This document shows, one piece after another, positions 1-64,000 of a DNA stretch of 64,000 nt. A program made the translations under genes and the position numbers. Positions within the stretch are counted from its first letter, which is position 1; each line of letters opens with the position of its first letter. The notes under the pieces were generated by a model that was given only the letters and a program-made list of their open reading frames with translations, had not been told where the DNA came from and did no database searches. Source of the DNA: Parcubacteria group bacterium Gr01-1014_30 (GTDB lineage Bacteria > Patescibacteriota > Minisyncoccia > Minisyncoccales > 2-12-FULL-40-12); assembly GCA_007376185.1 (NCBI GenBank), contig VMFS01000004.1, positions 165-64,164 on the forward strand, written 5' to 3'.

Positions 1-3
1 ATT

Positions 4-31
4 TGTCCGTTTTCCAGCGGACATTATTTTT
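4..31 (+). terminator. Intrinsic terminator of the gene lying upstream of the window
   Basis: Hairpin TGTCCG-ttttccag-CGGACA followed by TTATTTTT. Confidence 0.5.
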
Positions 32-78
32 ATAAAATGACTAATTAGGTAAATGAGAGCAATTAGAAATTTATTTTT

Positions 79-1275
79 ATGGATATAAAAAGTTTTACAT
101 CGGCTATTGCGCAGATTGCGGAAGAGCGGGGCATTTTGGCAGAGAAAGTCGTTGAGACCATAGAAAGCGCGGTTGCGGCGGCCTACAAAAAGGAATACAC
201 AAGCAGAGGCAAGGTAATCAAATGCAAGCTGGACCCCGTTTCTGGCGAGGCCAAGTTTTGGCAGGTTCTTTTGGTTGTTGATGATTCAATGATTTACAGC
301 GAGCTCGCAGAAGATAAATCTTCTTCTCCCCCAATCGCTAAAGCTCGGGAGGAAGAGCTGGCAAAGCTAAGAGAAAAAGAAAGTGAAGAAGGCGAAAAGA
401 AAATCCGCTTCAACCCGGAAAAACACATAATGATTGCTGAGGCAAAAAAAGCGAACCCCAAAGTTAAGCCGGGCGAGGAACTTGAAATACCTCTGAAAAC
501 AGAAAAGGATTTTGGGCGAATAGCCACGCAAACCGCCAAGCAGGTAATTTTGCAGAAGATAAAAGAAACCGAAAGAGAAACAATTTTGCAGGAGTACAAG
601 GCCAAAGAAGGGGAAATTGTTTCCGGTATAGTTCAGCGAGTTGAAGGCAGAAACGTTTATATGGACATCGGAAAGACCACTGGAGTGCTGGTGAAAGAAG
701 AGCAAATTCCCGGAGAGTTTTACAGGCCCGGGGCACGTCTCAAGGTTTTTGTGTTGAAAGCTGAAAGCACGCAAAAGGGGCCAGTGATATTTTTGTCGCG
801 TGCTTACCCTAAACTTATTTCCAAACTTTTTGAGCTGGAGGTACCCGAGGTGGCCTCGGGCGCAGTGCTTATTAAGTCAATTGCCCGAGAGCCGGGCTCG
901 CGCACCAAGATTGCCGTGGCTTCCAACATGGAGGGTGTTGATCCGATTGGTTCGGTTGTCGGCCAAAGAGGAACAAGGGTGCAGGCGGTGATACAGGAGT
1001 TGGGCGGCGAAAAAATTGACATTGTTGAGTGGTCCGATGACCCAGAAAAGTACATCACCAACTCTCTCTCCCCGGCAAAAGTTTTGGAAGTAAAAATTAT
1101 GCCAAAAAACAAAGCGCAGGCCGTGGTGCCAGAAGACCAGCTTTCCCTTGCCATTGGCAAGGACGGTCAAAACGTTCGTTTGGCTGCCAAGTTGACGGGC
1201 TGGAAAATAGACGTTAGGCCGCCTGAGGCAGAAGAAGCAAGATACGAGGAACAAGAAACAAACAAGAAACAATAA
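79..1275 (+). CDS. nusA: Transcription termination/antitermination factor NusA
   Basis: 398 aa. N-terminal NusA domain, an S1-like segment (GEIVSGIVQRVEGRNVYMDIG) and two KH repeats (GSRTKIAV...GVDPIGSVVGQRG; AIGKDGQNVRLAAKLTGWKIDV). Confidence 0.9.
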   Translation: MDIKSFTSAIAQIAEERGILAEKVVETIESAVAAAYKKEYTSRGKVIKCKLDPVSGEAKFWQVLLVVDDSMIYSELAEDKSSSPPIAKAREEELAKLREKESEEGEKKIRFNPEKHIMIAEAKKANPKVKPGEELEIPLKTEKDFGRIATQTAKQVILQKIKETERETILQEYKAKEGEIVSGIVQRVEGRNVYMDIGKTTGVLVKEEQIPGEFYRPGARLKVFVLKAESTQKGPVIFLSRAYPKLISKLFELEVPEVASGAVLIKSIAREPGSRTKIAVASNMEGVDPIGSVVGQRGTRVQAVIQELGGEKIDIVEWSDDPEKYITNSLSPAKVLEVKIMPKNKAQAVVPEDQLSLAIGKDGQNVRLAAKLTGWKIDVRPPEAEEARYEEQETNKKQ

Positions 1276-1365
1276 CCAAAATTCAAATTTCAAACCTTTG
1301 TTTTTTGGATATTGATATTTGAGATTTGTTTGCGTCTTGTATCTTGTTTTCTTGTATCTTATAAT

Positions 1366-1959
1366 ATGAGTATGAACTTGGCTCCAATGGTAATTGAGAA
1401 AAGTCAATACGGAGAGCGAGTTTACGATATTTACTCGCGGCTCTTGAAAGAAAGAATCATTTTTCTTGGGGCACCCATTATTGACCCTGTGGCAAACTCG
1501 GTTATTGCCCAGCTTCTTTTTTTGGCCTCGCAAGACCCGAAAAAAGACATTCAGCTCTACATCAACAGCCCCGGGGGAGTTTTAACTTCGGCCTTGGCGA
1601 TTTATGACACAATGCAGTATGTTAAGTGTCCGGTTTCAACCGTGTGCATTGGCCTCGCGGCTTCGGGGGCAGCTGTCTTGCTGGCTGCTGGCGAAAAAGG
1701 CAAAAGGTTTGCTTTGCCAAACTCAGAAATTTTACTGCACCAGGTGGCGGTTTCTGGAGTGGGCGGGCAGGCCGTGGAAATTGAGATAGCCGCAAAGCAG
1801 ATAGTAAAACTGAAAGACAGAGTCAATAAAATTTTGGTTTACCACACTGGGCAAGCATTGGAAAGGATTGAAAAGGACACGGACAGGGACTTTTATTTGG
1901 CATCGCAGGAAGCCATGGACTACGGCGTGATCGATGAGGTGATAAAAACAAAAAAGTAG
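1366..1959 (+). CDS. clpP: ATP-dependent Clp protease proteolytic subunit ClpP
   Basis: [26 protein letters not shown] and [14 protein letters not shown] are typical ClpP motifs. I moved the start from the ORF-track ATG at 1312 to the ATG at 1366, because the first 18 codons read through an intergenic hairpin region. Confidence 0.88.
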
Positions 1960-1970
1960 TCATTGCTACT

Positions 1971-2369
1971 ATGCCAAACTTGGACAAAAAAGTCATCTTA
2001 ACCCTGGCTGCTTTCCTAATTCTGGTAATAGGGCTTTGGTCCTTCTTTTACGTTAGACAGAAAGACCAGGCATACAAAAAAGCGCTGTCAGAAAACGAAG
2101 CCCTTTTGGTAGTTGACTACGGACGAGGCAAGGAAAGGTGGTTCAAAGGCGAGGTGGTGCAGGGAATGACCGTGAGAGATGTTTTGGAAACGTCGGGGTC
2201 AACGGGTAGTTTTGGCTTTGTCGCAAACGGAGCACTCTTGGAGCTTGACGGTCTTTCCAACGGAAAAGAAGGGAAATGGCGCTGCTACCTTAACAACCGC
2301 AAGTTAACAGGGGTTCTGAGTCAGAGGATAATTTCTCCGCAAGACAAGATCGTTTGCAAATATAGGTAG
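1971..2369 (+). CDS. Membrane-anchored hypothetical protein, DUF4430-like C-terminus
   Basis: 132 aa. N-terminal TM helix. The GKWRCYLNNRKL...ISPQDKIVCKY pattern resembles DUF4430 as I recall it. Confidence 0.45.
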   Translation: MPNLDKKVILTLAAFLILVIGLWSFFYVRQKDQAYKKALSENEALLVVDYGRGKERWFKGEVVQGMTVRDVLETSGSTGSFGFVANGALLELDGLSNGKEGKWRCYLNNRKLTGVLSQRIISPQDKIVCKYR

Positions 2370-2424
2370 GTTTGCTATTATGATATTGTAATTCGTAATA
2401 TGGTAGTAAATTGCCAAAAAACTT

Positions 2425-3921
2425 ATGAATGTATTTATACTGTTGTTCACAGGCGTTTTGGCGTTGTTTGCGGGTTCAATTCTGGGTTACTTTGCAAGGC
2501 AGTCAATAGCCAAAAAACAAGTAGGTACTGTAGAAGAGCGGCTTCACAAAAAAATCTCGCAAGCCCAAAAAGAGGCTGAGACAATTTTAGAAGGAGCCCA
2601 GCAACAAGCTGGTCAAAGGCGCAAAGAACTTTTGGAAACGGAGAAAGTGCTCTTTAAAAGAGAGCGCATTTTAGATGATAAACTCTCGCAGTTTGAACTA
2701 AAAGAAAAGGAGTTTCAAAGACGCGTTGACCAGTTAAAGAAAATAAAGCAAGACCTGGAGGCTTCGCGCAAGGAAACCCAGCAAAAGCTGGAAAAAATCG
2801 GCAAATTATCTAAGGAAGAAGCGAGAAAAGAGATATCGGCTTTAGCTGAAAAAGATTACCAAAAGGATTTAACCGACCGTTTGAAAAAACTTGAGGCAGA
2901 GGGCTGGCAGAGATTTGAGAAAAAAGCCAGAGAGTTGACTGCCCTGGCAATACAAAAGGTTGCCGTTTCTCAGGCGCAGGAACTGACCACAACGACCGTG
3001 TCCTTGCCTTCAGAAGACATCAAAGGAAGAATCATCGGTAAAGAAGGCAGAAACATCAGGACTTTGGAGCGTTTGACCGGCGTGGAATTCGTGGTTGACG
3101 AAAGTCCGGAAGCGGTTCTGATTTCGGGCTTTGACCCGATAAGGAGGCAAATTGCGAAAATAGCTCTGCAAAAGCTCATTGCCGACGGCAGGATTCAGCC
3201 CTCGCGAATTGAAGAGCAGGTGGAGCAGGCGAAAGCCGAAATCAGCACTCAAATAAAGGAAGCCGGAGAAACAGCGGTTTATGAAGCCGGCCTCTTGAAC
3301 ATTGACCCAAAGCTTGTTCAATTGCTGGGGCGTTTGCGTTTCAGAACTAGCTACAGTCAGAATGTTTTGGCGCACTCCCTGGAAGTGGCTTTTTTGGCTG
3401 AGGCCTTGGCTCAAGAGCTGGGAGCTGACGCAAAAGTCGCCAAAAAGGCGGGTTTGCTGCACGACATAGGAAAATCAATAGACCGGCAGGTTGAGGGTTC
3501 GCACATTGACATCGGAATCAAAATTCTGGAAAAGTTTGGTGTGGAAAAAGAAGTTATCTCAGCCATGAAATCGCACCACGAAGATTATCCCTACGAAAGT
3601 TTGGAGGCTACAATTGTGCAGGCCGCCGACGCCATCTCGGCCTCGCGCCCCGGAGCCAGAAGGGACAATTTGGAAAATTATCTTAAACGGTTGAGCGACC
3701 TGGAAAATGTTGCCACTTCTTTCTCGGGAGTGGAAAAGGCCTATGCCATACAGGCCGGGCGCGAAATAAGGGTTTTTGTTAGACCCGAGGAAATTGACGA
3801 ATGGGCCGCAAAAAAAATGGCTCGCGACATCGCCGACAAAATTCAGGAAGAATTGAGGTACCCCGGAGAAATAAAAGTCACTCTAATTAGAGAGAGCAGA
3901 GTGGTGGAGTATGCTAAGTAA
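2425..3921 (+). CDS. rny: Ribonuclease Y
   Basis: 498 aa. N-terminal TM helix, coiled-coil region, KH domain (IKGRIIGKEGRNIRTLE) and HD domain (LAHSLEVA...LLHDIGK). Confidence 0.9.
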   Translation: MNVFILLFTGVLALFAGSILGYFARQSIAKKQVGTVEERLHKKISQAQKEAETILEGAQQQAGQRRKELLETEKVLFKRERILDDKLSQFELKEKEFQRRVDQLKKIKQDLEASRKETQQKLEKIGKLSKEEARKEISALAEKDYQKDLTDRLKKLEAEGWQRFEKKARELTALAIQKVAVSQAQELTTTTVSLPSEDIKGRIIGKEGRNIRTLERLTGVEFVVDESPEAVLISGFDPIRRQIAKIALQKLIADGRIQPSRIEEQVEQAKAEISTQIKEAGETAVYEAGLLNIDPKLVQLLGRLRFRTSYSQNVLAHSLEVAFLAEALAQELGADAKVAKKAGLLHDIGKSIDRQVEGSHIDIGIKILEKFGVEKEVISAMKSHHEDYPYESLEATIVQAADAISASRPGARRDNLENYLKRLSDLENVATSFSGVEKAYAIQAGREIRVFVRPEEIDEWAAKKMARDIADKIQEELRYPGEIKVTLIRESRVVEYAK

Positions 3922-3987
3922 AAATTACCCCGACCCCCAGCTTTAAAAACCCTCGGTTTTTAATATTTTCCGACACGGGGTAATTTT
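3921..3987. ncRNA. Copy A of a tRNA-associated structured element (could also act as a bidirectional terminator)
   Basis: 12-bp closing stem AAAATTACCCCG/CGGGGTAATTTT, conserved ACCCCCAGCTT, and an inner hairpin TTAAAAACC-ctc-GGTTTTTAA. Homologous to 4092-4182 and 62031-62191. Confidence 0.55.
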
Positions 3988-3988
3988 A

Positions 3989-4013
3989 AAGAATAGCCCT
4001 TTGGGCTATTCTT
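3989..4013 (-). terminator. Hairpin directly downstream of tRNA-Gly(UCC)
   Basis: AAGAATAGCCC-ttt-GGGCTATTCTT, an 11-bp stem, 3 nt after the tRNA 3' end on the minus strand. Confidence 0.5.
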
Positions 4014-4016
4014 GCG

Positions 4017-4090
4017 TGGAGCGGGCAACGGGATTTGCGCCCGTGCTTAAACCTTGGAAGGGTTTCGTGCTGCTGCTACACCATGCCCGC
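4017..4090 (-). tRNA. tRNA-Gly(UCC), CCA encoded, non-canonical D and T loops
   Basis: Minus strand reads GCGGGCA TG GTGT AGCAGCA GCAC G AAACC CTTCCAA GGTTT AAGC ACGGG CGCAAAT CCCGT TGCCCGC T CCA. The cloverleaf folds fully. The T-loop is CGCAAAT rather than TTCRANY, and the D-loop lacks GG. Confidence 0.85.
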
Positions 4091-4091
4091 A

Positions 4092-4182
4092 TAAAATCCC
4101 CCGACCCCCGGCTTAAGAAACCTTCGGTTTCTTACGTCAGTCGCTATCGCTCTTTCCTATTTTTCCAACACGGGGGATTTTA
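4092..4182 (-). ncRNA. Copy B of the tRNA-associated structured element (5' leader of tRNA-Gly)
   Basis: Closing stem TAAAATCCCCCG/CGGGGGATTTTA and inner hairpin TAAGAAACC-ttc-GGTTTCTTA. It ends 1 nt before tRNA-Gly position +1. Confidence 0.6.
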
Positions 4183-4211
4183 CTCCTCCGCTAAAGCTGC
4201 GGAGGGCAAGT

Positions 4212-4240
4212 CGGGGTGCCGAGATTTGAACTCGGGCTAA
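4212..4240 (-). other. tRNA 3'-half-like fragment (T-arm plus acceptor strand)
   Basis: Minus strand reads TTAGC CCGAG TTCAAAT CTCGG CACCCCG A. This is a perfect T-arm with a Pro-type acceptor 3' strand, but no matching complete 5' half is present. Confidence 0.5.
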
Positions 4241-4258
4241 ACCCCGCCCATTTTGCTT

Positions 4259-4331
4259 TCGGGGCACTCGGACTCGAACCGAGAATCAGACGCTCCCAAA
4301 GCGCCTATGTTAACCATTACACTATGCCCCG
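4259..4331 (-). tRNA. tRNA-Pro(UGG)
   Basis: Minus strand reads CGGGGCA TA GTGT AATGGTTA ACAT A GGCGC TTTGGGA GCGTC TGATT CTCGG TTCGAGT CCGAG TGCCCCG A. No CCA is encoded. Confidence 0.9.
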
Positions 4332-4344
4332 ATAATGGGCGGGG

Positions 4345-4370
4345 CTATGCTGCCATTACACCACACCCGC
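4345..4370 (-). other. tRNA 5'-half-like fragment (acceptor strand plus D-arm)
   Basis: Minus strand reads GCGGGTG TG GTGT AATGGCA GCAT. It resembles the 5' half of the Gly tRNAs in this window, but no anticodon arm follows. Confidence 0.45.
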
Positions 4371-4422
4371 AGTTAATAATCCCTAAACCTAAACCCTATA
4401 TCCTAAACTCTATCATAGTTTT

Positions 4423-4500
4423 CCCCGTAATACAACTTCGACTCGCTTCGCGATTACAGGATTTTCTAAAAGAAAATCCTGTCGAAGATGATATATGGGG
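4423..4500 (+). promoter_or_regulatory. Candidate cis-regulatory RNA, copy 1 (leader of the HK-RR-pilB operon)
   Basis: The ends CCCCGTAATACAACTTC ... GAAGATGATATATGGGG are conserved with 43049-43128. The outer stem has a G-U pair only on the plus strand. The second stem covaries: CTTCGAC/GTCGAAG here versus CTTCCA/TGGAAG in copy 2. Confidence 0.5.
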
Positions 4501-4536
4501 TTTGCTTGTTTTTCAAACTGGTGTATAATACTTTTA

Positions 4537-5484
4537 ATGGTGCCGAAAAGAACGCCAGAGCAATCCAGCATTTTTGCTCAGTGCGAAAAGTACGGAATTC
4601 CTTTGGGGCAGTGTCCTTCTTTTTTGTTTTTGGTGATGGGGCTTATAATTATCGCCTCCTCTTTGATCGCCTGGGGAATAGGTACCCGTTACATTGCAGA
4701 CCCGGAAACAGTCGCTTTGGTCGTTCTGGCCTTGACCGCCACTTTACTGGTTATGACCTATATTATCACCAAGAGCTTTGAAAAGCTGGCAGAGGCCTCG
4801 CGCTTGAAGTCCGAGTTTATCAGCGTCGTTTCCCATCAGCTGAGATCCCCTCTTATCAACTTGAAATGGGCTACGGAGATATTGATGTCTGGTGAGTTGG
4901 GGCCGATTGCGGACAAGCAAACAGAGTACTTCAGAATTTTGAAGGAAAACTCAGTCAGAATGGCGGGACTTGTTTCCGACTTGCTGACCGTGTCCCGAAT
5001 TGAAACGGCCAATCTGCATTTGAAGAAGCAGAACTTGTCCTTGCCAGAATTGGTAGAAAGTTTAATCGCGGACTTTGCGCCGTTTTGCGAAGCGTCAAAC
5101 ATAGATATAGAGTTTAACAAGGAAAACCTTTTGCCCAGCGTTTTTGCTGATCCTTCCCAAGTGCGCCTGGCTGTGGAAAATCTCTTGGACAACGCCGTCC
5201 GTTACGTTAAAGCCAGCGGCAAGATAAAAATTTCCTTGGCCAGAAAAAGCAGCAACGTTCATTTTGCAATACAAGACAACGGCGTTGGAATCACGCAAGA
5301 AGACCATAAATATATTTTCCAAAAGTTTTTCAGATCTGAAAATGCTTTGAAGCACCAAACGCAGGGTTCGGGGCTCGGTCTTTACATTGCCAAATCAATC
5401 ATTGAAAGGTCGGGAGGCAAAATTGGCTTTGAAAGCCAAGAAGGCAAGGGTTCCACTTTCTGGTTCACCCTGCCGATTAAATAA
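4537..5484 (+). CDS. Sensor histidine kinase
   Basis: H-box SEFISVVSHQLRSPL and HATPase_c motifs DNAVRY, QDNGVGI, GSGLGLYIAKSIIE. Two N-terminal TM helices. The start is uncertain: the ORF-track ATG at 4495 lies inside the upstream RNA element, so the ATG at 4537 is preferred. Confidence 0.85.
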   Translation: MVPKRTPEQSSIFAQCEKYGIPLGQCPSFLFLVMGLIIIASSLIAWGIGTRYIADPETVALVVLALTATLLVMTYIITKSFEKLAEASRLKSEFISVVSHQLRSPLINLKWATEILMSGELGPIADKQTEYFRILKENSVRMAGLVSDLLTVSRIETANLHLKKQNLSLPELVESLIADFAPFCEASNIDIEFNKENLLPSVFADPSQVRLAVENLLDNAVRYVKASGKIKISLARKSSNVHFAIQDNGVGITQEDHKYIFQKFFRSENALKHQTQGSGLGLYIAKSIIERSGGKIGFESQEGKGSTFWFTLPIK

Positions 5485-5485
5485 T

Positions 5486-5854
5486 ATGAAAAAGATTTTG
5501 TTTATAGAAGACGAAGCGGTTATTCAAAAAACCATCGGCGACGTTTTGAGACAGAAAGGGTATGACATGGCGTCGTCCCTGGACGGGGAATCCGGTCTCA
5601 GAATTGCAAAAAGCATGAAGCCCGACTTAATTTTACTAGACCTTATTTTGCCGAAAATGAACGGCTTTGAAGTGCTCAAGGAATTAAAAGGGGACGAGGC
5701 GACTAGAGATATCCCTGTTATTGTTTTGACAAATCTTGAAGGAGTTGGCGACATTGACAGAGTCATTGAGCTGGGAGCTAAAACCTATTTGGTAAAAGCC
5801 GAATACTCTTTGGAAGAAGTGGTGGATAAAATAAAAAAAACTCTGGGAGAGTAA
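5486..5854 (+). CDS. Single-domain response regulator (CheY-like receiver)
   Basis: MKKILFIEDE...DLILLDLILPKMNGFEVL...PVIVLTN...KAEY. The start is placed at the ATG 1 nt after the kinase stop, because the ORF-track extension overlaps the kinase gene. Confidence 0.88.
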   Translation: MKKILFIEDEAVIQKTIGDVLRQKGYDMASSLDGESGLRIAKSMKPDLILLDLILPKMNGFEVLKELKGDEATRDIPVIVLTNLEGVGDIDRVIELGAKTYLVKAEYSLEEVVDKIKKTLGE

Positions 5855-5863
5855 ATCATACTC

Positions 5864-7615
5864 ATGAGAGTAGAGCCGCAGCAGTTAAAAGCGTTCTTGC
5901 TGGATGCTGGCTTAGTCAAGGAGGAACAGTTTAAAGAAGCTCTTAAAAAAGCCGAAAAAACAAAGCAGAAAGTCGGCGACGTTTTGGTTTCAGAAGGCAT
6001 AGTGTCTCAAGAAGAGCTTATTAGGCTGGAGGCGTATATTTTGGGAGTTCCTTTTGTCAACCTGGAAAAAGAAGTCGTCCCCAACGAAGTTTTAAAAGTC
6101 ATTCCAGAGCCTATAGCTAGAAAGCACAACATCGTCGCTTTCAGAAAGAAGGCAAACTCTCTGGAGGTGGCAATGCTGGATCCCGACGACCTGAGAACGG
6201 TTGAGTTCATCAAAAAGAAAGAACCCGGGTTGAAGGTGTTGCCACGCTTGACGACCCCTGAGTCAATAAAGAACGTTCTCCAGCAGTACCAAAAAACCTT
6301 GGAGGCGGAGTTTGGCGAAATAATCAGAAAAGAAGCCGGAGAAATCCGTTCCATTAAAGAAGAAGAGCATTTTGAGGAAAAAGCCGAGCTTCAAAAGGCG
6401 GCCGAAGAACTGCCCGTAATTAAAATAGTTGACACTTTGATGAAACACGCCATTTTGCAGAGGGCTTCTGACATTCACATTGAGCCGTTGGAAAAAGAAG
6501 TGGTGGTGAGATACAGGATTGACGGTATTCTGCACGACGCCATGGTTCTGCCAAAAGGCGTGGCCCCTGGTATTGTCGCCAGAATCAAAGTTCTTTCCAA
6601 CTTGAAGTTAGACGAACACCGTTTGCCTCAAGACGGTAGGTTCAAAATTGAAACGGAAGAGTACAAGTATTCGGTCAGGGTTTCGGTTTTGCCGATTTTT
6701 GACGGGGAGAAAATTGTAATGCGTTTGCTGTCAGAACAGTCCCACGCATTCACGCTGGAAGGGCTGGGTCTTAGAGATGAGTCCTTGGAAAAGGTTCAAA
6801 GCGCAATAAGAAAACCAGTGGGGATGATTTTGATTACCGGGCCCACGGGTTCTGGCAAAACCACGACTTTGTACGCGATGATGGAAATTTTGAACACTCC
6901 GGGAGTAAACATTGCCACGGTTGAGGATCCGGTTGAGTACAGAATGCCCAGAATAAACCAAACGCAAGTTAACCCCAAAACCGGATTAACTTTCGCTTCG
7001 GGATTGAGATCGTTGGTAAGGCAAGACCCGGATATAATCATGGTGGGCGAAGTCAGGGATTCAGAAACGGCGGATTTAGCTATTAACGCGGCTTTGACGG
7101 GACATATGGTTTTGTCCACACTGCACACAACCGACGCTTCAGGAGCCATACCGCGTATGGTTGACATGCAAGTTGAACCATTCTTGCTTTCATCAACTTT
7201 AAATGTTATTATAGCCCAGCGCTTGGTGCGGCGTCTCTGTAAAGAGAAAGAGAAGTATACTCTGCGAGAATCCGATTTAAAAAACTTGGCCAAGTACTGC
7301 AACTTGGAAAGAATCTTGAAGATTCTGCGAGAAGAGAAAATTATTAAGCCCAAAGACAAGTTCCAAGATATTGGGTTTTTCAGACCAAAGGCTTCCAAAG
7401 AGTGTCCCGAAGGATATTTGGGAAGGTTGGGCATTTACGAGGTCTTGCCCGTTACGGAAAGCATAAAAGAATTGATTGTCAAGAGAGCGACTTCAGGCCA
7501 CATTATGCAGCAGGCCCTTAGAGAAGGAATGCGCACGATGGTTGAGGACGGTTTTGTTAAAGCGGCTCAGGGAATAACCAGCATTGAAGAGGTGCTTAGA
7601 GTAATAGTTGAGTAA
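5864..7615 (+). CDS. pilB: Type IV pilus / type II secretion assembly ATPase (PilB/GspE family)
   Basis: 583 aa. N-terminal GSPII_E_N-like domain, Walker A GPTGSGKTTT, Asp box, Walker B IIMVGEVRD and His box TGHMVLSTLHT. Confidence 0.88.
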   Translation: MRVEPQQLKAFLLDAGLVKEEQFKEALKKAEKTKQKVGDVLVSEGIVSQEELIRLEAYILGVPFVNLEKEVVPNEVLKVIPEPIARKHNIVAFRKKANSLEVAMLDPDDLRTVEFIKKKEPGLKVLPRLTTPESIKNVLQQYQKTLEAEFGEIIRKEAGEIRSIKEEEHFEEKAELQKAAEELPVIKIVDTLMKHAILQRASDIHIEPLEKEVVVRYRIDGILHDAMVLPKGVAPGIVARIKVLSNLKLDEHRLPQDGRFKIETEEYKYSVRVSVLPIFDGEKIVMRLLSEQSHAFTLEGLGLRDESLEKVQSAIRKPVGMILITGPTGSGKTTTLYAMMEILNTPGVNIATVEDPVEYRMPRINQTQVNPKTGLTFASGLRSLVRQDPDIIMVGEVRDSETADLAINAALTGHMVLSTLHTTDASGAIPRMVDMQVEPFLLSSTLNVIIAQRLVRRLCKEKEKYTLRESDLKNLAKYCNLERILKILREEKIIKPKDKFQDIGFFRPKASKECPEGYLGRLGIYEVLPVTESIKELIVKRATSGHIMQQALREGMRTMVEDGFVKAAQGITSIEEVLRVIVE

Positions 7616-7650
7616 GAAGAAGGTTGTTTTATTGATTTTTAATTTTAATC

Positions 7651-10026
7651 GTGAAAGAGGAAATTTTTCTGAAAATATCAAAGGCGTCTTTTTACTTTTT
7701 GGCGTTTTTGCTGCCACTTTTCTTTCTGCCTTACACGCCAGACGTTTTTGAGTTCCAAAAGCAGACCTTACTGTTTGTCTTGCTTCTCACGACTCTCTTT
7801 GGCTGGGTGGCTTCCGTTTTGACTTCTTACAAGCTGGAGATTAACAAAAGTTTCGTTAATATTCCGGTTATCCTTTTGGTTTTATTCACTTCGCTCTCAA
7901 CTCTGTTTTCCGTTTTTAGGTACGGAAGTTTTTGGGGACTTCCTTTGTCGGTCGCCTCCAGTTTATTTACTCTTTTTTTGTTTTCGGCCATTTTTTTTAT
8001 AGTCGCCAACCTGTTCAACAGAAAAGAGCTTCCTTTTTTGCTTTTAACCCTTTTTTCTTCTGGGTTTCTAGTTGCCCTTGTTTTTATTCTTCACCTTTTT
8101 GAAATATTTATTATTCCGTTTGATTTCGCGAAGTTTTCTTCTTTCAATACAATAGGAACAGTCAATTCTTTAGCTCTGTACCTCGCATTTTTGCTTGTTT
8201 TAATGGTGCCGCTATTTTTTTCCGTTAAGCGTTTGCTTAAAATTACTTTTGGAATTTTCGGGATAACTTTTCTCCTTAGTTTGTTTTTGATTAACTTCAG
8301 AAGTGCCTGGATTGTTTTTCTGGCAGGCGTTGTTGTTTTGTTAACTTTTGGGACCGTGAGACAAGTAAGCTTAAAGAACGGCCAAAATGACGTCAAGGAA
8401 GCGCCAGGGCAAGCTGTGAGAATTAATAGAACAGGTTTTGTAGCGCTTTTGATGGCGTTTTTGATAATCGGCCTTTTCTTCACTTTTTTCCGGTTCTCTT
8501 TTCCTGGGGTTCCGGCTTTCCCCTTGGAAGTACTGCCCAGCCATAAGGCAAGTTTTGAGGTTTTGACAAAAATGCCTCCTTCTTCTTTGTTCTTGGGGTC
8601 TGGCCCGGGCACTTTTTTTTACAACTGGGCAAAGCAAAAGCCATTGCAGATTAACGAAACTATTTTTTGGGGATTCAGGTTTCCTCAGCCTTCTTCTGAA
8701 GTTATTGAAAGAGCAGTTGGAACAGGAATTTTGGGGCTTCTCGCTTTCTTCTTCCTGCTGATTGTTTGCTTAAAAACGATTTTCAGAGAGCTTTTGGACC
8801 CCGCCCTTGAAAACGTCAACGACGGGCCAGACAAGTTTTTGTTTTGGGGTGTTTTTGCGGCCTTCTTTTCGCTGACTGTGTCTTTTTTCCTTTATCCTGC
8901 CAATATTTCAAGCCAATTCTTACTCTGGCTGTTGGTGGGTTTCAGTTCTCTGCTTGGGAAAGAGAAAAGACAGAGCCTTGACTTGCAAAAGTCATCCTTG
9001 AGAGCAATGGCGGTTTCGTTTATCACGGTTTTGGTTTTGATAAGCGGAGTTGGTTTGGCGATCTGGCACGGTCAGAGATACTTTGCTGAAACGAGATACC
9101 TCAAAGGGGTCAGAGCTTTTGAGAAAGGGGAAGTAGAGCAGAGTTCAGACTATCTTTTGAGAGCCGTAAACCTTAACCCAAAAGTTGACCTTTACTGGCG
9201 GGATTTGGCGCAGGTTTTATTGTTCAGGCTTCAGGATCTGCTGACAAGAAAGGACTTGACCCAGGAAGAACTGAGTTCTCGAGGTCAGGTCTTGATAGCG
9301 GATGCGGTCAACTCCTCAACTCAAGCTACACAAGCTGACCCCAGAAACGTCGCCAATTGGAACATACGAGGGTTTGTCTATCGCAGTATGATAGGACTTT
9401 TAGGGGGAGCCGAGGACTGGGCTATTTCTTCTTACCAGAGAGCAAGAGAACTTGAGTCAGGCAACCCCTACATTTGGACGGAGATTGGCAGGGTTTATCT
9501 TTTAAAATCGGATCTCCTTGAGCGGCAGAGCAAGGAAACCGAAAGGCTTGATAGTTTGCGTCTGGCGCAAGAAAGTTTTGAAAAAGCGATTGAGTTGAAA
9601 CACGACTATGCTCCGGCTCACTTTCTAGTTGCCATGAGGCACATAAGACAAGGCCAGTTGGCTCAGGCCATTGAGCAGTTGGAAAACACAAAATTGGTGG
9701 TTCCCTTTGACTCGGGCTTGGCTTTCCAGCTCGGGCTCATTTACTACAACAACGGGCAGCTGCAAGAAGCCAAAGCTGAGCTTGAAAGAGCGGTTTTGAT
9801 AGACCAGAACTATTCCAACGCCCGCTACTTTTTGGGTTTGATTGCAGACAGGCAGGGAAACAGGCAGGAGGCAATCTTGCAGTTTGAAAAAATTCAGGCA
9901 TTGAATCCAGACAACGAAGAGGTGCGAAGAATCGTGGCCAATTTAAAAGCTCAGAGGCCGGCCTTGGAAGGAATAGTTCCGGGGGAACCGCCTATTGAGG
10001 AGAGGCCCGAGGAGCAGTTGGAGTAG
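7651..10026 (+). CDS. Polytopic membrane protein with an O-antigen ligase-like (Wzy_C) core and C-terminal TPR repeats
   Basis: 791 aa with a GTG start. More than 10 predicted TM helices, a FRSAWIVFLAG motif typical of Wzy_C/O-antigen ligase, and a C-terminal ~300 aa of TPR-like repeats (AxxxYxxAlxlxP). Confidence 0.7.
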   Translation: MKEEIFLKISKASFYFLAFLLPLFFLPYTPDVFEFQKQTLLFVLLLTTLFGWVASVLTSYKLEINKSFVNIPVILLVLFTSLSTLFSVFRYGSFWGLPLSVASSLFTLFLFSAIFFIVANLFNRKELPFLLLTLFSSGFLVALVFILHLFEIFIIPFDFAKFSSFNTIGTVNSLALYLAFLLVLMVPLFFSVKRLLKITFGIFGITFLLSLFLINFRSAWIVFLAGVVVLLTFGTVRQVSLKNGQNDVKEAPGQAVRINRTGFVALLMAFLIIGLFFTFFRFSFPGVPAFPLEVLPSHKASFEVLTKMPPSSLFLGSGPGTFFYNWAKQKPLQINETIFWGFRFPQPSSEVIERAVGTGILGLLAFFFLLIVCLKTIFRELLDPALENVNDGPDKFLFWGVFAAFFSLTVSFFLYPANISSQFLLWLLVGFSSLLGKEKRQSLDLQKSSLRAMAVSFITVLVLISGVGLAIWHGQRYFAETRYLKGVRAFEKGEVEQSSDYLLRAVNLNPKVDLYWRDLAQVLLFRLQDLLTRKDLTQEELSSRGQVLIADAVNSSTQATQADPRNVANWNIRGFVYRSMIGLLGGAEDWAISSYQRARELESGNPYIWTEIGRVYLLKSDLLERQSKETERLDSLRLAQESFEKAIELKHDYAPAHFLVAMRHIRQGQLAQAIEQLENTKLVVPFDSGLAFQLGLIYYNNGQLQEAKAELERAVLIDQNYSNARYFLGLIADRQGNRQEAILQFEKIQALNPDNEEVRRIVANLKAQRPALEGIVPGEPPIEERPEEQLE

Positions 10027-10030
10027 CACC

Positions 10031-10059
10031 TTGACTTTTTCTTGGCAGAGGATTATAAT
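10031..10059 (+). promoter_or_regulatory. Sigma-70-type promoter
   Basis: TTGACT, 17-nt spacer, TATAAT. Confidence 0.55.
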
Positions 10060-10123
10060 TAAAATACTAACTAATTTTTGATTTCTTTGATTTCCCGCTG
10101 GCGTTAAACCTTAATAGAAGCCC

Positions 10124-10157
10124 AAACCCTAAAATAATCCGCAATTTAGGGTTTTTT
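10124..10157 (+). terminator. Intrinsic terminator/attenuator about 90 nt downstream of the promoter
   Basis: AAACCCTAAA-ataatccgca-TTTAGGGTTT followed by TTT. Confidence 0.5.
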
Positions 10158-10169
10158 GTGGTGTTTACG

Positions 10170-10201
10170 CATACGAAATTACGAAACTTTTACGAAAGTA
10201 C
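10170..10201. repeat. Left inverted repeat flanking the GxxExxY pseudogene
   Basis: CATACGAAATTACGAAA (17/17) plus a partial extension is the reverse complement of 10626-10657. Confidence 0.8.
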
Positions 10202-10209
10202 TAAAAATT

Positions 10210-10608
10210 ATGGACCAAACCAGTATCAAAAGGAAAGATTTGGTTTACCCAGATTTATGTTATCAAATTATTGGAATTCTTTTTGAAATATAAAAGCAAC
10301 TTGGCAGTAATTACCAAGAAAGATATTATCAAAGAATCGTCGCCAGAGAGCTTAAGAATTGTAAATTAAAGTATAAAGAGCAAGTTTTAACACCGTTAAC
10401 TTATAAAGGAGAACGAGTAGGGAATTACTTCTTGGATTTTGTAATAGACAATAAAATAGTTCTAGAGCTTAAGAAAGGTGAGAGATTTTCTAAAAAACAT
10501 ATTGAGCAGGTATACGCATATTTAAAAGCCGCTAATTTGGAGCTGGGCATAATTGCTTATTTTACAAAGCAGGGAGTAAGATTTAAAAGAATTGTTAATA
10601 TTTCATAG
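10210..10608 (+). pseudogene. GxxExxY / PD-(D/E)XK-family protein gene interrupted by an in-frame TAA
   Basis: The frame reads MDQTSIKRKDLVYPDLCYQIIGILFEI*KQLGSNYQERYYQRIVARELK...YKGERVGNYFLDFVIDNKIVLELKKGE...YLKAANLELGIIAYFTKQGVRFKRIVN. The stop codon is at 10291-10293. The ORF is missing from the ORF track because no ATG follows the stop. Confidence 0.6.
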
Positions 10609-10625
10609 TAAAATAATTATTTTTC

Positions 10626-10657
10626 GTATTTTCGTACCTTTTTCGTAATTTCGTATG
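10626..10657. repeat. Right inverted repeat flanking the GxxExxY pseudogene; it contains the rpoB start codon
   Basis: TTTCGTAATTTCGTATG. The last 3 nt are the rpoB ATG. Confidence 0.8.
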
Positions 10658-13600
10658 ATAATAAAGAGTTTTGCCAAGTCAAAGATTTCTTTGAGATTGC
10701 CTTATTTGCTTTCTTCCCTTCATCAAAACTGGAGCACTTTTTGGCAGAAGGATTTGAAAGAACTTTTCCAAGAGGTATCTCCCCTACGCGATTACACAAA
10801 AAAGGAGTTGGAACTTTGGTTTTTGGACTATAAATTGGCAAGGAGTAAATACCGGGACGATTTTGACGCAAAAGACAACAACGACTCATACGAAGGGGCC
10901 TTAAGGGTGAGGACAAAACTGGTTAATCTCAAAACCAAAGAAACCAAAGAGCAGGAAGTTTTTTTGGCCGATTTTCCCCTGATGACCGAGCGGGGAACCT
11001 TTATTGTCAACGGTGTTGAAAGAGTTGCCATAGCTCAGCTGATAAGGTCGCCCGGCGCCTTTTTTACCTTGCAGCAAGCAGGAGGCAAAAATTGTTTTGG
11101 AGCGAAAGTTATTCCAAATAGAGGGGCTTGGTTGGAATTTGACACCGAGCCCACGGGTTTTATCGGAGTCAAGATTGACAGAAGAAGGAAAACCGCGGCA
11201 ACAACTTTACTTCGTGCTTTTGGCTTTGACAAGGATCAAGCAATCAGAGAACTTTTTAAAGATTTAGATATCGGGGAGATAAAGTATATTGAGGAAACCT
11301 TAAAAAGAGAACACTCCAAAGACCAGGCGGAAGCTTTGGTTGAAATTTACCGCGTGTTGAGGCCGGACGAGCTGGTTACTCCCGATACCGCTCGCGAATT
11401 TGTTGACAATGTTTTCTTTAACTTTGAAAGATACGATTTGAGCAAGGTTGGGAGGTGGAGAATGGGGCAGCGTTTGCCTGAATTGAAAGAGCAAAAAAAG
11501 GGTGAGGAAATCTCCCTTCAAGACAGAGTGTTAAAACCCCAAGATATTGTAGCTGTTTTAAGGGAAATCATTCGCTTGAACAACGACCCTAAAGGCCGGC
11601 CTGACCAAATAGACCATTTGGGGAACAGGAGAGCGCGCACTTTTAACGAGCTTTTGCAAAATCGGCTCAGGCTGGGTTTTGCCAGAATGGAAAGGATTAT
11701 TAAAGACAGAATGTCGACTTTGGACCCAGACATCTTGGCTCCTTCACAGCTTATCAACCCAAGGCCGGTTATGGCTGTAGTTAAGGAATTTTTTACCTCA
11801 TCTCAAATGTGCCAGTTTATGGACAACGAAAATCCTTTGGCTGAACTTGAACACAAAAGGAGGTTGTCGGCAACGGGACCCGGCGGTCTAACGCGGGAAA
11901 GGGCCGGTTTTGAGGTTAGAGACGTTCAGCCCAGCCACTACGGAAGAATTTGCCCGATTCAGACCCCTGAGGGGCCGAACGTGGGACTGGTTTCTCACCT
12001 AGCTTCTTTTGCGAAACTCAACCCTTACGGATTTATTGAGACGCCTTATTTTAAGGTGGAAAAAGGAAAGGTGACGTCTGAAGTTGTTTATCTTTCGGCA
12101 CACGAAGAAGAACGCTATAACATTGCGCATGCCGGAGTTCCGATTGACCAAGGAGGGAACTTAATCCCAGAAAAAATTGACGCCAGAGTAAAAGGAGAGC
12201 CCGGATTTTGCAAAAGAGATCAAATTGACTTTATTGACGTTTCCACCGAACAGTCAATTTCCGTGGCCACCTCGTTAATTCCCTTTTTGCAAAACGACGA
12301 CGCCAGCCGAGCGTTAATGGGTTCAAACATGCAGAGGCAATCGGCTCCCTTAATTAATCCTGAGCCTCCTTTGGTGTGCACCGGCGTGGAAGAAAGGGTA
12401 GCCAGGGATTCTGGACTGGAAGTTATCTCAGGGGAAGACGGACTTGTAACTGACGTGGACGCCAAACGAATTACGATTAAGCCAAAAGCCAAAAGCCAAA
12501 AGCAGAAAGTATACGATTTGCGGACTTTTATGAGAACCAACCAGTATACGTGTTTTCACCAAAGACCTCAGGTTAAAAAGGGTCAAACAGTGAAAAAGGG
12601 AGACGTTTTGACGGACGGCGGAGGAATTGCAGAAGAGCAGCTGGCTCTCGGCAGAAATATATTGGCCGCTTTTCTGCCCTGGCGTGGCTGGAACTTTGAG
12701 GACGCAATGTTGATTTCGGAACGGCTTGTGAAAGACGACGTTTACACCTCAATCCACATTGAAGAGTTTAGCTGCGACGTGCGGGAGACAAAGCTTGGGC
12801 CTGAAGTTACCACTTACGATATCCCAAATGTTTCGGAAGCCAAGTTAAAGGACTTGGACGAGGAAGGGATTGTCAGGGTGGGGGCCGAAGTGGGCCCCAA
12901 CGACATTCTGGTTGGTAAGATTTCGCCAAAAGGGGAAGCTGATTTGACGGCTGAAGAAAAACTGCTGAGAGCGATTTTTGGAGAAAAAGCAAAGGAAATA
13001 AAAGACACCTCCTTGCTTATGGAACACGGAAAGCGCGGGAGAGTGATTTCAGTCAAAGTTTTTTCCAGAGACGAGGGACACAAACTGGAACCCGGCGTTC
13101 TTAAGAAAATTCGTGTGGAAGTGGCTTCCAGCAGAAAAATGCAAGCCGGCGACAAGTTGGCCGGCCGCCACGGCAACAAAGGCGTGGTTTCCAGGGTTGT
13201 GCCCGAAGAAGAAATGCCTTTTTTGGAAGACGGCACGCCGGTTGACATTGTTTTGAATCCTCTTGGGGTCGTCTCGCGGATGAACTTGGGCCAGATTCTT
13301 GAGACCCACCTTGGCTGGGCAGCCAAGAAGTTGGGATACAGAGCTGTTTCCCCTCCTCTTTTGGGAGCTACCGAAAAAGATATAAAAGAGGAATTAAAAA
13401 GAGCCGGCCTGCCAGAAGACGGCAAAACAATTCTCTTTGACGGGAGAACCGGCCTTCCTTTTCCGGGGAGGGTAACGGTGGGCATGATATATATGATGAA
13501 GCTCATTCACATGGTTGAAGACAAAATCCACATGAGATCAATAGGGCCTTACTCTTTGATTACTCAGCAGCCTTTAGGAGGGAAAGCCCAGTTTGGCGGA

Positions 13601-13846
13601 CAGCGTTTCGGAGAAATGGAAGTGTGGGCTTTGGAGGGTTATGGTGCAGCTTTTACCTTGCAGGAAATGCTTACCATAAAGTCGGACGACGTTCCTGGAA
13701 GAGCGGCAACTTATGAGGCCATTTTGAAAGGAGAGGAAATTAAACCTCCTAATGTGCCGGCTTCCTTTAACTTGCTGGTTAACGAGTTAAAATCATTGGG
13801 GTTGGCGGTGGAAGTGAAGGAAAAACCAAAGGAACAAGAAAAGTAA
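10655..13846 (+). CDS. rpoB: DNA-directed RNA polymerase subunit beta
   Basis: 1063 aa with canonical RpoB blocks (GTFIVNGVERV, NRRARTF, SQFMDNENPL, GRHGNKGVVSR, MNLGQILETHLG, GGQRFGEMEVWALE). Confidence 0.97.
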   Translation: MIIKSFAKSKISLRLPYLLSSLHQNWSTFWQKDLKELFQEVSPLRDYTKKELELWFLDYKLARSKYRDDFDAKDNNDSYEGALRVRTKLVNLKTKETKEQEVFLADFPLMTERGTFIVNGVERVAIAQLIRSPGAFFTLQQAGGKNCFGAKVIPNRGAWLEFDTEPTGFIGVKIDRRRKTAATTLLRAFGFDKDQAIRELFKDLDIGEIKYIEETLKREHSKDQAEALVEIYRVLRPDELVTPDTAREFVDNVFFNFERYDLSKVGRWRMGQRLPELKEQKKGEEISLQDRVLKPQDIVAVLREIIRLNNDPKGRPDQIDHLGNRRARTFNELLQNRLRLGFARMERIIKDRMSTLDPDILAPSQLINPRPVMAVVKEFFTSSQMCQFMDNENPLAELEHKRRLSATGPGGLTRERAGFEVRDVQPSHYGRICPIQTPEGPNVGLVSHLASFAKLNPYGFIETPYFKVEKGKVTSEVVYLSAHEEERYNIAHAGVPIDQGGNLIPEKIDARVKGEPGFCKRDQIDFIDVSTEQSISVATSLIPFLQNDDASRALMGSNMQRQSAPLINPEPPLVCTGVEERVARDSGLEVISGEDGLVTDVDAKRITIKPKAKSQKQKVYDLRTFMRTNQYTCFHQRPQVKKGQTVKKGDVLTDGGGIAEEQLALGRNILAAFLPWRGWNFEDAMLISERLVKDDVYTSIHIEEFSCDVRETKLGPEVTTYDIPNVSEAKLKDLDEEGIVRVGAEVGPNDILVGKISPKGEADLTAEEKLLRAIFGEKAKEIKDTSLLMEHGKRGRVISVKVFSRDEGHKLEPGVLKKIRVEVASSRKMQAGDKLAGRHGNKGVVSRVVPEEEMPFLEDGTPVDIVLNPLGVVSRMNLGQILETHLGWAAKKLGYRAVSPPLLGATEKDIKEELKRAGLPEDGKTILFDGRTGLPFPGRVTVGMIYMMKLIHMVEDKIHMRSIGPYSLITQQPLGGKAQFGGQRFGEMEVWALEGYGAAFTLQEMLTIKSDDVPGRAATYEAILKGEEIKPPNVPASFNLLVNELKSLGLAVEVKEKPKEQEK

Positions 13847-13855
13847 ATCGTCTTT

Positions 13856-13962
13856 CGTTTAACGTTTAGCGCATCCCGTTTCGTTAGTCGCCAATCGGTT
13901 AGCGGCCGCTAACCGCTAAACCTTAAGCGATACGGGCATCGCTAACCGCTAAACTTTTAACG
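13856..13962. repeat. About 105-nt imperfect palindromic element centred on CGGTTAGCGGCCGCTAACCG (copy 1)
   Basis: Built from the words GTTTAGCG/CGCTAAAC. Homologous in inverted orientation to 26833-26936. Confidence 0.75.
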
Positions 13963-13969
13963 ATAATTT

Positions 13970-16900
13970 ATGCGCGTACAAGATTTAGAAGCAATCAGAA
14001 TTAAACTTGCCTCGCCAGACGACATTCTTTCGTGGTCTCATGGAGAGGTAACAAAGCCCGAAACCATAAATTACAGAACTCAGAGAGCCGAGAAAGACGG
14101 GCTTTTTTGCGAGAAAATTTTCGGGCCCGAAAAAGACTACGAATGTTACTGCGGCAAGTACAAGAGAATACGGTACAAAGGAGTGGTTTGCGACCGCTGC
14201 GGCGTTGAAGTAACCAAGGCCTCTGTAAGGCGGGAAAGAATGGGGCATATCAAGTTGGCTACTCCCTGCTCTCACATATGGTTTTTGAGAGGCGTTCCTT
14301 CCCGCATCAGCATGGTTTTAGACATACCGATGCAGCAGCTGGAAAGGGTTATTTACTTTGCGTCGTACATCGTGACTGGCGTCAAAGAGGAAGCAAAAAA
14401 GAAAGTTCTGGAAGAGATAGAGAAAGAGTACAAAGCGAAACTAAAAGCTAAAAGTTTAAAGGTGAAAGCTAACGAATTAAAGGCAGCCAGGGATAAAGCC
14501 AAACAAGAGCTTTTGGATTTGAAGCCTCTAAAGATTTTGTCAGAAGTTGAGTATCACGAGCTGGCTTCAAAGTACGGCGAAGTTTTCGAAGCCGGCACGG
14601 GAGCTGAAACCTTGAGAAAGGTTTTTGAAAAAGTTGACCTCAAAAAAGAAATAAGCGGTTTGCGTTCCAGAATTGAAGATATAACGCCGCCCAGCCGCAG
14701 AAAAGCCTTGAGGCGTCTCAAAACGCTTCAGGCGATGGAAAGGGCTAGGGTGCGTCCTGAGTGGATGTTTTTGACCCAACTTCCGGTTCTGCCCCCAGAG
14801 CTTAGGCCCATGGTTCAGCTGGACGGGGGAAGGTACGCTTCCTCTGACTTGAACGACCTTTACAGAAGAGTCATCAACAGAAACAACCGCTTAAAATACC
14901 TGTTGGAGATTGAGGCGCCCGAAGTCATCGTCAGAAACGAGAAGAGAATGCTGCAGGAAGCCGTGGACGCTTTGATTGATAACAGCATGAGAAAAGGAAC
15001 AATGACCCAGGCCACCACCGGAGGCAAGCGTCTTTTGAAGTCCCTTTCAGACATGCTCAAGGGGAAACAAGGAAGATTTCGTCAAAATCTTCTGGGCAAA
15101 AGAGTTGATTACTCAGGAAGGTCGGTCATTGTCGTGGGACCAAATCTGAAGGTTGACCAGTGCGGTTTGCCAAAAGTCATGGCTTTGGAGCTTTTCAAGC
15201 CGTTTATCATTAAAAAGATTTTGGAAAAGGAGCTGGCTTATAACGTCAGAGGGGCTTCGAGGGTGATTGAAGAGGGGTCTGACGAGGTTTGGGAGTCCTT
15301 GGAAGAAGTGGTTCAAGACAAGCTGGTGTTGTTGAACCGCGCCCCTACGCTTCATCGCCTCGGCATCCAGGCGTTTAAACCGGTTTTAATTGAGGGTTCA
15401 TCAATCCAGATGCATCCGATGGTTTGCAGGGCGTTTAACGCCGACTTTGATGGCGACCAAATGGCGGTTCACCTGCCTTTGTCTGAAGATGCCCAAAAAG
15501 AAGCCAGCTCTTTCATGCTTTCTTCGCTAAACCTTTTGAAACCGGCCACAGGTCAGCCCATAGTCACAATTTATCAAGACATGAGTTTGGGTTGTTACTG
15601 GCTCACCAAGATTGTGCCTGACGCTAAAGGCCAGGGAATGGTTTTCGGGTCCAGAGAAGAAGCGCTCCTGTATTATGAGTACGGACGAGTTGACTTGAAA
15701 GCAAAGATAAAAGTAAGAATAGAAATGAATGAGTTCATAGAGACCTCCGTGGGCCGCCTTATTTTCAACGAGGCGCTGCCCGAAGGTTTTCCTTTCCAGA
15801 ATTCGAACATCAGGGTGAACGACTTGGAAAGAATAGTCAAAGACGTTATTGAAAAGTACGATAGTTCAACTTTAATCGAGACCTTAGACAAAATTAAAGA
15901 GCTAGGATTTGAGTACTCCACCCTTTCTGGCCTTTCTTGGGGCATGGACGACTTAACCGTGCCTCCCGAGAAAAAACAAATCATTGTGGAGGCCGAAAAA
16001 GAAGCCAGTCAAGTTGAAGAGTATGCCAGAAAGGGACTTCTTTCTCAAGAAGAGAAGAAAGACAGAATAATTGAAGTATGGACTAGAGCCAAGTCAGCGG
16101 TGGAAAAACTTGTGCCCAAAACATTGCCAGAGCACGGCCCTGTTTTCTCTTTCATTGACGCGGGAGCTCGCGGTACCTGGTCTCAGCCTGTGCAGATGGC
16201 GGGCATGAAAGGGTTGGTGGCAAACCCCCTTGGGGAAACAATAGAGTTGCCAGTTAAGAACTCGTTCAAAGAGGGTTTTGACATCTTGGAGTACTTCATT
16301 TCCACTCACGGCGCTCGCAAGGGAACGGTTGACACGGCTCTGAGGACTTCAACGGCGGGCTATTTGACGAGACGACTAATTGATGTAGCTCACGAGGTAG
16401 TCGTTTCCCAGGAGGACTGCAAGGACGAAGACGGCATAGAACTTTTGCGCGAATACGCGGATTCCATAGCTCAGAGTTTTGTTTACAAGATTGTGGGCCG
16501 CCTGGCGCTGGATAAAATTCAGGACGCCGAGTCAAAATTACAAATCGTTAAGAAAGGAGAAATTATTGATTGGAAAAAAGCGGAAAAAATAGTTGAAGCC
16601 GGGGTTAAAAAGGTTAAAGTCCGCTCCATTTTGTCATGCAAGGCTCAAAGAGGCGTTTGCCGGCAATGCTACGGATGGGATTTGGGAAACAACAAATTAG
16701 TTAAATTGGGAGAGGCCGTTGGCATCGTGGCCGCTCAAGCCATAGGGGAACCCGGCACCCAGCTGACCATGAGGACTTTCCACCTTGGAGGCGTGGCCGG
16801 AGTAGGCGACATCACTTCGGGATTGCCTAGGATTCAGGAAATTTTTGAGGCAAGAGAGCCCGGCGGCAAGGCGGTTGTGTCGCACTTTGACGGGGAGGTT

Positions 16901-17518
16901 TTAGAGGTGACTCAGGATAGAGTAATTAAGATAAAGCCAAGGGGTGGCAAAAAAACCGACAAACAGGAAAATGTTGAGTACCGCTTGCTATCGCCGAAAA
17001 TGGCAGTATGGGTTAGCCCAGGACAAAAAGTGCAAAAAGGACAGCAGTTAACTGAGGGCAACATTGACTTGCGGGAGTTTTTCAAGCTGGTGGGAGAGCA
17101 GGAAACAAAAGCGCACATAGTCAGAGAAGTTCAGCGCATTTACGTTTTTCAGGGAGTCGCCATTCACGACAAGCACATTGAGGTGATTGTTCGCCAGATG
17201 TTTTCTCGCGTCAGAGTGAAGGACCCTGGCGACTCGTCTTTTGTGCCGGGAGAAGTTGTCAGCAGGTTGCGTCTTCACGAAACAAATGCCGCCCTTAAAA
17301 AAGAAGAGAAAAAGCCGGCCAAGGGCGTTCCTATTCTGCTGGGCATATCGCAAGCCGCTTTAACAACTGATTCTTTCTTGTCGGCTGCTTCCTTCCAGGA
17401 AACGTCCAGAGTGCTGATAAGAGCTGCCACCGAAGGCGCCCAAGATCAATTGAAAGGGCTGAAGGAGAATGTTATAATAGGTAAGCTGATACCGGTTGGC
17501 ACGGGATTTAGGAAGTAA
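13970..17518 (+). CDS. rpoC: DNA-directed RNA polymerase subunit beta'
   Basis: 1182 aa. Zn-finger [23 protein letters not shown], catalytic NADFDGDQM, and trigger-loop and bridge-helix blocks. Confidence 0.97.
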   Translation: [1182 protein letters not shown]

Positions 17519-17632
17519 ATCCCAAATCACAAATTACAAATCCCAAATAAATCACAATGACCAAAATCACAAATTCCAAACGTTTAGAATTTGGAATTTG
17601 TTTGTAATTTGGTGCTTGGAATTTGGAGTTTA
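17519..17632 (+). terminator. Long nested hairpin after rpoC
   Basis: CAAATTCCAAA-cgtttaga-TTTGGAATTTG is nested inside ACAAATTACAAA...TTTGTAATTTG. Confidence 0.5.
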
Positions 17633-17639
17633 CAAAAAA

Positions 17640-19841
17640 GTGTCTAAAAATAGGAAGAAAAACAAGAATTCTCGTTTCAAAAAGGAAAAGCAGCCGAGAG
17701 TTTGGTTGCCAGACGCCAGCAAAAAATACGTTTTCGGGACGGCCGTGATTCTTCTGGCCGTGATTGTTTCTTTGAGCTTTTTTGAGAGGTCGGGGCCAGC
17801 CGGGCAATGGTTAAAAAATGGACTTCTGTTTTTAATAGGTAATACTATTTTTGCGTTCCCTTTGCTTTTTTTGTTTTCCGGACTGATATCTTTCCGTCCC
17901 AGGTACAGAAATTTTTTTTACTCCCTTTTTTTGGCAAACTTCACTTTTGTTCTTGGGATCTCCGGAATCCTTGAGGGCTTGAACCCTGGGCAGATGCAGG
18001 GCGGCTGGCTTGGGTATTTGGCCGCCTGGCCTTTGCTGGCACTGTTTGACTTTTTGGTAACGCAAGTAATTTTTGTGGCTCTTGTTTGTTTGGGCTTTCT
18101 GATTTTTTGGCATCTTTTGCCTCCGACAAAAATTTTAGCCAGAATGAAAGAAAAAATAACACCTTCTGATTTGCCGGCCTCTGAAGGCAGAGAGCGACTT
18201 GAGTTTGGTGAAGCCGGCGGAAAGCCGTCTTTGGTCAGCAGAGTGCTTCAAAAAGTGACGAGAGCGCCTCGCTTTACAGTTAGAGAGGTCCCTTCCGGCC
18301 AGGGAAAACTGCCAGCTGAAAGCGCGACAAAAGAGGGTGTTTTACCCGCGGCGTTAAAGGCAAAAGTCGTTTTGCCTCAAGCCCTTTACTCTTTTCCGCC
18401 CAAGGACCTCTTGGAAAGAGACGGAGGCAAGGCGACTCCCGGGGATGTTAGGACTTCAGCAAGCATAATTAAGAAGACCCTGCAGAATTTTGGGATTGCA
18501 GTTGAAATGTCGGAAGTGAATGTCGGGCCGACGGTCACCCAGTACACGTTAAAGCCGGCAGAAGGCATAAAGCTATCAAAAATTACAGCTCTTTCAAACG
18601 ACCTGGCCCTGGCTTTGGCAGCCCATCCCATTAGGATTGAGGCGCCCATACCAGGCAAGTCACTAGTGGGCATTGAGGTGCCCAACAAGGTTAGAGCCCG
18701 GGTCGGGTTGCGGGAGATGGTTGAAAGCCAGGAGTTTCAAACCTCCCCACCTTTAACCGTTGTTTTGGGCAAAGACGTTTCCGGCAACCCCAAATTCGCC
18801 GATTTGGCTAAGATGCCTCACCTTTTGGTTGCCGGATCTACGGGTACGGGCAAGACCGTTTATCTTAACAACGTCCTTCTTTCTCTGATTTACAAGAACT
18901 CTCCGGAAGCCCTAAGGTTTATTTTAATTGACCCAAAAAGAGTGGAGTTTTCAATTTATGAAGGACTGCCCCACCTTTTGGCGCCAGTAATTTTTGACGC
19001 TAATCAAACCGTAAACGTCCTGAGGTGGTTAATCGGCGAGATGGAAAGAAGGTTTGACATGCTGTCGGTTTCAAAAACCAGGGATATTGCGAGCTTTAAC
19101 TCAAAAGCCGAGAACAGAGCAGACCTTCTGTCTTACATAGTTTTGGTTATTGACGAGCTGGCCGATTTGATGGCGGCAAAAGGCAGAGAGGTGGAGTCGG
19201 GCATCGTACGCTTGGCTCAAATGGCGAGGGCCGTGGGAATTCATCTGGTGGTTGCCACGCAAAGGCCTTCGGTTGAAGTTATTACTGGCTTGATTAAAGC
19301 CAACATTACTTCGAGGATCACTTTTCAGGTGGCCAGCCAAGTTGACAGCCGCACGGTGCTGGATTCCTCGGGAGCCGAAAAACTCTTGGGGTCAGGCGAT
19401 CTGCTTTACTTGTCTCCAGAAATCGGCAAACCAAAGCGAATTCAGTCGGCTTTTGTTTCTGAAAAAGAAGTAAAGAAAGTGGTGAACTGGCTAAAAACGC
19501 AAATCCCAAAGGCCAAAACAAAAAACTTAGAAGAAGAAATTTTAGAGAACCATTTGACCCAAGACCTTAGGAGGCAGATTGAGTCGCTCCCTGAAGAAAA
19601 CTCAGAAGGCAACGCCTTAAGCCAAGACCCTCTTTATGAGGAGGCGAAAAAGGAAGTTATTCTGGCGGGCAAGGCCTCGGCCTCTCTTTTGCAGAGGCGT
19701 TTGAGAATCGGATATGCCAGAGCCGCCAGGTTGATTGACATAATGGAAGAAAGAGGAGTGGTGGGACCCGGCGAAGGAGCGAAACCGAGAGAGGTGTACA
19801 TCAACGGCAATAAAGAAGATGACGAGTGGCAAAAAGTTTGA
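17640..19841 (+). CDS. ftsK: DNA translocase FtsK/SpoIIIE
   Basis: N-terminal TM helices, motor domain with Walker A GSTGTGKT and Walker B VLVIDELADL, and a C-terminal gamma winged helix (LYEEAKKEVILAGKASASLLQRRLRIGYARAARLIDIMEERGVV). The start is moved to an in-frame GTG at 17640, because the ORF-track start at 17496 overlaps rpoC and the terminator hairpin. Confidence 0.85.
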   Translation: MSKNRKKNKNSRFKKEKQPRVWLPDASKKYVFGTAVILLAVIVSLSFFERSGPAGQWLKNGLLFLIGNTIFAFPLLFLFSGLISFRPRYRNFFYSLFLANFTFVLGISGILEGLNPGQMQGGWLGYLAAWPLLALFDFLVTQVIFVALVCLGFLIFWHLLPPTKILARMKEKITPSDLPASEGRERLEFGEAGGKPSLVSRVLQKVTRAPRFTVREVPSGQGKLPAESATKEGVLPAALKAKVVLPQALYSFPPKDLLERDGGKATPGDVRTSASIIKKTLQNFGIAVEMSEVNVGPTVTQYTLKPAEGIKLSKITALSNDLALALAAHPIRIEAPIPGKSLVGIEVPNKVRARVGLREMVESQEFQTSPPLTVVLGKDVSGNPKFADLAKMPHLLVAGSTGTGKTVYLNNVLLSLIYKNSPEALRFILIDPKRVEFSIYEGLPHLLAPVIFDANQTVNVLRWLIGEMERRFDMLSVSKTRDIASFNSKAENRADLLSYIVLVIDELADLMAAKGREVESGIVRLAQMARAVGIHLVVATQRPSVEVITGLIKANITSRITFQVASQVDSRTVLDSSGAEKLLGSGDLLYLSPEIGKPKRIQSAFVSEKEVKKVVNWLKTQIPKAKTKNLEEEILENHLTQDLRRQIESLPEENSEGNALSQDPLYEEAKKEVILAGKASASLLQRRLRIGYARAARLIDIMEERGVVGPGEGAKPREVYINGNKEDDEWQKV

Positions 19842-19848
19842 GCAATAG

Positions 19849-19972
19849 CGAAAACCCCGCCCTCTATGCTGTTTGTTTTTTTCTAAAAAAGAATTAAAAT
19901 AGTCGTAGAGTTCAATAAGCCATCGGAGTAAAAATTACCGCTTAGAGGGCGGGGTGCTCACTACGTTCGCAT
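19849..19972 (+). promoter_or_regulatory. Conserved hairpin leader upstream of recA (shared with rpsF)
   Basis: A 22-nt block CGAAAACCCCGCCCTCTATGCT and a 31-nt block TTAGAGGGCGGGGTGCTCACTACGTTCGCAT are identical to 23510-23582 on the minus strand. The arms CCCCGCCCTCTA/TAGAGGGCGGGG pair. Confidence 0.6.
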
Positions 19973-22249
19973 ATGGCAAAGCAAAAAGACCAAGGTGAAA
20001 AAAAAGAGTTGCAAGAGGCGGTGGACGAAATCAAGCAGCGCTTCGGCGAGGGAGCGATTATGAAGTTGAAGGAAGTGAGGGCCGTTGACGTTGATGCTAT
20101 ACCGACAGGTTCCATATCTTTGGACTTGGCTTTGGGAGTGCTCGGAATTCCAAGAGGCAGGGTGGTTGAGGTTTTTGGTCCAGAGTCAGCCGGCAAGACG
20201 AGTTTAGCCCTTCATATTATCGCAGAGGCGCAAAAGCAAGGCGGAGTCGGTGCTTTCGTTGATGCTGAACACGCCTTGGATCCTGACTATGCCAAGAAAA
20301 TTGGCGTTAACGTTGACGATTTGTTAATTTCCCAGCCCGACTCCGGGGAACAAGCCCTGCAGATTGTCGAGACCTTGGTGCGATCTGCCCAGGTCGACGT
20401 GATAGTGATTGACTCCGTGGCGGCTCTAGTGCCCAAAGCCGAGATAGAAGGAGAGGCCGGAGAATTTCAAATAGGATTGCAGGCGCGGTTGATGAGCCAA
20501 GCATGCCTAGCCGAAGATACTGAATTACTCGACCCTCTTTCAGGCCAAACTTCTTTGATTAAAGAGATTGTGGAAAAAAGATTACCTTGGCATACCTTAA
20601 CTTATAATACAAAGAAAAGAAAATTTATTATGTCGAGGGTGATAGACTGGCTTCCCCAAGGCGAGAGAAACTGTTTTGAAATAAAGACAAAAGATGGTCA
20701 TGTTGTAAATCTTACTGATGATCATTTAGTCCTCACTTTGGGCGGCTGGAAAGAAGTAAAAAATTTAACTTTAGAGGATTGTTTAACTATTCCCAGGAAA
20801 GTTTCCGATTTGCCACCTAAGTATTTGGGGAAGAAATTAACTGACGATGAAATTAAAATAATTGCCTATATTATTGGTGACGGCAGCTGTACCCACTACC
20901 AGCTTACATTTGCCAACGTCGATCCAGAAATAATCGGTGACCTTAACGCATCATTGGCGAGTTTAAACTGCGAGCTTTATAAGAAAAATTATAAGGCGTA
21001 TTCGATAAGAAAGAATAAAAATTTACCGCGGGGCTCTTATCGCTCTCCTGCAAAGGAACTATTAAGACGGCAAAGAGTTTATGGGAAGAAAGGCCCGGAA
21101 AAAGATATCCCCTCAAAGATTTTTAAGCTTTCCAAAGAGCAACTTTCAGTTTTTATTTCAAGACTTTGGTCCTGCGACGGGCATGTTGACTTATCAGCAA
21201 GGGCTATTATCTATTCTTCCACTTCTCTTGAATTAATAAAGCAACTACAGTTTTTATTGCTTCACTTTGGCATTGTCAGCAGATGGTCTCAGAAGAAAGG
21301 TTCCTTTCCCCGGCCTCATCCACTTTATAAATTAATCATTCAGGGGAGACAAAATATTCAAGTTTTTGCCAATGAAATTGGTTTGGTTGGTGTAAAAGAA
21401 AGAAAATTAAAAGAACTTGTAAATGCGGTATGGAAATCAAAAGTTATGCCCTTTCAGGAAGTTATTCCTTACCAGTTGGTCCCGACAATAAAAGAAGCGG
21501 TTTATATATCTGGCCATACGGGCCAAGAAATCTCGCATCTCTTGGGATTATATAACCGAACTTCTTTCCCTGAATTTAAACCTACTCGTTTGCGAATTTC
21601 TCGAGAACATTTAGAGAAGATTTCAAATTTCATTGGTAATAAAGGATTAAAAGAAGTTGCTGAAGAGGGAGTTTACTGGAGCAACATTATTTCAATTTCT
21701 CCTATCGGGAAAAGAAAAGTTTATGATTTAACGGTTGAAGACAGACCTAATTTTGTTGCTAATGGCGTAGTAGTACATAATTGTCGCAAACTGTCCGGCA
21801 TCATTGCCAAGACAAAAACCGTGGTCATTTTCCTGAATCAAACCAGAATGAAAATAGGAATGCTTTTTGGCAATCCCGAAACGACCCCCGGGGGGCTTGC
21901 TCTGAAGTTTTACGCCTCTGTCAGAATTGATTTGCGGAGGTTAGCTCAAATCAAAAAAGGGGATGAGATAGTTGGCAACAGAGTTAGAGCAAAAATTGTC
22001 AAAAATAAAGTGGCTCCGCCTTTCAAGACCGCCGAGTTTGACATTTATTACAACGAAGGCATTTCATATTTTGCCGACATTCTGAACACGGGGCTGAAAT
22101 TGGAGCTGATAAAAAAAGCCGGCTCTTGGCTTCAATATGAAAATACGAAACTGGGACAAGGCATGGAGGGAAGCAAGGCGTTTTTGAAAGAAAATTCTAA
22201 CGTAACTGAACAAATAAAAAAGGCGATAGTCGGAAAAACTATTTCGTAG
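19973..22249 (+). CDS. recA: Recombinase RecA, interrupted by an intein
   Basis: The exteins total 332 aa: Walker A GPESAGKT, ...[10 protein letters not shown] | intein | [38 protein letters not shown]... Confidence 0.93.
20504..21781 (+). mobile_element. RecA intein (426 aa) with a LAGLIDADG homing endonuclease domain
   Basis: Starts [10 protein letters not shown], block [17 protein letters not shown] motifs [11 protein letters not shown] and [12 protein letters not shown], ends VVVHN with a +1 Cys. Confidence 0.9.
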
Positions 22250-22436
22250 TATGGGATAAAAGCCCCAGGTGCCTTGCTCTTTTTATGGCGCGAGCGAGCC
22301 TGCGCTGATGTTTTGAGCACACGCCGGTTCTTTTTTTTGCGCGGATCTTTCCCAAACCCGAAATAAATCTCAGCAAAAGACCGGTTTCTTTGAAGTCAAT
22401 TTCTTGAATGTTGCGTTGGCAGAAGAAACAAGCCAT
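22239..22436 (-). CDS. rpsR: 30S ribosomal protein S18
   Basis: 65 aa. [44 protein letters not shown]. Confidence 0.9.
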
Positions 22437-22438
22437 AT

Positions 22439-22873
22439 TTATAGCGGGATGTCTTTCACGTCTATTTCTTCTTCGTCAACCACCGGAATTTCTTCTTTGG
22501 CGCTTTCTTGCGCTTCTTGCTCCCGCGAGGGAAACACTTTGCCTGCTGTTTTCGGGCCCAACTGCATGCGTTCTGCCACAATTTCGGTTCTGTTTCTTTT
22601 TGCGCCCGAGGAGTCCTGCCAGCTTCTTGTTTGCAAGCGGCCTTCAATCATTGTCAGCGACCCTTTGGTCAAGTAACGGCCGGCAATGTCGGCCAGTTTT
22701 CCGAAAGCGACAACATTGTGAAACTCGGTTTTTTGCTGCTTTTGGCCCGATTTGTCCTGATAGTGTCTGTCGGTGGCCATGCCAAAAGAAACAACCTGTT
22801 GGCCAGATGGTAAAGACCTGATTTCCGGGTCGCGAGTAAGTCGCCCGATTAAGAAGACTTTGTTGAGGTTCAC
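22439..22873 (-). CDS. ssb: Single-stranded DNA-binding protein
   Basis: GTG start. NKVFLIGRLTRDPEIR...TEFHNVVAFGKLA..., an OB fold, and an acidic C-terminal tail DEEEIDVKDIPL. Confidence 0.9.
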   Translation of the reverse strand: MNLNKVFLIGRLTRDPEIRSLPSGQQVVSFGMATDRHYQDKSGQKQQKTEFHNVVAFGKLADIAGRYLTKGSLTMIEGRLQTRSWQDSSGAKRNRTEIVAERMQLGPKTAGKVFPSREQEAQESAKEEIPVVDEEEIDVKDIPL

Positions 22874-23052
22874 CCCGTTAGAAGTCTGCCCTTATATAGC
22901 GTGTGGCTAATTTCAGACAGATTATTGTTATTTGTTATACCCCGTTTATTTCCACGCCCCGTTAGAAAGCTCGCACCGCCGTCACCACAAAGTAAGTATA
23001 ATCTTTACGTGCTTGAAAAACAACTTTCTAACGGGGCCAAGGACTTCTAACG
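22873..23052 (-). repeat. Nested CCCCGTTAGA-type hairpins in the rpsF-ssb spacer
   Basis: The inner 14-bp stem is GCCCCGTTAGAAAG (22956-22969) with CTTTCTAACGGGGC (23024-23037). The outer stem is CCCCGTTAGAAGTC (22873-22886) with GACTTCTAACG (23042-23052). Confidence 0.7.
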
Positions 23053-23104
23053 CCGAGGACGAAATCCGAGGCGTGAGATGCAGCGGAGCTGCAGCGAACG
23101 GGGT

Positions 23105-23509
23105 TCATTCTCCTAGAATTTCTTCAAGTTTTTTTTCGATTTGGCTAATTTCAACCTTTCCCTTTTCCTCTTTTTTTCGCAGAGCAAAGGTCTCCTCTCT
23201 CGGCACTTTCTTGAAAGCTGAACGTGGTTTTGCCCCCAAGAGTGTGTAGCGCAGAATCTGGTTTTCAGCTGAAAGTTTTTGTTTTAAACTTTCCAGCAAA
23301 GTCGGCTCCAAAGAAAAGTCAAAAGACCATAAGAAAGCTTGCGCCTTCTTTTGAATAGGCGAAGGCAACTGTTTTCTGATAGGCCTTGATTTTTCACCTA
23401 AAACTCCGCCTTCTTGGTGTAAAAAGGAAATTATTTTTTCCTGTAGAGAATTTAATTCTTGTTCAGATAATTCAGGCGAAGTTAGGAAAGTTAATGCGTA
23501 GTGTTTCAT
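23105..23509 (-). CDS. rpsF: 30S ribosomal protein S6
   Basis: MKHYALTFLTSPELSEQE... matches the S6 N-terminus pattern MRHYEIVF..HPD.SE. The ORF-track start at 23542 reads through the conserved leader, so the ATG at 23509 is preferred. Confidence 0.8.
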   Translation of the reverse strand: MKHYALTFLTSPELSEQELNSLQEKIISFLHQEGGVLGEKSRPIRKQLPSPIQKKAQAFLWSFDFSLEPTLLESLKQKLSAENQILRYTLLGAKPRSAFKKVPREETFALRKKEEKGKVEISQIEKKLEEILGE

Positions 23510-23582
23510 GCGAACGTAGTGAGCACCCCGCCCTCTAAACATATGAAAGTTGATACATTTAGCATAGAGGGCGGGGTTTTCG
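23510..23582 (-). promoter_or_regulatory. Conserved hairpin leader upstream of rpsF (shared with recA)
   Basis: It carries the same 22-nt and 31-nt blocks as 19849-19972, but the central loop is only 22 nt. Confidence 0.6.
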
Positions 23583-23588
23583 TTTTAC

Positions 23589-24386
23589 TCAAATTTTAAA
23601 CTCAATCACGTCGCCGTCTTCAACTAGGTAGTCCTTGCCTACGGCTCTTATAAAACCCATCTGCTTGGCTTTTAACCAAGAGCCAGTTTGAATCAACTTT
23701 TGCCAGTTGGTGACCTGGGCTTTGATGAATTTTTCCACAAAATCGGAATGAACGATCCTGCCGGCTTCTAGAACCGAGGCCCCCTTCTTTAAAGTCCAGG
23801 CTTGGACTTGCTTTCCGCGCTTGACGGTGTAAAAAGTGATTAAGTCAAGCGCATTGTAGCACTCTGAAATAAGTTTGGCAAGTTCGTCTGGCTTGGGAGT
23901 TTTCAAGTTAATCCTTACCCCGTTAGAAACTTCACGTTGCGAGCCCTTGCTATTTCTAACGGGGTTTATATTGTAGACATAAACAATGGGTTTTGAGTTC
24001 AAGTCCTTCATTTCCAACTCTGTTTTTATCGTCTCAACGTCTGCATTGGGCGTGGAGTTTGCCCTAAAACAATCCACAATTTCCAAAATCGCGTCGCACC
24101 TGCTTATTTGGTCCAAAAACTGGTTGCCCAAGCCCTTGCCTTTGTGCGCGTCTTTGACAAGGCCGGCAATATCAACGAATTCAATTACAGTCGGGACGAC
24201 CCTTTCCGGCCTCACTACTTTTGCTATAGCTTCAAGCCGCGGGTCGGGCACGGCAACAACGCCGAAGTTCGGGTGTATTGTCGTGAAAGGGTAGTCAGCT
24301 ATCTCAACCTGTTTTTTGGTCAAGGCCTGAAAAAGCGTTGACTTGCCCACGTTGGGCAGTCCGACAATTCCGACTGAAAAAGACAT
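23589..24386 (-). CDS. ychF: Ribosome-binding ATPase YchF (short form)
   Basis: G1 GLPNVGKST, YPFTT, DIAGLV, GLGNQFL, and a C-terminal TGS-like GKDYLVEDGDVIEFKI. Only 265 aa. Confidence 0.85.
   Translation of the reverse strand: MSFSVGIVGLPNVGKSTLFQALTKKQVEIADYPFTTIHPNFGVVAVPDPRLEAIAKVVRPERVVPTVIEFVDIAGLVKDAHKGKGLGNQFLDQISRCDAILEIVDCFRANSTPNADVETIKTELEMKDLNSKPIVYVYNINPVRNSKGSQREVSNGVRINLKTPKPDELAKLISECYNALDLITFYTVKRGKQVQAWTLKKGASVLEAGRIVHSDFVEKFIKAQVTNWQKLIQTGSWLKAKQMGFIRAVGKDYLVEDGDVIEFKI
23917..23965. repeat. CCCCGTTAGA-type palindromic element embedded in frame in ychF
   Basis: ACCCCGTTAGAAA-23 nt-TTTCTAACGGGGT. It is translated as NPVRNSKGSQREVSNGV. Confidence 0.75.
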
Positions 24387-24410
24387 GATAATATGTTAGA
24401 ATACTTCTAT

Positions 24411-25832
24411 ATGAAAATCAATCCTTACATATTTCGAGGTTACGACGTTCGGGGACTTGTCGACAAGGACCTAAACCCTGAAATTTCAGAGCACTTAGGC
24501 AAAGCTTACGGCACCTTTTTAAGAAAGAGAAAAATTAAAAAGGTCGTGGTTGGCCACGACTGCCGCTTGAGTAGTCCTTCTTATAGCGAAGCAATAATTA
24601 GAGGGGTGCTTTCCACTGGCCTTGACGTCATTGACATAGGGTTGGCTTTGGCCGGCAACGTTTATTGGGCGCAGCATTATTTTAGAGCTTTAGGCTGCAT
24701 TTCAGTCTCTGGCTCTCACAACCCGGCCATTTATAACGGCTTTAAGTTTGGCACAGGGTTATCTTCTACTATGGTCGGCCAAGAGGTTCAAGAATTGCGT
24801 CAAATTGCTGAGAAGGGCAAGTTTTATGAAGGAAATGGGAAATTGGAAAGTGCAGATATCAAAGATGAGTATTTCAATGATTTAATCAATAGGTTCCCTT
24901 CTTTTTCAAAATTTAAGGTAGTTGTTGAGCCGAGTCATTCCACAGCCGGTGTTTTTGTGCCAGAGCTTTTGAAAAAAATCGGCTGCGAAGTTATTTGTAT
25001 GCATTGCGATATAGATGGTTCTTTTCCTCTCGGTACCCCAGACCCCACCGAAAAAAAAGTTGCAGAAAGAGTTTCAAAGAAGATATTAGAAACTGGCGCC
25101 GACATAGGTTTTACTTACGATTCAGACGCCGACCGTTTAGGAGTGGTTGATGAAAAAGGAAGCATAATGTGGAACGACATTCTGGTGGCTGTCTTTGCGG
25201 CTGACGCTCTGGAGAGAAACCCGGGCTCCAAAATTGTTTTTAACGCTCTTTGCTCAAATGCGGTTCAAGATGTTGTTTTGGAAAATGGCGGCAGGCCAGT
25301 GATTTGGCGTACTGGTCATTCTTTCATCAAAGCCAAAGCTAAAGCGGAAAAAGCGGTTTTTGCCGGCGAGCTGTCGGGCCACTTTTACTTTTTGGATAAC
25401 TTTTACCCGCACGATGATGGGTGTTATTCAACCTTGGCTCTTTTGAATTACCTGTCGCGCGTCAAGAAGCCTTTATCTGAAGTTGTGGAGGCTTTGCCAA
25501 AATACATTTCCAGCCCCGAGATTAAACTCTTTTGCCCAGACGACAAAAAAGTAGCCTTGATATCAAAACTGGCGCCAGTACTAAAAAAAGACTTTCCTGA
25601 CGCTCAAATTATTGACGACGAGCGGGTTGGCGATGGCGTTCGCTTGGAGTTGCCAGACGCCATGTTTATTATTCGCTACTCGCAGAACGGTCCCTATTTG
25701 ACGGTTAAGTTTGAGGCAAAGACGAAAGAAAGATACGACTACTTGAAAAATTACATAAAAAAACTTCTTCGAGGTTACGAAGAAATTGACTGGAAGTCAG
25801 ACATTAATGTCAACGTTGAAGCGCTCGATTAG
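24411..25832 (+). CDS. Phosphomannomutase/phosphoglucomutase family protein
   Basis: Active-site loop SVSGSHNPAIYNGFK, metal-binding FTYDSDADR and sugar-binding GELSGH. The ATG at 24411 (MKINPYIFRGYDVRG) is preferred over the start at 24393. Confidence 0.85.
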   Translation: MKINPYIFRGYDVRGLVDKDLNPEISEHLGKAYGTFLRKRKIKKVVVGHDCRLSSPSYSEAIIRGVLSTGLDVIDIGLALAGNVYWAQHYFRALGCISVSGSHNPAIYNGFKFGTGLSSTMVGQEVQELRQIAEKGKFYEGNGKLESADIKDEYFNDLINRFPSFSKFKVVVEPSHSTAGVFVPELLKKIGCEVICMHCDIDGSFPLGTPDPTEKKVAERVSKKILETGADIGFTYDSDADRLGVVDEKGSIMWNDILVAVFAADALERNPGSKIVFNALCSNAVQDVVLENGGRPVIWRTGHSFIKAKAKAEKAVFAGELSGHFYFLDNFYPHDDGCYSTLALLNYLSRVKKPLSEVVEALPKYISSPEIKLFCPDDKKVALISKLAPVLKKDFPDAQIIDDERVGDGVRLELPDAMFIIRYSQNGPYLTVKFEAKTKERYDYLKNYIKKLLRGYEEIDWKSDINVNVEALD

Positions 25833-25844
25833 GATTCTATTCTC

Positions 25845-26816
25845 TCAAGCCAGGCCCATTTTTTGGCGGACTTCGGCCATGGTGGAGGCGGCAATGACTT
25901 TTGCTCTTTTGGCGCCTTGTCGCAGCACTTCTCTCACGTAGACCTCGCGCGTCAAGAGTTCTTTCTTTTTTCGACGAAACGGCTCCAAGGAAACAATCAG
26001 CTGTTCTGCCAGCGATTTTTTAAAACTTGAATAATTTGAGTTCTTGAACTTTTTTTCCAGCTCTTTGATGGGTTTTCCGGAAAACAAAGAGTAAATCGTC
26101 AGAAGGTTTGATATACCGGGTTTTTTTTCTAAGTCGTATTTGACCTTTTTGCCGGAGTCGGTGACCGAAGCCATTACTTTCTTTTTGATGGCTTCGGGTT
26201 CTTCAAACAAGTAAAGACATCCCGACGGAGCGGTCTTTGACATTTTCTTTTTCGGGTTGTTCAAAGCCATAATTTTGTCGCCAGATTCTCTCAAGATGAC
26301 TCTAGGGACGGGAAAGGTTTCTCCAAACCGGCTGTTAAACGCCTTGGCGACTGTTCTTGTCAGTTCCAGGTGTTGTTTTTGGTCTTGGCCTACAGGCACC
26401 GCTTCAGCTTTATATAACAAAATGTCTGAGGCCATTAAAATGGGGTAGTTCAAAAGCCCCGCCTTCGCATCTCTTAATTGTTTTGACTTTTCTTTGTACT
26501 GAGTCATTCTTAGAAGGTCGCCCGTGGGCGTAACAGTTGACAGAAGCCAAGCAAGCTCCGTGTGTTCTTTAATCCAGGACTGTACAAACAAAATTGATTT
26601 TTCAGGGTCAATTCCAGAAGCCAGGTAGCAGACAGCTGCGTCAAATATGTTTTTTGACAGTTCTTGGGGGTTGTAGGGGACTGTTATAGCGTGTAGGTCA
26701 ACAATGGAAAAAATACACTCCGCTTTTTCTTGCAGTTGGACAAATTGCGAAATGGCCCCCAAATAGTTCCCTATGTGAATTTGGCCTGTGGGTTGAATGC
26801 CCGAGAATATCCGCAT
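25845..26816 (-). CDS. trpS: Tryptophan--tRNA ligase
   Basis: 323 aa. Class I HIGH region (GQIHIGNYLG), a KMSKT variant of KMSKS, and TrpRS-type sequence throughout. Confidence 0.9.
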   Translation of the reverse strand: MRIFSGIQPTGQIHIGNYLGAISQFVQLQEKAECIFSIVDLHAITVPYNPQELSKNIFDAAVCYLASGIDPEKSILFVQSWIKEHTELAWLLSTVTPTGDLLRMTQYKEKSKQLRDAKAGLLNYPILMASDILLYKAEAVPVGQDQKQHLELTRTVAKAFNSRFGETFPVPRVILRESGDKIMALNNPKKKMSKTAPSGCLYLFEEPEAIKKKVMASVTDSGKKVKYDLEKKPGISNLLTIYSLFSGKPIKELEKKFKNSNYSSFKKSLAEQLIVSLEPFRRKKKELLTREVYVREVLRQGAKRAKVIAASTMAEVRQKMGLA

Positions 26817-26832
26817 ATATTTGTCGGTAAAG

Positions 26833-26936
26833 AGTTTAGCGTTTAGAGTTTGGCGATGCCCGTATCGTTTAGTGTTTAACGTTTAGCGGCCGCTAACCGA
26901 CTGACGATTGACGAAACGGGACGCGCTAAACGATAA
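26833..26936. repeat. About 105-nt palindromic GTTTAGCG/GCGGCCGC element (copy 2)
   Basis: Reverse-complement homologue of 13856-13962. The core is GGTTAGCGGCCGCTAA. Confidence 0.75.
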
Positions 26937-26945
26937 ACTATTGAC

Positions 26946-28631
26946 CTAAACTTCAATAACTACCGGCAAAATCATTGGCCTTCTCTGCGTTTTGGCATAA
27001 AAGAAGGCGCCGATTTTGTTCCGTATTTCGTCTTTAATGTAGCTCCAGTTCACAGCTCCTCCTGAGCCCGCGGCCCTGTCGACTATTTCAATCACTTTTT
27101 TTCTGGTTTGGTGCAGCAGGTCTTTTGATTCCCTAAGGTAAATGAACCCTCTGGAGATTATGTCGGGAGAACCCTTAACTTTACCTGTCTGTCTGTCAAC
27201 CACCGCCACAATCACGAACATTCCGTCTTTTGCTAGAACCTGCCGGTCTCTTAAGACCACGTTGCCGATGTCCCCGACCCCCAAACCATCAACAAAAACG
27301 TACTGAACCGGCACTTTTTTATTTTCTACCCTGAACCCTTTTTTGTCCAGCAAGCCCAAGGACCCGTTGTCAAGAATAAAAATGTTTTCTTTTGGGAAAC
27401 CAATGCTCTCAGCCACCTTGCCGGCTTCTCGCAGAAGGTAGTGGTTGGCGTAAACAGGCAGAAGGTATTTGGGTTTGACCTGTCTTATTAAAAGCTTGAT
27501 GTCTTCAATCAAGGCGTGCCCGCCGCCATGAACATCCATTATTTCTTTGTGGAAGACGTTCGCGCCCTGCCGGTAAAGAGTGTCCTTTAAGCGCTGGACG
27601 GTTCTTTCGTTGCCGGGAATCACCGAGGAAGAAAAAATGACCGTGTCTGATTTCTCAATTTTTATTTGTCGGTGCTCTCCCGAAGCTATTCGCATTAGAG
27701 CGGCTCTGTCCTCTCCTTGGGCTCCGGTAGCAACTACAATAACTTTATTGGAAGGGTAATTCTGAATGTTTTTGATATCAATCAAGACGTCTTGTCTGAA
27801 TTTCAAGTATCCGACTTTTTTTGCGATTTCAATGTTAAGCTTCATTGAGTAGCCGTCAAGCGCCACTTTTTTCCCGAACTCCTCGGCTATGAAAACAATC
27901 TGGCCTACCCTTTCAACCATGGAAGCGAAAGTGGCCACGATAATGCGCCCCGGCGCCTCCCTGATGATGTTTTTGATGTTCATCAAAACTTCGGATTCAG
28001 ACAACTGGTGGCCTTCTTTGGTTGAACCTAAGGATTCCATCATCAGCAAAGACGGCTTTTTGTTGGTGTTGAGACCCGCCAAGTGTTTGAAATCCGTTGG
28101 CTTTCCTTTAACCGGGTCCAAGTCGTACCTCCAGTCGCCAAGGTGTATAACGTTGCCAAAAGGCGTTTGCAGCACCACTCCGAGAGCGTCCATAATGCTG
28201 TGAGCCACTTTGAAGAACTTAATGTTAAAGGAGCCGAGTTTCAGTTCTTCGTCCAGGGACTTGATTTCGTGCGCTTTCAAGTATTTTCCTAGGTTCACTT
28301 CTTCAAGCCGCCTCTTTAGCAAAAACAAAGTCAGCTTACTAGCAAAAACGTGAGGCCAGCCCAAGCGCGGCAAGAGATGGGGAACGGCTCCAATGTGGTC
28401 AAGGTGTCCGTGGGACAAGATTACTCCACGGATGTTTCTCTTTTTGTCATCAAGATAGCGGATGTCTGGAATTATGTAGTCAATTCCCGGCATGTCTTCT
28501 TCGGGAAACTGGAGCCCCATATCCAAGATAACTATGTCTTGCCCAAGCTCAAAAACCGTGAGGTTGCGGCCAACCTCCTCCTGGCCCCCGAGGGGGATAA
28601 TTTTTAATACTTGTTTTGTTTGCTTAACCAT
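26946..28631 (-). CDS. rnj: Ribonuclease J
   Basis: LKIIPLGGQEEVGRN, HGHLDHIG, the beta-CASP region and a C-terminal domain. The start is placed at ATG 28631, because the ORF-track start at 28661 overlaps tRNA-Leu. Confidence 0.9.
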   Translation of the reverse strand: MVKQTKQVLKIIPLGGQEEVGRNLTVFELGQDIVILDMGLQFPEEDMPGIDYIIPDIRYLDDKKRNIRGVILSHGHLDHIGAVPHLLPRLGWPHVFASKLTLFLLKRRLEEVNLGKYLKAHEIKSLDEELKLGSFNIKFFKVAHSIMDALGVVLQTPFGNVIHLGDWRYDLDPVKGKPTDFKHLAGLNTNKKPSLLMMESLGSTKEGHQLSESEVLMNIKNIIREAPGRIIVATFASMVERVGQIVFIAEEFGKKVALDGYSMKLNIEIAKKVGYLKFRQDVLIDIKNIQNYPSNKVIVVATGAQGEDRAALMRIASGEHRQIKIEKSDTVIFSSSVIPGNERTVQRLKDTLYRQGANVFHKEIMDVHGGGHALIEDIKLLIRQVKPKYLLPVYANHYLLREAGKVAESIGFPKENIFILDNGSLGLLDKKGFRVENKKVPVQYVFVDGLGVGDIGNVVLRDRQVLAKDGMFVIVAVVDRQTGKVKGSPDIISRGFIYLRESKDLLHQTRKKVIEIVDRAAGSGGAVNWSYIKDEIRNKIGAFFYAKTQRRPMILPVVIEV

Positions 28632-28636
28632 ATAGG

Positions 28637-28722
28637 TGCCGAGGGTGGGATTTGAACCCACATGGAGTTTCCTCCACTACGCCCTGAACGTAGCGTGTCT
28701 AGCCAAATTTCACCACCTCGGC
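28637..28722 (-). tRNA. tRNA-Leu(CAG)
   Basis: GCCGAGG...CTACG TTCAGGG CGTAG, long variable arm TGGAGGAAACTCCAT, and T-arm GTGGG TTCAAAT CCCAC. Confidence 0.88.
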
Positions 28723-28734
28723 GCAGGGGCACAT

Positions 28735-29610
28735 TTATAACTTCAAGTTTCGCAGATACTCTTTAAATTCTTTACCTACTTTTTGGTGCCTCAAGCCAAA
28801 CTCAACAACTGTTTTTAGGTATTCCAATTTATTCCCGGTGTCGTAATAATTGCCGTTTTTTATTTCGCAAGCGTAAACCGGAAAATTTTTTTCAATGAGT
28901 TTGTTGATGGCGTCCACCAGCCAGATTTCTCCGTTTTTGCCGGGTTTAAGTTTTTCAATTATGCCAAAGATATCTGGCGGCAGAATGTAAGCTCCATGAG
29001 TGGCCAGGTTTGAAGGAGCTTCAGAGGGCAGAGGTTTCTCAACGATTCTTTTGATTCTGGAGACGTTCTTGTCAACCTTTTTTATTTCGGCTATGCCGTA
29101 CCTGGAAAGATTGTCTTTCGTTTCAATGCGGACGGCCGATATCACGGCCCCTTTATGTTTCATATAAACCTTAATCATCTGAGCCAATCTTGGAGGGTTA
29201 GCCGTGATAAACTCGTCGCCCCACAAAACGGCAAAGGGTTCTTTGGCCACAACCGATTTGGCAGTTAAAATCGGCATTGCGTTTCCGTAGTATTCTCCAT
29301 TTTGCCTGATATAAATAAAATTTGCCAGCTTGGTTATTTTTTTGATTTCGTGCAGTTCTTTGATTTTGCCGTTTTCTTCCAAAAACCTTTCCAGTTCCTG
29401 GGAACGGTCAAAGTGGTCTTCAATGGCGCGCTTTTGCTTGCCGGTTATGATAATGACGTCTTTGATGCCAGAGGATGCGGCTTCCTCCACCACGTATTGT
29501 ATGACGGGTTTGTCCACAATGGGCAGCATTTCTTTGGGTATGGCTTTTGTTTGAGGCAAGAATCTTGTTCCCCAACCTGCCGCCGGAATGATTACTTTGC
29601 GAATTTCCAT
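28735..29610 (-). CDS. galU: UTP--glucose-1-phosphate uridylyltransferase
   Basis: KVIIPAAGWGTRFLPQTKAIPKEMLPIVDKPVIQYVVEEA. Start taken as MEIRK at 29610; the alternative is 29634. Confidence 0.88.
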   Translation of the reverse strand: MEIRKVIIPAAGWGTRFLPQTKAIPKEMLPIVDKPVIQYVVEEAASSGIKDVIIITGKQKRAIEDHFDRSQELERFLEENGKIKELHEIKKITKLANFIYIRQNGEYYGNAMPILTAKSVVAKEPFAVLWGDEFITANPPRLAQMIKVYMKHKGAVISAVRIETKDNLSRYGIAEIKKVDKNVSRIKRIVEKPLPSEAPSNLATHGAYILPPDIFGIIEKLKPGKNGEIWLVDAINKLIEKNFPVYACEIKNGNYYDTGNKLEYLKTVVEFGLRHQKVGKEFKEYLRNLKL

Positions 29611-31592
29611 AATCTTTTTGTTTTGACGTGCCAACTTTCAAGACCTGAGAACCTTTTTGATGGGTCAGGTATCAGTTTTGTATGAATTCCTTTGACCTCT
29701 TTCGACACAAAGTACAAATAGTCCGGGCTGTACAAAAACACGGCGGGGGCGGCTTCAAGCACAATATCCTGCAACTTTTCCAGCTTTTCTTTTCTGGCTT
29801 CAAGGTCTTCCGACTGGCGGTTTTCTTCCAGCAGTTTGTCAGCTTCTTTGCTTTTGAAAGTCGTCAAGTTCAAACCAGGGTCTTTTGTCTGACTTGAGTG
29901 CCAGAAAGCAAAAGGGTCGGGCGTATTTCCTAGAGCTTGCCCGAACAATAAAGCTTCGTAATTTCTCGGCTTGATTACTTCTTTTTCAAGATGAACTAAG
30001 TCAAAAGCCAGAATTTCAACCTGGATGCCGAGCTCGGCCCACTGCTCTTTCAGAACTTTTGCGGCTTCAAGGAGATCTGGTTGATTTAGGGTGGTCAAAG
30101 AAAAGCTCAGTGTTTGAGTTTCCGCAGATTGCGGAAAACAGAGCTGGTTCAGTTTGTCTCTCGTGGTCTTGGCGACCAAGCCGGTGCCGCTTTCAAACCC
30201 CCACGGTTCCAAAATCTCCTCGGCGTATTTTTCCTGAAATTTGATAACCGCCTGCTTTGTTTTTTCCCCGAAATAACCGGTTACTTCTCCTTCGGGGTAA
30301 ACCTCTTCGTTTTTTGCCAAACATTTTTGCATTTCTTCAACTTGACTGCCTTGGCTTCCTGTTTGCAAGTCGCTCGTGAACTGGAAAGAAGAATTTTTCG
30401 TGATTGTTTTGGCCAAAACGCCTCCTTCTTGTTCAACAAAGCCCGCTTCTTTCAAAAGGTCTTTTGCAGCTTCAAGGTTGAATTCATACGTTACTGATGG
30501 TCTTTCCAAGTCATACACGCCTGGCATAACAGGAGAGTCCACTGTTTTCCCTTGATTTTGGAGGACTTTTGCTACGAGCTCGTCTTTGTCGGTGCCGTGA
30601 TTTAGAGCTTGTCTCACTTTCTGGTCTGCCAAAATTTTTGACTTCTCGGGGTTAAAGAACACGGCAAAATAGCGTGGCAGAGTTAAAGAGTACTTATTTA
30701 GGTCCTCTGGCTGGCCGTTGGTAAAGTTTGGCAGGTTGCCAAGAGCGAATCCGTCAATTTGGCCGTCTTTGTAGCCAAAAAGTAAATCCTCTTGGGTGAC
30801 ATAAAACCTGAAAGAAATTTGAGAGAGCAAAGGCGACTCTCCAAAGTAAAGCTCGTTTCTGGCGAGGGTTAAGCTTGTTATGCCTCCTTGTCTGTTTTGG
30901 TTAAGCCCCCGCAGTTTATAGGAGCCCGAGCCCACAGGATTCAGATTGTAGACCGTCAGGGGGAAGTTTTCAGGAGGAATGTTTTGCCAGACGTGCTTGG
31001 GAATTATTTTTTGGGTCAAGTTTTCCAAAAAGGGGCCGTAAGGGCTTCTCAAAAGGAATAAGATCTCTAACTCTGAAACCTTTTCCACGTCAACCCCCAG
31101 CCACAGAACCTGCAAAGGGCTTTTGTATGACGAGTTTTGTATTGTTTCAATCGTGAAAATGACATCGTCGGCAGTGAGTGGTTCTCCGTCAGACCAAAAA
31201 ACATCTTTTTTTAAGCGCACTCTGTAGGCCTTTCCGTCTTGTTCAATTTCGTAACTCTCGGTCAAATCCGTCACTAACTCACCTTGAGCTGAGTACTTTA
31301 GCAAGCCTGAAAAGACAAGCTCGGTTATGTCGCGGTCAACGTCGGAAGCGGCCGCGTAAACAGGATTTATGAATCTTGGCTGACCTACGACTCCTTCCCT
31401 AAAAGTTCCGCCTTGAGCTGGCAAAACCTCGGTGTTTTTGAAGTAAAAGTTAACGGCCAGGAAAATTAAACTGCTAGAGAACAGAGACGTGAAAACAACG
31501 AACAAAACCTTTTCTAGCCGCGACAGGATTTTAAAAAATTGCCTCCACCCCGCAAGACGCGTAAGTTGTTTTAGTCCTTTACTATAATCCAT
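29592..31592 (-). CDS. Extracellular solute-binding protein (family 5, peptide/nickel type) with an inserted peptidoglycan-binding-like segment
   Basis: 666 aa. N-terminal TM anchor and SBP_bac_5-like sequence. The internal segment VEEMQKCLAKN...VTGYFGEKTKQAVIKFQEKY resembles PG_binding_1. Confidence 0.7.
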   Translation of the reverse strand: MDYSKGLKQLTRLAGWRQFFKILSRLEKVLFVVFTSLFSSSLIFLAVNFYFKNTEVLPAQGGTFREGVVGQPRFINPVYAAASDVDRDITELVFSGLLKYSAQGELVTDLTESYEIEQDGKAYRVRLKKDVFWSDGEPLTADDVIFTIETIQNSSYKSPLQVLWLGVDVEKVSELEILFLLRSPYGPFLENLTQKIIPKHVWQNIPPENFPLTVYNLNPVGSGSYKLRGLNQNRQGGITSLTLARNELYFGESPLLSQISFRFYVTQEDLLFGYKDGQIDGFALGNLPNFTNGQPEDLNKYSLTLPRYFAVFFNPEKSKILADQKVRQALNHGTDKDELVAKVLQNQGKTVDSPVMPGVYDLERPSVTYEFNLEAAKDLLKEAGFVEQEGGVLAKTITKNSSFQFTSDLQTGSQGSQVEEMQKCLAKNEEVYPEGEVTGYFGEKTKQAVIKFQEKYAEEILEPWGFESGTGLVAKTTRDKLNQLCFPQSAETQTLSFSLTTLNQPDLLEAAKVLKEQWAELGIQVEILAFDLVHLEKEVIKPRNYEALLFGQALGNTPDPFAFWHSSQTKDPGLNLTTFKSKEADKLLEENRQSEDLEARKEKLEKLQDIVLEAAPAVFLYSPDYLYFVSKEVKGIHTKLIPDPSKRFSGLESWHVKTKRLWKFAK

Positions 31593-31623
31593 AACTCATC
31601 GGTTTGGCTTTCTGCGCCTCCAA

Positions 31624-31839
31624 CTATATTACGAGATTCAACAAAGAGAGCAAGATGAACAGGGTTCCCAGAAAAACGGTTGCCCAAAAAAGCTTTTTCT
31701 CAAAGCCTCGTTTGGTGGCGTAAAATCCGCCGCCTTCTCCCCCTCCGCCAAAGGCAGAACCCAAGGCCTGACCTTTTTGCTGCAAAAGAATGGCGACAAT
31801 AAGCAAAACCGCAACAACAAGTTGAATATAGATTAACAT
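31624..31839 (-). CDS. secG: Preprotein translocase subunit SecG
   Basis: 71 aa, two TM helices, LLQQKGQALGSAFGGGG. Confidence 0.8.
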   Translation of the reverse strand: MLIYIQLVVAVLLIVAILLQQKGQALGSAFGGGGEGGGFYATKRGFEKKLFWATVFLGTLFILLSLLNLVI

Positions 31840-31846
31840 TTGAGGG

Positions 31847-32278
31847 TTAAAACTTGGATTTTTCTGGCAGCCACCTCGTCAGAATGAAGTTTATGCCCCA
31901 GACAATAAGGGCTGTGAGAAAAAGCGAGGAGAAGCCTTCAATTACGAGTTCTGGCGAGAAAACTTTTGTCAGCCACACCAAGAACATTAATATTACCAAG
32001 CTGAAAAGGTCAAGGGTGATAATGCGCAAAGGCAGGGTGATTTTTTTGAGCAGGGGTTTGACAAAATGGTTCAAGATACCCAACAAGGCGCCTACAAAGA
32101 CCAGAGATCTTAGAAATTCACTCAAGGTGGCGGCGTTTTTTGGGAGGATGAAAAATGGTCCTGTGAAATCAACTCCGGGAACGTATTTTTGCGCTAGAAA
32201 AAGACCCAGTACTCCAGAAACAATTTGCAAAAACAATCTCCACAACACTCTTTGATGATAGCATAGTTGTAAAGTCAA
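31847..32278 (-). CDS. Phage-holin-4_2/DUF360 family membrane protein
   Basis: 143 aa, 4 TM helices, ILNHFVKPLLKKITLPLRIITLDLFSLVI. The ORF-track start is TTG, so the true start is uncertain. Confidence 0.6.
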   Translation of the reverse strand: MTLQLCYHQRVLWRLFLQIVSGVLGLFLAQKYVPGVDFTGPFFILPKNAATLSEFLRSLVFVGALLGILNHFVKPLLKKITLPLRIITLDLFSLVILMFLVWLTKVFSPELVIEGFSSLFLTALIVWGINFILTRWLPEKSKF

Positions 32279-32290
32279 GTCAATAAGAGG

Positions 32291-32328
32291 AAAAGCCCGG
32301 TGAAGGATTGGACCTCTACCGGGCTTTT
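32291..32328 (-). terminator. Strong hairpin terminator at the left edge of the GC-rich island
   Basis: AAAAGCCCGGT-16 nt-ACCGGGCTTTT. Confidence 0.65.
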
Positions 32329-32395
32329 GTTGATAGGTGGGTAGCTTTTTGGCGGGGCAGGATGCCCCTCCAGGCGGGATTTCGGAGCGGCATGA

Positions 32396-33139
32396 CTACT
32401 CCTTCATGCGGGGACTGTTGATGCCGCCACCGCCGGTGGAGTAGATCGTGGTCTGTTCCTCGCGCCGCTCGCGGCGCGGGCTCCCGTTGCGGTAGTACCG
32501 CGACGAGAAGTTTTTTTCAACCAGAGCCCAGGTGCGCAGGAGTTTCTGCGCAGGGCCCTCGCCCTTTAGAGAGGCGTAAGAGAGAACTGTTTCTTCCCCT
32601 GGGACGTTCGCGAGCCGCTCGGGATTGTACACCTTTGCGACTCGGAATTTTTCAAGCCCCGTCTCCTCGAGAACGATCCCGAGGGGGACCTCGGGGTCCC
32701 CGCTCCGGTAACGGAACCGGAGCATCCCGAGCACGAGGACCCCTTTGATGCGGCCATAGTTTAAGGTCCATAGCGCGGCCTCGCGCTCCCAGGGCGTGGG
32801 GGAATATCCCAGCTCTTGGGCGAGGACTGTCCAGGCACTCATGGCCTGACGGACCCTTTCGTCAAGGTCCGTCACGCTTTTGGGCAGGTTGCCCAAGCCA
32901 CGGGCGAACTCTCCGGGTTCCGCGTCCACCACCTCACCGTTCACGGTGAGGAGTGCCGGCCCGGGGATGAACCCCAAGGGCCAGAACGTGGCTCTGCCGC
33001 CTGACTGGACCGCCGTCGCGTAGAGGCGGCAGAAGTCGTTCCAGTCGCGGGCGCCGGCTTTGGTGTCGCCGGCAGAGATGCGGGATTGGCTTCTGTCTGG
33101 CGCTGGCGGCGGGGGAAGACTGAATTTTTTGCTACCCAT
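32396..33139 (-). CDS. Hypothetical protein, GC-rich, with no motif I recognise
   Basis: 247 aa. Canonical SD (TAAGGAGGTATT-ATG). The long shadow ORFs in other frames are typical of high-GC coding DNA. Confidence 0.7.
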   Translation of the reverse strand: MGSKKFSLPPPPAPDRSQSRISAGDTKAGARDWNDFCRLYATAVQSGGRATFWPLGFIPGPALLTVNGEVVDAEPGEFARGLGNLPKSVTDLDERVRQAMSAWTVLAQELGYSPTPWEREAALWTLNYGRIKGVLVLGMLRFRYRSGDPEVPLGIVLEETGLEKFRVAKVYNPERLANVPGEETVLSYASLKGEGPAQKLLRTWALVEKNFSSRYYRNGSPRRERREEQTTIYSTGGGGINSPRMKE

Positions 33140-33345
33140 AATACCTCCTTATGAGTTTTATGCTGGCCTCTTTGGTTATCATAACCTCGGAGTTTAAGGG
33201 GGATCCTTACCTGCATAAATATGGGTTGAGCTAACTGGTAAACATAATGCGAATCTACGAATGCATGCGATATGTCAGCCAAGTAGCTCCACCCATCTAA
33301 GGAGGACTGAACTAACTTTCAAAGAGCAATATTGCATTATATCAC

Positions 33346-33374
33346 TTGACATTTAATTTGTCAAGTGTTAGACT
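33346..33374 (+). promoter_or_regulatory. Promoter with a palindromic -35 (possible operator)
   Basis: TTGACA, 17-nt spacer, TAGACT. The -35 is part of TTGACAtttaattTGTCAA, and a further TGTCAATTAAAT lies at 33391-33402. Confidence 0.5.
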
Positions 33375-33445
33375 ACCACATCACGCACATTGTCAATTAA
33401 ATTATACTGAATTACTGAATTTCAAGCGAAGAAAGGAGGAACTTA

Positions 33446-34942
33446 GTGGAGACCACTCAGCTTTTGTTTCAACCGGGCCGGCGGCCGGGGAGTTGGTCCT
33501 CAGGTTATCAAGGAAGACCGGTGCAGCTTTGCATGCAGAGGTTTTGCAACCTTTGCGACTTAAAGGAAAGAGAACAGCTCCGTTCATTCAGCGGAGGCAA
33601 GCTTGAAGTTAAGCTCACTGCGCATCGCCGTCCAGCTTTCTGGGAGTGGGAGGAGAGGCCGTTTTACCGTGCACACATTGTTAAGGTTTTACCGCCAGAA
33701 TTTCCAACTGGCAAAGTTGTTGACGAGGGCTTTGAGATTGACGGTTCACGTCTTAACCTCGTTGTCTACAGGACGCCTCAAGGCGTCATCCTGGTTGACC
33801 CGGGCTATGTAGGCTTTGAACAGGGATACGACCCCTACGTTGGCCGCTTAATGGCAGACCATAAGATTATTGCTTCTGTGGTCACGCACGGTCATTTGGA
33901 CCACTGGAACGCGCTTGGCCAGACAACGGGCCCCGTTTTTATGCCAAGAACAGCTTACAGGTTAGCATCAATGCATGCGTCCTGGACCAGTGAGTCACAG
34001 CCGCCACAGCTTGACAGTGCGTTGAGAAACGCCAGAGATAATCTTATTTTCCCCGGGAAGCCGGTTCTTTTGGACGAGCTGCCGGTTAACATTGACACGT
34101 TTCATTTGCCCCATTCCATTCCTGAAACAATGGGTTTGGTGATTAGAGGCGAGAGGGGCAGAGCCGTGCACCTTGGCGACTTTAAGTTCAACGGCTTTGG
34201 CGCCAAAGCCAAAGCTGAAACCATTGCAAGGCTCCAGCAGATTGCCAAAGAACCAGTTGATTTTCTGGCTTTGACAATCTACAACGCCCACGTTCCGGGC
34301 TTTGTGCCCATTGAGGACTTGGTTGTGGATGCTTTGACCGACATTATGGTTAAAGCAGAAGGCAGAGTTGTCATTACCTGTTTCTCCACAAACCTTGACA
34401 GAGTTCTTCGCTTGGCTAAAATTGCCAGGATTTTGGGCAGGCAGGTCAGTTTTACCGGAGCCGGAATGCAGAATTGTCGGGAAATGATCGGTTTTGAGGA
34501 AACCGGTTACTCAGGCAAAGAGGTTGCGTTTGTCACCGGTTGCCAGGCCGAAGAAAGATCATTTCTTTGGAACATTGCGCAAGGCACTGCGGCGATGGAC
34601 CGAAGCGACACCTTGGTTTTCTCTTCTCGCTGCATTCCAGGTAACGAGGAAAGGTTAAGAGAACATTACACTCGCCTTAGGCCAAAAGTTGGCCGGTTGA
34701 TTGTTACCAGAGGCGAAGTTTCGCAACTCGGCCTGCAGGGCCTTGGGACTGAAGAGGTTTTCACTCATGTCTCTGGACATGAGTATGGAGATGGCATTCG
34801 CTTGGCCTTGGAAATCTTGCGGCCCAAGAAAGTTATTGCCTGGCCGCAGACATCGCCTCAAATCGAGGCGTTCCGCAAGATTTGCGAGGAGGTCGGGGGC
34901 ATTGAGATTCTTTCCGAAGACGAAAGAGTGATTGACATTTAA
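33446..34942 (+). CDS. Divergent RNase J-like / beta-CASP metallo-beta-lactamase-fold protein
   Basis: 498 aa. GTG start preceded by AAAGGAGG. HxHxDH motif VTHGHLDHW, a later FHLPHS, a beta-CASP-like region, HVSGH near the C-terminus, and a ~115-aa N-terminal extension containing CMQRFCNLC. Confidence 0.75.
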   Translation: METTQLLFQPGRRPGSWSSGYQGRPVQLCMQRFCNLCDLKEREQLRSFSGGKLEVKLTAHRRPAFWEWEERPFYRAHIVKVLPPEFPTGKVVDEGFEIDGSRLNLVVYRTPQGVILVDPGYVGFEQGYDPYVGRLMADHKIIASVVTHGHLDHWNALGQTTGPVFMPRTAYRLASMHASWTSESQPPQLDSALRNARDNLIFPGKPVLLDELPVNIDTFHLPHSIPETMGLVIRGERGRAVHLGDFKFNGFGAKAKAETIARLQQIAKEPVDFLALTIYNAHVPGFVPIEDLVVDALTDIMVKAEGRVVITCFSTNLDRVLRLAKIARILGRQVSFTGAGMQNCREMIGFEETGYSGKEVAFVTGCQAEERSFLWNIAQGTAAMDRSDTLVFSSRCIPGNEERLREHYTRLRPKVGRLIVTRGEVSQLGLQGLGTEEVFTHVSGHEYGDGIRLALEILRPKKVIAWPQTSPQIEAFRKICEEVGGIEILSEDERVIDI

Positions 34943-34953
34943 GATTAAAGTAT

Positions 34954-34991
34954 AAGGCGTCAGCTATAGCTGACGCCTTAATTATTTTTTA
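34954..34991 (+). terminator. Intrinsic terminator at the right edge of the island
   Basis: AAGGCGTCAGC-tata-GCTGACGCCTT followed by AATTATTTTTT. A second hairpin, TGGGCTTGTGC...GCACAAGCCCA, lies at 34994-35028. Confidence 0.7.
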
Positions 34992-35032
34992 TTTGGGCTT
35001 GTGCGAGGACGAACTTAGCACAAGCCCATCCT

Positions 35033-36469
35033 TTAGTATATGCGCCAGAGGAAACGCCAAGAGGGTTCTTTCACAACGTCAATGAACTTGTTCAAAACTT
35101 CTTCCAGAGACGGCAGTTTTAAGCTTGCTTTTGTGTCAATGGGGATGCCTGAAAACTTTGGCGGCATTGTGCCTGAAGCCAGCGTGAACATATGCGACAA
35201 AAAAGTGGTTGCATAACATCCCTTTGGCAAAACAAAGTTTATTACCGCTCCTTCTGGCACAATAGTGTAATTTAAGACCTGGGCGTGTTCCACGGTTTTT
35301 TGTTCTCTTTTTCTGGGGTTTATAAAAGGAAACGGCTCAACGTTTTTCAAAACAAAAGTTTGTGAGAAAAGTTCCAGGGGCTTTAGAAACTTTTCGTAAA
35401 GCCGCCAGGTTTTGGGGTCTTTTTCCAAAACCAGAGGAATAGTTTTTGGCGGCACCTTTCCTTCTTTTAAGTGGAAAGAAAGCATTTGGTTGAAAAGAAG
35501 CGCCGTGAAAGAAGTCAGCCACAACTGGGTTACTCTTGGAATTTGATTGAGCGCTCCCACAAAATCGTTGGGGTGTTCAACTAAATAGCCGGTCATTTGC
35601 AGTTCGTCCTGAAAGGTTGCCGGGAAAAACTCTATAATTTGAGCTATCTCTTCCCAGTTTCCCCATAGCTTTTCTATGTCTTTTCGCATTTGGCTAAAGT
35701 ATAAAGATTCCCGCTCTCCTGGAAAGCAGAAAGCGGCTTTGACCGCGCTTTCGTAGTCGCCCTTTAATATCAAAAGTCCTGAAAGGGCGTTTGTTAAGCG
35801 CGGAATGCCAAACCTCTGCAAATAATAGTAGTTGTAAAAGCCGCTTTTTTGCACTTTTGCCAAGCGAGCCAAAAACTCGTCTTTTTTGAAGTTGGCGCTG
35901 GTTCTCACCAAGATTGTAAACTGGTTAGCGCGAAGACCGCCAAGAAAGAGCTCTCTTTTTGAGGAAAAAACGTTTTTTATAAAAAAGTATTCGCTTGAGG
36001 CGTCATAGAGTTTCTCTATGTCAACGCCTTTCAGAGAAATCAGCTGGCTGGTTATGGCGTGTTTGTCTTTGATGCCGGCAAGTTTAATTTTGGTTTCAAC
36101 ATCTTCAGGTTTTATGCGGAGTTTTTGCGCCAGTTCTCCCACAGCTTCAATGGTTGACAGGCCGCATTTGACCAAGGTGGCGTACAAGACCGGGTCCTCG
36201 GGCAGGTAGTCCCGCTTTTTGTGCATAAACTTGTCCGGGAAAACATTGGTCCATTCACCGTCCGGAGTGATTTCTTCCACGATGAAGTCCTGGGGCCAAA
36301 GTTTCAAATACCCCTGGGGCAGGGGCTTGTCAGACGGAATAAAAATCCCGTACTTTTTCAAAAAGTCGGGAGAGTCAAGGGTATTTTTAATTCCGAAAAG
36401 GTGCGAATGGAGGCGGGCCGCTTCCCTGAAGTTTTTTCTTTCAATCGCTTTCGCTTCCCATATAGTCAT
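35033..36469 (-). CDS. truD: tRNA pseudouridine synthase TruD/Pus7 family
   Basis: LWPQDFIVEEI N-terminal motif and the catalytic GIKDKHAITSQ. Confidence 0.8.
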   Translation of the reverse strand: MTIWEAKAIERKNFREAARLHSHLFGIKNTLDSPDFLKKYGIFIPSDKPLPQGYLKLWPQDFIVEEITPDGEWTNVFPDKFMHKKRDYLPEDPVLYATLVKCGLSTIEAVGELAQKLRIKPEDVETKIKLAGIKDKHAITSQLISLKGVDIEKLYDASSEYFFIKNVFSSKRELFLGGLRANQFTILVRTSANFKKDEFLARLAKVQKSGFYNYYYLQRFGIPRLTNALSGLLILKGDYESAVKAAFCFPGERESLYFSQMRKDIEKLWGNWEEIAQIIEFFPATFQDELQMTGYLVEHPNDFVGALNQIPRVTQLWLTSFTALLFNQMLSFHLKEGKVPPKTIPLVLEKDPKTWRLYEKFLKPLELFSQTFVLKNVEPFPFINPRKREQKTVEHAQVLNYTIVPEGAVINFVLPKGCYATTFLSHMFTLASGTMPPKFSGIPIDTKASLKLPSLEEVLNKFIDVVKEPSWRFLWRIY

Positions 36470-36482
36470 AATGCGGGGAGTA

Positions 36483-37535
36483 TTACTCGACTAACTTTAA
36501 GCTCATTTTGTGCTCTGCTGGGCGCATTTCCAGGATTTCAAAGTTGTAAATTTTATCCACTTTCAGCTTTTCTTCCATCAGGGTCTGTGAGCCAAATTCA
36601 GAGATGTGACATAGTCCCTGGATTTCATCGGCTATCTGCACAAAAGCGCCAAAAGGATTTAGCTTTGTTACTTTGCCAGCAACTTTATCTCCTTTTTTGT
36701 ACACATCTTCAATTCCTTCCCAAGGGTCTTTTTTGAGAGCTTTTAGCGATAGAAAAACCTTGTCGTCTGAAATTCCGATTATTTTGGCTTTGACTTTTTG
36801 GCCGACTTTCACTATTTGCAGTGGGTCTTCAATGATTTTCCAGTCAAGCTCCGAAATGTGAATTAGGCCTTCCAAACCATCATCGCCGAACTTAATGAAA
36901 GCGCCAAACTCCACAATGCCCGTAATTTTCCCTTCAACAATCTGGCCGACTTCGTATTTTTTAAGAAGCTCTCTTATTTTGCCAGACTCCTTTGATTTTT
37001 CAGACAAAATAAGTTTCCCGGCCTTTGGGGCGAGGTCCAGCACCTGAACTTGGAGCTCTTTGCCCAAGAACTTTTGCAGTTCTTTCAAGATTTTGCCAGA
37101 GTCGGCGTCTTTAACTTTGGGGTAGTTTGCCGCTGCAAGCTGGGAGACAGGTAAAAAAGCGGGAATGCCCGAAACCTCTGCCAATAGTCCTCCTTTGTTG
37201 GCTCCTGTGATTTTAACTTGAATCACGTCTCCTTTTTCTTTCTTTTGCCTCAGTTGTTCCCAGGTTAACTCTTTGCCAGCTTGATTTGGGGACAGCTCAA
37301 TGTATCCCTGTTCGTTTTTCAGCTCAACTATTTTAGCAAGCAGTTTATCACTTACTTTAAGGTTGCGCAAAGTGTCCTTTGCTTCTTTCAGTTCCCGGCC
37401 GTAGATTATGCCAGAACCCCACGGCCCGAGGTCCAAAAAAACAGCGCCCCTTTCCTTGGCAATAACCTTGCCCTCAACAATGTCGCCGGCTTTTGGAGGT
37501 TTCAAAAAATTGTTCTGATCAAGCAAAGCTTTCAT
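36483..37535 (-). CDS. rpsA: 30S ribosomal protein S1 (four S1 domains)
   Basis: Repeated S1 motifs (GDIVEGKVI, GDVIQVKITG, GQIVEGKITGIVEFGAFIKF, GDKVAGKVTKLNPFGAFVQI). The ATG at 37535 is preferred over the ORF-track TTG at 37571. Confidence 0.85.
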   Translation of the reverse strand: MKALLDQNNFLKPPKAGDIVEGKVIAKERGAVFLDLGPWGSGIIYGRELKEAKDTLRNLKVSDKLLAKIVELKNEQGYIELSPNQAGKELTWEQLRQKKEKGDVIQVKITGANKGGLLAEVSGIPAFLPVSQLAAANYPKVKDADSGKILKELQKFLGKELQVQVLDLAPKAGKLILSEKSKESGKIRELLKKYEVGQIVEGKITGIVEFGAFIKFGDDGLEGLIHISELDWKIIEDPLQIVKVGQKVKAKIIGISDDKVFLSLKALKKDPWEGIEDVYKKGDKVAGKVTKLNPFGAFVQIADEIQGLCHISEFGSQTLMEEKLKVDKIYNFEILEMRPAEHKMSLKLVE

Positions 37536-37722
37536 ACTGCTTAATATTACATAATCCTTTAATTTTTTCAAGAGACGTGGTATAATAAAACAAGAATCCA
37601 GAATACAGAATCTGGAATCTGGAATTGGAATAAAGAAGATAGAATAAAGGGGAGTTCCCTGAATTCTGAATTCAAAATTCCCATTCTATATTCTATATTC
37701 AAGATTCTGAATTCTTCGACTT

Positions 37723-38421
37723 ATGCAGATAACTTGGAAAGGTCAGGCGTGTTTTCAAATAACGGCAGTACCCGATAAAAACAGCCAGGTTAAAATTGTT
37801 ATTGATCCTTATTCCGAAGAGATCGGCTTAAGATTGCCCAAATTGGAAGCCGACATTGTTTTGAGCACTCATAACCACTACGACCACAACAACGTGAAAG
37901 CGATAAGCCCTTCGGCAGGGGCTTTAACTGAGCTCAGCCGAACGTCCTCAGGGCAAGCGCATTTTTTGGTTGAAGGACCTGGCGAGTATGAAGCCAAAGG
38001 AGTGATTATTCAGGGCATTCACTCCTGGCATGACGAAAAAGAAGGAGCCGAAAGGGGAAGTAACACCATTTACACCCTTGAGGCTGAAGACCTGCGTCTT
38101 TGCCACTTAGGAGATCTTGGCCAAAAGGAGCTGACATCTGAACAGTTGGAAAAAATCGGTCAAGTGGATATTTTAATGATTCCTGTGGGAGGAGTTTACA
38201 CCATCGACGCCAAAGGGGCCTTGAAAGTAATGTCACAGATTGAACCCAAAATTGCCATACCGATGCACTACGCTTTGCCCAAATTAAAAGTTAAACTGGA
38301 TGGAATTGATAAGTTTCTGAAAGAAGTGGGCCTAAAGCGCATTACGCCCGAAGCCAAACTTGTGGTCAAGAAAAAAGACCTTTCCGAGGAGGAAGCAAAG
38401 ATAGTTTTGCTGCAGCCTTAA
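37723..38421 (+). CDS. MBL-fold metal-dependent hydrolase (UPF0173-like)
   Basis: MQITWKGQACFQI..., STHNHYDHN, HLGDLG. Confidence 0.75.
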   Translation: MQITWKGQACFQITAVPDKNSQVKIVIDPYSEEIGLRLPKLEADIVLSTHNHYDHNNVKAISPSAGALTELSRTSSGQAHFLVEGPGEYEAKGVIIQGIHSWHDEKEGAERGSNTIYTLEAEDLRLCHLGDLGQKELTSEQLEKIGQVDILMIPVGGVYTIDAKGALKVMSQIEPKIAIPMHYALPKLKVKLDGIDKFLKEVGLKRITPEAKLVVKKKDLSEEEAKIVLLQP

Positions 38422-38690
38422 TGGATTTTCTAAAGAGAGTTCAAAACCTTCCCTTGTCAAAAAGGAAAATAATTCTGTGGTCTGCTACTTTGATCTTGGC
38501 TGCAACTCTTTTTATTTGGTGGGTAAGGCAAGTTAGAGAGCAGCTGGAAAGTTTCCCGAGACAAGAGTTCAAAGAGCGGCTTCAAATCCCTGAATTGCCT
38601 CAGATGGAGCAGCCCTCATTTGACTTGCCCGAAATTAGTGAGGAAGAGTTGCGACAGTTAGAAGAGATGATTGAAGAAAGTAATCAATAA
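38421..38690 (+). CDS. Small membrane-anchored hypothetical protein
   Basis: 89 aa, one TM helix, an acidic C-terminus, and a start that overlaps the upstream stop (TAATG). Confidence 0.5.
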   Translation: MDFLKRVQNLPLSKRKIILWSATLILAATLFIWWVRQVREQLESFPRQEFKERLQIPELPQMEQPSFDLPEISEEELRQLEEMIEESNQ

Positions 38691-38705
38691 TTAAATAATT
38701 ATTCC

Positions 38706-38745
38706 ATTACGAATTGCGAATTAATTCGTAATAAATTATTTTTAA
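38706..38745 (+). terminator. Hairpin terminator upstream of gyrA
   Basis: ATTACGAATT-gcgaatt-AATTCGTAAT followed by AAATTATTTTT. Confidence 0.5.
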
Positions 38746-38746
38746 A

Positions 38747-41700
38747 ATGCCTGATAAGGCTAACAAATTAAATACGGCGGTCGGCCAGATAAAGCCCAGA
38801 GAAATCACCCAGGAGATGCGCGAGTCCTACATTGACTACGCAATGTCGGTGATTGTTGCTCGCGCCCTGCCCGACGTCAGAGACGGCTTAAAGCCCGTTC
38901 ACCGCAGGATTTTGTACGCGATGCGCGAAATGGGGCTGACTCACTCTGCTAAATATAGGAAGTCAGCCACAGTTGTGGGAGAGTGTTTTGTTAAGGACAC
39001 ATTAGTGTTAACCAGTAAAGGATTGGTGCCGATTCAAGATGTTGATATTGGAGACCGAGTTTATACCCAAAGCGGGTTGAAAAAAGTAATTCAAGTTTAT
39101 GAAATGCCGGCAAGGCCGTTACTAAGGGTTTCTTTAGACAACGGAGTGTCAAATATAGTTACATACTCGCAAAAGTTCAAGGTTTTAACTGAGGATTGGA
39201 AATTTCAATGGAAGGAAGCAGAAGATTTATCCGCAAATGATTATCTTTTAATAAAAACAGAATACCCCAAAATAAAAAAACCGGCGTCCCTTCGTGGAAT
39301 AATAGATAAACAACCCGGATACTTTAACGAAGCCATTGCTTATTTTCTCGGTTTGTTTATTTCCGAGGGAGCAATATCGCGCGATTACAGCGCAAAGAAA
39401 CTCCCGCGAATATCCATTTTCAATAATGATTACAAAACGATTGCGGTGCTGGCTAAGATTCTTAGGCAGGAATTTGGCTATCAGCCCGCCATTGAGAGCA
39501 GGAGTTACAACTTTAACGGCGCTGACGGGAAAGCCGTTGTTGGAACGAAATATGCCATAAGAGTAAATAGAAAAGAGATAAATGATTTCTTTGTCTCTAA
39601 TTTCAGCATTGCTGACAAGTGGGCTTTGAATAAAGAAATTCCAAGCCAGATTTTTATATCTCCTGAAAAAGTGGCCTTCGCTTTTATAGGCGGTTTAATT
39701 GACGGCGATGGCTCCATACATAAAAAAAGAAATGTTATTCATTACGGCTCTATCTCCGAGAAGTTAATTCAGCAATTACAAGTTCTTCTTCAACATTACG
39801 GCATTTTTACGCATAGATACACCGACGCAGCTCTTAAAAGTCATTACATAGGTGGCCGAAGAGTTGTAAAACGTCACCAGTTTTATTATCTAGAGGCAAA
39901 AGGGGAAAATGCGTCCAGATTAGCTTCTCGGATTTACCTGGTCAATGAAGAAAAGCGCGAGCGGGCTGCAAGGTTAGCTAATAAAAAATTCACTAGCCAT
40001 GAGCGTAAAGGTTTGAATACATACGACTTAATTCCCTACGCCGGGAAAATGCTTTTTCAAGAATTGAGCCGAAATCACATCGGAAGCGGCTGGTACCGCG
40101 ATGACAGCGGGATTAAGTTTAGAATGGGGATAAAGTATCCAACAGGATGCAAGATAAGATACTCTTCCAATCTGCAAGAAAAGCCTTTACGTCGAAATCA
40201 AATAGTTGATTGGGGAATTAAGGAGAAACTTAGTAGAATAAAATCTCCGTTTTTCGCTTTTCTTAGCGATATCGTTGAAAATAAAATTTATTTCTCAAGA
40301 GTTGCCAAGATAGAGCCAGTTTCTCCGGAAATTACATACGATCTTGAGGTGGAGGACGACCACGAGTTTATCGCGAATGGCGTTATCTCTCATAACTGCC
40401 TCGGAAAATATCATCCCCACGGAGACCAGGCGGTTTATGACACTCTGGCAAGAATGGCGCAGGATTTTTCTTTGAGATATCCTTTAATTGACGGGCAGGG
40501 CAATTTCGGATCGATCGACGGGGATCCCCCAGCTGCCATGAGATACACTGAGGCAAAGCTATCCAAAGTCGGCGAGGAAATGTTAAAAGACATTGAGAAA
40601 GAAACCGTTGACTTTATTGACAACTACGACGGCACCAGAAAAGAGCCGACTGTTTTGCCAAGCCCTCTGCCCCAGCTTTTGCTCAATGGCTCTTTGGGGA
40701 TAGCGGTGGGCATGGCAACCAACATTCCTCCGCACAACTTAACTGAGGTTACAGACGCTCTGCTGCACTTGATAGACAACCCCAAAGCCGACACCGAAGA
40801 CCTTTTCAAGTTCATCAAAGGGCCCGATTTCCCAACAGCTGGCTCCATTTTTGACAAAAAAGAGATACTGGCGGCTTACACGCAGGGCAAAGGGCCTATT
40901 GTCACCCGAGGCAAAGCCGAAGTTATTGACGGAGAAAAAGGCAAAAATCAGATAATAATCACCGAAATCCCTTTTCAGGTGCAAAAGTCCTCCCTCATTG
41001 AGAAGTTCGCCAACTTGGTTCAGGAAAAAAAGATTGAAGGCGTAAAAGACATTAGAGACGAGTCGGACAAAGAAGGAATGAGAATCGTGCTTGAGCTCGC
41101 GAGAGAAGCCTACCCGCAAAAGGTTTTGAACCGGCTTTACAAGTTTTCCGATTTGCAAAGAACTTTCCACTTGAATATGCTGGCTCTTGTTGAAGGGCTT
41201 CAGCCCAAGGTGCTCAACTTGCCAGAATTGCTTACTTTTTTCATTGAGCACAGAAAAGAAGTCGTTTTCCGTAGAACAAAGTACGACCTTGATAAAGCCA
41301 AAGAAAGGGCTCACATTTTGGAAGGTTTAGCTATTGCTCTTTCAAAAATAGACGCTGTCATTTCAACCATCAAAAAGTCAAAAGACCGAGAGGACGCCAA
41401 AAACAACTTGATCAAGAAGTTCAAACTTACCGAAATTCAAGTCAACGCCATACTGGAGATTCGTCTGCAGCAGTTGGCTAAGCTTGAAAGGCAAAAAATT
41501 GAACAGGAATTAAGAGAGATTTTGGCAAAAATAAAAGAGTTAACGGCCATCTTGAAAAGCCCGCAAAAAATAAAAGACATCGTCAAAAAAGAACTCATTT
41601 CTTTGAAAGAAACTTTCGGCGGCCAAAGGAGAACCCGCGTGGTGGCTCAAAAAATAGGCGAAATAGCCGAAGAGGACCTGGTTCCTTTGGAAGAGACAAT

Positions 41701-42634
41701 CATAACCTTAACCCAGGGAGGCTACATCAAAAGAATTAACCCCAAGACCTACAAGATTCAAAAAAGAGGAGGCAAAGGAATTATGGGAATGAAAACCCTG
41801 CAAGACGACATTGTAGAGCACTTTTTGTCTTCTCAAACTCACGACAACCTCTTTTTCTTTACGGACTCTGGCAAAGTGTTCAAGACCCCGATTTACGAGA
41901 TACCGGAGGGTCAGAGAGTTGCAAGAGGCCGCGGGCTTTTGAACTTTTTGGAAATTTCGCCGCAAGATAAGATTTTATCTCTCTTAGCTTTGGGTAAGGA
42001 AGACAAGGACTCGGGCGTAAAATATCTAGTAATGGCAACCAGCCGCGGTATAATCAAAAAAACGGCTTTACCTGCTTTTGACAATGTTCGCCGCTCGGGT
42101 CTGATTGCCATAACTCTGAAAAAAGGCGATTTGCTGAGAAAGGTTCAAAAGAGCACGGGTTCTGACGAAATTATTTTGGTTACAAAAAAAGGCCAGGCAG
42201 TGCACTTCAAAGAGCAAAACGTCAGGGAAATGGGACGACAAGCATCTGGCATTAGAGGAATTCGTTTGAAGCCGGGCGACGAGGTGATGGGAATGGAAAT
42301 AGTTAAAACTACAAACTACAAACTACAAACTACAAACTACTTATTGGTGGTTATGGAAAACGGGTATGGCAAGCGCACCGCTTTGGACGAGTACCGGCTG
42401 CAGAGCAGAGGGGGTTCTGGCATCAAGACAGCGAATATAACTCCAAAAACAGGCCAAATTGTTTTTTCGCGCCTTTTGACAGGGGAGGAAGAAGATTTAA
42501 TCGTCATATCCCGAAAAGGCCAGGTTATCAGGACGGCTGTTGATACCATTCCCAAACTCGGCAGGTCAACCCAGGGTGTAAGAATTATGCGGTTGGAACC
42601 TAACGACAAGGTGGCGTCGGCCACTTGCATATGA
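38747..42634 (+). CDS. gyrA: DNA gyrase subunit A, interrupted by an intein
   Basis: The exteins total 824 aa: ...RKSATVVGE | intein | CLGKYHPHGDQAVYDTLARMAQDFSLRYPLIDGQGNFGS...AMRYTEAKL, plus the C-terminal beta-pinwheel repeats. Confidence 0.93.
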   Translation: MPDKANKLNTAVGQIKPREITQEMRESYIDYAMSVIVARALPDVRDGLKPVHRRILYAMREMGLTHSAKYRKSATVVGECFVKDTLVLTSKGLVPIQDVDIGDRVYTQSGLKKVIQVYEMPARPLLRVSLDNGVSNIVTYSQKFKVLTEDWKFQWKEAEDLSANDYLLIKTEYPKIKKPASLRGIIDKQPGYFNEAIAYFLGLFISEGAISRDYSAKKLPRISIFNNDYKTIAVLAKILRQEFGYQPAIESRSYNFNGADGKAVVGTKYAIRVNRKEINDFFVSNFSIADKWALNKEIPSQIFISPEKVAFAFIGGLIDGDGSIHKKRNVIHYGSISEKLIQQLQVLLQHYGIFTHRYTDAALKSHYIGGRRVVKRHQFYYLEAKGENASRLASRIYLVNEEKRERAARLANKKFTSHERKGLNTYDLIPYAGKMLFQELSRNHIGSGWYRDDSGIKFRMGIKYPTGCKIRYSSNLQEKPLRRNQIVDWGIKEKLSRIKSPFFAFLSDIVENKIYFSRVAKIEPVSPEITYDLEVEDDHEFIANGVISHNCLGKYHPHGDQAVYDTLARMAQDFSLRYPLIDGQGNFGSIDGDPPAAMRYTEAKLSKVGEEMLKDIEKETVDFIDNYDGTRKEPTVLPSPLPQLLLNGSLGIAVGMATNIPPHNLTEVTDALLHLIDNPKADTEDLFKFIKGPDFPTAGSIFDKKEILAAYTQGKGPIVTRGKAEVIDGEKGKNQIIITEIPFQVQKSSLIEKFANLVQEKKIEGVKDIRDESDKEGMRIVLELAREAYPQKVLNRLYKFSDLQRTFHLNMLALVEGLQPKVLNLPELLTFFIEHRKEVVFRRTKYDLDKAKERAHILEGLAIALSKIDAVISTIKKSKDREDAKNNLIKKFKLTEIQVNAILEIRLQQLAKLERQKIEQELREILAKIKELTAILKSPQKIKDIVKKELISLKETFGGQRRTRVVAQKIGEIAEEDLVPLEETIITLTQGGYIKRINPKTYKIQKRGGKGIMGMKTLQDDIVEHFLSSQTHDNLFFFTDSGKVFKTPIYEIPEGQRVARGRGLLNFLEISPQDKILSLLALGKEDKDSGVKYLVMATSRGIIKKTALPAFDNVRRSGLIAITLKKGDLLRKVQKSTGSDEIILVTKKGQAVHFKEQNVREMGRQASGIRGIRLKPGDEVMGMEIVKTTNYKLQTTNYLLVVMENGYGKRTALDEYRLQSRGGSGIKTANITPKTGQIVFSRLLTGEEEDLIVISRKGQVIRTAVDTIPKLGRSTQGVRIMRLEPNDKVASATCI
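38984..40396 (+). mobile_element. GyrA intein (471 aa) with a LAGLIDADG homing endonuclease domain
   Basis: Starts CFVKDTLVLT, LAGLIDADG motifs LGLFISEGAIS and FIGGLIDGDGSI, ends VISHN with a +1 Cys. Confidence 0.88.
42306..42340 (+). repeat. Perfect heptanucleotide tandem repeat (AAACTAC x5) inside the gyrA coding sequence
   Basis: Five exact 7-nt units, 35 nt in total, translated as KTTNYKLQTTNY in the GyrA C-terminal domain. Confidence 0.9.
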
Positions 42635-42686
42635 TAAGATGAAACAAGGCCTTGATTTTTTGCGAATAATATGCTACCATAAAAGA

Positions 42687-43016
42687 ATGGGGAGAGTATT
42701 TATTGCTTTATTTGCCGTAGCTCTTTTTGCGGTTTTGCCCTTTTTCGCACAGGCCATTCAGCTGCAAAACCCTTTGCAATACGACACCATAGAAGAGTTA
42801 ATAGCCGCGATTCTCGCTTTTTTGCGGAACCTTGCTTTGGTGGTAACTGCCTTGGTTATTGTGATTGCAGGTTATTTCTTTGTTACGTCTGGTGGAGACC
42901 CGCAGAAAGTGACAAACGCGAGAATGATGGTGATTTACGCTATGGTCGGTTTGGCGATTATTCTGATTGCCGAAGGCATAGTGGCTTTAATAAGACGGGT
43001 TATTGGAGTACAATAA
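42687..43016 (+). CDS. Small secreted two-TM protein, TrbC/VirB2-type pilin-like
   Basis: Signal peptide MGRVFIALFAVALFAVLPFFAQA, then two hydrophobic helices separated by SGGDPQKVTNARM. Paralogue of 43139-43465. An alternative ATG lies at 42639. Confidence 0.65.
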   Translation: MGRVFIALFAVALFAVLPFFAQAIQLQNPLQYDTIEELIAAILAFLRNLALVVTALVIVIAGYFFVTSGGDPQKVTNARMMVIYAMVGLAIILIAEGIVALIRRVIGVQ

Positions 43017-43048
43017 CACAAAAGGTCGAGTTTGTTGAAAAAAACAAA

Positions 43049-43128
43049 CCCCGTAATACAACTTCCAATGCGTTCTTTTTCAAAAGAACGCAAAGCGGCC
43101 AAAGGCCGCTGGAAGATGATATACGGGG
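43049..43128 (+). promoter_or_regulatory. Candidate cis-regulatory RNA, copy 2 (leader of the second pilin-like gene)
   Basis: CCCCGTAATACAACTTC ... GAAGATGATATACGGGG with two variable inner hairpins (GCGTTCTTTT/AAAGAACGC, GCGGCC/GGCCGC). Confidence 0.5.
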
Positions 43129-43138
43129 AAATAGCGAG

Positions 43139-43465
43139 ATGAAAAAGATTTTACTGGGATTAACTTTATTTTCGCTTTTGGCCGCAACAGTTGTGTTTGC
43201 TCAACAGCCGGCTCCAACCTTTCCGCCGATTGATATTGACGTGATAGAGGTGCTGGAAAACATCGTTGACTGGCTTTTTACGATTTTACTGATTGTTTCC
43301 GCCATAGCCATTATTGTGGCCGCATTCTTGTTTGTTACGGCAGCCGGTGACCCCGAGAAAACGTCTAAAGCTAGAAACTTTGTCATATACGCTTTAATCG
43401 GAGTGGCCGTGGCAATAGCAGCCAGAGGGTTGGTGGCTCTTGTGCGTAGGATTGTCGCGGGATAG
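43139..43465 (+). CDS. Small secreted two-TM protein, TrbC/VirB2-type pilin-like
   Basis: 108 aa. Signal peptide ending VFAQQ, and the motif AAGDPEKTSKARN between two TM helices. Confidence 0.65.
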   Translation: MKKILLGLTLFSLLAATVVFAQQPAPTFPPIDIDVIEVLENIVDWLFTILLIVSAIAIIVAAFLFVTAAGDPEKTSKARNFVIYALIGVAVAIAARGLVALVRRIVAG

Positions 43466-43475
43466 TTTTGGTAAT

Positions 43476-43562
43476 GCCGAGGTGGCGAAACTTGGCAACC
43501 GCGATAGGTTTAGGACCTATTACCTTTTAGGTTTGTGGGTTCAAATCCCACCCTCGGCACCA
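43476..43562 (+). tRNA. tRNA-Leu(UAG), CCA encoded
   Basis: GCCGAGG...ATAGG TTTAGGA CCTAT, a long variable arm, and GTGGG TTCAAAT CCCAC CCTCGGC A CCA. Confidence 0.88.
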
Positions 43563-43590
43563 AAAAAACCGCGCCTGGCGCGGTTTTTTT
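43562..43590. terminator. Bidirectional terminator between tRNA-Leu and hsp20
   Basis: AAAAAAACCGCG-cctgg-CGCGGTTTTTTT. Confidence 0.7.
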
Positions 43591-43604
43591 GGTGCAGGAC
43601 AACT

Positions 43605-44180
43605 CTAACTTTTCACCTCTATTTTCCTTTTTTTGTCGCGCTCAATTTTTGGAATTCTTACTATGAGAACTCCGTTTTTTATTGAGGCCTGGGCACGGCC
43701 CGGGTCGGTTTCAGATGGCAGAATTATTTCTCTTGAAAAACGTCCCCAGTAGCACTCTTGGTAAAAGTAGTTTTTCCCGCCTTCTTCAGTTTGTTCAGCC
43801 CTTTGGCCCTTAATTAAAACTCTGTCTGCTTCAATTGAAATGTCTAAGTCCTCGGGTTTGACTCCGGCAACGGTTGATTGAACGACCAGTTCTCCAGGCG
43901 TCTCGTAAAAGTCAACTGCCAACTGGCCTTCTTGTTCAAACCACTTTTCCTTGGCCGCCGTAACTCCTTTGGGAGCTAAGGCGGGTTTTTCATCTTTTTC
44001 TCCCAGCTCTTTCACTTCAAGCTCCTCCGCTTTTATCTCAAACTTCTTTGACTTCTTTCTTTTCTGAACCGGCCTTTCTCTCTCTTCCGGTTGAGTTTCT
44101 GGTGCTACTGCCGGCTCCTCTTGCCTTGTTTCTTCTTCCACGTTCATACCCTTTTTAAGTTTGTCCAAAAATGATGGCAT
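43605..44180 (-). CDS. Small heat-shock protein (Hsp20/alpha-crystallin) with a charged N-terminal extension
   Basis: The alpha-crystallin domain runs from LAVDFYETPGELVVQSTVAGVKPEDLDISIE to GVLIVRIPK. Confidence 0.8.
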   Translation of the reverse strand: MPSFLDKLKKGMNVEEETRQEEPAVAPETQPEERERPVQKRKKSKKFEIKAEELEVKELGEKDEKPALAPKGVTAAKEKWFEQEGQLAVDFYETPGELVVQSTVAGVKPEDLDISIEADRVLIKGQRAEQTEEGGKNYFYQECYWGRFSREIILPSETDPGRAQASIKNGVLIVRIPKIERDKKRKIEVKS

Positions 44181-44192
44181 ATTTATATCTTA

Positions 44193-44270
44193 CCCCGTTA
44201 GAGAGTATTTTGGCAAGCACCACAAATTTTGAACCATTGTTGTGTTAATAATGCGAGCTCTCTAACGGGG
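44193..44270. repeat. CCCCGTTAGA-type palindromic element between hsp20 and prsW
   Basis: CCCCGTTAGAGAG-52 nt-CTCTCTAACGGGG. The right arm supplies the last codons and the TAG stop of prsW. Confidence 0.75.
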
Positions 44271-44957
44271 CAGGCATACGCTTGGCATTTTTTTCAACTT
44301 CCTGAAAGCCCACAACACGAATACGGCCGAGGCCGCAATGAGTAAGGCGGTAACCGAAAACGCTGTATATATGTCTTCAATCATTATAGCTCGGTTGTAG
44401 AGCCCGTGTAACAACACAGCTGTGAAAAATCCCGCAGAGGTAAACAATGTTCTTTTTTTCATTTCAGAGTAGCTCAATGCCAGGAAAAATCCAAGCACTC
44501 CCGAAGCCAAAGCGTGCAAAAAAGTGGCTGAAATAAATCGGAAGGAGGCAAGAGCAAAGGTGTCGCGCAAGCCCAGGGTAAGCACGTCTGGCGACAGAAA
44601 AAGCAGCATATTCTCAAGAGTGGCAAAACCCAAAGCCGCAATGACAAAGTAGAGCATTATATCCAAAGGTTCGTCCAGTTCGCGAATTGATAAAAAGAAA
44701 ACTCTTACTTTTACGACAATGTATTTTAATACCTCTTCAACCAAAGCCACACCCGCAAAAATGTTGATTAAAGTGGGCAAGGAAAATTCAAAAAACCCAA
44801 GTTCAATAAAAACGGCTGGAATGGCTGAAAGCGCTCCCCAAATGAACACTTTCAGAATCATTCTGTTTGATTCCGGATGGGCGTCTTTTCTAAGGAAGAA
44901 CAACAGCCAGATTACGCCCGGCAGGAAAGCAAGCGGGGTTAGAAGAAAATAATTCAT
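44262..44957 (-). CDS. PrsW-family intramembrane protease
   Basis: 231 aa, polytopic, with the EEVLKY (ExxxK) motif and a later HGLYN motif. Confidence 0.7.
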   Translation of the reverse strand: MNYFLLTPLAFLPGVIWLLFFLRKDAHPESNRMILKVFIWGALSAIPAVFIELGFFEFSLPTLINIFAGVALVEEVLKYIVVKVRVFFLSIRELDEPLDIMLYFVIAALGFATLENMLLFLSPDVLTLGLRDTFALASFRFISATFLHALASGVLGFFLALSYSEMKKRTLFTSAGFFTAVLLHGLYNRAIMIEDIYTAFSVTALLIAASAVFVLWAFRKLKKMPSVCLPR

Positions 44958-45003
44958 TATAACTTTACTACACTAAAAAACCATGGTTGAAAACTGTAGC
45001 ACA

Positions 45004-47154
45004 TTATTTTGGCCAATTTTCCACCATTAGACACGTTTTTTTATTCTTTATCGGTAATTTTTGGTAGATTTCCTCTGTGATAAAAGGCATAAAAGGATGG
45101 AGGAGTTTTATCAAGGTTTCGTGGAACTTAAAAAGCAGGGCTTTGGAGACAAGTCCTTTTTTGTAATCTTCAATAACCTTGTCTGCGTAGTAATGCCAGA
45201 AAAAGTGGTACAAACGCTCGGCGGCGCGGTGGAATCTGAAACTTTCAAGGTCGCGGGTAATTTCTTTAACAAGTTTTTTAAGCTTTTGAAGGTTCGTTTT
45301 GTCTTTGGAGCTTGTTTTATATTTTGGGTTTTGTGTTTTGGATTTTGTGTTTTGTAGGACAAACCGCGTAGCATTCCACACTTTGTTGGCGAAGTTTCTC
45401 ATTCCTTTAATTTTCTCTTCAGAGATGGTTGAATCAGCTCCAGGAGCAGTATTGAAAATCAAAGCGAATCGAAGAGCGTCCGTACCGTATTTTGCGGTCA
45501 TATCAAGTGGATCTATAACGTTTCCTAGAGATTTGGACATTTTCCGGCGTTGTTCATCTCGCACCAATCCATGAAGATAAACGGTTTTAAAGGGAATTTC
45601 TCCAAGCAAAAATTGGCTCATCAATATCATTCTTGCAACCCAAAAGAAAATAATATCGTAGCCGGTTTCGAGCACATAGGTTGGATGATATTTCTTTAAA
45701 TCTTTAGTCTTCCCTGGCCAGCCTAAGGTAGAAAAGGTCCAAAGTCCAGATGAGAACCAAGTGTCTAAAGTATCTTTAAATTGCTCATATCCTTGCCCAG
45801 GCTTAGTTCTACTAACAATATAATCCAAATCATCGCCAGTAGGAGCTGGTGGTACATACCAAACAGGAAACCTATGTCCATACCAAATTTGCCTTGAAAT
45901 ACTCCAATCTCGAAGATTTTTAACCCAATTTAAATAAACTTTTTCAAAGCGTTTTGGAAATATCTTTATTTTTCCTGATTTAACAGCATCGCTTAGTAAT
46001 TCCTTAAGCGTTTTAGTTTTCCTTTCTGGAATAGGTTTGCTTACACTGACAAAAAACTGATTCCTATGAGGAAGGTACTCAATTTTTCCTCCTGATCGTT
46101 GCGATTTTGGCTTGTTATGTTCAATTTCCTCTGGTTCTTTTTCTAGCAACTCGTTACTGCGAAGCCATTCTACGACTCTCTCCTTTGCCTCATCCACCTT
46201 AAGACCTTCTAATATACCCGCGTTATGGTTCATGCGATCGACCCCGTTGATTACTTGTATTTTTCTAAGGCCGTGCCTATCGGCAATTTCTTCATCAACT
46301 TTACTATGATATGGCGTAATTCCCACTGCGCCTGTTCCAAATTGCATATCGATAGAAGGATCTCCTATAATTTCTATAGACAAATTTACTCCAACAAATT
46401 TAATATTTTCATATTTCTTACCTATATATTGCCTATAACGCTTATCTCTAGGATTTACAGCTACTGCTGTATCTCCGACCTTCGTCTCGGGACGAGTTGT
46501 AGATATAGATATAGGGAAATCCTTTGAGTAACGGAAGGTATATAGCTTATCCTTACAAACTTCATACTCAACCTCTTGATCATCCACGGCAGTTTGATTT
46601 TTAACATCCCAATTAACAACCTTACCAAGACCTATGTAAATAATGCCTTCTCCTTTTTTAGGATGCATTTTAATAAAGGCCTCTTCAACCGCATTAATAC
46701 GTTTTTTATCAAGAGTGAATGCTAGACGAGACCAATCAAGTGAAGCTCCCAGAGAACGTAGTTGTTTCAAAATGGCGTCTTTATTTTTCAAAGCAAAATC
46801 ATTAACAAGATCGATGAATTCTTGACGTTTTTCACCATAATCGCTTTTCCGTACGCCGCTTTCCTTAAGAAACTTTGTTTCTGTAGCTATGGAAGCGTGG
46901 TCGGTTCCGGGAATCCAGAGAGTTTTTCTTCCCAGCATCCGTTGATAACGGATAATTATGTCTTCTATGGTTACGGTAAGGGCATGTCCCATATGGAGTG
47001 TTCCGGTAACGTTGGGCGGGGGGAGAACCATTGAGAATGGTTTTTTATGGCGCTTTGGCAGCTTATCGGGATTAAAAAAGCCCGACTTTTCCCAGAGCTT
47101 GTAGATTTTTCCTTCAACTTCTTTTGGATTATAGGTCTTTCGCAGTTCTTCCAT
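45004..47154 (-). CDS. valS: Valine--tRNA ligase (short form)
   Basis: PPPNVTGTLHMGHAL (HIGH) and KMSKSLGN (KMSKS), with a ValRS-type editing domain. 716 aa with no C-terminal coiled coil. A low-complexity insert TKSKTQNPKYKTSSKD is encoded by TTTTGTGTTTTGG-type words at about 45310-45360. Confidence 0.85.
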   Translation of the reverse strand: MEELRKTYNPKEVEGKIYKLWEKSGFFNPDKLPKRHKKPFSMVLPPPNVTGTLHMGHALTVTIEDIIIRYQRMLGRKTLWIPGTDHASIATETKFLKESGVRKSDYGEKRQEFIDLVNDFALKNKDAILKQLRSLGASLDWSRLAFTLDKKRINAVEEAFIKMHPKKGEGIIYIGLGKVVNWDVKNQTAVDDQEVEYEVCKDKLYTFRYSKDFPISISTTRPETKVGDTAVAVNPRDKRYRQYIGKKYENIKFVGVNLSIEIIGDPSIDMQFGTGAVGITPYHSKVDEEIADRHGLRKIQVINGVDRMNHNAGILEGLKVDEAKERVVEWLRSNELLEKEPEEIEHNKPKSQRSGGKIEYLPHRNQFFVSVSKPIPERKTKTLKELLSDAVKSGKIKIFPKRFEKVYLNWVKNLRDWSISRQIWYGHRFPVWYVPPAPTGDDLDYIVSRTKPGQGYEQFKDTLDTWFSSGLWTFSTLGWPGKTKDLKKYHPTYVLETGYDIIFFWVARMILMSQFLLGEIPFKTVYLHGLVRDEQRRKMSKSLGNVIDPLDMTAKYGTDALRFALIFNTAPGADSTISEEKIKGMRNFANKVWNATRFVLQNTKSKTQNPKYKTSSKDKTNLQKLKKLVKEITRDLESFRFHRAAERLYHFFWHYYADKVIEDYKKGLVSKALLFKFHETLIKLLHPFMPFITEEIYQKLPIKNKKTCLMVENWPK

Positions 47155-47164
47155 TTTATATTTA

Positions 47165-48154
47165 TTATAACCCTAAATCTGGTTGAGACGTAAGTTTGTA
47201 TTTTCTGCCAGTTAAAAAGTTGATATACGCAGAAACTGCAATTATAACAGCGTTGTCGGTTTGGTATTTTGGGAGAGCCGAAATGAATTTAATTTTTTGT
47301 TTTCTGCTGGCTGCTGCGAGTTCTCTGCGCAAAAATTTGTTTGCCGCCACGCCGCCAGATAAAATTATCGTTTTTGCGCCAAATTCTTTTGAGGCTCTCA
47401 TAGTTTTTTGGACTAAAACATCCACAACAGCTTTTTGAAAACTCGCTGCGACATCCGCTTTTTCCGCCGTTTCGTTTTCTTTAAGATAATAAAGCACCGC
47501 GGTTTTAAGCCCGGAAAAACTGAAGTCGTAATTTTTTGAGTTAAGCATTGGCCGCGGGAAACCGACGGCTTTGGCATTTGCTTTTTGGGCTAATTTTTCA
47601 ATTTCCGGGCCGCCAGGATACAACAGTTTAAGCATTCTCGCGACTTTATCAAATGACTCTCCGGCCGCGTCGTCTCTGGTTTCACCAATTTTTTTTCTTT
47701 CTCTAATTGATTTCATCAGAACCAAAATAGTGTGCCCGCCCGAGACCACCAGTTGGACGGCCGGAAAATTTATCTCTTTTTGAGTCAGCAAAAAACTGTA
47801 AATATGGCCTTCTAAGTGATTTGCGCCGACAAGTTTTGTTTTTAACTTTTTGTTTATTTCTTTGGCGAATTCAATGCCCGACCAAAGGCATGGGTCAAGG
47901 CCGGGGCCAACGGTAACGGCGATTAAGTCAATATGGGTGGGATTGGAAACTTGCCGAAAAATTATCGGCAGATTTTTTTCGTGTTCCCGGCGTGCCAGAT
48001 GCGGTACTACTCCGCCCCAGGGCCGGTGGATTTCAATCTGGGAGGCAACAACTTCTTTCAGTATTTTAAAAACCGGCTTTTTCAAGCCACTTTTTGCTTC
48101 AATTAAAGCCAATGCGGTTTCATCACACGATGTTTCAATCCCTAAAATTCGCAT
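47165..48154 (-). CDS. tsaD: tRNA N6-adenosine threonylcarbamoyltransferase TsaD
   Basis: MRILGIETSCDETA..., HLEGH, and a Kae1/Gcp-type sequence. Confidence 0.9.
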   Translation of the reverse strand: MRILGIETSCDETALALIEAKSGLKKPVFKILKEVVASQIEIHRPWGGVVPHLARREHEKNLPIIFRQVSNPTHIDLIAVTVGPGLDPCLWSGIEFAKEINKKLKTKLVGANHLEGHIYSFLLTQKEINFPAVQLVVSGGHTILVLMKSIRERKKIGETRDDAAGESFDKVARMLKLLYPGGPEIEKLAQKANAKAVGFPRPMLNSKNYDFSFSGLKTAVLYYLKENETAEKADVAASFQKAVVDVLVQKTMRASKEFGAKTIILSGGVAANKFLRRELAAASRKQKIKFISALPKYQTDNAVIIAVSAYINFLTGRKYKLTSQPDLGL

Positions 48155-48216
48155 ACTTTACATTTATCACAACTTAATATAAGATAAAAGGGAAATTTAA
48201 TTTGATATTGCCACAA

Positions 48217-48291
48217 GGTCCCATCGTCTAGTCCGGTCTAGGACATTGGGTTTTCATCCCAAAAACACCGGTTCAAATCCGGTTGGGACCG
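48217..48291 (+). tRNA. tRNA-Glu(UUC)
   Basis: GGTCCCA TC GTCT...TTGGG TTTTCAT CCCAA...ACCGG TTCAAAT CCGGT TGGGACC G. Confidence 0.9.
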
Positions 48292-48292
48292 C

Positions 48293-48366
48293 GGGCCCAT
48301 AGTATAGTGGTAAAATGCCGCAATGGCATTGCGGAGTCGGGAGTTCGACTCTCCCTGGGTCCACCA
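48293..48366 (+). tRNA. tRNA-Ala(GGC), CCA encoded
   Basis: GGGCCCA...CCGCA ATGGCAT TGCGG...GGGAG TTCGACT CTCCC TGGGTCC A CCA, with the G3:U70 identity pair. It starts 1 nt after tRNA-Glu. Confidence 0.88.
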
Positions 48367-48387
48367 AAAACTTGCATTTTCCTCTGT

Positions 48388-48477
48388 GGTGGTCTATATT
48401 GGAGATAGTTCGGACGCATTTCGCCGCCTGCGGCGGCGAGGGTTTGGCCAAAAATTCCGAACCAAAATCCTGAACTT
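48388..48477. repeat. Left copy of a ~90-nt inverted repeat flanking the SH3-protein cassette
   Basis: A 58-nt perfect core TAGTTCGGACGCATTTCGCCGCCTGCGGCGGCGAGGGTTTGGCCAAAAATTCCGAACC is the reverse complement of the core in 49338-49427. Confidence 0.85.
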
Positions 48478-48563
48478 AAAAACTGCCAAAGAACCTGATA
48501 AAAATATCGGCTCGAACTGCATTTTAATTTTGGGAAAAGAAAATTTTTAATCATAATACGTAT

Positions 48564-49175
48564 ATGAAATATCCGCACTTCAAATATAGTAAATGCATTC
48601 TTAATATTTTTGTTTTCGCCCTGTTTATATTTCTAGGTACTTCTTTTATTGCTCATGCGGGTGATTCTGCCCTCACCATCACCACCTCTTCACTATTGCC
48701 AAACGGACAAGTGAACAGTCCCTATTCCGCTCAAGTTTCCGCCACTGGAGGAACCGGCTCATATGCTTGGAGAATATCTTCCGGTTATTTGCCTTCTGGC
48801 CTTTCTTTAATCGCGGCTCAATGTTTTACCGCCCCCTGCCAAGCACCCGTAACGATTTCCGGCACCCCCACCACAGCCGGAACATATATCTTCACGGTTG
48901 AGGTCAGCTCCAGCCCATTGGTAGGATACGGCCCAACGCTGGTGGCAAGCAAAGAATTCAGTTTGACCGTGGCGGCTGCAACTTCTGCCCTCACCACATT
49001 AAAAGTCACGGCTTGGATCTTAAACGTCAGAAGTGGTCCGGGGACTAATTACAAAATAATTACCCGAGTTCGACGGAACAATGTTCTGGAAAGTATCGGA
49101 AATAAGAATGGATGGTTCAGGATTAATTTACCTCAAGGTCGGGACGGCTGGGTTTACGGAAAATTCGTAAGGTAA
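48564..49175 (+). CDS. Secreted protein with Ig-like (He_PIG-type) repeats and a C-terminal bacterial SH3 domain
   Basis: Signal/TM at the N-terminus, LPNGQVNSPYSAQVSATGGTGSYAW...LPSGLSL...ISGTPTTAGTYIFTVEV, and SH3b-like LNVRSGPGTNYKIITRVRRNNVLESIGNKNGWFRINLPQGRDGWVYGKFV. Confidence 0.7.
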   Translation: MKYPHFKYSKCILNIFVFALFIFLGTSFIAHAGDSALTITTSSLLPNGQVNSPYSAQVSATGGTGSYAWRISSGYLPSGLSLIAAQCFTAPCQAPVTISGTPTTAGTYIFTVEVSSSPLVGYGPTLVASKEFSLTVAAATSALTTLKVTAWILNVRSGPGTNYKIITRVRRNNVLESIGNKNGWFRINLPQGRDGWVYGKFVR

Positions 49176-49337
49176 TGAGAAAATCTGGGTTGCAAATAAG
49201 TTCGTCGCCAGTTTTTGCTCAAACGAAAATCGTTAGGAAAACTTCCGCCAGCTCCCGCGTTAATCACGGCTAATGGTTAATTTTTCTGAAGCAGGTACTA
49301 ATTGAAAATTTACCGCCAAAAAAACTTTAAATTGTCA

Positions 49338-49427
49338 AAGTTCAGAATTTCGGTTCGGAATTTTTGGCCAAACCCTCGCCGCCGCAGGCGGCGAAATGCG
49401 TCCGAACTACTTTAAGAATAGACCACC
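49338..49427. repeat. Right copy of the ~90-nt inverted repeat
   Basis: Reverse complement of 48388-48477. The core is identical and the ends are diverged. Confidence 0.85.
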
Positions 49428-49433
49428 AAAGAT

Positions 49434-49664
49434 ATGAATGTTAGAACCAAAAAATATATTATCATTGGGATAATTGTTTACTTATTGTTGGGTATTGCCT
49501 ACGAAATGACTGGCGAAATGCGTTTATCAAAAAAATATACCGACAATCCATTCAATGCCTTCAAAGACACCTATTCATATTTGCGAGCGGTCACCTTTTC
49601 ACCTTTCTGGCCAAACAATTTGTTCTGGACAATATATCATTGTGGTAATCCGTTCGGTTGTTAG
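49434..49664 (+). CDS. Small hypothetical membrane protein
   Basis: 76 aa with one TM helix. ORF evidence only. Confidence 0.35.
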   Translation: MNVRTKKYIIIGIIVYLLLGIAYEMTGEMRLSKKYTDNPFNAFKDTYSYLRAVTFSPFWPNNLFWTIYHCGNPFGC

Positions 49665-49728
49665 ATCCCAGATAGTTAGGTCTCGAATGACTTGGTTCCA
49701 ATTGGCACGGATATAGCCCACAAGCTCC

Positions 49729-49805
49729 GCACGCGTAGCTCAGTTGGTTAGAGCGTCTGCTCGACACGCAGGAGGCCCCCCGTTCAATTCGGGGCGCGTG
49801 CACCA
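49729..49805 (+). tRNA. tRNA-Val(GAC), CCA encoded, with C at position 33
   Basis: GCACGCG TA GCTC AGTTGGTTA GAGC G TCTGC TCGACAC GCAGG AGGCC CCCCG TTCAATT CGGGG CGCGTGC A CCA. Confidence 0.8.
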
Positions 49806-49815
49806 AGTAAAACTT

Positions 49816-50166
49816 ATGACAACAAAAACCACAAAATTTTTACAGATATATATGAAAAAAGATTTGCCAGATGTCCGTCCGGGAGATACTGTTCGCGTTT
49901 ACCAAAAAATACCCGCCTCAGCTTTAGCTAAGGCGGGCAAGAAAGAAGGCGACAAAGAAAGGACACAGATGTTTGAGGGCTTAATCATTGCCAGAAAGCA
50001 TGGCAGGGAAGCCGGCGCTACAATTACTGTTCGGCGCGTTGTTTTGGGCGTGGGGGTTGAAAGGATTTTCCCTTTACACTCTCCTAATATAGAGAAAATA
50101 GAGATTGTTAGGAGGGAAAAAGTAAGAAGGGCTAAGCTTTATTATTTGAGAAGTGCTAAGAGGTAG
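49816..50166 (+). CDS. rplS: 50S ribosomal protein L19
   Basis: [19 protein letters not shown]...[16 protein letters not shown]...TVRR...[19 protein letters not shown]. The ATG lies 10 nt after tRNA-Val, and the ORF-track start at 49744 is inside the tRNA. Confidence 0.88.
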
Positions 50167-50171
50167 TTTAA

Positions 50172-50253
50172 GCGCGGGTGGTGAAACTGGCAACCACGCT
50201 ACCTTGAGGTGGTAGTGCCGCAAGGCTTGGAGGTTCGAATCCTCTCCCGCGCA
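50172..50253 (+). tRNA. tRNA-Leu(GAG)
   Basis: GCGCGGG...CTACC TTGAGGT GGTAG, variable arm TGCCGCAAGGCT, and TTCGAAT T-loop. Confidence 0.88.
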
Positions 50254-50256
50254 TTT

Positions 50257-50329
50257 GGGCGACTAGCTCAGCGATTAGAGCGTCCGCCTTACACGCGGAA
50301 GGCCTCAGGTTTGAATCCTGAGTCGCCCA
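50257..50329 (+). tRNA. tRNA-Val(UAC)
   Basis: GGGCGAC TA GCTC AGCGATTA GAGC G TCCGC CTTACAC GCGGA ... GTCGCCC A. Confidence 0.9.
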
Positions 50330-50361
50330 CAAAAGTGAACTTTGATAAAATATTTATATAC

Positions 50362-50649
50362 GCCGCGGTAGCTCAATGGTAGAGCGCGTCCCTAAAGAAC
50401 TGCTCTTTGGGGCCTTCTATAGAAATATAGATTGAATAACTGGGTTAACTCGGGGAAACTTCTTTTAGAGAACAATCCCGAGCCAAGTCCCGAGATTTTA
50501 ATCGAGGGAAAGGTGTAGAGACTATCCCGAAAGGGAGTACTCTGATAAAAGTCAGGGGAAACGCCCAGCATCCAATATTTCCGGATGGTGATATAGTCCA
50601 AAATAAACGGAAGAGGACGGCGTTGGGTGTTCGATTCACCCCCGCGGCA
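50362..50649 (+). tRNA. Intron-containing tRNA, read as tRNA-Phe(GAA)
   Basis: Exon 1 (50362-50393) is GCCGCGG TA GCTC AATGGTA GAGC G CGTCC CT. Exon 2 (50610-50649) is GAAGA GGACG GCGTT GGGTG TTCGATT CACCC CCGCGGC A. The spliced product is a normal 72-nt cloverleaf. Confidence 0.75.
50394..50609 (+). ncRNA. Group I intron (216 nt) in the anticodon loop
   Basis: In P1, CCCT|AAAG pairs with CTTTGGGG, giving a U-G wobble at the 5' splice site. P2 is TCTATA-GAAA-TATAGA. The core string AAAGGTGTAGAGACTA followed by TCCC-GAAA-GGGA resembles the Azoarcus/IC3 catalytic core. The intron ends in G. Confidence 0.75.
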
Positions 50650-50654
50650 CATTT

Positions 50655-50726
50655 GCGGGTGTAGTATAACGGCCATTATGCGATCTTGCCAAGATCGAGA
50701 AGAGGGTTCGACTCCCTTCACCCGCT
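50655..50726 (+). tRNA. tRNA-Gly(GCC)
   Basis: GCGGGTG...CGATC TTGCCAA GATCG...TTCGACT...CACCCGC T. Confidence 0.88.
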
Positions 50727-50738
50727 TTGCGCAAACCC

Positions 50739-50768
50739 TTGACACACTCCCCCTGGATATGCTATTAT
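50739..50768 (+). promoter_or_regulatory. Sigma-70-type promoter for the 3D-domain gene
   Basis: TTGACA, 18-nt spacer, TATTAT. It is followed by the hairpins AACCCCC-gaaa-GGGGGTT and ATGCCCT...AGGGCAT. Confidence 0.5.
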
Positions 50769-50838
50769 GCTAGAACCCCCGAAAGGGGGTTTTAAGATGC
50801 CCTTCGACAAGTTCAGGGCATACTGAGTTTATCGAAGT

Positions 50839-51447
50839 ATGGATATAAGCATAGTAAACCCTCTCTTGCTGGTGAGTTTTCTCAGATATCTGGCCCAAAA
50901 ATGGGCTTCAAGAGGAGGAAAAGCATATTTTGCGGCCTTTGCAGTTACTCTTTTTGCCGCGGGAATAGTGTCAGTTTATGACTTTTTTGCCTCCAAAACC
51001 GGAGAGGATTTTGGTGCAAACCTTTCAACTCAACGACTCGTTGTTTTTCAGGGAAACTCCCTAACTCAGATGTCCAACCCCTTTGCTAATTCTTACATAA
51101 CCCTTGGCACAAGCTCGGGTTTGTCAGAAGGCGGCCAGGGGTTTGACCTGGTTCGTAAAGTGAACGTGGTTGTTACGGCTTATTCTTCCACTCCTTGGGA
51201 GACCGACGGCAACCCATACGTTACGGCTTCCGGAGAATGGGTTAAAGACGGGATTGTTGCCATTAACTATTTGCCTTTTGGCACAAAAGTCAGGATACCT
51301 GAAGTATTCGGCGACAAAGTGTTCGTTGTTCAAGACCGCATGCACTGGAGAAAGGGAAATTACCACGTTGACGTGTGGTTTCCTTCTTACAAAGAGGCCT
51401 TGAACTTCGGAGCAAAGAGAACTCACATAGAAATATTGGAGAGTTAG
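50839..51447 (+). CDS. 3D-domain (MltA/RlpA-like double-psi barrel) cell-wall protein
   Basis: N-terminal TM helices and C-terminal VTAYSSTPWETDGNPYVTASGEWVKDGIVAIN.LPFGTKVRIPE..GDKVFVVQDRMHWR. Confidence 0.75.
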   Translation: MDISIVNPLLLVSFLRYLAQKWASRGGKAYFAAFAVTLFAAGIVSVYDFFASKTGEDFGANLSTQRLVVFQGNSLTQMSNPFANSYITLGTSSGLSEGGQGFDLVRKVNVVVTAYSSTPWETDGNPYVTASGEWVKDGIVAINYLPFGTKVRIPEVFGDKVFVVQDRMHWRKGNYHVDVWFPSYKEALNFGAKRTHIEILES

Positions 51448-51454
51448 AAAGCTT

Positions 51455-51484
51455 GCCCCCACACCTGTGCACAGGTGTGGGGGC
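51455..51484 (+). terminator. Perfect 30-nt palindrome after the 3D-domain gene
   Basis: GCCCCCACACCTGTG/CACAGGTGTGGGGGC. There is no strong T-tract, so its function as a terminator is uncertain. Confidence 0.45.
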
Positions 51485-51491
51485 TTGGGGC

Positions 51492-51521
51492 TTGACCGAA
51501 CTTTTCGTGCCTTGGTATAAT
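51492..51521 (+). promoter_or_regulatory. Extended -10 promoter of nrdAB
   Basis: TTGACC, 18-nt spacer, TGgTATAAT. Confidence 0.6.
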
Positions 51522-51566
51522 GCCATAACGGCCATACCAAGGCGATTTTATTTCCTAAAAATTTTC

Positions 51567-54146
51567 ATGCAGATCTCAATCACAAAAAGAGACGGCAAAA
51601 AAGAACTCTTCAATGCCGACAGAATCAACAAATCCATAGAAAGGGCTTGCCAAGGCATTGAAGATCCCATCAGCAAGGTTGTGGAAATAGCTATTGACAC
51701 GCGGCTGATGCTGTACGACGGCATGACCACGGAAGAAATGGACTATGCCACCATTAACGCGGCCTTGCAGAACGTGCAGGAAGACCCCTTATACGATAAG
51801 ATAGCTGCTCGCTTGCTTCTCAAAACAATTTATAAGAAGATTCTGGGCGACTGGAGCGAAGACGCCGCCATTTTAAAACAAAAACACGCAGATTACTTCC
51901 CTTCATATATAAAAGAATTCGTCAAAGCCGGTCTTTTTGACTCCAGAATGGCTGAAAGTTTTGACCTTGAAAAGTTAGCTCAAGCTTTAGACCTCGCAAG
52001 AGACGAACTTTTGCAGTTTGCCGGCCTTTCCACTTTGCTCGACCGCTACGCGATGCGCGACAAAGATCAAAAACCGGTAGAAACCCCCCAGTACTTTTTC
52101 ATGAGAGTGGCAATGGGTTTGTCTTTTAACGAAAAGGATCCAGCAGAGCAGGCCATAAAATTTTACGACAAAATGTCTCGTTTGGATTATATCGCAGGCG
52201 GCTCCACCAACATTGGAGCCGGCACCGTGAGGCCTTCTTTGTCAAACTGTTTCTTGCTGGAAATTCAAGACGACATGGACCACATAGCCAAGTCAGTTGC
52301 CGATATAATTAAAATTTCAAAAGCCACCGGAGGAATTGGCGCTTCAATAACAAAACTTCGTGCTTCGGGTTCTCCGCTTTCTTCCAACAACACGGTTTCT
52401 TCTGGACCCACGCCTTTTGCCAAAATCATTGACACAACCATACGGGCCGTGCAGAGAGGAGGCAAGAAAAAGGGCGCTCTGTGTTTTTACATGGAAAACT
52501 GGCACATTGATTTTCCGGACTTCCTAATGTGGAAGCACAACGCCGGCGACGACTACTTGCGCATGAGGACAGCCAACACGGCCGTTTATCTTTCAGACGA
52601 GTTCATGCGCCGAGTTGAAAAAGACGAGCCCTGGTATATGTTTGACCCAAAAGAAACGCCAGACCTTCCGGAACTTTACGGCAAGGATTTTGCCAAGAGG
52701 TATCAAGAATATGTTGAAATGGCAGAAGCCGGAAAACTAAGGGTGTTTAAGAAGGTTTCCTCTGAAAATCTGTTCAGGCAAATTCTGGTTTCTCTGCAAA
52801 CCACTTCTCACCCGTGGCTCACTTTCAAAGACACCATTAACTTGCGGGCCCTCAACAACAACAAGGGCACAATACATATGTCAAACTTGTGCACGGAAAT
52901 ATGTCTGCCCCAGGACAGAGACAACATCGCGGTTTGCAACCTTGCTTCTTTGAACCTGGCCCGCCACATTGAAGCTGGAATCGTAAACTACAAAAAACTG
53001 GAAGAAACCGTAAGGACGGCTGTTCGCCATCTGGACAACTTAATTGACATTAACGTTCTTCCTCTGCCAGAAGCCGCAAGGTCGGACAAAGAAAACAGAG
53101 CCATAGGCTTGGGCGTTATGGGTTTTGCCGAGGCTGCCGAACTCTTGGGTTTTCCCTACGACGACGAAAGAACGTACGAGTTGGCCGACAAAGTTTTTGA
53201 GTTCATAAGTTTTGTTGCCATTGACGAGAGCTGCAACTTGGCAAAAGCAAGAGGTTCTTACAAGAATTTTGAAGGCTCTAGCTGGTCAAAAGGGCAGGTT
53301 CCTTTTGACACCATTGAAAAACTGGAAAAAAGCAGGGGAGAGAAAATAACGGTTGAAAAAAAGAGCCACGCAAAAGAGCTTGGCATTGACTGGAACGTTT
53401 TAAGGAAAAAAGTGAAAGAAGGCGTGAGAAACGCAACTCTCTTGGCCGTGGCTCCCAACGCAAACATCGGCCTTTTGGCAGGCACCACTCCTGGCATTGA
53501 CCCGAGGTTTGCCCAGATTTTTTCCCGCAACAAAATTTCCGGGAAATACCTGGACATTAACCGCAACCTGGCAAAAGAGTTGAAAGAACTCGGCCTTTGG
53601 GAAAAAGTTCGCTCAAAAATAATTGAAAGGCAGGGCGACATATCTCAAATTGGCGAGATTCCAGACCAGATTAAAGCCAGATACAAAACGGCTTTCACGG
53701 TTTCCCCTTTGGCTTTTACTGAGGTTGCCGCGCGTGCCCAAAAATGGGTTGACCAATCCTTGTCCAGAAATATGTATCTTGCCACTAGAGACATTGAAGA
53801 GATCTTGCGCATTTACTCCACGGCTTGGCAAAAGGGTTTAAAAACCACCTACTACCTGCATATGAAACCGCGGCATACGGCAGAGCAAAGCATGGTTTTG
53901 GTGAATAAGCGTGAACAGCTGGGCAAGGCTGGTTTTGGAGCTTTAGAAGACGGAGTCGGCGCAGCGGATACTTCTCCGCCAGAGGGTATTCCTTTGGGAA
54001 ATCCGATGCCGGCTGCAGAGGGAGTTGCTGTTATGGAAGATTCAGCGGAGTTCTTGGCGGTCAAAAGGGGTAGTGAAAGTTCTCTTTCTCCAAATATCTG
54101 TCCGGTTGATCCTCAAGAGCGTTTGCAGTGCGATTCCTGCCAGTAA
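51567..54146 (+). CDS. nrdA: Ribonucleoside-diphosphate reductase alpha subunit (class I, with ATP-cone)
   Basis: ATP-cone MQISITKRDGKKELFNADRI, active-site blocks NLCTEI and PNANIG, and a C-terminal Cys pair CDSCQ. The ORF-track start at 51375 reads through the terminator and promoter, so the ATG at 51567 is used. Confidence 0.9.
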   Translation: MQISITKRDGKKELFNADRINKSIERACQGIEDPISKVVEIAIDTRLMLYDGMTTEEMDYATINAALQNVQEDPLYDKIAARLLLKTIYKKILGDWSEDAAILKQKHADYFPSYIKEFVKAGLFDSRMAESFDLEKLAQALDLARDELLQFAGLSTLLDRYAMRDKDQKPVETPQYFFMRVAMGLSFNEKDPAEQAIKFYDKMSRLDYIAGGSTNIGAGTVRPSLSNCFLLEIQDDMDHIAKSVADIIKISKATGGIGASITKLRASGSPLSSNNTVSSGPTPFAKIIDTTIRAVQRGGKKKGALCFYMENWHIDFPDFLMWKHNAGDDYLRMRTANTAVYLSDEFMRRVEKDEPWYMFDPKETPDLPELYGKDFAKRYQEYVEMAEAGKLRVFKKVSSENLFRQILVSLQTTSHPWLTFKDTINLRALNNNKGTIHMSNLCTEICLPQDRDNIAVCNLASLNLARHIEAGIVNYKKLEETVRTAVRHLDNLIDINVLPLPEAARSDKENRAIGLGVMGFAEAAELLGFPYDDERTYELADKVFEFISFVAIDESCNLAKARGSYKNFEGSSWSKGQVPFDTIEKLEKSRGEKITVEKKSHAKELGIDWNVLRKKVKEGVRNATLLAVAPNANIGLLAGTTPGIDPRFAQIFSRNKISGKYLDINRNLAKELKELGLWEKVRSKIIERQGDISQIGEIPDQIKARYKTAFTVSPLAFTEVAARAQKWVDQSLSRNMYLATRDIEEILRIYSTAWQKGLKTTYYLHMKPRHTAEQSMVLVNKREQLGKAGFGALEDGVGAADTSPPEGIPLGNPMPAAEGVAVMEDSAEFLAVKRGSESSLSPNICPVDPQERLQCDSCQ

Positions 54147-54181
54147 AAAACGTAAAGCGAAAAACGTAAAGCGAAAAACTT

Positions 54182-55162
54182 ATGCCTTTAATAGGAAAGG
54201 CCTCGCCAGAGGACTACAATCTTCATCCTTCTCTTTACCCTTGGGCACGCCAGCTGTATGAGCAGGCCGTTGCCAACACTTGGTTTCCGCACGAAATCGC
54301 CTTAAAAGAGGATTTGGAGGACTGGGCGCAAATGACCGACGACGAAAAACACGCGGTCCAGTTTGTTTTGTCTTTTTTCAACCCAGCTGAGCTTGTGGTC
54401 AACCGCGTGCTGGCTCTGGGGGTTTATCCTTATCTCAAATCCGCGGAGTGCCACCTTTACTTGGCCAAACAAATGTGGGAAGAGGCCAACCACTGCGTGG
54501 CTTTTGAATATGTTTTAGAGACCCTTCCCGTTGACAGAAGCAAGGTATACGAAAAGCACATTGAAACGCCGTCAATGAAAGCCAAAGAAGAGTTCGTGAA
54601 CCGCTATATGAAGCGAATGACCGAAGAAAATTACGACGTGTCAACTCCCGAAGGAAAAAAGGACTTTATTCGCAACCTCATCGCCTACAACATTGTTATG
54701 GAAGGCGTGTGGTTTTATTCAGGATTTATGGTTATGCTGTCTTTCCGCCAGCGCAACAAACTGCGTAACTTCGGGTCAATGGTTAACTGGGTTTTGAGAG
54801 ATGAGAGTTTGCACTTGAAATTCGGCATAAACTTAGTTTTAACCATACTTGAGGAAAACAAAGACCTTTTGACCAAAGAGTTTGCCCAGGAGATCAAAAG
54901 CATTATCATAGAAGGCGTGGAACTGGAAACCAACTACAACAGAGACCTTTTCCCCAAGGGCATTTTGGGCTTGAACGCCGACTACGTAAACCAATACGTA
55001 AAATATGTGGCCGACCGCCGTTTGGAAGAGCTGGGCCTGCCGGCTTTTTACAAAGCCACCAACCCGGCCAAGTGGATGAGCACGGCCACTGACGTTTACG
55101 AACTCGTCAACTTTTTTGAAGCTCAAAACACCAGCTACGAAGTTGACTCCAGGGGAACTTAA
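54182..55162 (+). CDS. nrdB: Ribonucleoside-diphosphate reductase beta subunit
   Basis: 326 aa, ferritin-like, with EEANH and RDESLH iron ligand motifs. Confidence 0.9.
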   Translation: MPLIGKASPEDYNLHPSLYPWARQLYEQAVANTWFPHEIALKEDLEDWAQMTDDEKHAVQFVLSFFNPAELVVNRVLALGVYPYLKSAECHLYLAKQMWEEANHCVAFEYVLETLPVDRSKVYEKHIETPSMKAKEEFVNRYMKRMTEENYDVSTPEGKKDFIRNLIAYNIVMEGVWFYSGFMVMLSFRQRNKLRNFGSMVNWVLRDESLHLKFGINLVLTILEENKDLLTKEFAQEIKSIIIEGVELETNYNRDLFPKGILGLNADYVNQYVKYVADRRLEELGLPAFYKATNPAKWMSTATDVYELVNFFEAQNTSYEVDSRGT

Positions 55163-55167
55163 TTTAC

Positions 55168-55425
55168 ATGAAATCAAAAATAGGACTTGCTTTAGTTATT
55201 TTATACGCAATTTTTGTTGCTTTTATGCTTTGGCAAGAGACTACCTGTGAGAGCTGGGGTTGCGGCTATTCAATAGGTATAACTACGCTTCCTTGGCCGT
55301 TTATTTTTGGTGGCAATTCATCATTGCTTGATGTAGGTTTATACATTATTTTGAATTTTTTAATTTTTTATTTCATAGGTTTAGGTATTACTAAACTATT
55401 GGCACTGATAAAGTCTAAAACATGA
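55168..55425 (+). CDS. Small hypothetical membrane protein
   Basis: 85 aa, 3 hydrophobic helices. Confidence 0.4.
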   Translation: MKSKIGLALVILYAIFVAFMLWQETTCESWGCGYSIGITTLPWPFIFGGNSSLLDVGLYIILNFLIFYFIGLGITKLLALIKSKT

Positions 55426-55529
55426 TTAAAAAAATAATTCTAACTTTAGTTGCTATTTACTTAGGTGTAGGAATATATTTTGCAATGCAGTTTTCTTACC
55501 CAGTTGATGTGGGCACTTTTTTAGTGTAG
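55422..55529 (+). CDS. Possible 35-aa membrane peptide, translationally coupled (ATGA overlap)
   Basis: MIKKIILTLVAIYLGVGIYFAMQFSYPVDVGTFLV. Not in the ORF track, which lists only ORFs of 60 aa or more. Confidence 0.3.
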   Translation: MIKKIILTLVAIYLGVGIYFAMQFSYPVDVGTFLV

Positions 55530-55571
55530 TAGGTTGGCCATTATTGTTCTTTTGGCCAGTTAACTAGTTTT

Positions 55572-55658
55572 TGGTGCCCGGGGGGAGATTTGAACTCCCA
55601 CGCTCTTAAGAGCACAACATTTTAAGTGTTGATTGTCTACCTATTCCAACACCCGGGC
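55572..55658 (-). tRNA. tRNA-Leu(UAA), CCA encoded, no intron
   Basis: GCCCGGG...CAACA CTTAAAA TGTTG, variable arm TGCTCTTAAGAGCG, and GGGAG TTCAAAT CTCCC CCCGGGC A CCA. Confidence 0.88.
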
Positions 55659-56147
55659 ATGCTTTCTTTTACCCTTTCCTGAACGACCTCTGTGGTTTGG
55701 AGTCAAACTGTGACAATTTGGACATAGTATTCTCAAGTTTTCTAATCTATTATCATGCCTGTCGCCGTTTATGTGATCAAGTTCTAAGGGTAGATAACCA
55801 TTGACTGTTCTTTGTGCCCAACCGCACTGTTCGCAGTGCTCTGGTTTTAACCCTGTCTTGAACAATCTTTTCTTTAGCTTAAAACTTTGGAAATAGCTGT
55901 TCTCTACTAAAATTTTCTCTAGGGGAATTCTTGGTTTTCCAATACCGTGCATTCCCGCATTCCAACCCCGCCCCTTAAAGTGACGATTATCCAAGCCGTA
56001 TTCTTTAATATATTTTTTAATTTGTTCGTAGTTTCCTCCTGACTCGCGTAGACCCAATCTAGCTAAAACTTGGCGGTAACTGAATGAATCTTTAACAGCT
56101 TCAATTAGATGTTCTTTCGTCCAAGACCTATTATTTTTTCCCTTCAT
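55641..56147 (-). CDS. Free-standing HNH endonuclease
   Basis: CEQCGW...LELDHINGDRHDNRLENLRILCPNCH. The last 18 nt overlap tRNA-Leu(UAA). Confidence 0.85.
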   Translation of the reverse strand: MKGKNNRSWTKEHLIEAVKDSFSYRQVLARLGLRESGGNYEQIKKYIKEYGLDNRHFKGRGWNAGMHGIGKPRIPLEKILVENSYFQSFKLKKRLFKTGLKPEHCEQCGWAQRTVNGYLPLELDHINGDRHDNRLENLRILCPNCHSLTPNHRGRSGKGKRKHARVLE

Positions 56148-56264
56148 TACTAAATTGTATCAAGAAGTAGACGTATAGTCAACAAAGTTCAAATACGTAT
56201 ACCTTACAGATGTGACATAGTTGAGGCCAGGATGAGATGTAAACTCGCTGCGCGAGTTCTCCAT

Positions 56265-56447
56265 CACCCCTCCTTTCAGGAGGGGTTCAGGAGCCCTGGG
56301 CTTTTTATATAACCTCCCCAAGGTAAGCCCGCGAAATAAATTTTGTTAATTAACCAGCTTCACTGGTTCTCACTTCCCCCTCCTACGAGGAGGGGGAAGT
56401 GAGCCCTGGGTCTTTCATATAACCACCCCAATGTAGACCCGCGAAAT
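56265..56447. repeat. Two tandem ~75-nt copies of a two-hairpin element
   Basis: Copy 1 is 56265-56337 and copy 2 is 56371-56447. Hairpin 1 is CCCCTCC/GGAGGGG versus CACTTCCCCCTCC/GGAGGGGGAAGTG. Hairpin 2 is GGGCTT/AAGCCC versus GGGTCT/AGACCC, with a conserved loop ATATAACC(T/A)CCCCAA. Confidence 0.7.
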
Positions 56448-56495
56448 TACTTCGTAATTTCGCCCCACGTATAGCGGTTTTGCATTCAGTCGCCT

Positions 56496-56571
56496 TGGAG
56501 GCCTGGGGGAGAGTTGAACTCCCGTATAAGTGTTTTGCAGACACTTCCCTTAACCTCTTGGGTACCAGGCC
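56496..56571 (-). tRNA. tRNA-Cys(GCA), CCA encoded
   Basis: GGCCTGG...AGTGT CTGCAAA ACACT...GGGAG TTCAACT CTCCC CCAGGCC T CCA. Confidence 0.88.
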
Positions 56572-56587
56572 GCTTTTCAACTTTATC

Positions 56588-56932
56588 TCATTTTTTGCCT
56601 TTTTTCAACGTTTCCAGCAATTCTTCAACTTTGCCCGCTTTTTCGGCTTCTTTCTCCAGGACAAAGATTATTTTTGGAGTCGGCCGCATTTTGAGGCGGC
56701 GGTTCAGCTTTTGCTGAAGAAAATAGACCTGTTTTTGCAAAACGCCCAAGGCCTCTTTTTCCTTGCCTTCTGGAAGAAAGGAAACGTAAACTTTGCTCTG
56801 GATTAAGTTGGGCGAAGTGTCAACTCTGGTAACTGTTGCCAAAACGCCGCCGGGGAATTCGGCCTCCTTCAGCAGAAGCTGAGCCACTTCCTGTTTTATC
56901 AAGGCGTTGACTTTTTTAATCCTGTCGTTCAC
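56588..56932 (-). CDS. rbfA: Ribosome-binding factor A
   Basis: 114 aa with an RbfA-like N-terminus RIKKVNALIKQEVAQLL. The GTG start overlaps the infB stop. Confidence 0.8.
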   Translation of the reverse strand: MNDRIKKVNALIKQEVAQLLLKEAEFPGGVLATVTRVDTSPNLIQSKVYVSFLPEGKEKEALGVLQKQVYFLQQKLNRRLKMRPTPKIIFVLEKEAEKAGKVEELLETLKKGKK

Positions 56933-58434
56933 AGTTCAGCTTTTGTTCTTTCTTCAACGTATATTGCCAAAATGTCGCCAACTTCTATTGTTCCTTGCCC
57001 TTCGTAGAGGATGCCGACTTCTTCTCCTTTTGAGGCCTGAGCAATGTCTTTTTTATTCTTTTGCAGGTTGATTATTTTCCCTTTGCCTTTGAGTTCTTTT
57101 TCCCTTGAAAGAACTTCAAGCTGAGCGCCTTTTTTAACCTGGCCTTCGGTTATTCTGCCTCCAACAATTTGCCTGTTTTTTTCCGTGGTGAAAACCACCA
57201 GAACCTTCATTTTGCCCAAGGTGACTTTGACTATTTCCGGCTTCAGCGTTTTTTCCATAAGCTTTCTTACCTCTTCCACCAAGTCGTAGATAACGTCAAA
57301 TCGCAAAACTTTAGCTTTCGTCCTTTGCAATAAAGCTTTGGCCGTGGCGTTTTCTTTGACTCGAAAGGCGAGGATAACGGCTTTCGTGTGCGAGGCCAGC
57401 TTTACGTCTGTTTCTGAAATTTGGCCGACTTCCGAGCGCAGTATTTTTAGACCGACTTTTTCTTGGGGAAGATTTTTCAAGACCTCTTCAACGGCCTCCA
57501 GGGAGCCCAGCGCGTCAGCTTTCAATACTAAGTTAAGTTGCTTTTCTTCCGATTCCTGAATCGTCCTTGCTATCTGCACTTTCTTGGCTTTCTCTAGTGT
57601 TGCTCTAAGGCCTGCTTTGGCCTCCTCTATACTTGCAAAAACGCGGATTTGGTCGCCAACGTTGGGAGGTGTTTCAAAACCAAGAACCAATACTGGCTGG
57701 CTGGGCTGAGCTTCCTTTAGGGTTTTTCCCTGAAAGTCCTGCAAACTTTTGACTTTTCCAAAAGTGGATTCAGTGCCGACAATCTGCCTCGGTTTTAGTC
57801 GTCCCTGACTAAGAATTAAAGTCGCGGTGGCGCCTCTTTTTGCATCCAAGAATGATTCGATCACAACTCCTTTTGCAGAGTCCTCAAGGTTGGTTTGTAA
57901 ATTTTCCATTTCAGCCACCAAAAAAATTATTTCCAGGAGTTCTTCAATACCTTTGCCAGTCGCCGCGGACAAGGAAACCGCGGGAACTTTGCCGCCCATT
58001 GATTCTGTCAGTACGTCTTCTTTTGCTACCTCTCTCATCACTCTTTGGGGGTCCGAGGAGGGTTTGTCGATTTTGTTGAGGGCTACTACAAAAGGTATTT
58101 GGGCTTGCTTGATGTGAGTTATCGCTTCTTTTGTCTGCTGTTTTACGCCTTCATCTGAGGCCACTACCAAAACCGCTAGGTCGGCCACTTTGGCCCCTCT
58201 TGAGCGCATCAAAGAAAATGCCTCGTGCCCCGGCGTGTCAATGAAAGTGATTTTGCGGCCGTCTTTTTCTATTTCGTAAGCGCCTACGTGCTGGGTGATG
58301 GCGCCACCCGGCTTGCCCGAAGGGACTTTGAGTTTGCGAATCGCCAGGAGCAAAGACGTTTTTCCATGGTCAATGTGCCCCATTACTACCACTATTGGCG
58401 GCCTCTGAACCGTTTTTTGATTTTTTGTTTCCAT
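56929..58434 (-). CDS. infB: Translation initiation factor IF-2 (N-terminally short)
   Basis: [31 protein letters not shown], and C-terminal IF-2 domains. Confidence 0.92.
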
Positions 58435-58789
58435 TTTTAGCTTCGGCTATTGCTTGTTTTTCTTCTTCGGACAAGGCGTGGCTTGGCTGTCCATTTTTTA
58501 TTTGTTTTCCGTAAACGCGGTTTCCTTCCCTTGTGTACAAACTCGTGATGACAATCCCTGAGTCCCTTGAGTCAAGCAGAGCCAAAGAAAAACTCTGGTC
58601 GCCGCCAACTTCTGAAAAAGGGTTGAATCTGACCAGCCCCACTTTTTGCACGAAAAACTCGCTGTTTTTTTTGAGCGCTTCCAGTTGGCGCGATATTCTC
58701 TCAAAACTATCTTGCAGTTCCCTGAATTGCGCCAAAACCTCTTTTAAGTTTTTGGGTTCTGTTTTCTTTTTTTTGAAAAGGTTTAACAT
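58370..58789 (-). CDS. DUF4446-like protein
   Basis: 139 aa. VGLVRFNPFSEVGGDQSFSLALLD..GIVITSLY.REG.RVYGK. The 3' end overlaps infB by 65 nt. Confidence 0.6.
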   Translation of the reverse strand: MLNLFKKKKTEPKNLKEVLAQFRELQDSFERISRQLEALKKNSEFFVQKVGLVRFNPFSEVGGDQSFSLALLDSRDSGIVITSLYTREGNRVYGKQIKNGQPSHALSEEEKQAIAEAKNGNKKSKNGSEAANSGSNGAH

Positions 58790-58843
58790 TAATTACGCTG
58801 GTGTGTATCTTGAAAATTGTTTGAACTGAATTTCCTCTAGTTG

Positions 58844-59509
58844 TTAAGAAGTAAACTTCTTCAACAGCGCTTCAACAAATGCTTTAGTATTTGGAATAAG
58901 TCCCTCATCGTTGTATTTTACCAAACCTGCGTGTGCTGGGCGTAGTCGCGGTCCAGATGATCCATAGCCAAAGGAGTAGAGGGCGTGATTATCTTCTACG
59001 TGCTCTATTAAATCATTTCTGCATCTGGTTATTGGACAACATTCAAAACCTTTACCACCCGGTAGCTTTTGAATCAATTTCCGCACACGGTGGGCGACGT
59101 TGTAATAATGCTCCAGCCTTCTTTCCATTTCCAATCGCAGTCCCTTTTCTTCTTTGGTCTCAGTAGAATCAGCACCGCTCAAGTAGCCAACCCCGTTTGT
59201 TATTTCACGGAAACTAATTGGTATTTTCTGATCGGCGCGCTTAAGTTTGGTCGAGAGCGTTAGTTCACCAGCGCTCACAGTAAATGTGTCAGTTTCTGGG
59301 TCGAAGTCAGTGCTCATTCGAATGGTATTAGCCAACACTAATTTCTCATTGAGTATTACGAGCTTTTTAAAAGTAGTGTTTAACTGCTCAATAAGCCGAC
59401 GTATTTCCGCAGTTTGTTGGAGGTTGACTTTAGATAGAGAGGAATGGTTTATTGTCCATGTCTCAAGAGCCTTAGTCACTCCTACATAAGTTGGTGTATT
59501 TTCATCCAT
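58844..59509 (-). CDS. Hypothetical protein (orphan)
   Basis: 221 aa. No recognisable motif except a Cys/His cluster ECCPITRCRNDLIEHVEDNH. Confidence 0.5.
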   Translation of the reverse strand: MDENTPTYVGVTKALETWTINHSSLSKVNLQQTAEIRRLIEQLNTTFKKLVILNEKLVLANTIRMSTDFDPETDTFTVSAGELTLSTKLKRADQKIPISFREITNGVGYLSGADSTETKEEKGLRLEMERRLEHYYNVAHRVRKLIQKLPGGKGFECCPITRCRNDLIEHVEDNHALYSFGYGSSGPRLRPAHAGLVKYNDEGLIPNTKAFVEALLKKFTS

Positions 59510-59575
59510 GTTATATTTTGAATTAAAACTTATCTTTGTAATTATATCACTGAGCAGCTGGCCTTACTGCCTAAC

Positions 59576-59666
59576 TGGCGGAGAGGGTGGGATTCGAACC
59601 CACGTACCTCTTGCGAGGTTAATCGCTTTCGAGGCGATCCCGTTTTGACCACTTCGGTACCTCTCC
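59576..59666 (-). tRNA. tRNA-Ser(CGA), CCA encoded
   Basis: GGAGAGG...ATCGC CTCGAAA GCGAT, a long variable arm, and GTGGG TTCGAAT CCCAC CCTCTCC G CCA. Confidence 0.88.
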
Positions 59667-60710
59667 GTATTTGTTTGTAAAATACGCTTTAAATTTATTA
59701 AAATGTTTAGGGTTAGATGAGCCTATTTCTTGGAAGTACCTCATAATCTCGTTTTCTTTTCTAAGAAATACGCTGAATTCTGTTTTTTGGGTAGGGTGTA
59801 AACCGAGCCTTTCCAGACTATTTTTAAAAAAACTTAGAATCGGTAAAGATCTATTTGTGAAATTCATGCCGCAGTTCAGATAGATTTTATCCTTATTTCG
59901 GTGGTAGTGTTTGTCAACGTAGAAACACCCGTCGGTATCGAATAGTCCTCTTAAACAATCTTTTATGAATTTCTCCGTTTGTTTTATCCATACAGGAACA
60001 TCTACTTGTTGCTTAACTTTCCCCCCTATTTTTAATCCGTTTTCTACGAGAAACCTAACCAATTCTGTACGTGATATCACAACTGCGATAGTAGAATCGT
60101 TCTTCTTGCCGTAATAAACCGAGGGCGTAACTCTAAAAAGTTTTACGAAAAGAGCTTCAACGTATTCTGAGTACTCTTTATCGTCATACTTATTCAGTGT
60201 AACGGTAACCTGGCTTTTCGTAATACCGCCGTCACCCAAAAGAATACCTATTAGTTCTGCAAGTCTGGTCGAAAGGATGGGTCGTTTGATAGGCTTTGTA
60301 ATCCCGATGACCAGGTTTTTTCGATATCTTCCTTCGTTTTCCCACCATTCATACCACCTTTTTTTGCGATACTCTGGGTCACCTCCAATCCTTCCATATT
60401 TTCTCACAACTGCCATCCATCCCTTTTTTGCTCCTTTGTTAACGTACCAGAAAGGTTCTTTGATTTGTATGTTTTCCGGAAAGGGTATCTTTGCCCTCCT
60501 ACATATTCGCTCAAGAGCGGGTAATGACATCAGAACTTTTTCTCTTCTCCAATCAGTCAACGATCTCATATGTACCCCAGCAAGTTTGGCAAATTCTTTT
60601 AACCTTAAATTTAACCTAGTTTGAGCATCTTTAAGGAACTTACTTTGCTCGCCTTCGGGAAACGCAATCCGCTTAAAGTACCCGTATTTTTTCTTATTCA
60701 GCTCAGGCAT
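59619..60710 (-). CDS. Free-standing LAGLIDADG homing-endonuclease-like protein with an N-terminal HTH
   Basis: Motifs LIGILLGDGGI and LRGLFDTDGCF, with an N-terminal HTH-like LKEFAKLAGVHMRSLTDWRR. The last 48 nt overlap tRNA-Ser(CGA). Confidence 0.85.
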   Translation of the reverse strand: MPELNKKKYGYFKRIAFPEGEQSKFLKDAQTRLNLRLKEFAKLAGVHMRSLTDWRREKVLMSLPALERICRRAKIPFPENIQIKEPFWYVNKGAKKGWMAVVRKYGRIGGDPEYRKKRWYEWWENEGRYRKNLVIGITKPIKRPILSTRLAELIGILLGDGGITKSQVTVTLNKYDDKEYSEYVEALFVKLFRVTPSVYYGKKNDSTIAVVISRTELVRFLVENGLKIGGKVKQQVDVPVWIKQTEKFIKDCLRGLFDTDGCFYVDKHYHRNKDKIYLNCGMNFTNRSLPILSFFKNSLERLGLHPTQKTEFSVFLRKENEIMRYFQEIGSSNPKHFNKFKAYFTNKYGEVPKWSKRDRLESD

Positions 60711-60806
60711 ACTTCTATGATATCATGTCGATGTTAGCTAAGCAACCTGTATTAAGTTTTACCGTTCATGGCAATTACATACTTTACCACAGTTTTTTAA
60801 AAAAGA

Positions 60807-60832
60807 AAAGCCGCGGCGCGCCGCGGCTTTTC
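60807..60832 (-). terminator. Terminator downstream of htrA
   Basis: The palindrome AAAAGCCGCGGCG/CGCCGCGGCTTTT, followed on the minus strand by CTTTTTT. Confidence 0.65.
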
Positions 60833-60867
60833 ACATTACTAAATTTGTGTTAAAGTTAGTGAGATAC

Positions 60868-60939
60868 GGCGGCTATGGTGTAACAGCAGCACAAGAGTTT
60901 GTGGAACTCTCAGAGGCGGTGCAAATCCGCTTAGCCGCC
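60868..60939 (+). tRNA. tRNA-His(GUG) with encoded G-1 and non-canonical D and T loops
   Basis: G GCGGCTA TG GTGT AACAGCA GCAC A AGAGT TTGTGGA ACTCT CAGA GGCGG TGCAAAT CCGCT TAGCCGC C. G-1 pairs with C73. The T-loop is TGCAAAT and the D-loop lacks GG. Confidence 0.8.
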
Positions 60940-60943
60940 CAAA

Positions 60944-61966
60944 TCATTTCTTCTCCTCTAACCGAACTTTGAGAGTTATCTCTTTTTTGTCGCGCAGGAC
61001 TTTCATTGATATTTCGTCGTTGATTTTGTATTTTTGCAAAATGTTGCCAAGCGGGTTTTCTTCGGTTATTTTTTCGCCGTTCAACTCTTCAATTATATCG
61101 TACTCTTTGAGCCCGGCTTTGTCGGCAGAAGACCTTGGCACCACCGCTCCTTCTCCCAAGCTCTCCCTTACAACCAAAGCTCCTTGGCTCAAGGGCAGTT
61201 TGTGAACTTTGGCTATTTCTTTGTTCAAGATAATATATCTGACTCCCAGAAAAGGCCTTTTTATTTTCCCGTATTTGACAACTTCTTCCAAGTCCCTCTT
61301 GGCGTAGTTTATTGGAATGGCAAAGCCGATGTTTTGAGCGCCCATAACCATTGCCGTGTTAATGCCTATGACTTTGCCGTCCATATCCACCAAAGGCCCT
61401 CCCGAGTTGCCGGGATTTATTGCCGCGTCAGTTTGAATAAGGCCTCGCAGTTGTGCCCCCTGTCCGTCAAGCCCAGAAAACGCCGTAATGGCTCGGCTCA
61501 TTCCCGAAATGATGCCCGAGCTGACCGTGTCGTGAAACTCGCCCAGAGCGTTGCCCACGGCCACCACTTCTTGGCCGAGTTCAATTTTATCCGAATCGCC
61601 GAGTTCCAAAAAAGGGAAACTCTTGTCTTTAATTTGCAAAATGGCGATGTCTGAAATTGGGTCTCTGGAAATCACTTTGGCCGGGTACTTTTTCGCGGGC
61701 TCCAAAACCACGGCGTAGTCGGCTTCCGTGTCGGCCACCACGTGCTGGCTGGTTAAAACGTAGCCGTCTTTAGAAACAATGAAGCCAGAACCTCCGCCCA
61801 CTTTTGTTTTTTCTTTTTGTTTGTCAAACTTGGGCACCACAAACTCCCTGCCGCCAAAAGGCATATAGTAAAAACCCTCCACTTTGGGCAGGTCTTTGGA
61901 AACCACAATCGTAATCACAGAAGGGCAAACCTTTTTGGCGATTTCAACTATTTGTGATTTTGGCAT
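60944..61966 (-). CDS. htrA: HtrA/DegP-family serine protease with a PDZ domain
   Basis: Catalytic triad context TSQHVV...DIAIL...GNSGGPL, and a C-terminal PDZ domain. The ATG at 61966 is preferred over the ORF-track TTG at 62002. Confidence 0.88.
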   Translation of the reverse strand: MPKSQIVEIAKKVCPSVITIVVSKDLPKVEGFYYMPFGGREFVVPKFDKQKEKTKVGGGSGFIVSKDGYVLTSQHVVADTEADYAVVLEPAKKYPAKVISRDPISDIAILQIKDKSFPFLELGDSDKIELGQEVVAVGNALGEFHDTVSSGIISGMSRAITAFSGLDGQGAQLRGLIQTDAAINPGNSGGPLVDMDGKVIGINTAMVMGAQNIGFAIPINYAKRDLEEVVKYGKIKRPFLGVRYIILNKEIAKVHKLPLSQGALVVRESLGEGAVVPRSSADKAGLKEYDIIEELNGEKITEENPLGNILQKYKINDEISMKVLRDKKEITLKVRLEEKK

Positions 61967-62030
61967 TTGGTTTATTTTATCAGTTTTAAGCGTTGTCAAC
62001 AAGCAAAAGTTTTGTTAGCATGTAAATGCT

Positions 62031-62191
62031 GAAAGTCCCCCGTGGTGCCTGCCTGCCGCAGGCAGGGAAAAATAGGAGCCCGGAGGGCGACGTAAGAGTC
62101 AGATGAAACAGAGTTTCATCTTCACCTTTGTTTTTGCTCCGCAAAAACTCGGTAACCGAAGGTTTCTTAAGCCGGTGGTCGGGGGACTTTC
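62031..62191 (+). ncRNA. Copy C of the tRNA-associated structured element (5' leader of tRNA-Arg)
   Basis: Closing stem GAAAGTCCCCCG/CGGGGGACTTTC. The conserved blocks AAAAATAGGA, GACGTAAGA and ACCGAAGGTTTCTTAAGCCGG are shared with the reverse complement of 4092-4182. Extra inserted hairpins are present. It ends 1 nt before tRNA-Arg +1. Confidence 0.6.
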
Positions 62192-62192
62192 T

Positions 62193-62269
62193 GCCCTCGT
62201 AGCTCAATGGATTAGAGCAGTCCCGTCCTAAGGGAAAGATTGGGGGTTCGAGTCCTCCCGAGGGCACCA
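62193..62269 (+). tRNA. tRNA-Arg(CCU), CCA encoded
   Basis: GCCCTCG TA GCTC AATGGATTA GAGC A GTCCC GTCCTAA GGGAA AGATT GGGGG TTCGAGT CCTCC CGAGGGC A CCA. Confidence 0.85.
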
Positions 62270-62402
62270 GAAAGGAAAAATCAAGCGGTTTTGGTTCGCC
62301 TCGCTTCGCTCGGCGACTCATTCGTATTGGATTTTCGGGGCAAAAACGAATTGGCGGTTTCGTTTGGGGGAAAGAAAATTTTTAATTCTGAATTTTAATA
62401 AA

Positions 62403-62816
62403 ATGGAAAACCAAATCAAAAACCAATTAATGCCTGACGAAAAGATTATTTGGGAAGGAAAACCAGATAAAAAATCTTTCCTTTTTATGGGGCCCTCTTG
62501 GTTCATTATTCCCTTCACTTTTTTGTGGTTTGGGTTTGCGCTATTTTGGGAAATAACAGCCTGGGCAAGCGGCGCACCTGTCTTCTTTTTGCTTTTTGGT
62601 GGATTATTTGTTGCCATGGGTTTTTATATTACGATTGGTAGATTTTTTGTCGCCAGTAGAGAATACGATAATCTCTATTATGTTCTTACAGATAAACGAG
62701 CTGTTATCCAACAAGGTATTTCTAATCTCGAGTTCCAGTCTGTTGATTTGAAAAAACTTAGCGACATTGAACTTCATTTCAAGTCTTTAACATCTTTGAA
62801 GGTATTCTCTCGATAG
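62403..62816 (+). pseudogene. PH-domain (bPH_2/YdbS-like) membrane protein, with a 3' end apparently replaced by the IS insertion
   Basis: MENQIKNQLMPDEKIIWEGKPD, two TM helices, and YYVLTDKRAVIQQG. The reading frame then runs into the IS end and stops at 62816. Confidence 0.5.
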
Positions 62817-63613
62817 AATTTCTTCTCATCTTCCCTGTGGCTTCTCTCCACGGCATCATTCTGAGCCGGTTTACCGGGATCGATCAGGTAGTGGATAATA
62901 CCTTGCTCAGCGCAAAACTTGTCCAAAGAATGTATCGTCTTCACCGTCATATCACTTCTTTTATTGGAACCCGTGTAGTAGTTGGTAAACGTGGAATGGT
63001 TATCCGTCTTAATGGCACGGACGCGATGGGGGAAAATCCCCAGCACTTCTTTCAGGAACAGTATTGAACGATAATTGGCCTGCTCATCATACACGGCCAT
63101 ATATCTCCATCTGGAAGCCGTATCAATGGCGGTATATCGGTAATATTGGCGTCTGGCAGCAGGTCCAGGCACGTATTTAACGTCTATCTCGATTAATTCA
63201 CCCGGCCTCCTCTCAGCTCTGATATATTTGTATTTGATTCTTTTAACCCTGTACTTACGGACCAGGCCCTCTTTCTTCAATATTTTGCCAATGGTTCGGG
63301 CGTGGATCTTAATACCTTCTTTCTCCAATTGCCAATGTATCTTCAGGGCGCATTTCTTTGTTTTCTCCCTGATCTCGACAACACGCTCTTTAAGCCAGAT
63401 CGGGGTTTCTACTCTGTAGGTTTTTGGTTCTGTGGATTTAGGCTCAAGGCCGGCTTCGCCATGCTTTCTGTATTCAGATACCCACCTTTCTAAACTCCTC
63501 TTGCCATAGGGACACACTCTTGCCGCATCAACCAGTTTGATCTCCTTATTGATTATCGGGAGCACCCACCTTAAACGCTCCTCTTTGATTGTTTTAGCCA
63601 TACATATTGCCAT
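62774..63613 (-). CDS. IS481-like DDE transposase (HTH plus rve integrase core)
   Basis: 279 aa. IDVKYVP...YTAIDTASRW...DNHSTFTN...PGKPAQNDAVERSHRE, with a GGAGAA SD. Confidence 0.85.
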   Translation of the reverse strand: MAICMAKTIKEERLRWVLPIINKEIKLVDAARVCPYGKRSLERWVSEYRKHGEAGLEPKSTEPKTYRVETPIWLKERVVEIREKTKKCALKIHWQLEKEGIKIHARTIGKILKKEGLVRKYRVKRIKYKYIRAERRPGELIEIDVKYVPGPAARRQYYRYTAIDTASRWRYMAVYDEQANYRSILFLKEVLGIFPHRVRAIKTDNHSTFTNYYTGSNKRSDMTVKTIHSLDKFCAEQGIIHYLIDPGKPAQNDAVERSHREDEKKFYRENTFKDVKDLK

Positions 63614-63672
63614 TTCTCCAGTTTAGGAGAAAACCGCCATATGTGTGTACACATTACCCGTAGTACTTGACA
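62778..63672 (-). mobile_element. IS481-family insertion sequence (boundaries approximate)
   Basis: Weak terminal inverted repeat TTTCAAGT (62777-62784) versus ACTTGACA (63665-63672). I could not find target duplications. Confidence 0.4.
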
Positions 63673-63777
63673 ATATAATCCATATATGCTATTCTTATAC
63701 AAGAATCAGAATAGTTTGTGAAATCCCTACCGCGAGGGCTTCGCGGAACAGTACCTTAACTTGATGAGGTGAGAACA

Positions 63778-64000
63778 ATGGCTAGGATGATAAGAGTTTT
63801 TTTGTATCTTTTCAGCGTGGGGGTTTTCTTCTTCCTCTGGTACTCAGGGGACCTGGGGGTTGGGCACGATCATGGGATCGGTGATCTCATCGCGGCGTTC
63901 GAGGAGGATAACAGAGGAGGGGAACACAATGAGGTACTCGAGAAACTGCGAGCACTTCAGAAGTACTTCGAGAACGCCGGGCGCGACGAGTATGGCTGGA
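63778..64000 (+). CDS. Partial ORF running off the window; hypothetical membrane-anchored protein
   Basis: The ATG is preceded by GAGGTGA. MARMIRVFLYLFSVGVFFFLWYSG... Visibly more GC-rich than the core genome. No stop codon before position 64000. Confidence 0.45.
   Translation, partial: MARMIRVFLYLFSVGVFFFLWYSGDLGVGHDHGIGDLIAAFEEDNRGGEHNEVLEKLRALQKYFENAGRDEYGW

Follow-up and report, generated by a model that had tools for sequence, protein, structure and literature searches.

In the accessible text of Williams (bioRxiv 2020), the four classical types of bacterial tRNA group I introns (Leu.3Ug, Arg.5Ug, fMet.2Ug, and Ile2.5Ug; all IC3) were extended to 21. The name fMet.2Ug denotes an insertion after U33, and thus position 33/34 is a classical insertion site; Ile2.5Ug, the type of the Azoarcus intron, denotes an insertion after the fifth anticodon-loop nucleotide (36/37) and was likewise marked IC3 in that text. 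In the accessible parts of Nakagawa et al. (mSystems 2026, PMC13011429), a Phe(GAA) 33/34 intron was listed for Doudnabacteria GCA_016699995.1 (Table 1 and Table S3), being the single Phe 33/34 case among 95 complete genomes, and a Phe(GAA) 31/32 intron was also listed for Elusimicrobiota. According to the same parts, none of the tRNA introns of Patescibacteria was classed as IC and nearly all were IA, and precise in vitro self-splicing was shown for the Patescibacteria IA Asn/Asp 35/36 introns only.

The tRNA-Phe(GAA) gene analyzed here was located at positions 50362–50649 (+) of the window (the whole 64-kb stretch of DNA under analysis), and a 216-nt group I intron separated its U33 from G34. 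The locus is very probably a functional Patescibacteria-type (CPR) tRNA-Phe(GAA) gene, split at U33/G34 by an ORF-less intron of IA architecture; we infer in addition that the intron is catalytic and that the locus serves as the working tRNA-Phe gene of the cell. The components of the split gene were as follows:

50362–50393 (+): tRNA-Phe 5′ exon, 32 nt, ending with CGUCCCU33 (GCCGCGGUAGCUCAAUGGUAGAGCGCGUCCCU) and containing the acceptor 5′ strand, D arm, anticodon-stem 5′ strand, C32, and U33
50390–50412 (+): P1, 9 bp, exon CCCU (50390–50393) plus intron AAAGA (50394–50398) with guide UCUUUGGGG (50404–50412)
50394–50609 (+): group I intron, 216 nt, ORF-less, starting with AAAGA and ending with AAACG, of apparent subgroup IA architecture
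50416–50431 (+): P2, UCUAUA-GAAA-UAUAGA, 6 bp, GAAA tetraloop
50440–50446 (+): P3 5′ strand, CUGGGUU, pairing with 50562–50568
50450–50481 (+): P4–P5, P4 UCGGGG/UCCCGA and P5 UUCU/AGAA
50482–50514 (+): P6 plus P6a/b, P6 GCC/GGU and P6a/b hairpin with tandem G·A internal loop
50518–50524 (+): P7 5′ strand, GAGACUA with bulged A50519, pairing with 50594–50599
50525–50536 (+): P7.1, UCCC-GAAA-GGGA
50540–50557 (+): P7.2, CUCUGA-UAAAAG-UCAGGG
50562–50568 (+): P3 3′ strand, CGCCCAG
50569–50587 (+): P8, CAUCC-(9-nt loop)-GGAUG
50594–50599 (+): P7 3′ strand, UAGUCC, invariant in the family
50600–50609 (+): intron tail, AAAAUAAACG, 10 nt, ending in terminal guanosine ωG (50609)
50610–50649 (+): tRNA-Phe 3′ exon, 40 nt, starting with GAAGA and ending with A73 (GAAGAGGACGGCGUUGGGUGUUCGAUUCACCCCCGCGGCA)
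50610–50612 (+): anticodon GAA at the start of the 3′ exon, followed by G37 and A38

The Doudnabacteria Phe intron and the window intron shared the same tRNA, anticodon, and insertion site, were both ORF-less (211 and 216 nt, respectively), had near-identical P3, P4, P6, P7, and tail CCAAAAU, and had G37 in common. The published Doudnabacteria sequence aligned with the window through P3–P7 and the P7 3′ strand, and thus the two introns were homologous, with the following differences: (i) the Doudnabacteria intron had one hairpin with conserved loop GUGAGCCCAACAAUAAU between P7 and P3′, while the window contained P7.1 and P7.2; (ii) the window intron had a longer P1, of 9 bp, in which 6 columns were inserted compared with the family alignment; and (iii) the guide changed with the exon, being GCCU/GGGC in Doudnabacteria and CCCU/GGGG in the window. 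The original prediction was aware of no bacterial group I intron in tRNA-Phe and of none inserted between positions 33 and 34; the former was anticipated by this homologous Phe(GAA) 33/34 intron (PMC13011429, accessible parts), and the latter by the long-known tRNA-fMet site fMet.2Ug (Williams 2020 and PMC13011429, accessible parts). The Patescibacteria Asn/Asp 35/36 introns resembled the window intron in phylum, IA-type architecture, frequent residence in the only copy of the tRNA, and general lack of endonuclease genes, but they differed in host tRNAs, in insertion site, and in the presence of endonuclease genes in some of them. The window intron adds one more case to the published pattern of ORF-less IA-type group I introns kept in Patescibacteria tRNA genes.

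Joining of the exons by hand gave a tRNA-Phe(GAA) of 72–73 nt, called by ARAGORN with a regular cloverleaf and discriminator A73, and the mature anticodon loop was CU-GAA-GA; the tRNA identity, the split after U33 by 216 nt, and the joined form were therefore as originally predicted. The split gene was absent from the output of default ARAGORN and of the Rfam tRNA model (15 tRNAs in the 64-kb window), and the ARAGORN intron mode detected it as 'tRNA-Phe (aaa) i(37,216)', with anticodon AAA and the intron at 37/38. Taken literally, this output would describe an intron at the canonical 37/38 position that is excised by a protein endonuclease plus ligase, a reading of almost negligible probability: it would put G instead of U at −1 and is rejected since neither the U•G rule nor the pair that was invariant in 106/106 homologues would then be preserved; moreover, the sequence fitted the full group I model (RF00028), and to our knowledge A34 is not expected in tRNA-Phe. 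Position 37/38 was also the sole anticodon-loop position without a group I intron in the accessible part of the published bacterial survey (PMC13011429). What allows the shift to 37/38 is that a single guide sequence can pair both with AAAG at the beginning of the intron and with GAAG at the beginning of the 3′ exon, as expected of a group I intron that forms P1 and P10; the 37/38 placement reflects the intron position modelled by ARAGORN, not an alternative splice site. Because default ARAGORN and the Rfam tRNA model skipped the gene and intron-aware ARAGORN misplaced the splice site, routine annotation would rate such a genome as having no tRNA-Phe, which affects completeness estimates of small-genome bacteria.

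Group I identity was supported by Rfam Intron_gpI (RF00028), which matched 50384–50609 from end to end of the model (1–253) with 65.1 bits (E=3e-14), above the gathering score of 50 bits; this covariance-model hit, proposed earlier as a check, was the sole RF00028 match within the 64-kb window. The conserved group I core was present, its P3–P8 and P4–P6 domains being linked through pseudoknots P3 and P7. The intron folded alone had −67.2 kcal/mol vs −52.6 ± 4.8 for shuffles (z = −3.05), and this single-sequence fold gave P1, P2, P3, P4, P5, P6a, P7.1, P7.2, and P8. The sole U•G of P1 was formed by U33 (50393) and G50409 and marked the 5′ splice site, in agreement with the P1 proposed originally. 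The original prediction also named a GAAA-capped P2, the core string AAAGGUGUAGAGACUA with a UCCC-GAAA-GGGA hairpin after it, and a terminal G, all of which could be read directly from the intron sequence, and no ORF was carried in the 216 nt. The loop G and last A of P2 were invariant across the intron family, and all 6 P2 pairs were compensatory. The first 5–6 nt of the 3′ exon (GAAGAG) were complementary to guide positions 50403–50408, and the resulting P10 was 6 bp long in the window. A P9 hairpin was absent from the window intron, in which the P7 3′ strand was followed by the 10-nt tail. P7 is taken here, from established knowledge of group I introns, to be the guanosine-binding helix.

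With this anatomy, splicing would involve the following steps: (i) P1 would form between the guide 50404–50412 and a strand made up of the last four nucleotides of the exon plus the first five of the intron, with U33 in the U•G wobble; (ii) free guanosine in the P7 pocket would attack after U33; (iii) the terminal G (50609) would then replace this guanosine in the pocket, and the guide would pair with the start of the 3′ exon as P10; and (iv) exon ligation would yield the tRNA with loop CU-GAA-GA, in which the anticodon stem could then form.

Species-representative genomes were scanned with a pattern composed of the P7 3′ strand, terminal G, GAARA, and T arm, which gave at least 119 loci; at least 107 among the 119 listed were tRNA-Phe(GAA) genes with a 195–336-nt intron after U33 (ARAGORN plus boundary rule). 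The comparison with tRNA-Phe genes of related genomes, as proposed with the original prediction, thus showed this intron at an identical position of tRNA-Phe in 107 or more species-representative genomes, which suggests that the Phe 33/34 intron is far more widespread than the lone published case; by its sequence, the window intron is placed in this published, widespread IA-type family at 33/34 of Patescibacteria tRNA-Phe(GAA). All 107 listed Phe loci had U at −1 and G as the last intron base, all 108 family members ended in G, and no listed family intron was long enough for an endonuclease gene. Among the matches listed, the closest introns had 73–84% identity to the window intron. Nearly all listed family records were Patescibacteria MAGs, and the host labels among the matches listed comprised Saccharibacteria, Paceibacterota, Doudnabacteria, Yanofsky-, Harrison-, Falkow-, Magasanik-, and Gracilibacteria, and others. 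Some family members (L012, L041, L049, L059, L080, L090, L092, and L113) came from MAGs labelled 'uncultured Gammaproteobacteria' or 'Nitrospirota'; either the labels of these bins are wrong, or the intron is not confined to Patescibacteria. The same pattern gave no match in viral contigs, and metagenome contigs queried with the 3′ exon of the window itself gave one contig, whose alignment to the window was the same as that of L061.

In 62/108 family members, P9 was missing and the ATAGTC motif was followed by a tail of ≤20 nt. In several relatives (L005, L013, L019, L026, L034, L044, L096, and others), the tail before the terminal G complemented the anticodon-stem strand of the 3′ exon, and the resulting helix spanned the 3′ splice site and mimicked the anticodon stem (window region compared: 50600–50615). 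A tail/3′-exon helix of ≥6 bp was found in 39/62 P9-less relatives with their own exon vs 3/62 with a foreign exon, while the window had 1 bp.

Covariation was examined in alignments made by MAFFT with explicit pair counts, with two sets of sequences: 35 window-type homologues and 106 aligned family sequences. In the 35 window-type homologues, the full structure was 93.1% paired vs 75.6% in shuffles and 34–52% with partners slid, 44/65 pairs were compensatory, and 0/500 shuffles reached any of five covariation measures, where the relatedness of the homologues makes the shuffle control overstate significance, so that more weight belongs to the slid-register control and to how many distinct pair types occur. 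Compensatory changes in this set were found in P1, P2, P3, P4, P5, P6a, P7.1, P7.2, and P8; P7.1 was 97% paired with 3/4 pairs compensatory, and P7.2 was 91% paired with 6/6. All 5/5 pairs of P8 were compensatory, its pairing being 73–83% of cells over the two sets because this variable hairpin was imperfectly aligned.

Across the 106 aligned sequences, the core was 97.0% paired, and P3 was 99.7% paired with 3 compensatory pairs. Over the two sets, P4 was 99.7–100% paired with 4 compensatory pairs; P5 was 79% paired in the 35 window-type homologues, with the window register one off the family alignment; P6 was nearly invariant, and every P6a pair was compensatory; all six P7 pairs were invariant in the 106 sequences, and P6 and P7, since they never vary, are conserved but uninformative on pairing. 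At the splice site, the pair was U•G in 106/106 homologues, and the exon and guide co-varied at −2 (CG 102/UA 4), −3 (CG 76/AU 29/UA 1), and −4 (GC 63/CG 41); a 4-bp exon/guide match was present in 96/108 introns with their own exon vs 40/108 with a random exon. The three exon nucleotides at −2, −3, and −4 also co-varied with the anticodon-stem 3′ strand. The cloverleaf plus P10 was 99.2% paired (106 sequences), the acceptor, anticodon, and T stems each showing compensatory changes, and P10 itself was 97.7% paired, the pairs of nucleotide 37 being C-G in 74 and U-A in 27.

Bacterial tRNA-Phe usually has A37, and the window tRNA-Phe had G37 (50613). Across the intron family, G37 was present in 74 and A37 in 27, co-varying with the P10 partner in the guide, and thus either position 37 is constrained by the intron or the intron by position 37.

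The window copy kept every catalytic-core position that was invariant across the 106 aligned sequences, and it displayed three departures (U50446, A50561, and G50588) at the 125 columns of ≥90% conservation, the family median being 2. U50446 faced C50562 as a mismatch at the inner end of P3, a pair that was G-C in 103/106. These departures, along with a tRNA census that spanned 64 kb of the genome only, would fit a decaying tRNA-Phe pseudogene with a dead intron in a cell supplied with tRNA-Phe by another gene; we consider such decay quite improbable, given that three departures lay near the median of two, that the invariant catalytic-core positions were all kept, that the exons were 97% identical to those of L042 and L061, that an identical split gene was present on the independently assembled ENA metagenome contig L002, and that no further tRNA-Phe was found by ARAGORN among the 16 tRNAs of the 64-kb window.

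Doubt on the efficiency of the second step in the window copy came mainly from its missing tail/3′-exon helix. The absence of P9 and of this helix and the weakened P3 end would accord with a genuine group I intron that has lost its 3′-splice-site-positioning elements and needs a protein cofactor or RNA chaperone in the cell, and some LAGLIDADG proteins, a free-standing gene for one of which lay within the window, act as maturases. Such dependence is nevertheless unlikely, since 62/108 family members were P9-less yet conserved, the window had a 6-bp P10 and an intact catalytic core, and nothing tied the LAGLIDADG ORF to the window intron. For the window Phe intron, conservation and covariation together strongly imply self-splicing.

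The subgroup was addressed by measuring how far the P7 3′ strand lies from the 5′ strand; the distance was 68 nt in the window because P7.1 plus P7.2 (33-nt module) was inserted. With subgroup labels taken from the accessible Table S5 of Nakagawa et al. 2026 (PMC13011429), this distance was (i) 35–49 nt in four IC3-labelled tRNA introns and 28 nt in one IB3-labelled intron and (ii) 75–76 nt in two IA1-labelled Asn introns and 62 nt in the published Doudnabacteria Phe intron. P7.1/P7.2 were not present in the IC3/IB3-labelled tRNA introns compared, in which P3′ directly abutted P7, and the sequence 3′ of the P7 3′ strand was 10–11 nt in the window vs 44–53 nt in the four IC3-labelled introns. 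The extra pairings between P7 and P3′ (50525–50536 and 50540–50557) had 9/10 pairs compensatory and a spacing as in the IA1-labelled introns. The presence of P7.1/P7.2 (or P7.1/P7.1a) as additional helices between P7 and P3′ is reportedly the hallmark of IA in the classification of Michel and Westhof. P7.1/P7.2 have been named class-defining peripheral elements (PMC3984707). Judged from P7.1 plus P7.2 and from the spacing, the window intron is assigned subgroup IA architecture. When the window intron was compared by BLAST with nine introns that were either subgroup-labelled or published, the matches were short and their summed scores did not distinguish IA from IC3, and the spacing and architecture were used instead.

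The core of the window intron had originally been likened to that of the Azoarcus tRNA-Ile(CAU) IC3 intron. These two introns are alike in being small, ORF-less, and tRNA-borne with the same chemistry, and the J6/7–P7 string of the Azoarcus intron is presumably similar to that of the window. In favor of an IC3 assignment, the J6/7–P7 string AAGGUGUAGAGACUA and the P4′/P6 string CAAUCCCGAGCCAAG were common to the window and the IC3-labelled tRNA-fMet(CAU) 33/34 introns of cyanobacteria and other bacteria, which occupy the same position after U33; because AAGGUGUAGAGACUA also occurred in these IC3-labelled introns, it did not discriminate between subgroups. The tRNA-fMet intron differed from the window intron in its tRNA, in P3′ abutting P7, and in a 44–53-nt P9 region preceding the terminal G, and by analogy the Azoarcus intron would be without P7.1/P7.2 and have P9. 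An Azoarcus-like IC3 intron is thus a highly improbable reading of a locus with the 33-nt P7.1-plus-P7.2 module between P7 and P3′, no P9, and a 68-nt spacing like that of IA1-labelled and unlike that of IC3-labelled introns, and Patescibacteria tRNA introns included no IC in the accessible parts of PMC13011429. The proposed IC3 resemblance was given up, and IC3 membership was ruled out on architecture (P7–P3′ spacing and no P9).

The IA-type family displayed two P7–P3′ modules (A2 alignment columns 305–375; window 50525–50561): among the 106 aligned sequences, 38 including the window had P7.1 plus P7.2, and 68 had a single hairpin with conserved loop GUGAGUCCCAACAAUAA. On a neighbor-joining tree from the other 166 intron columns, the module types were interleaved, with 11 switches vs ~31 for random labels, and this interleaving only hints at module exchange since the tree is short and noisy. 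Repeated swaps of the P7–P3′ module at one site might reflect intron recombination, possibly with phage, with the window as a stripped-down, P1/P10-reliant variant; this scenario is tentative, and we hold it for conceivable rather than likely. If it were true, module exchange would represent recombination among group I introns, possibly phage ones, and not purely vertical descent, and the window variant, having neither P9 nor a tail/3′-exon helix, would define both splice sites via the extended P1 plus P10.

Among phage IA-type introns, the second terminase intron of Vibrio phage vB_VpaM_R16F had 69% identity to the window intron over 186 nt and the same P7.1-GUAC-P7.2 layout, but it resided in a phage protein-coding gene and had a P9 hairpin. 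A phage origin of the window intron was considered and rejected, as a distant search of 50,697 phage records yielded no more than two matches, both terminase introns of Vibrio phage with 69% identity and the P7.1-GUAC-P7.2 layout, and the family pattern had no match in viral contigs. In this phage (L001, OP793884.1 81388–84559), the gene for the terminase large subunit was annotated as four CDS pieces; OP793884.1 shows one interrupted gene as four because the gaps hold three group I introns (84–94 bits).

The genes neighboring the split tRNA-Phe gene were cellular, encoding class I aminoacyl-tRNA synthetase, TsaD, 501-aa IF-2, class I ribonucleotide reductase, HtrA, and L19. Patescibacteria MAGs gave the best matches to the exons, intron, and flanking proteins (40–63% identity) and also to the arrangement of tRNA genes, Val(GAC) ... 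Phe ... Gly(GCC); from these exon, intron, flanking-protein, and tRNA-order matches, we infer a putative Patescibacteria-type host.

Free-standing HNH and LAGLIDADG ORFs adjoined other tRNAs in the window, as had been noted before: (i) a 168-aa HNH ORF (55641–56147, −) overlapped the start of an intronless tRNA-Leu(UAA) (55572–55658) in region 55572–56147, and (ii) a 363-aa LAGLIDADG ORF (59619–60710, −) overlapped tRNA-Ser(CGA) (59576–59666) in region 59576–60710. Both were free-standing homing-endonuclease-like genes immediately upstream of tRNA genes. A further ORF (62774–63613, −) was found near tRNA-Arg(CCU); its counterpart on contig L002 (14945–15736) had HTH_32 and rve (integrase/transposase) domains, and the ORF probably belongs to an insertion sequence.
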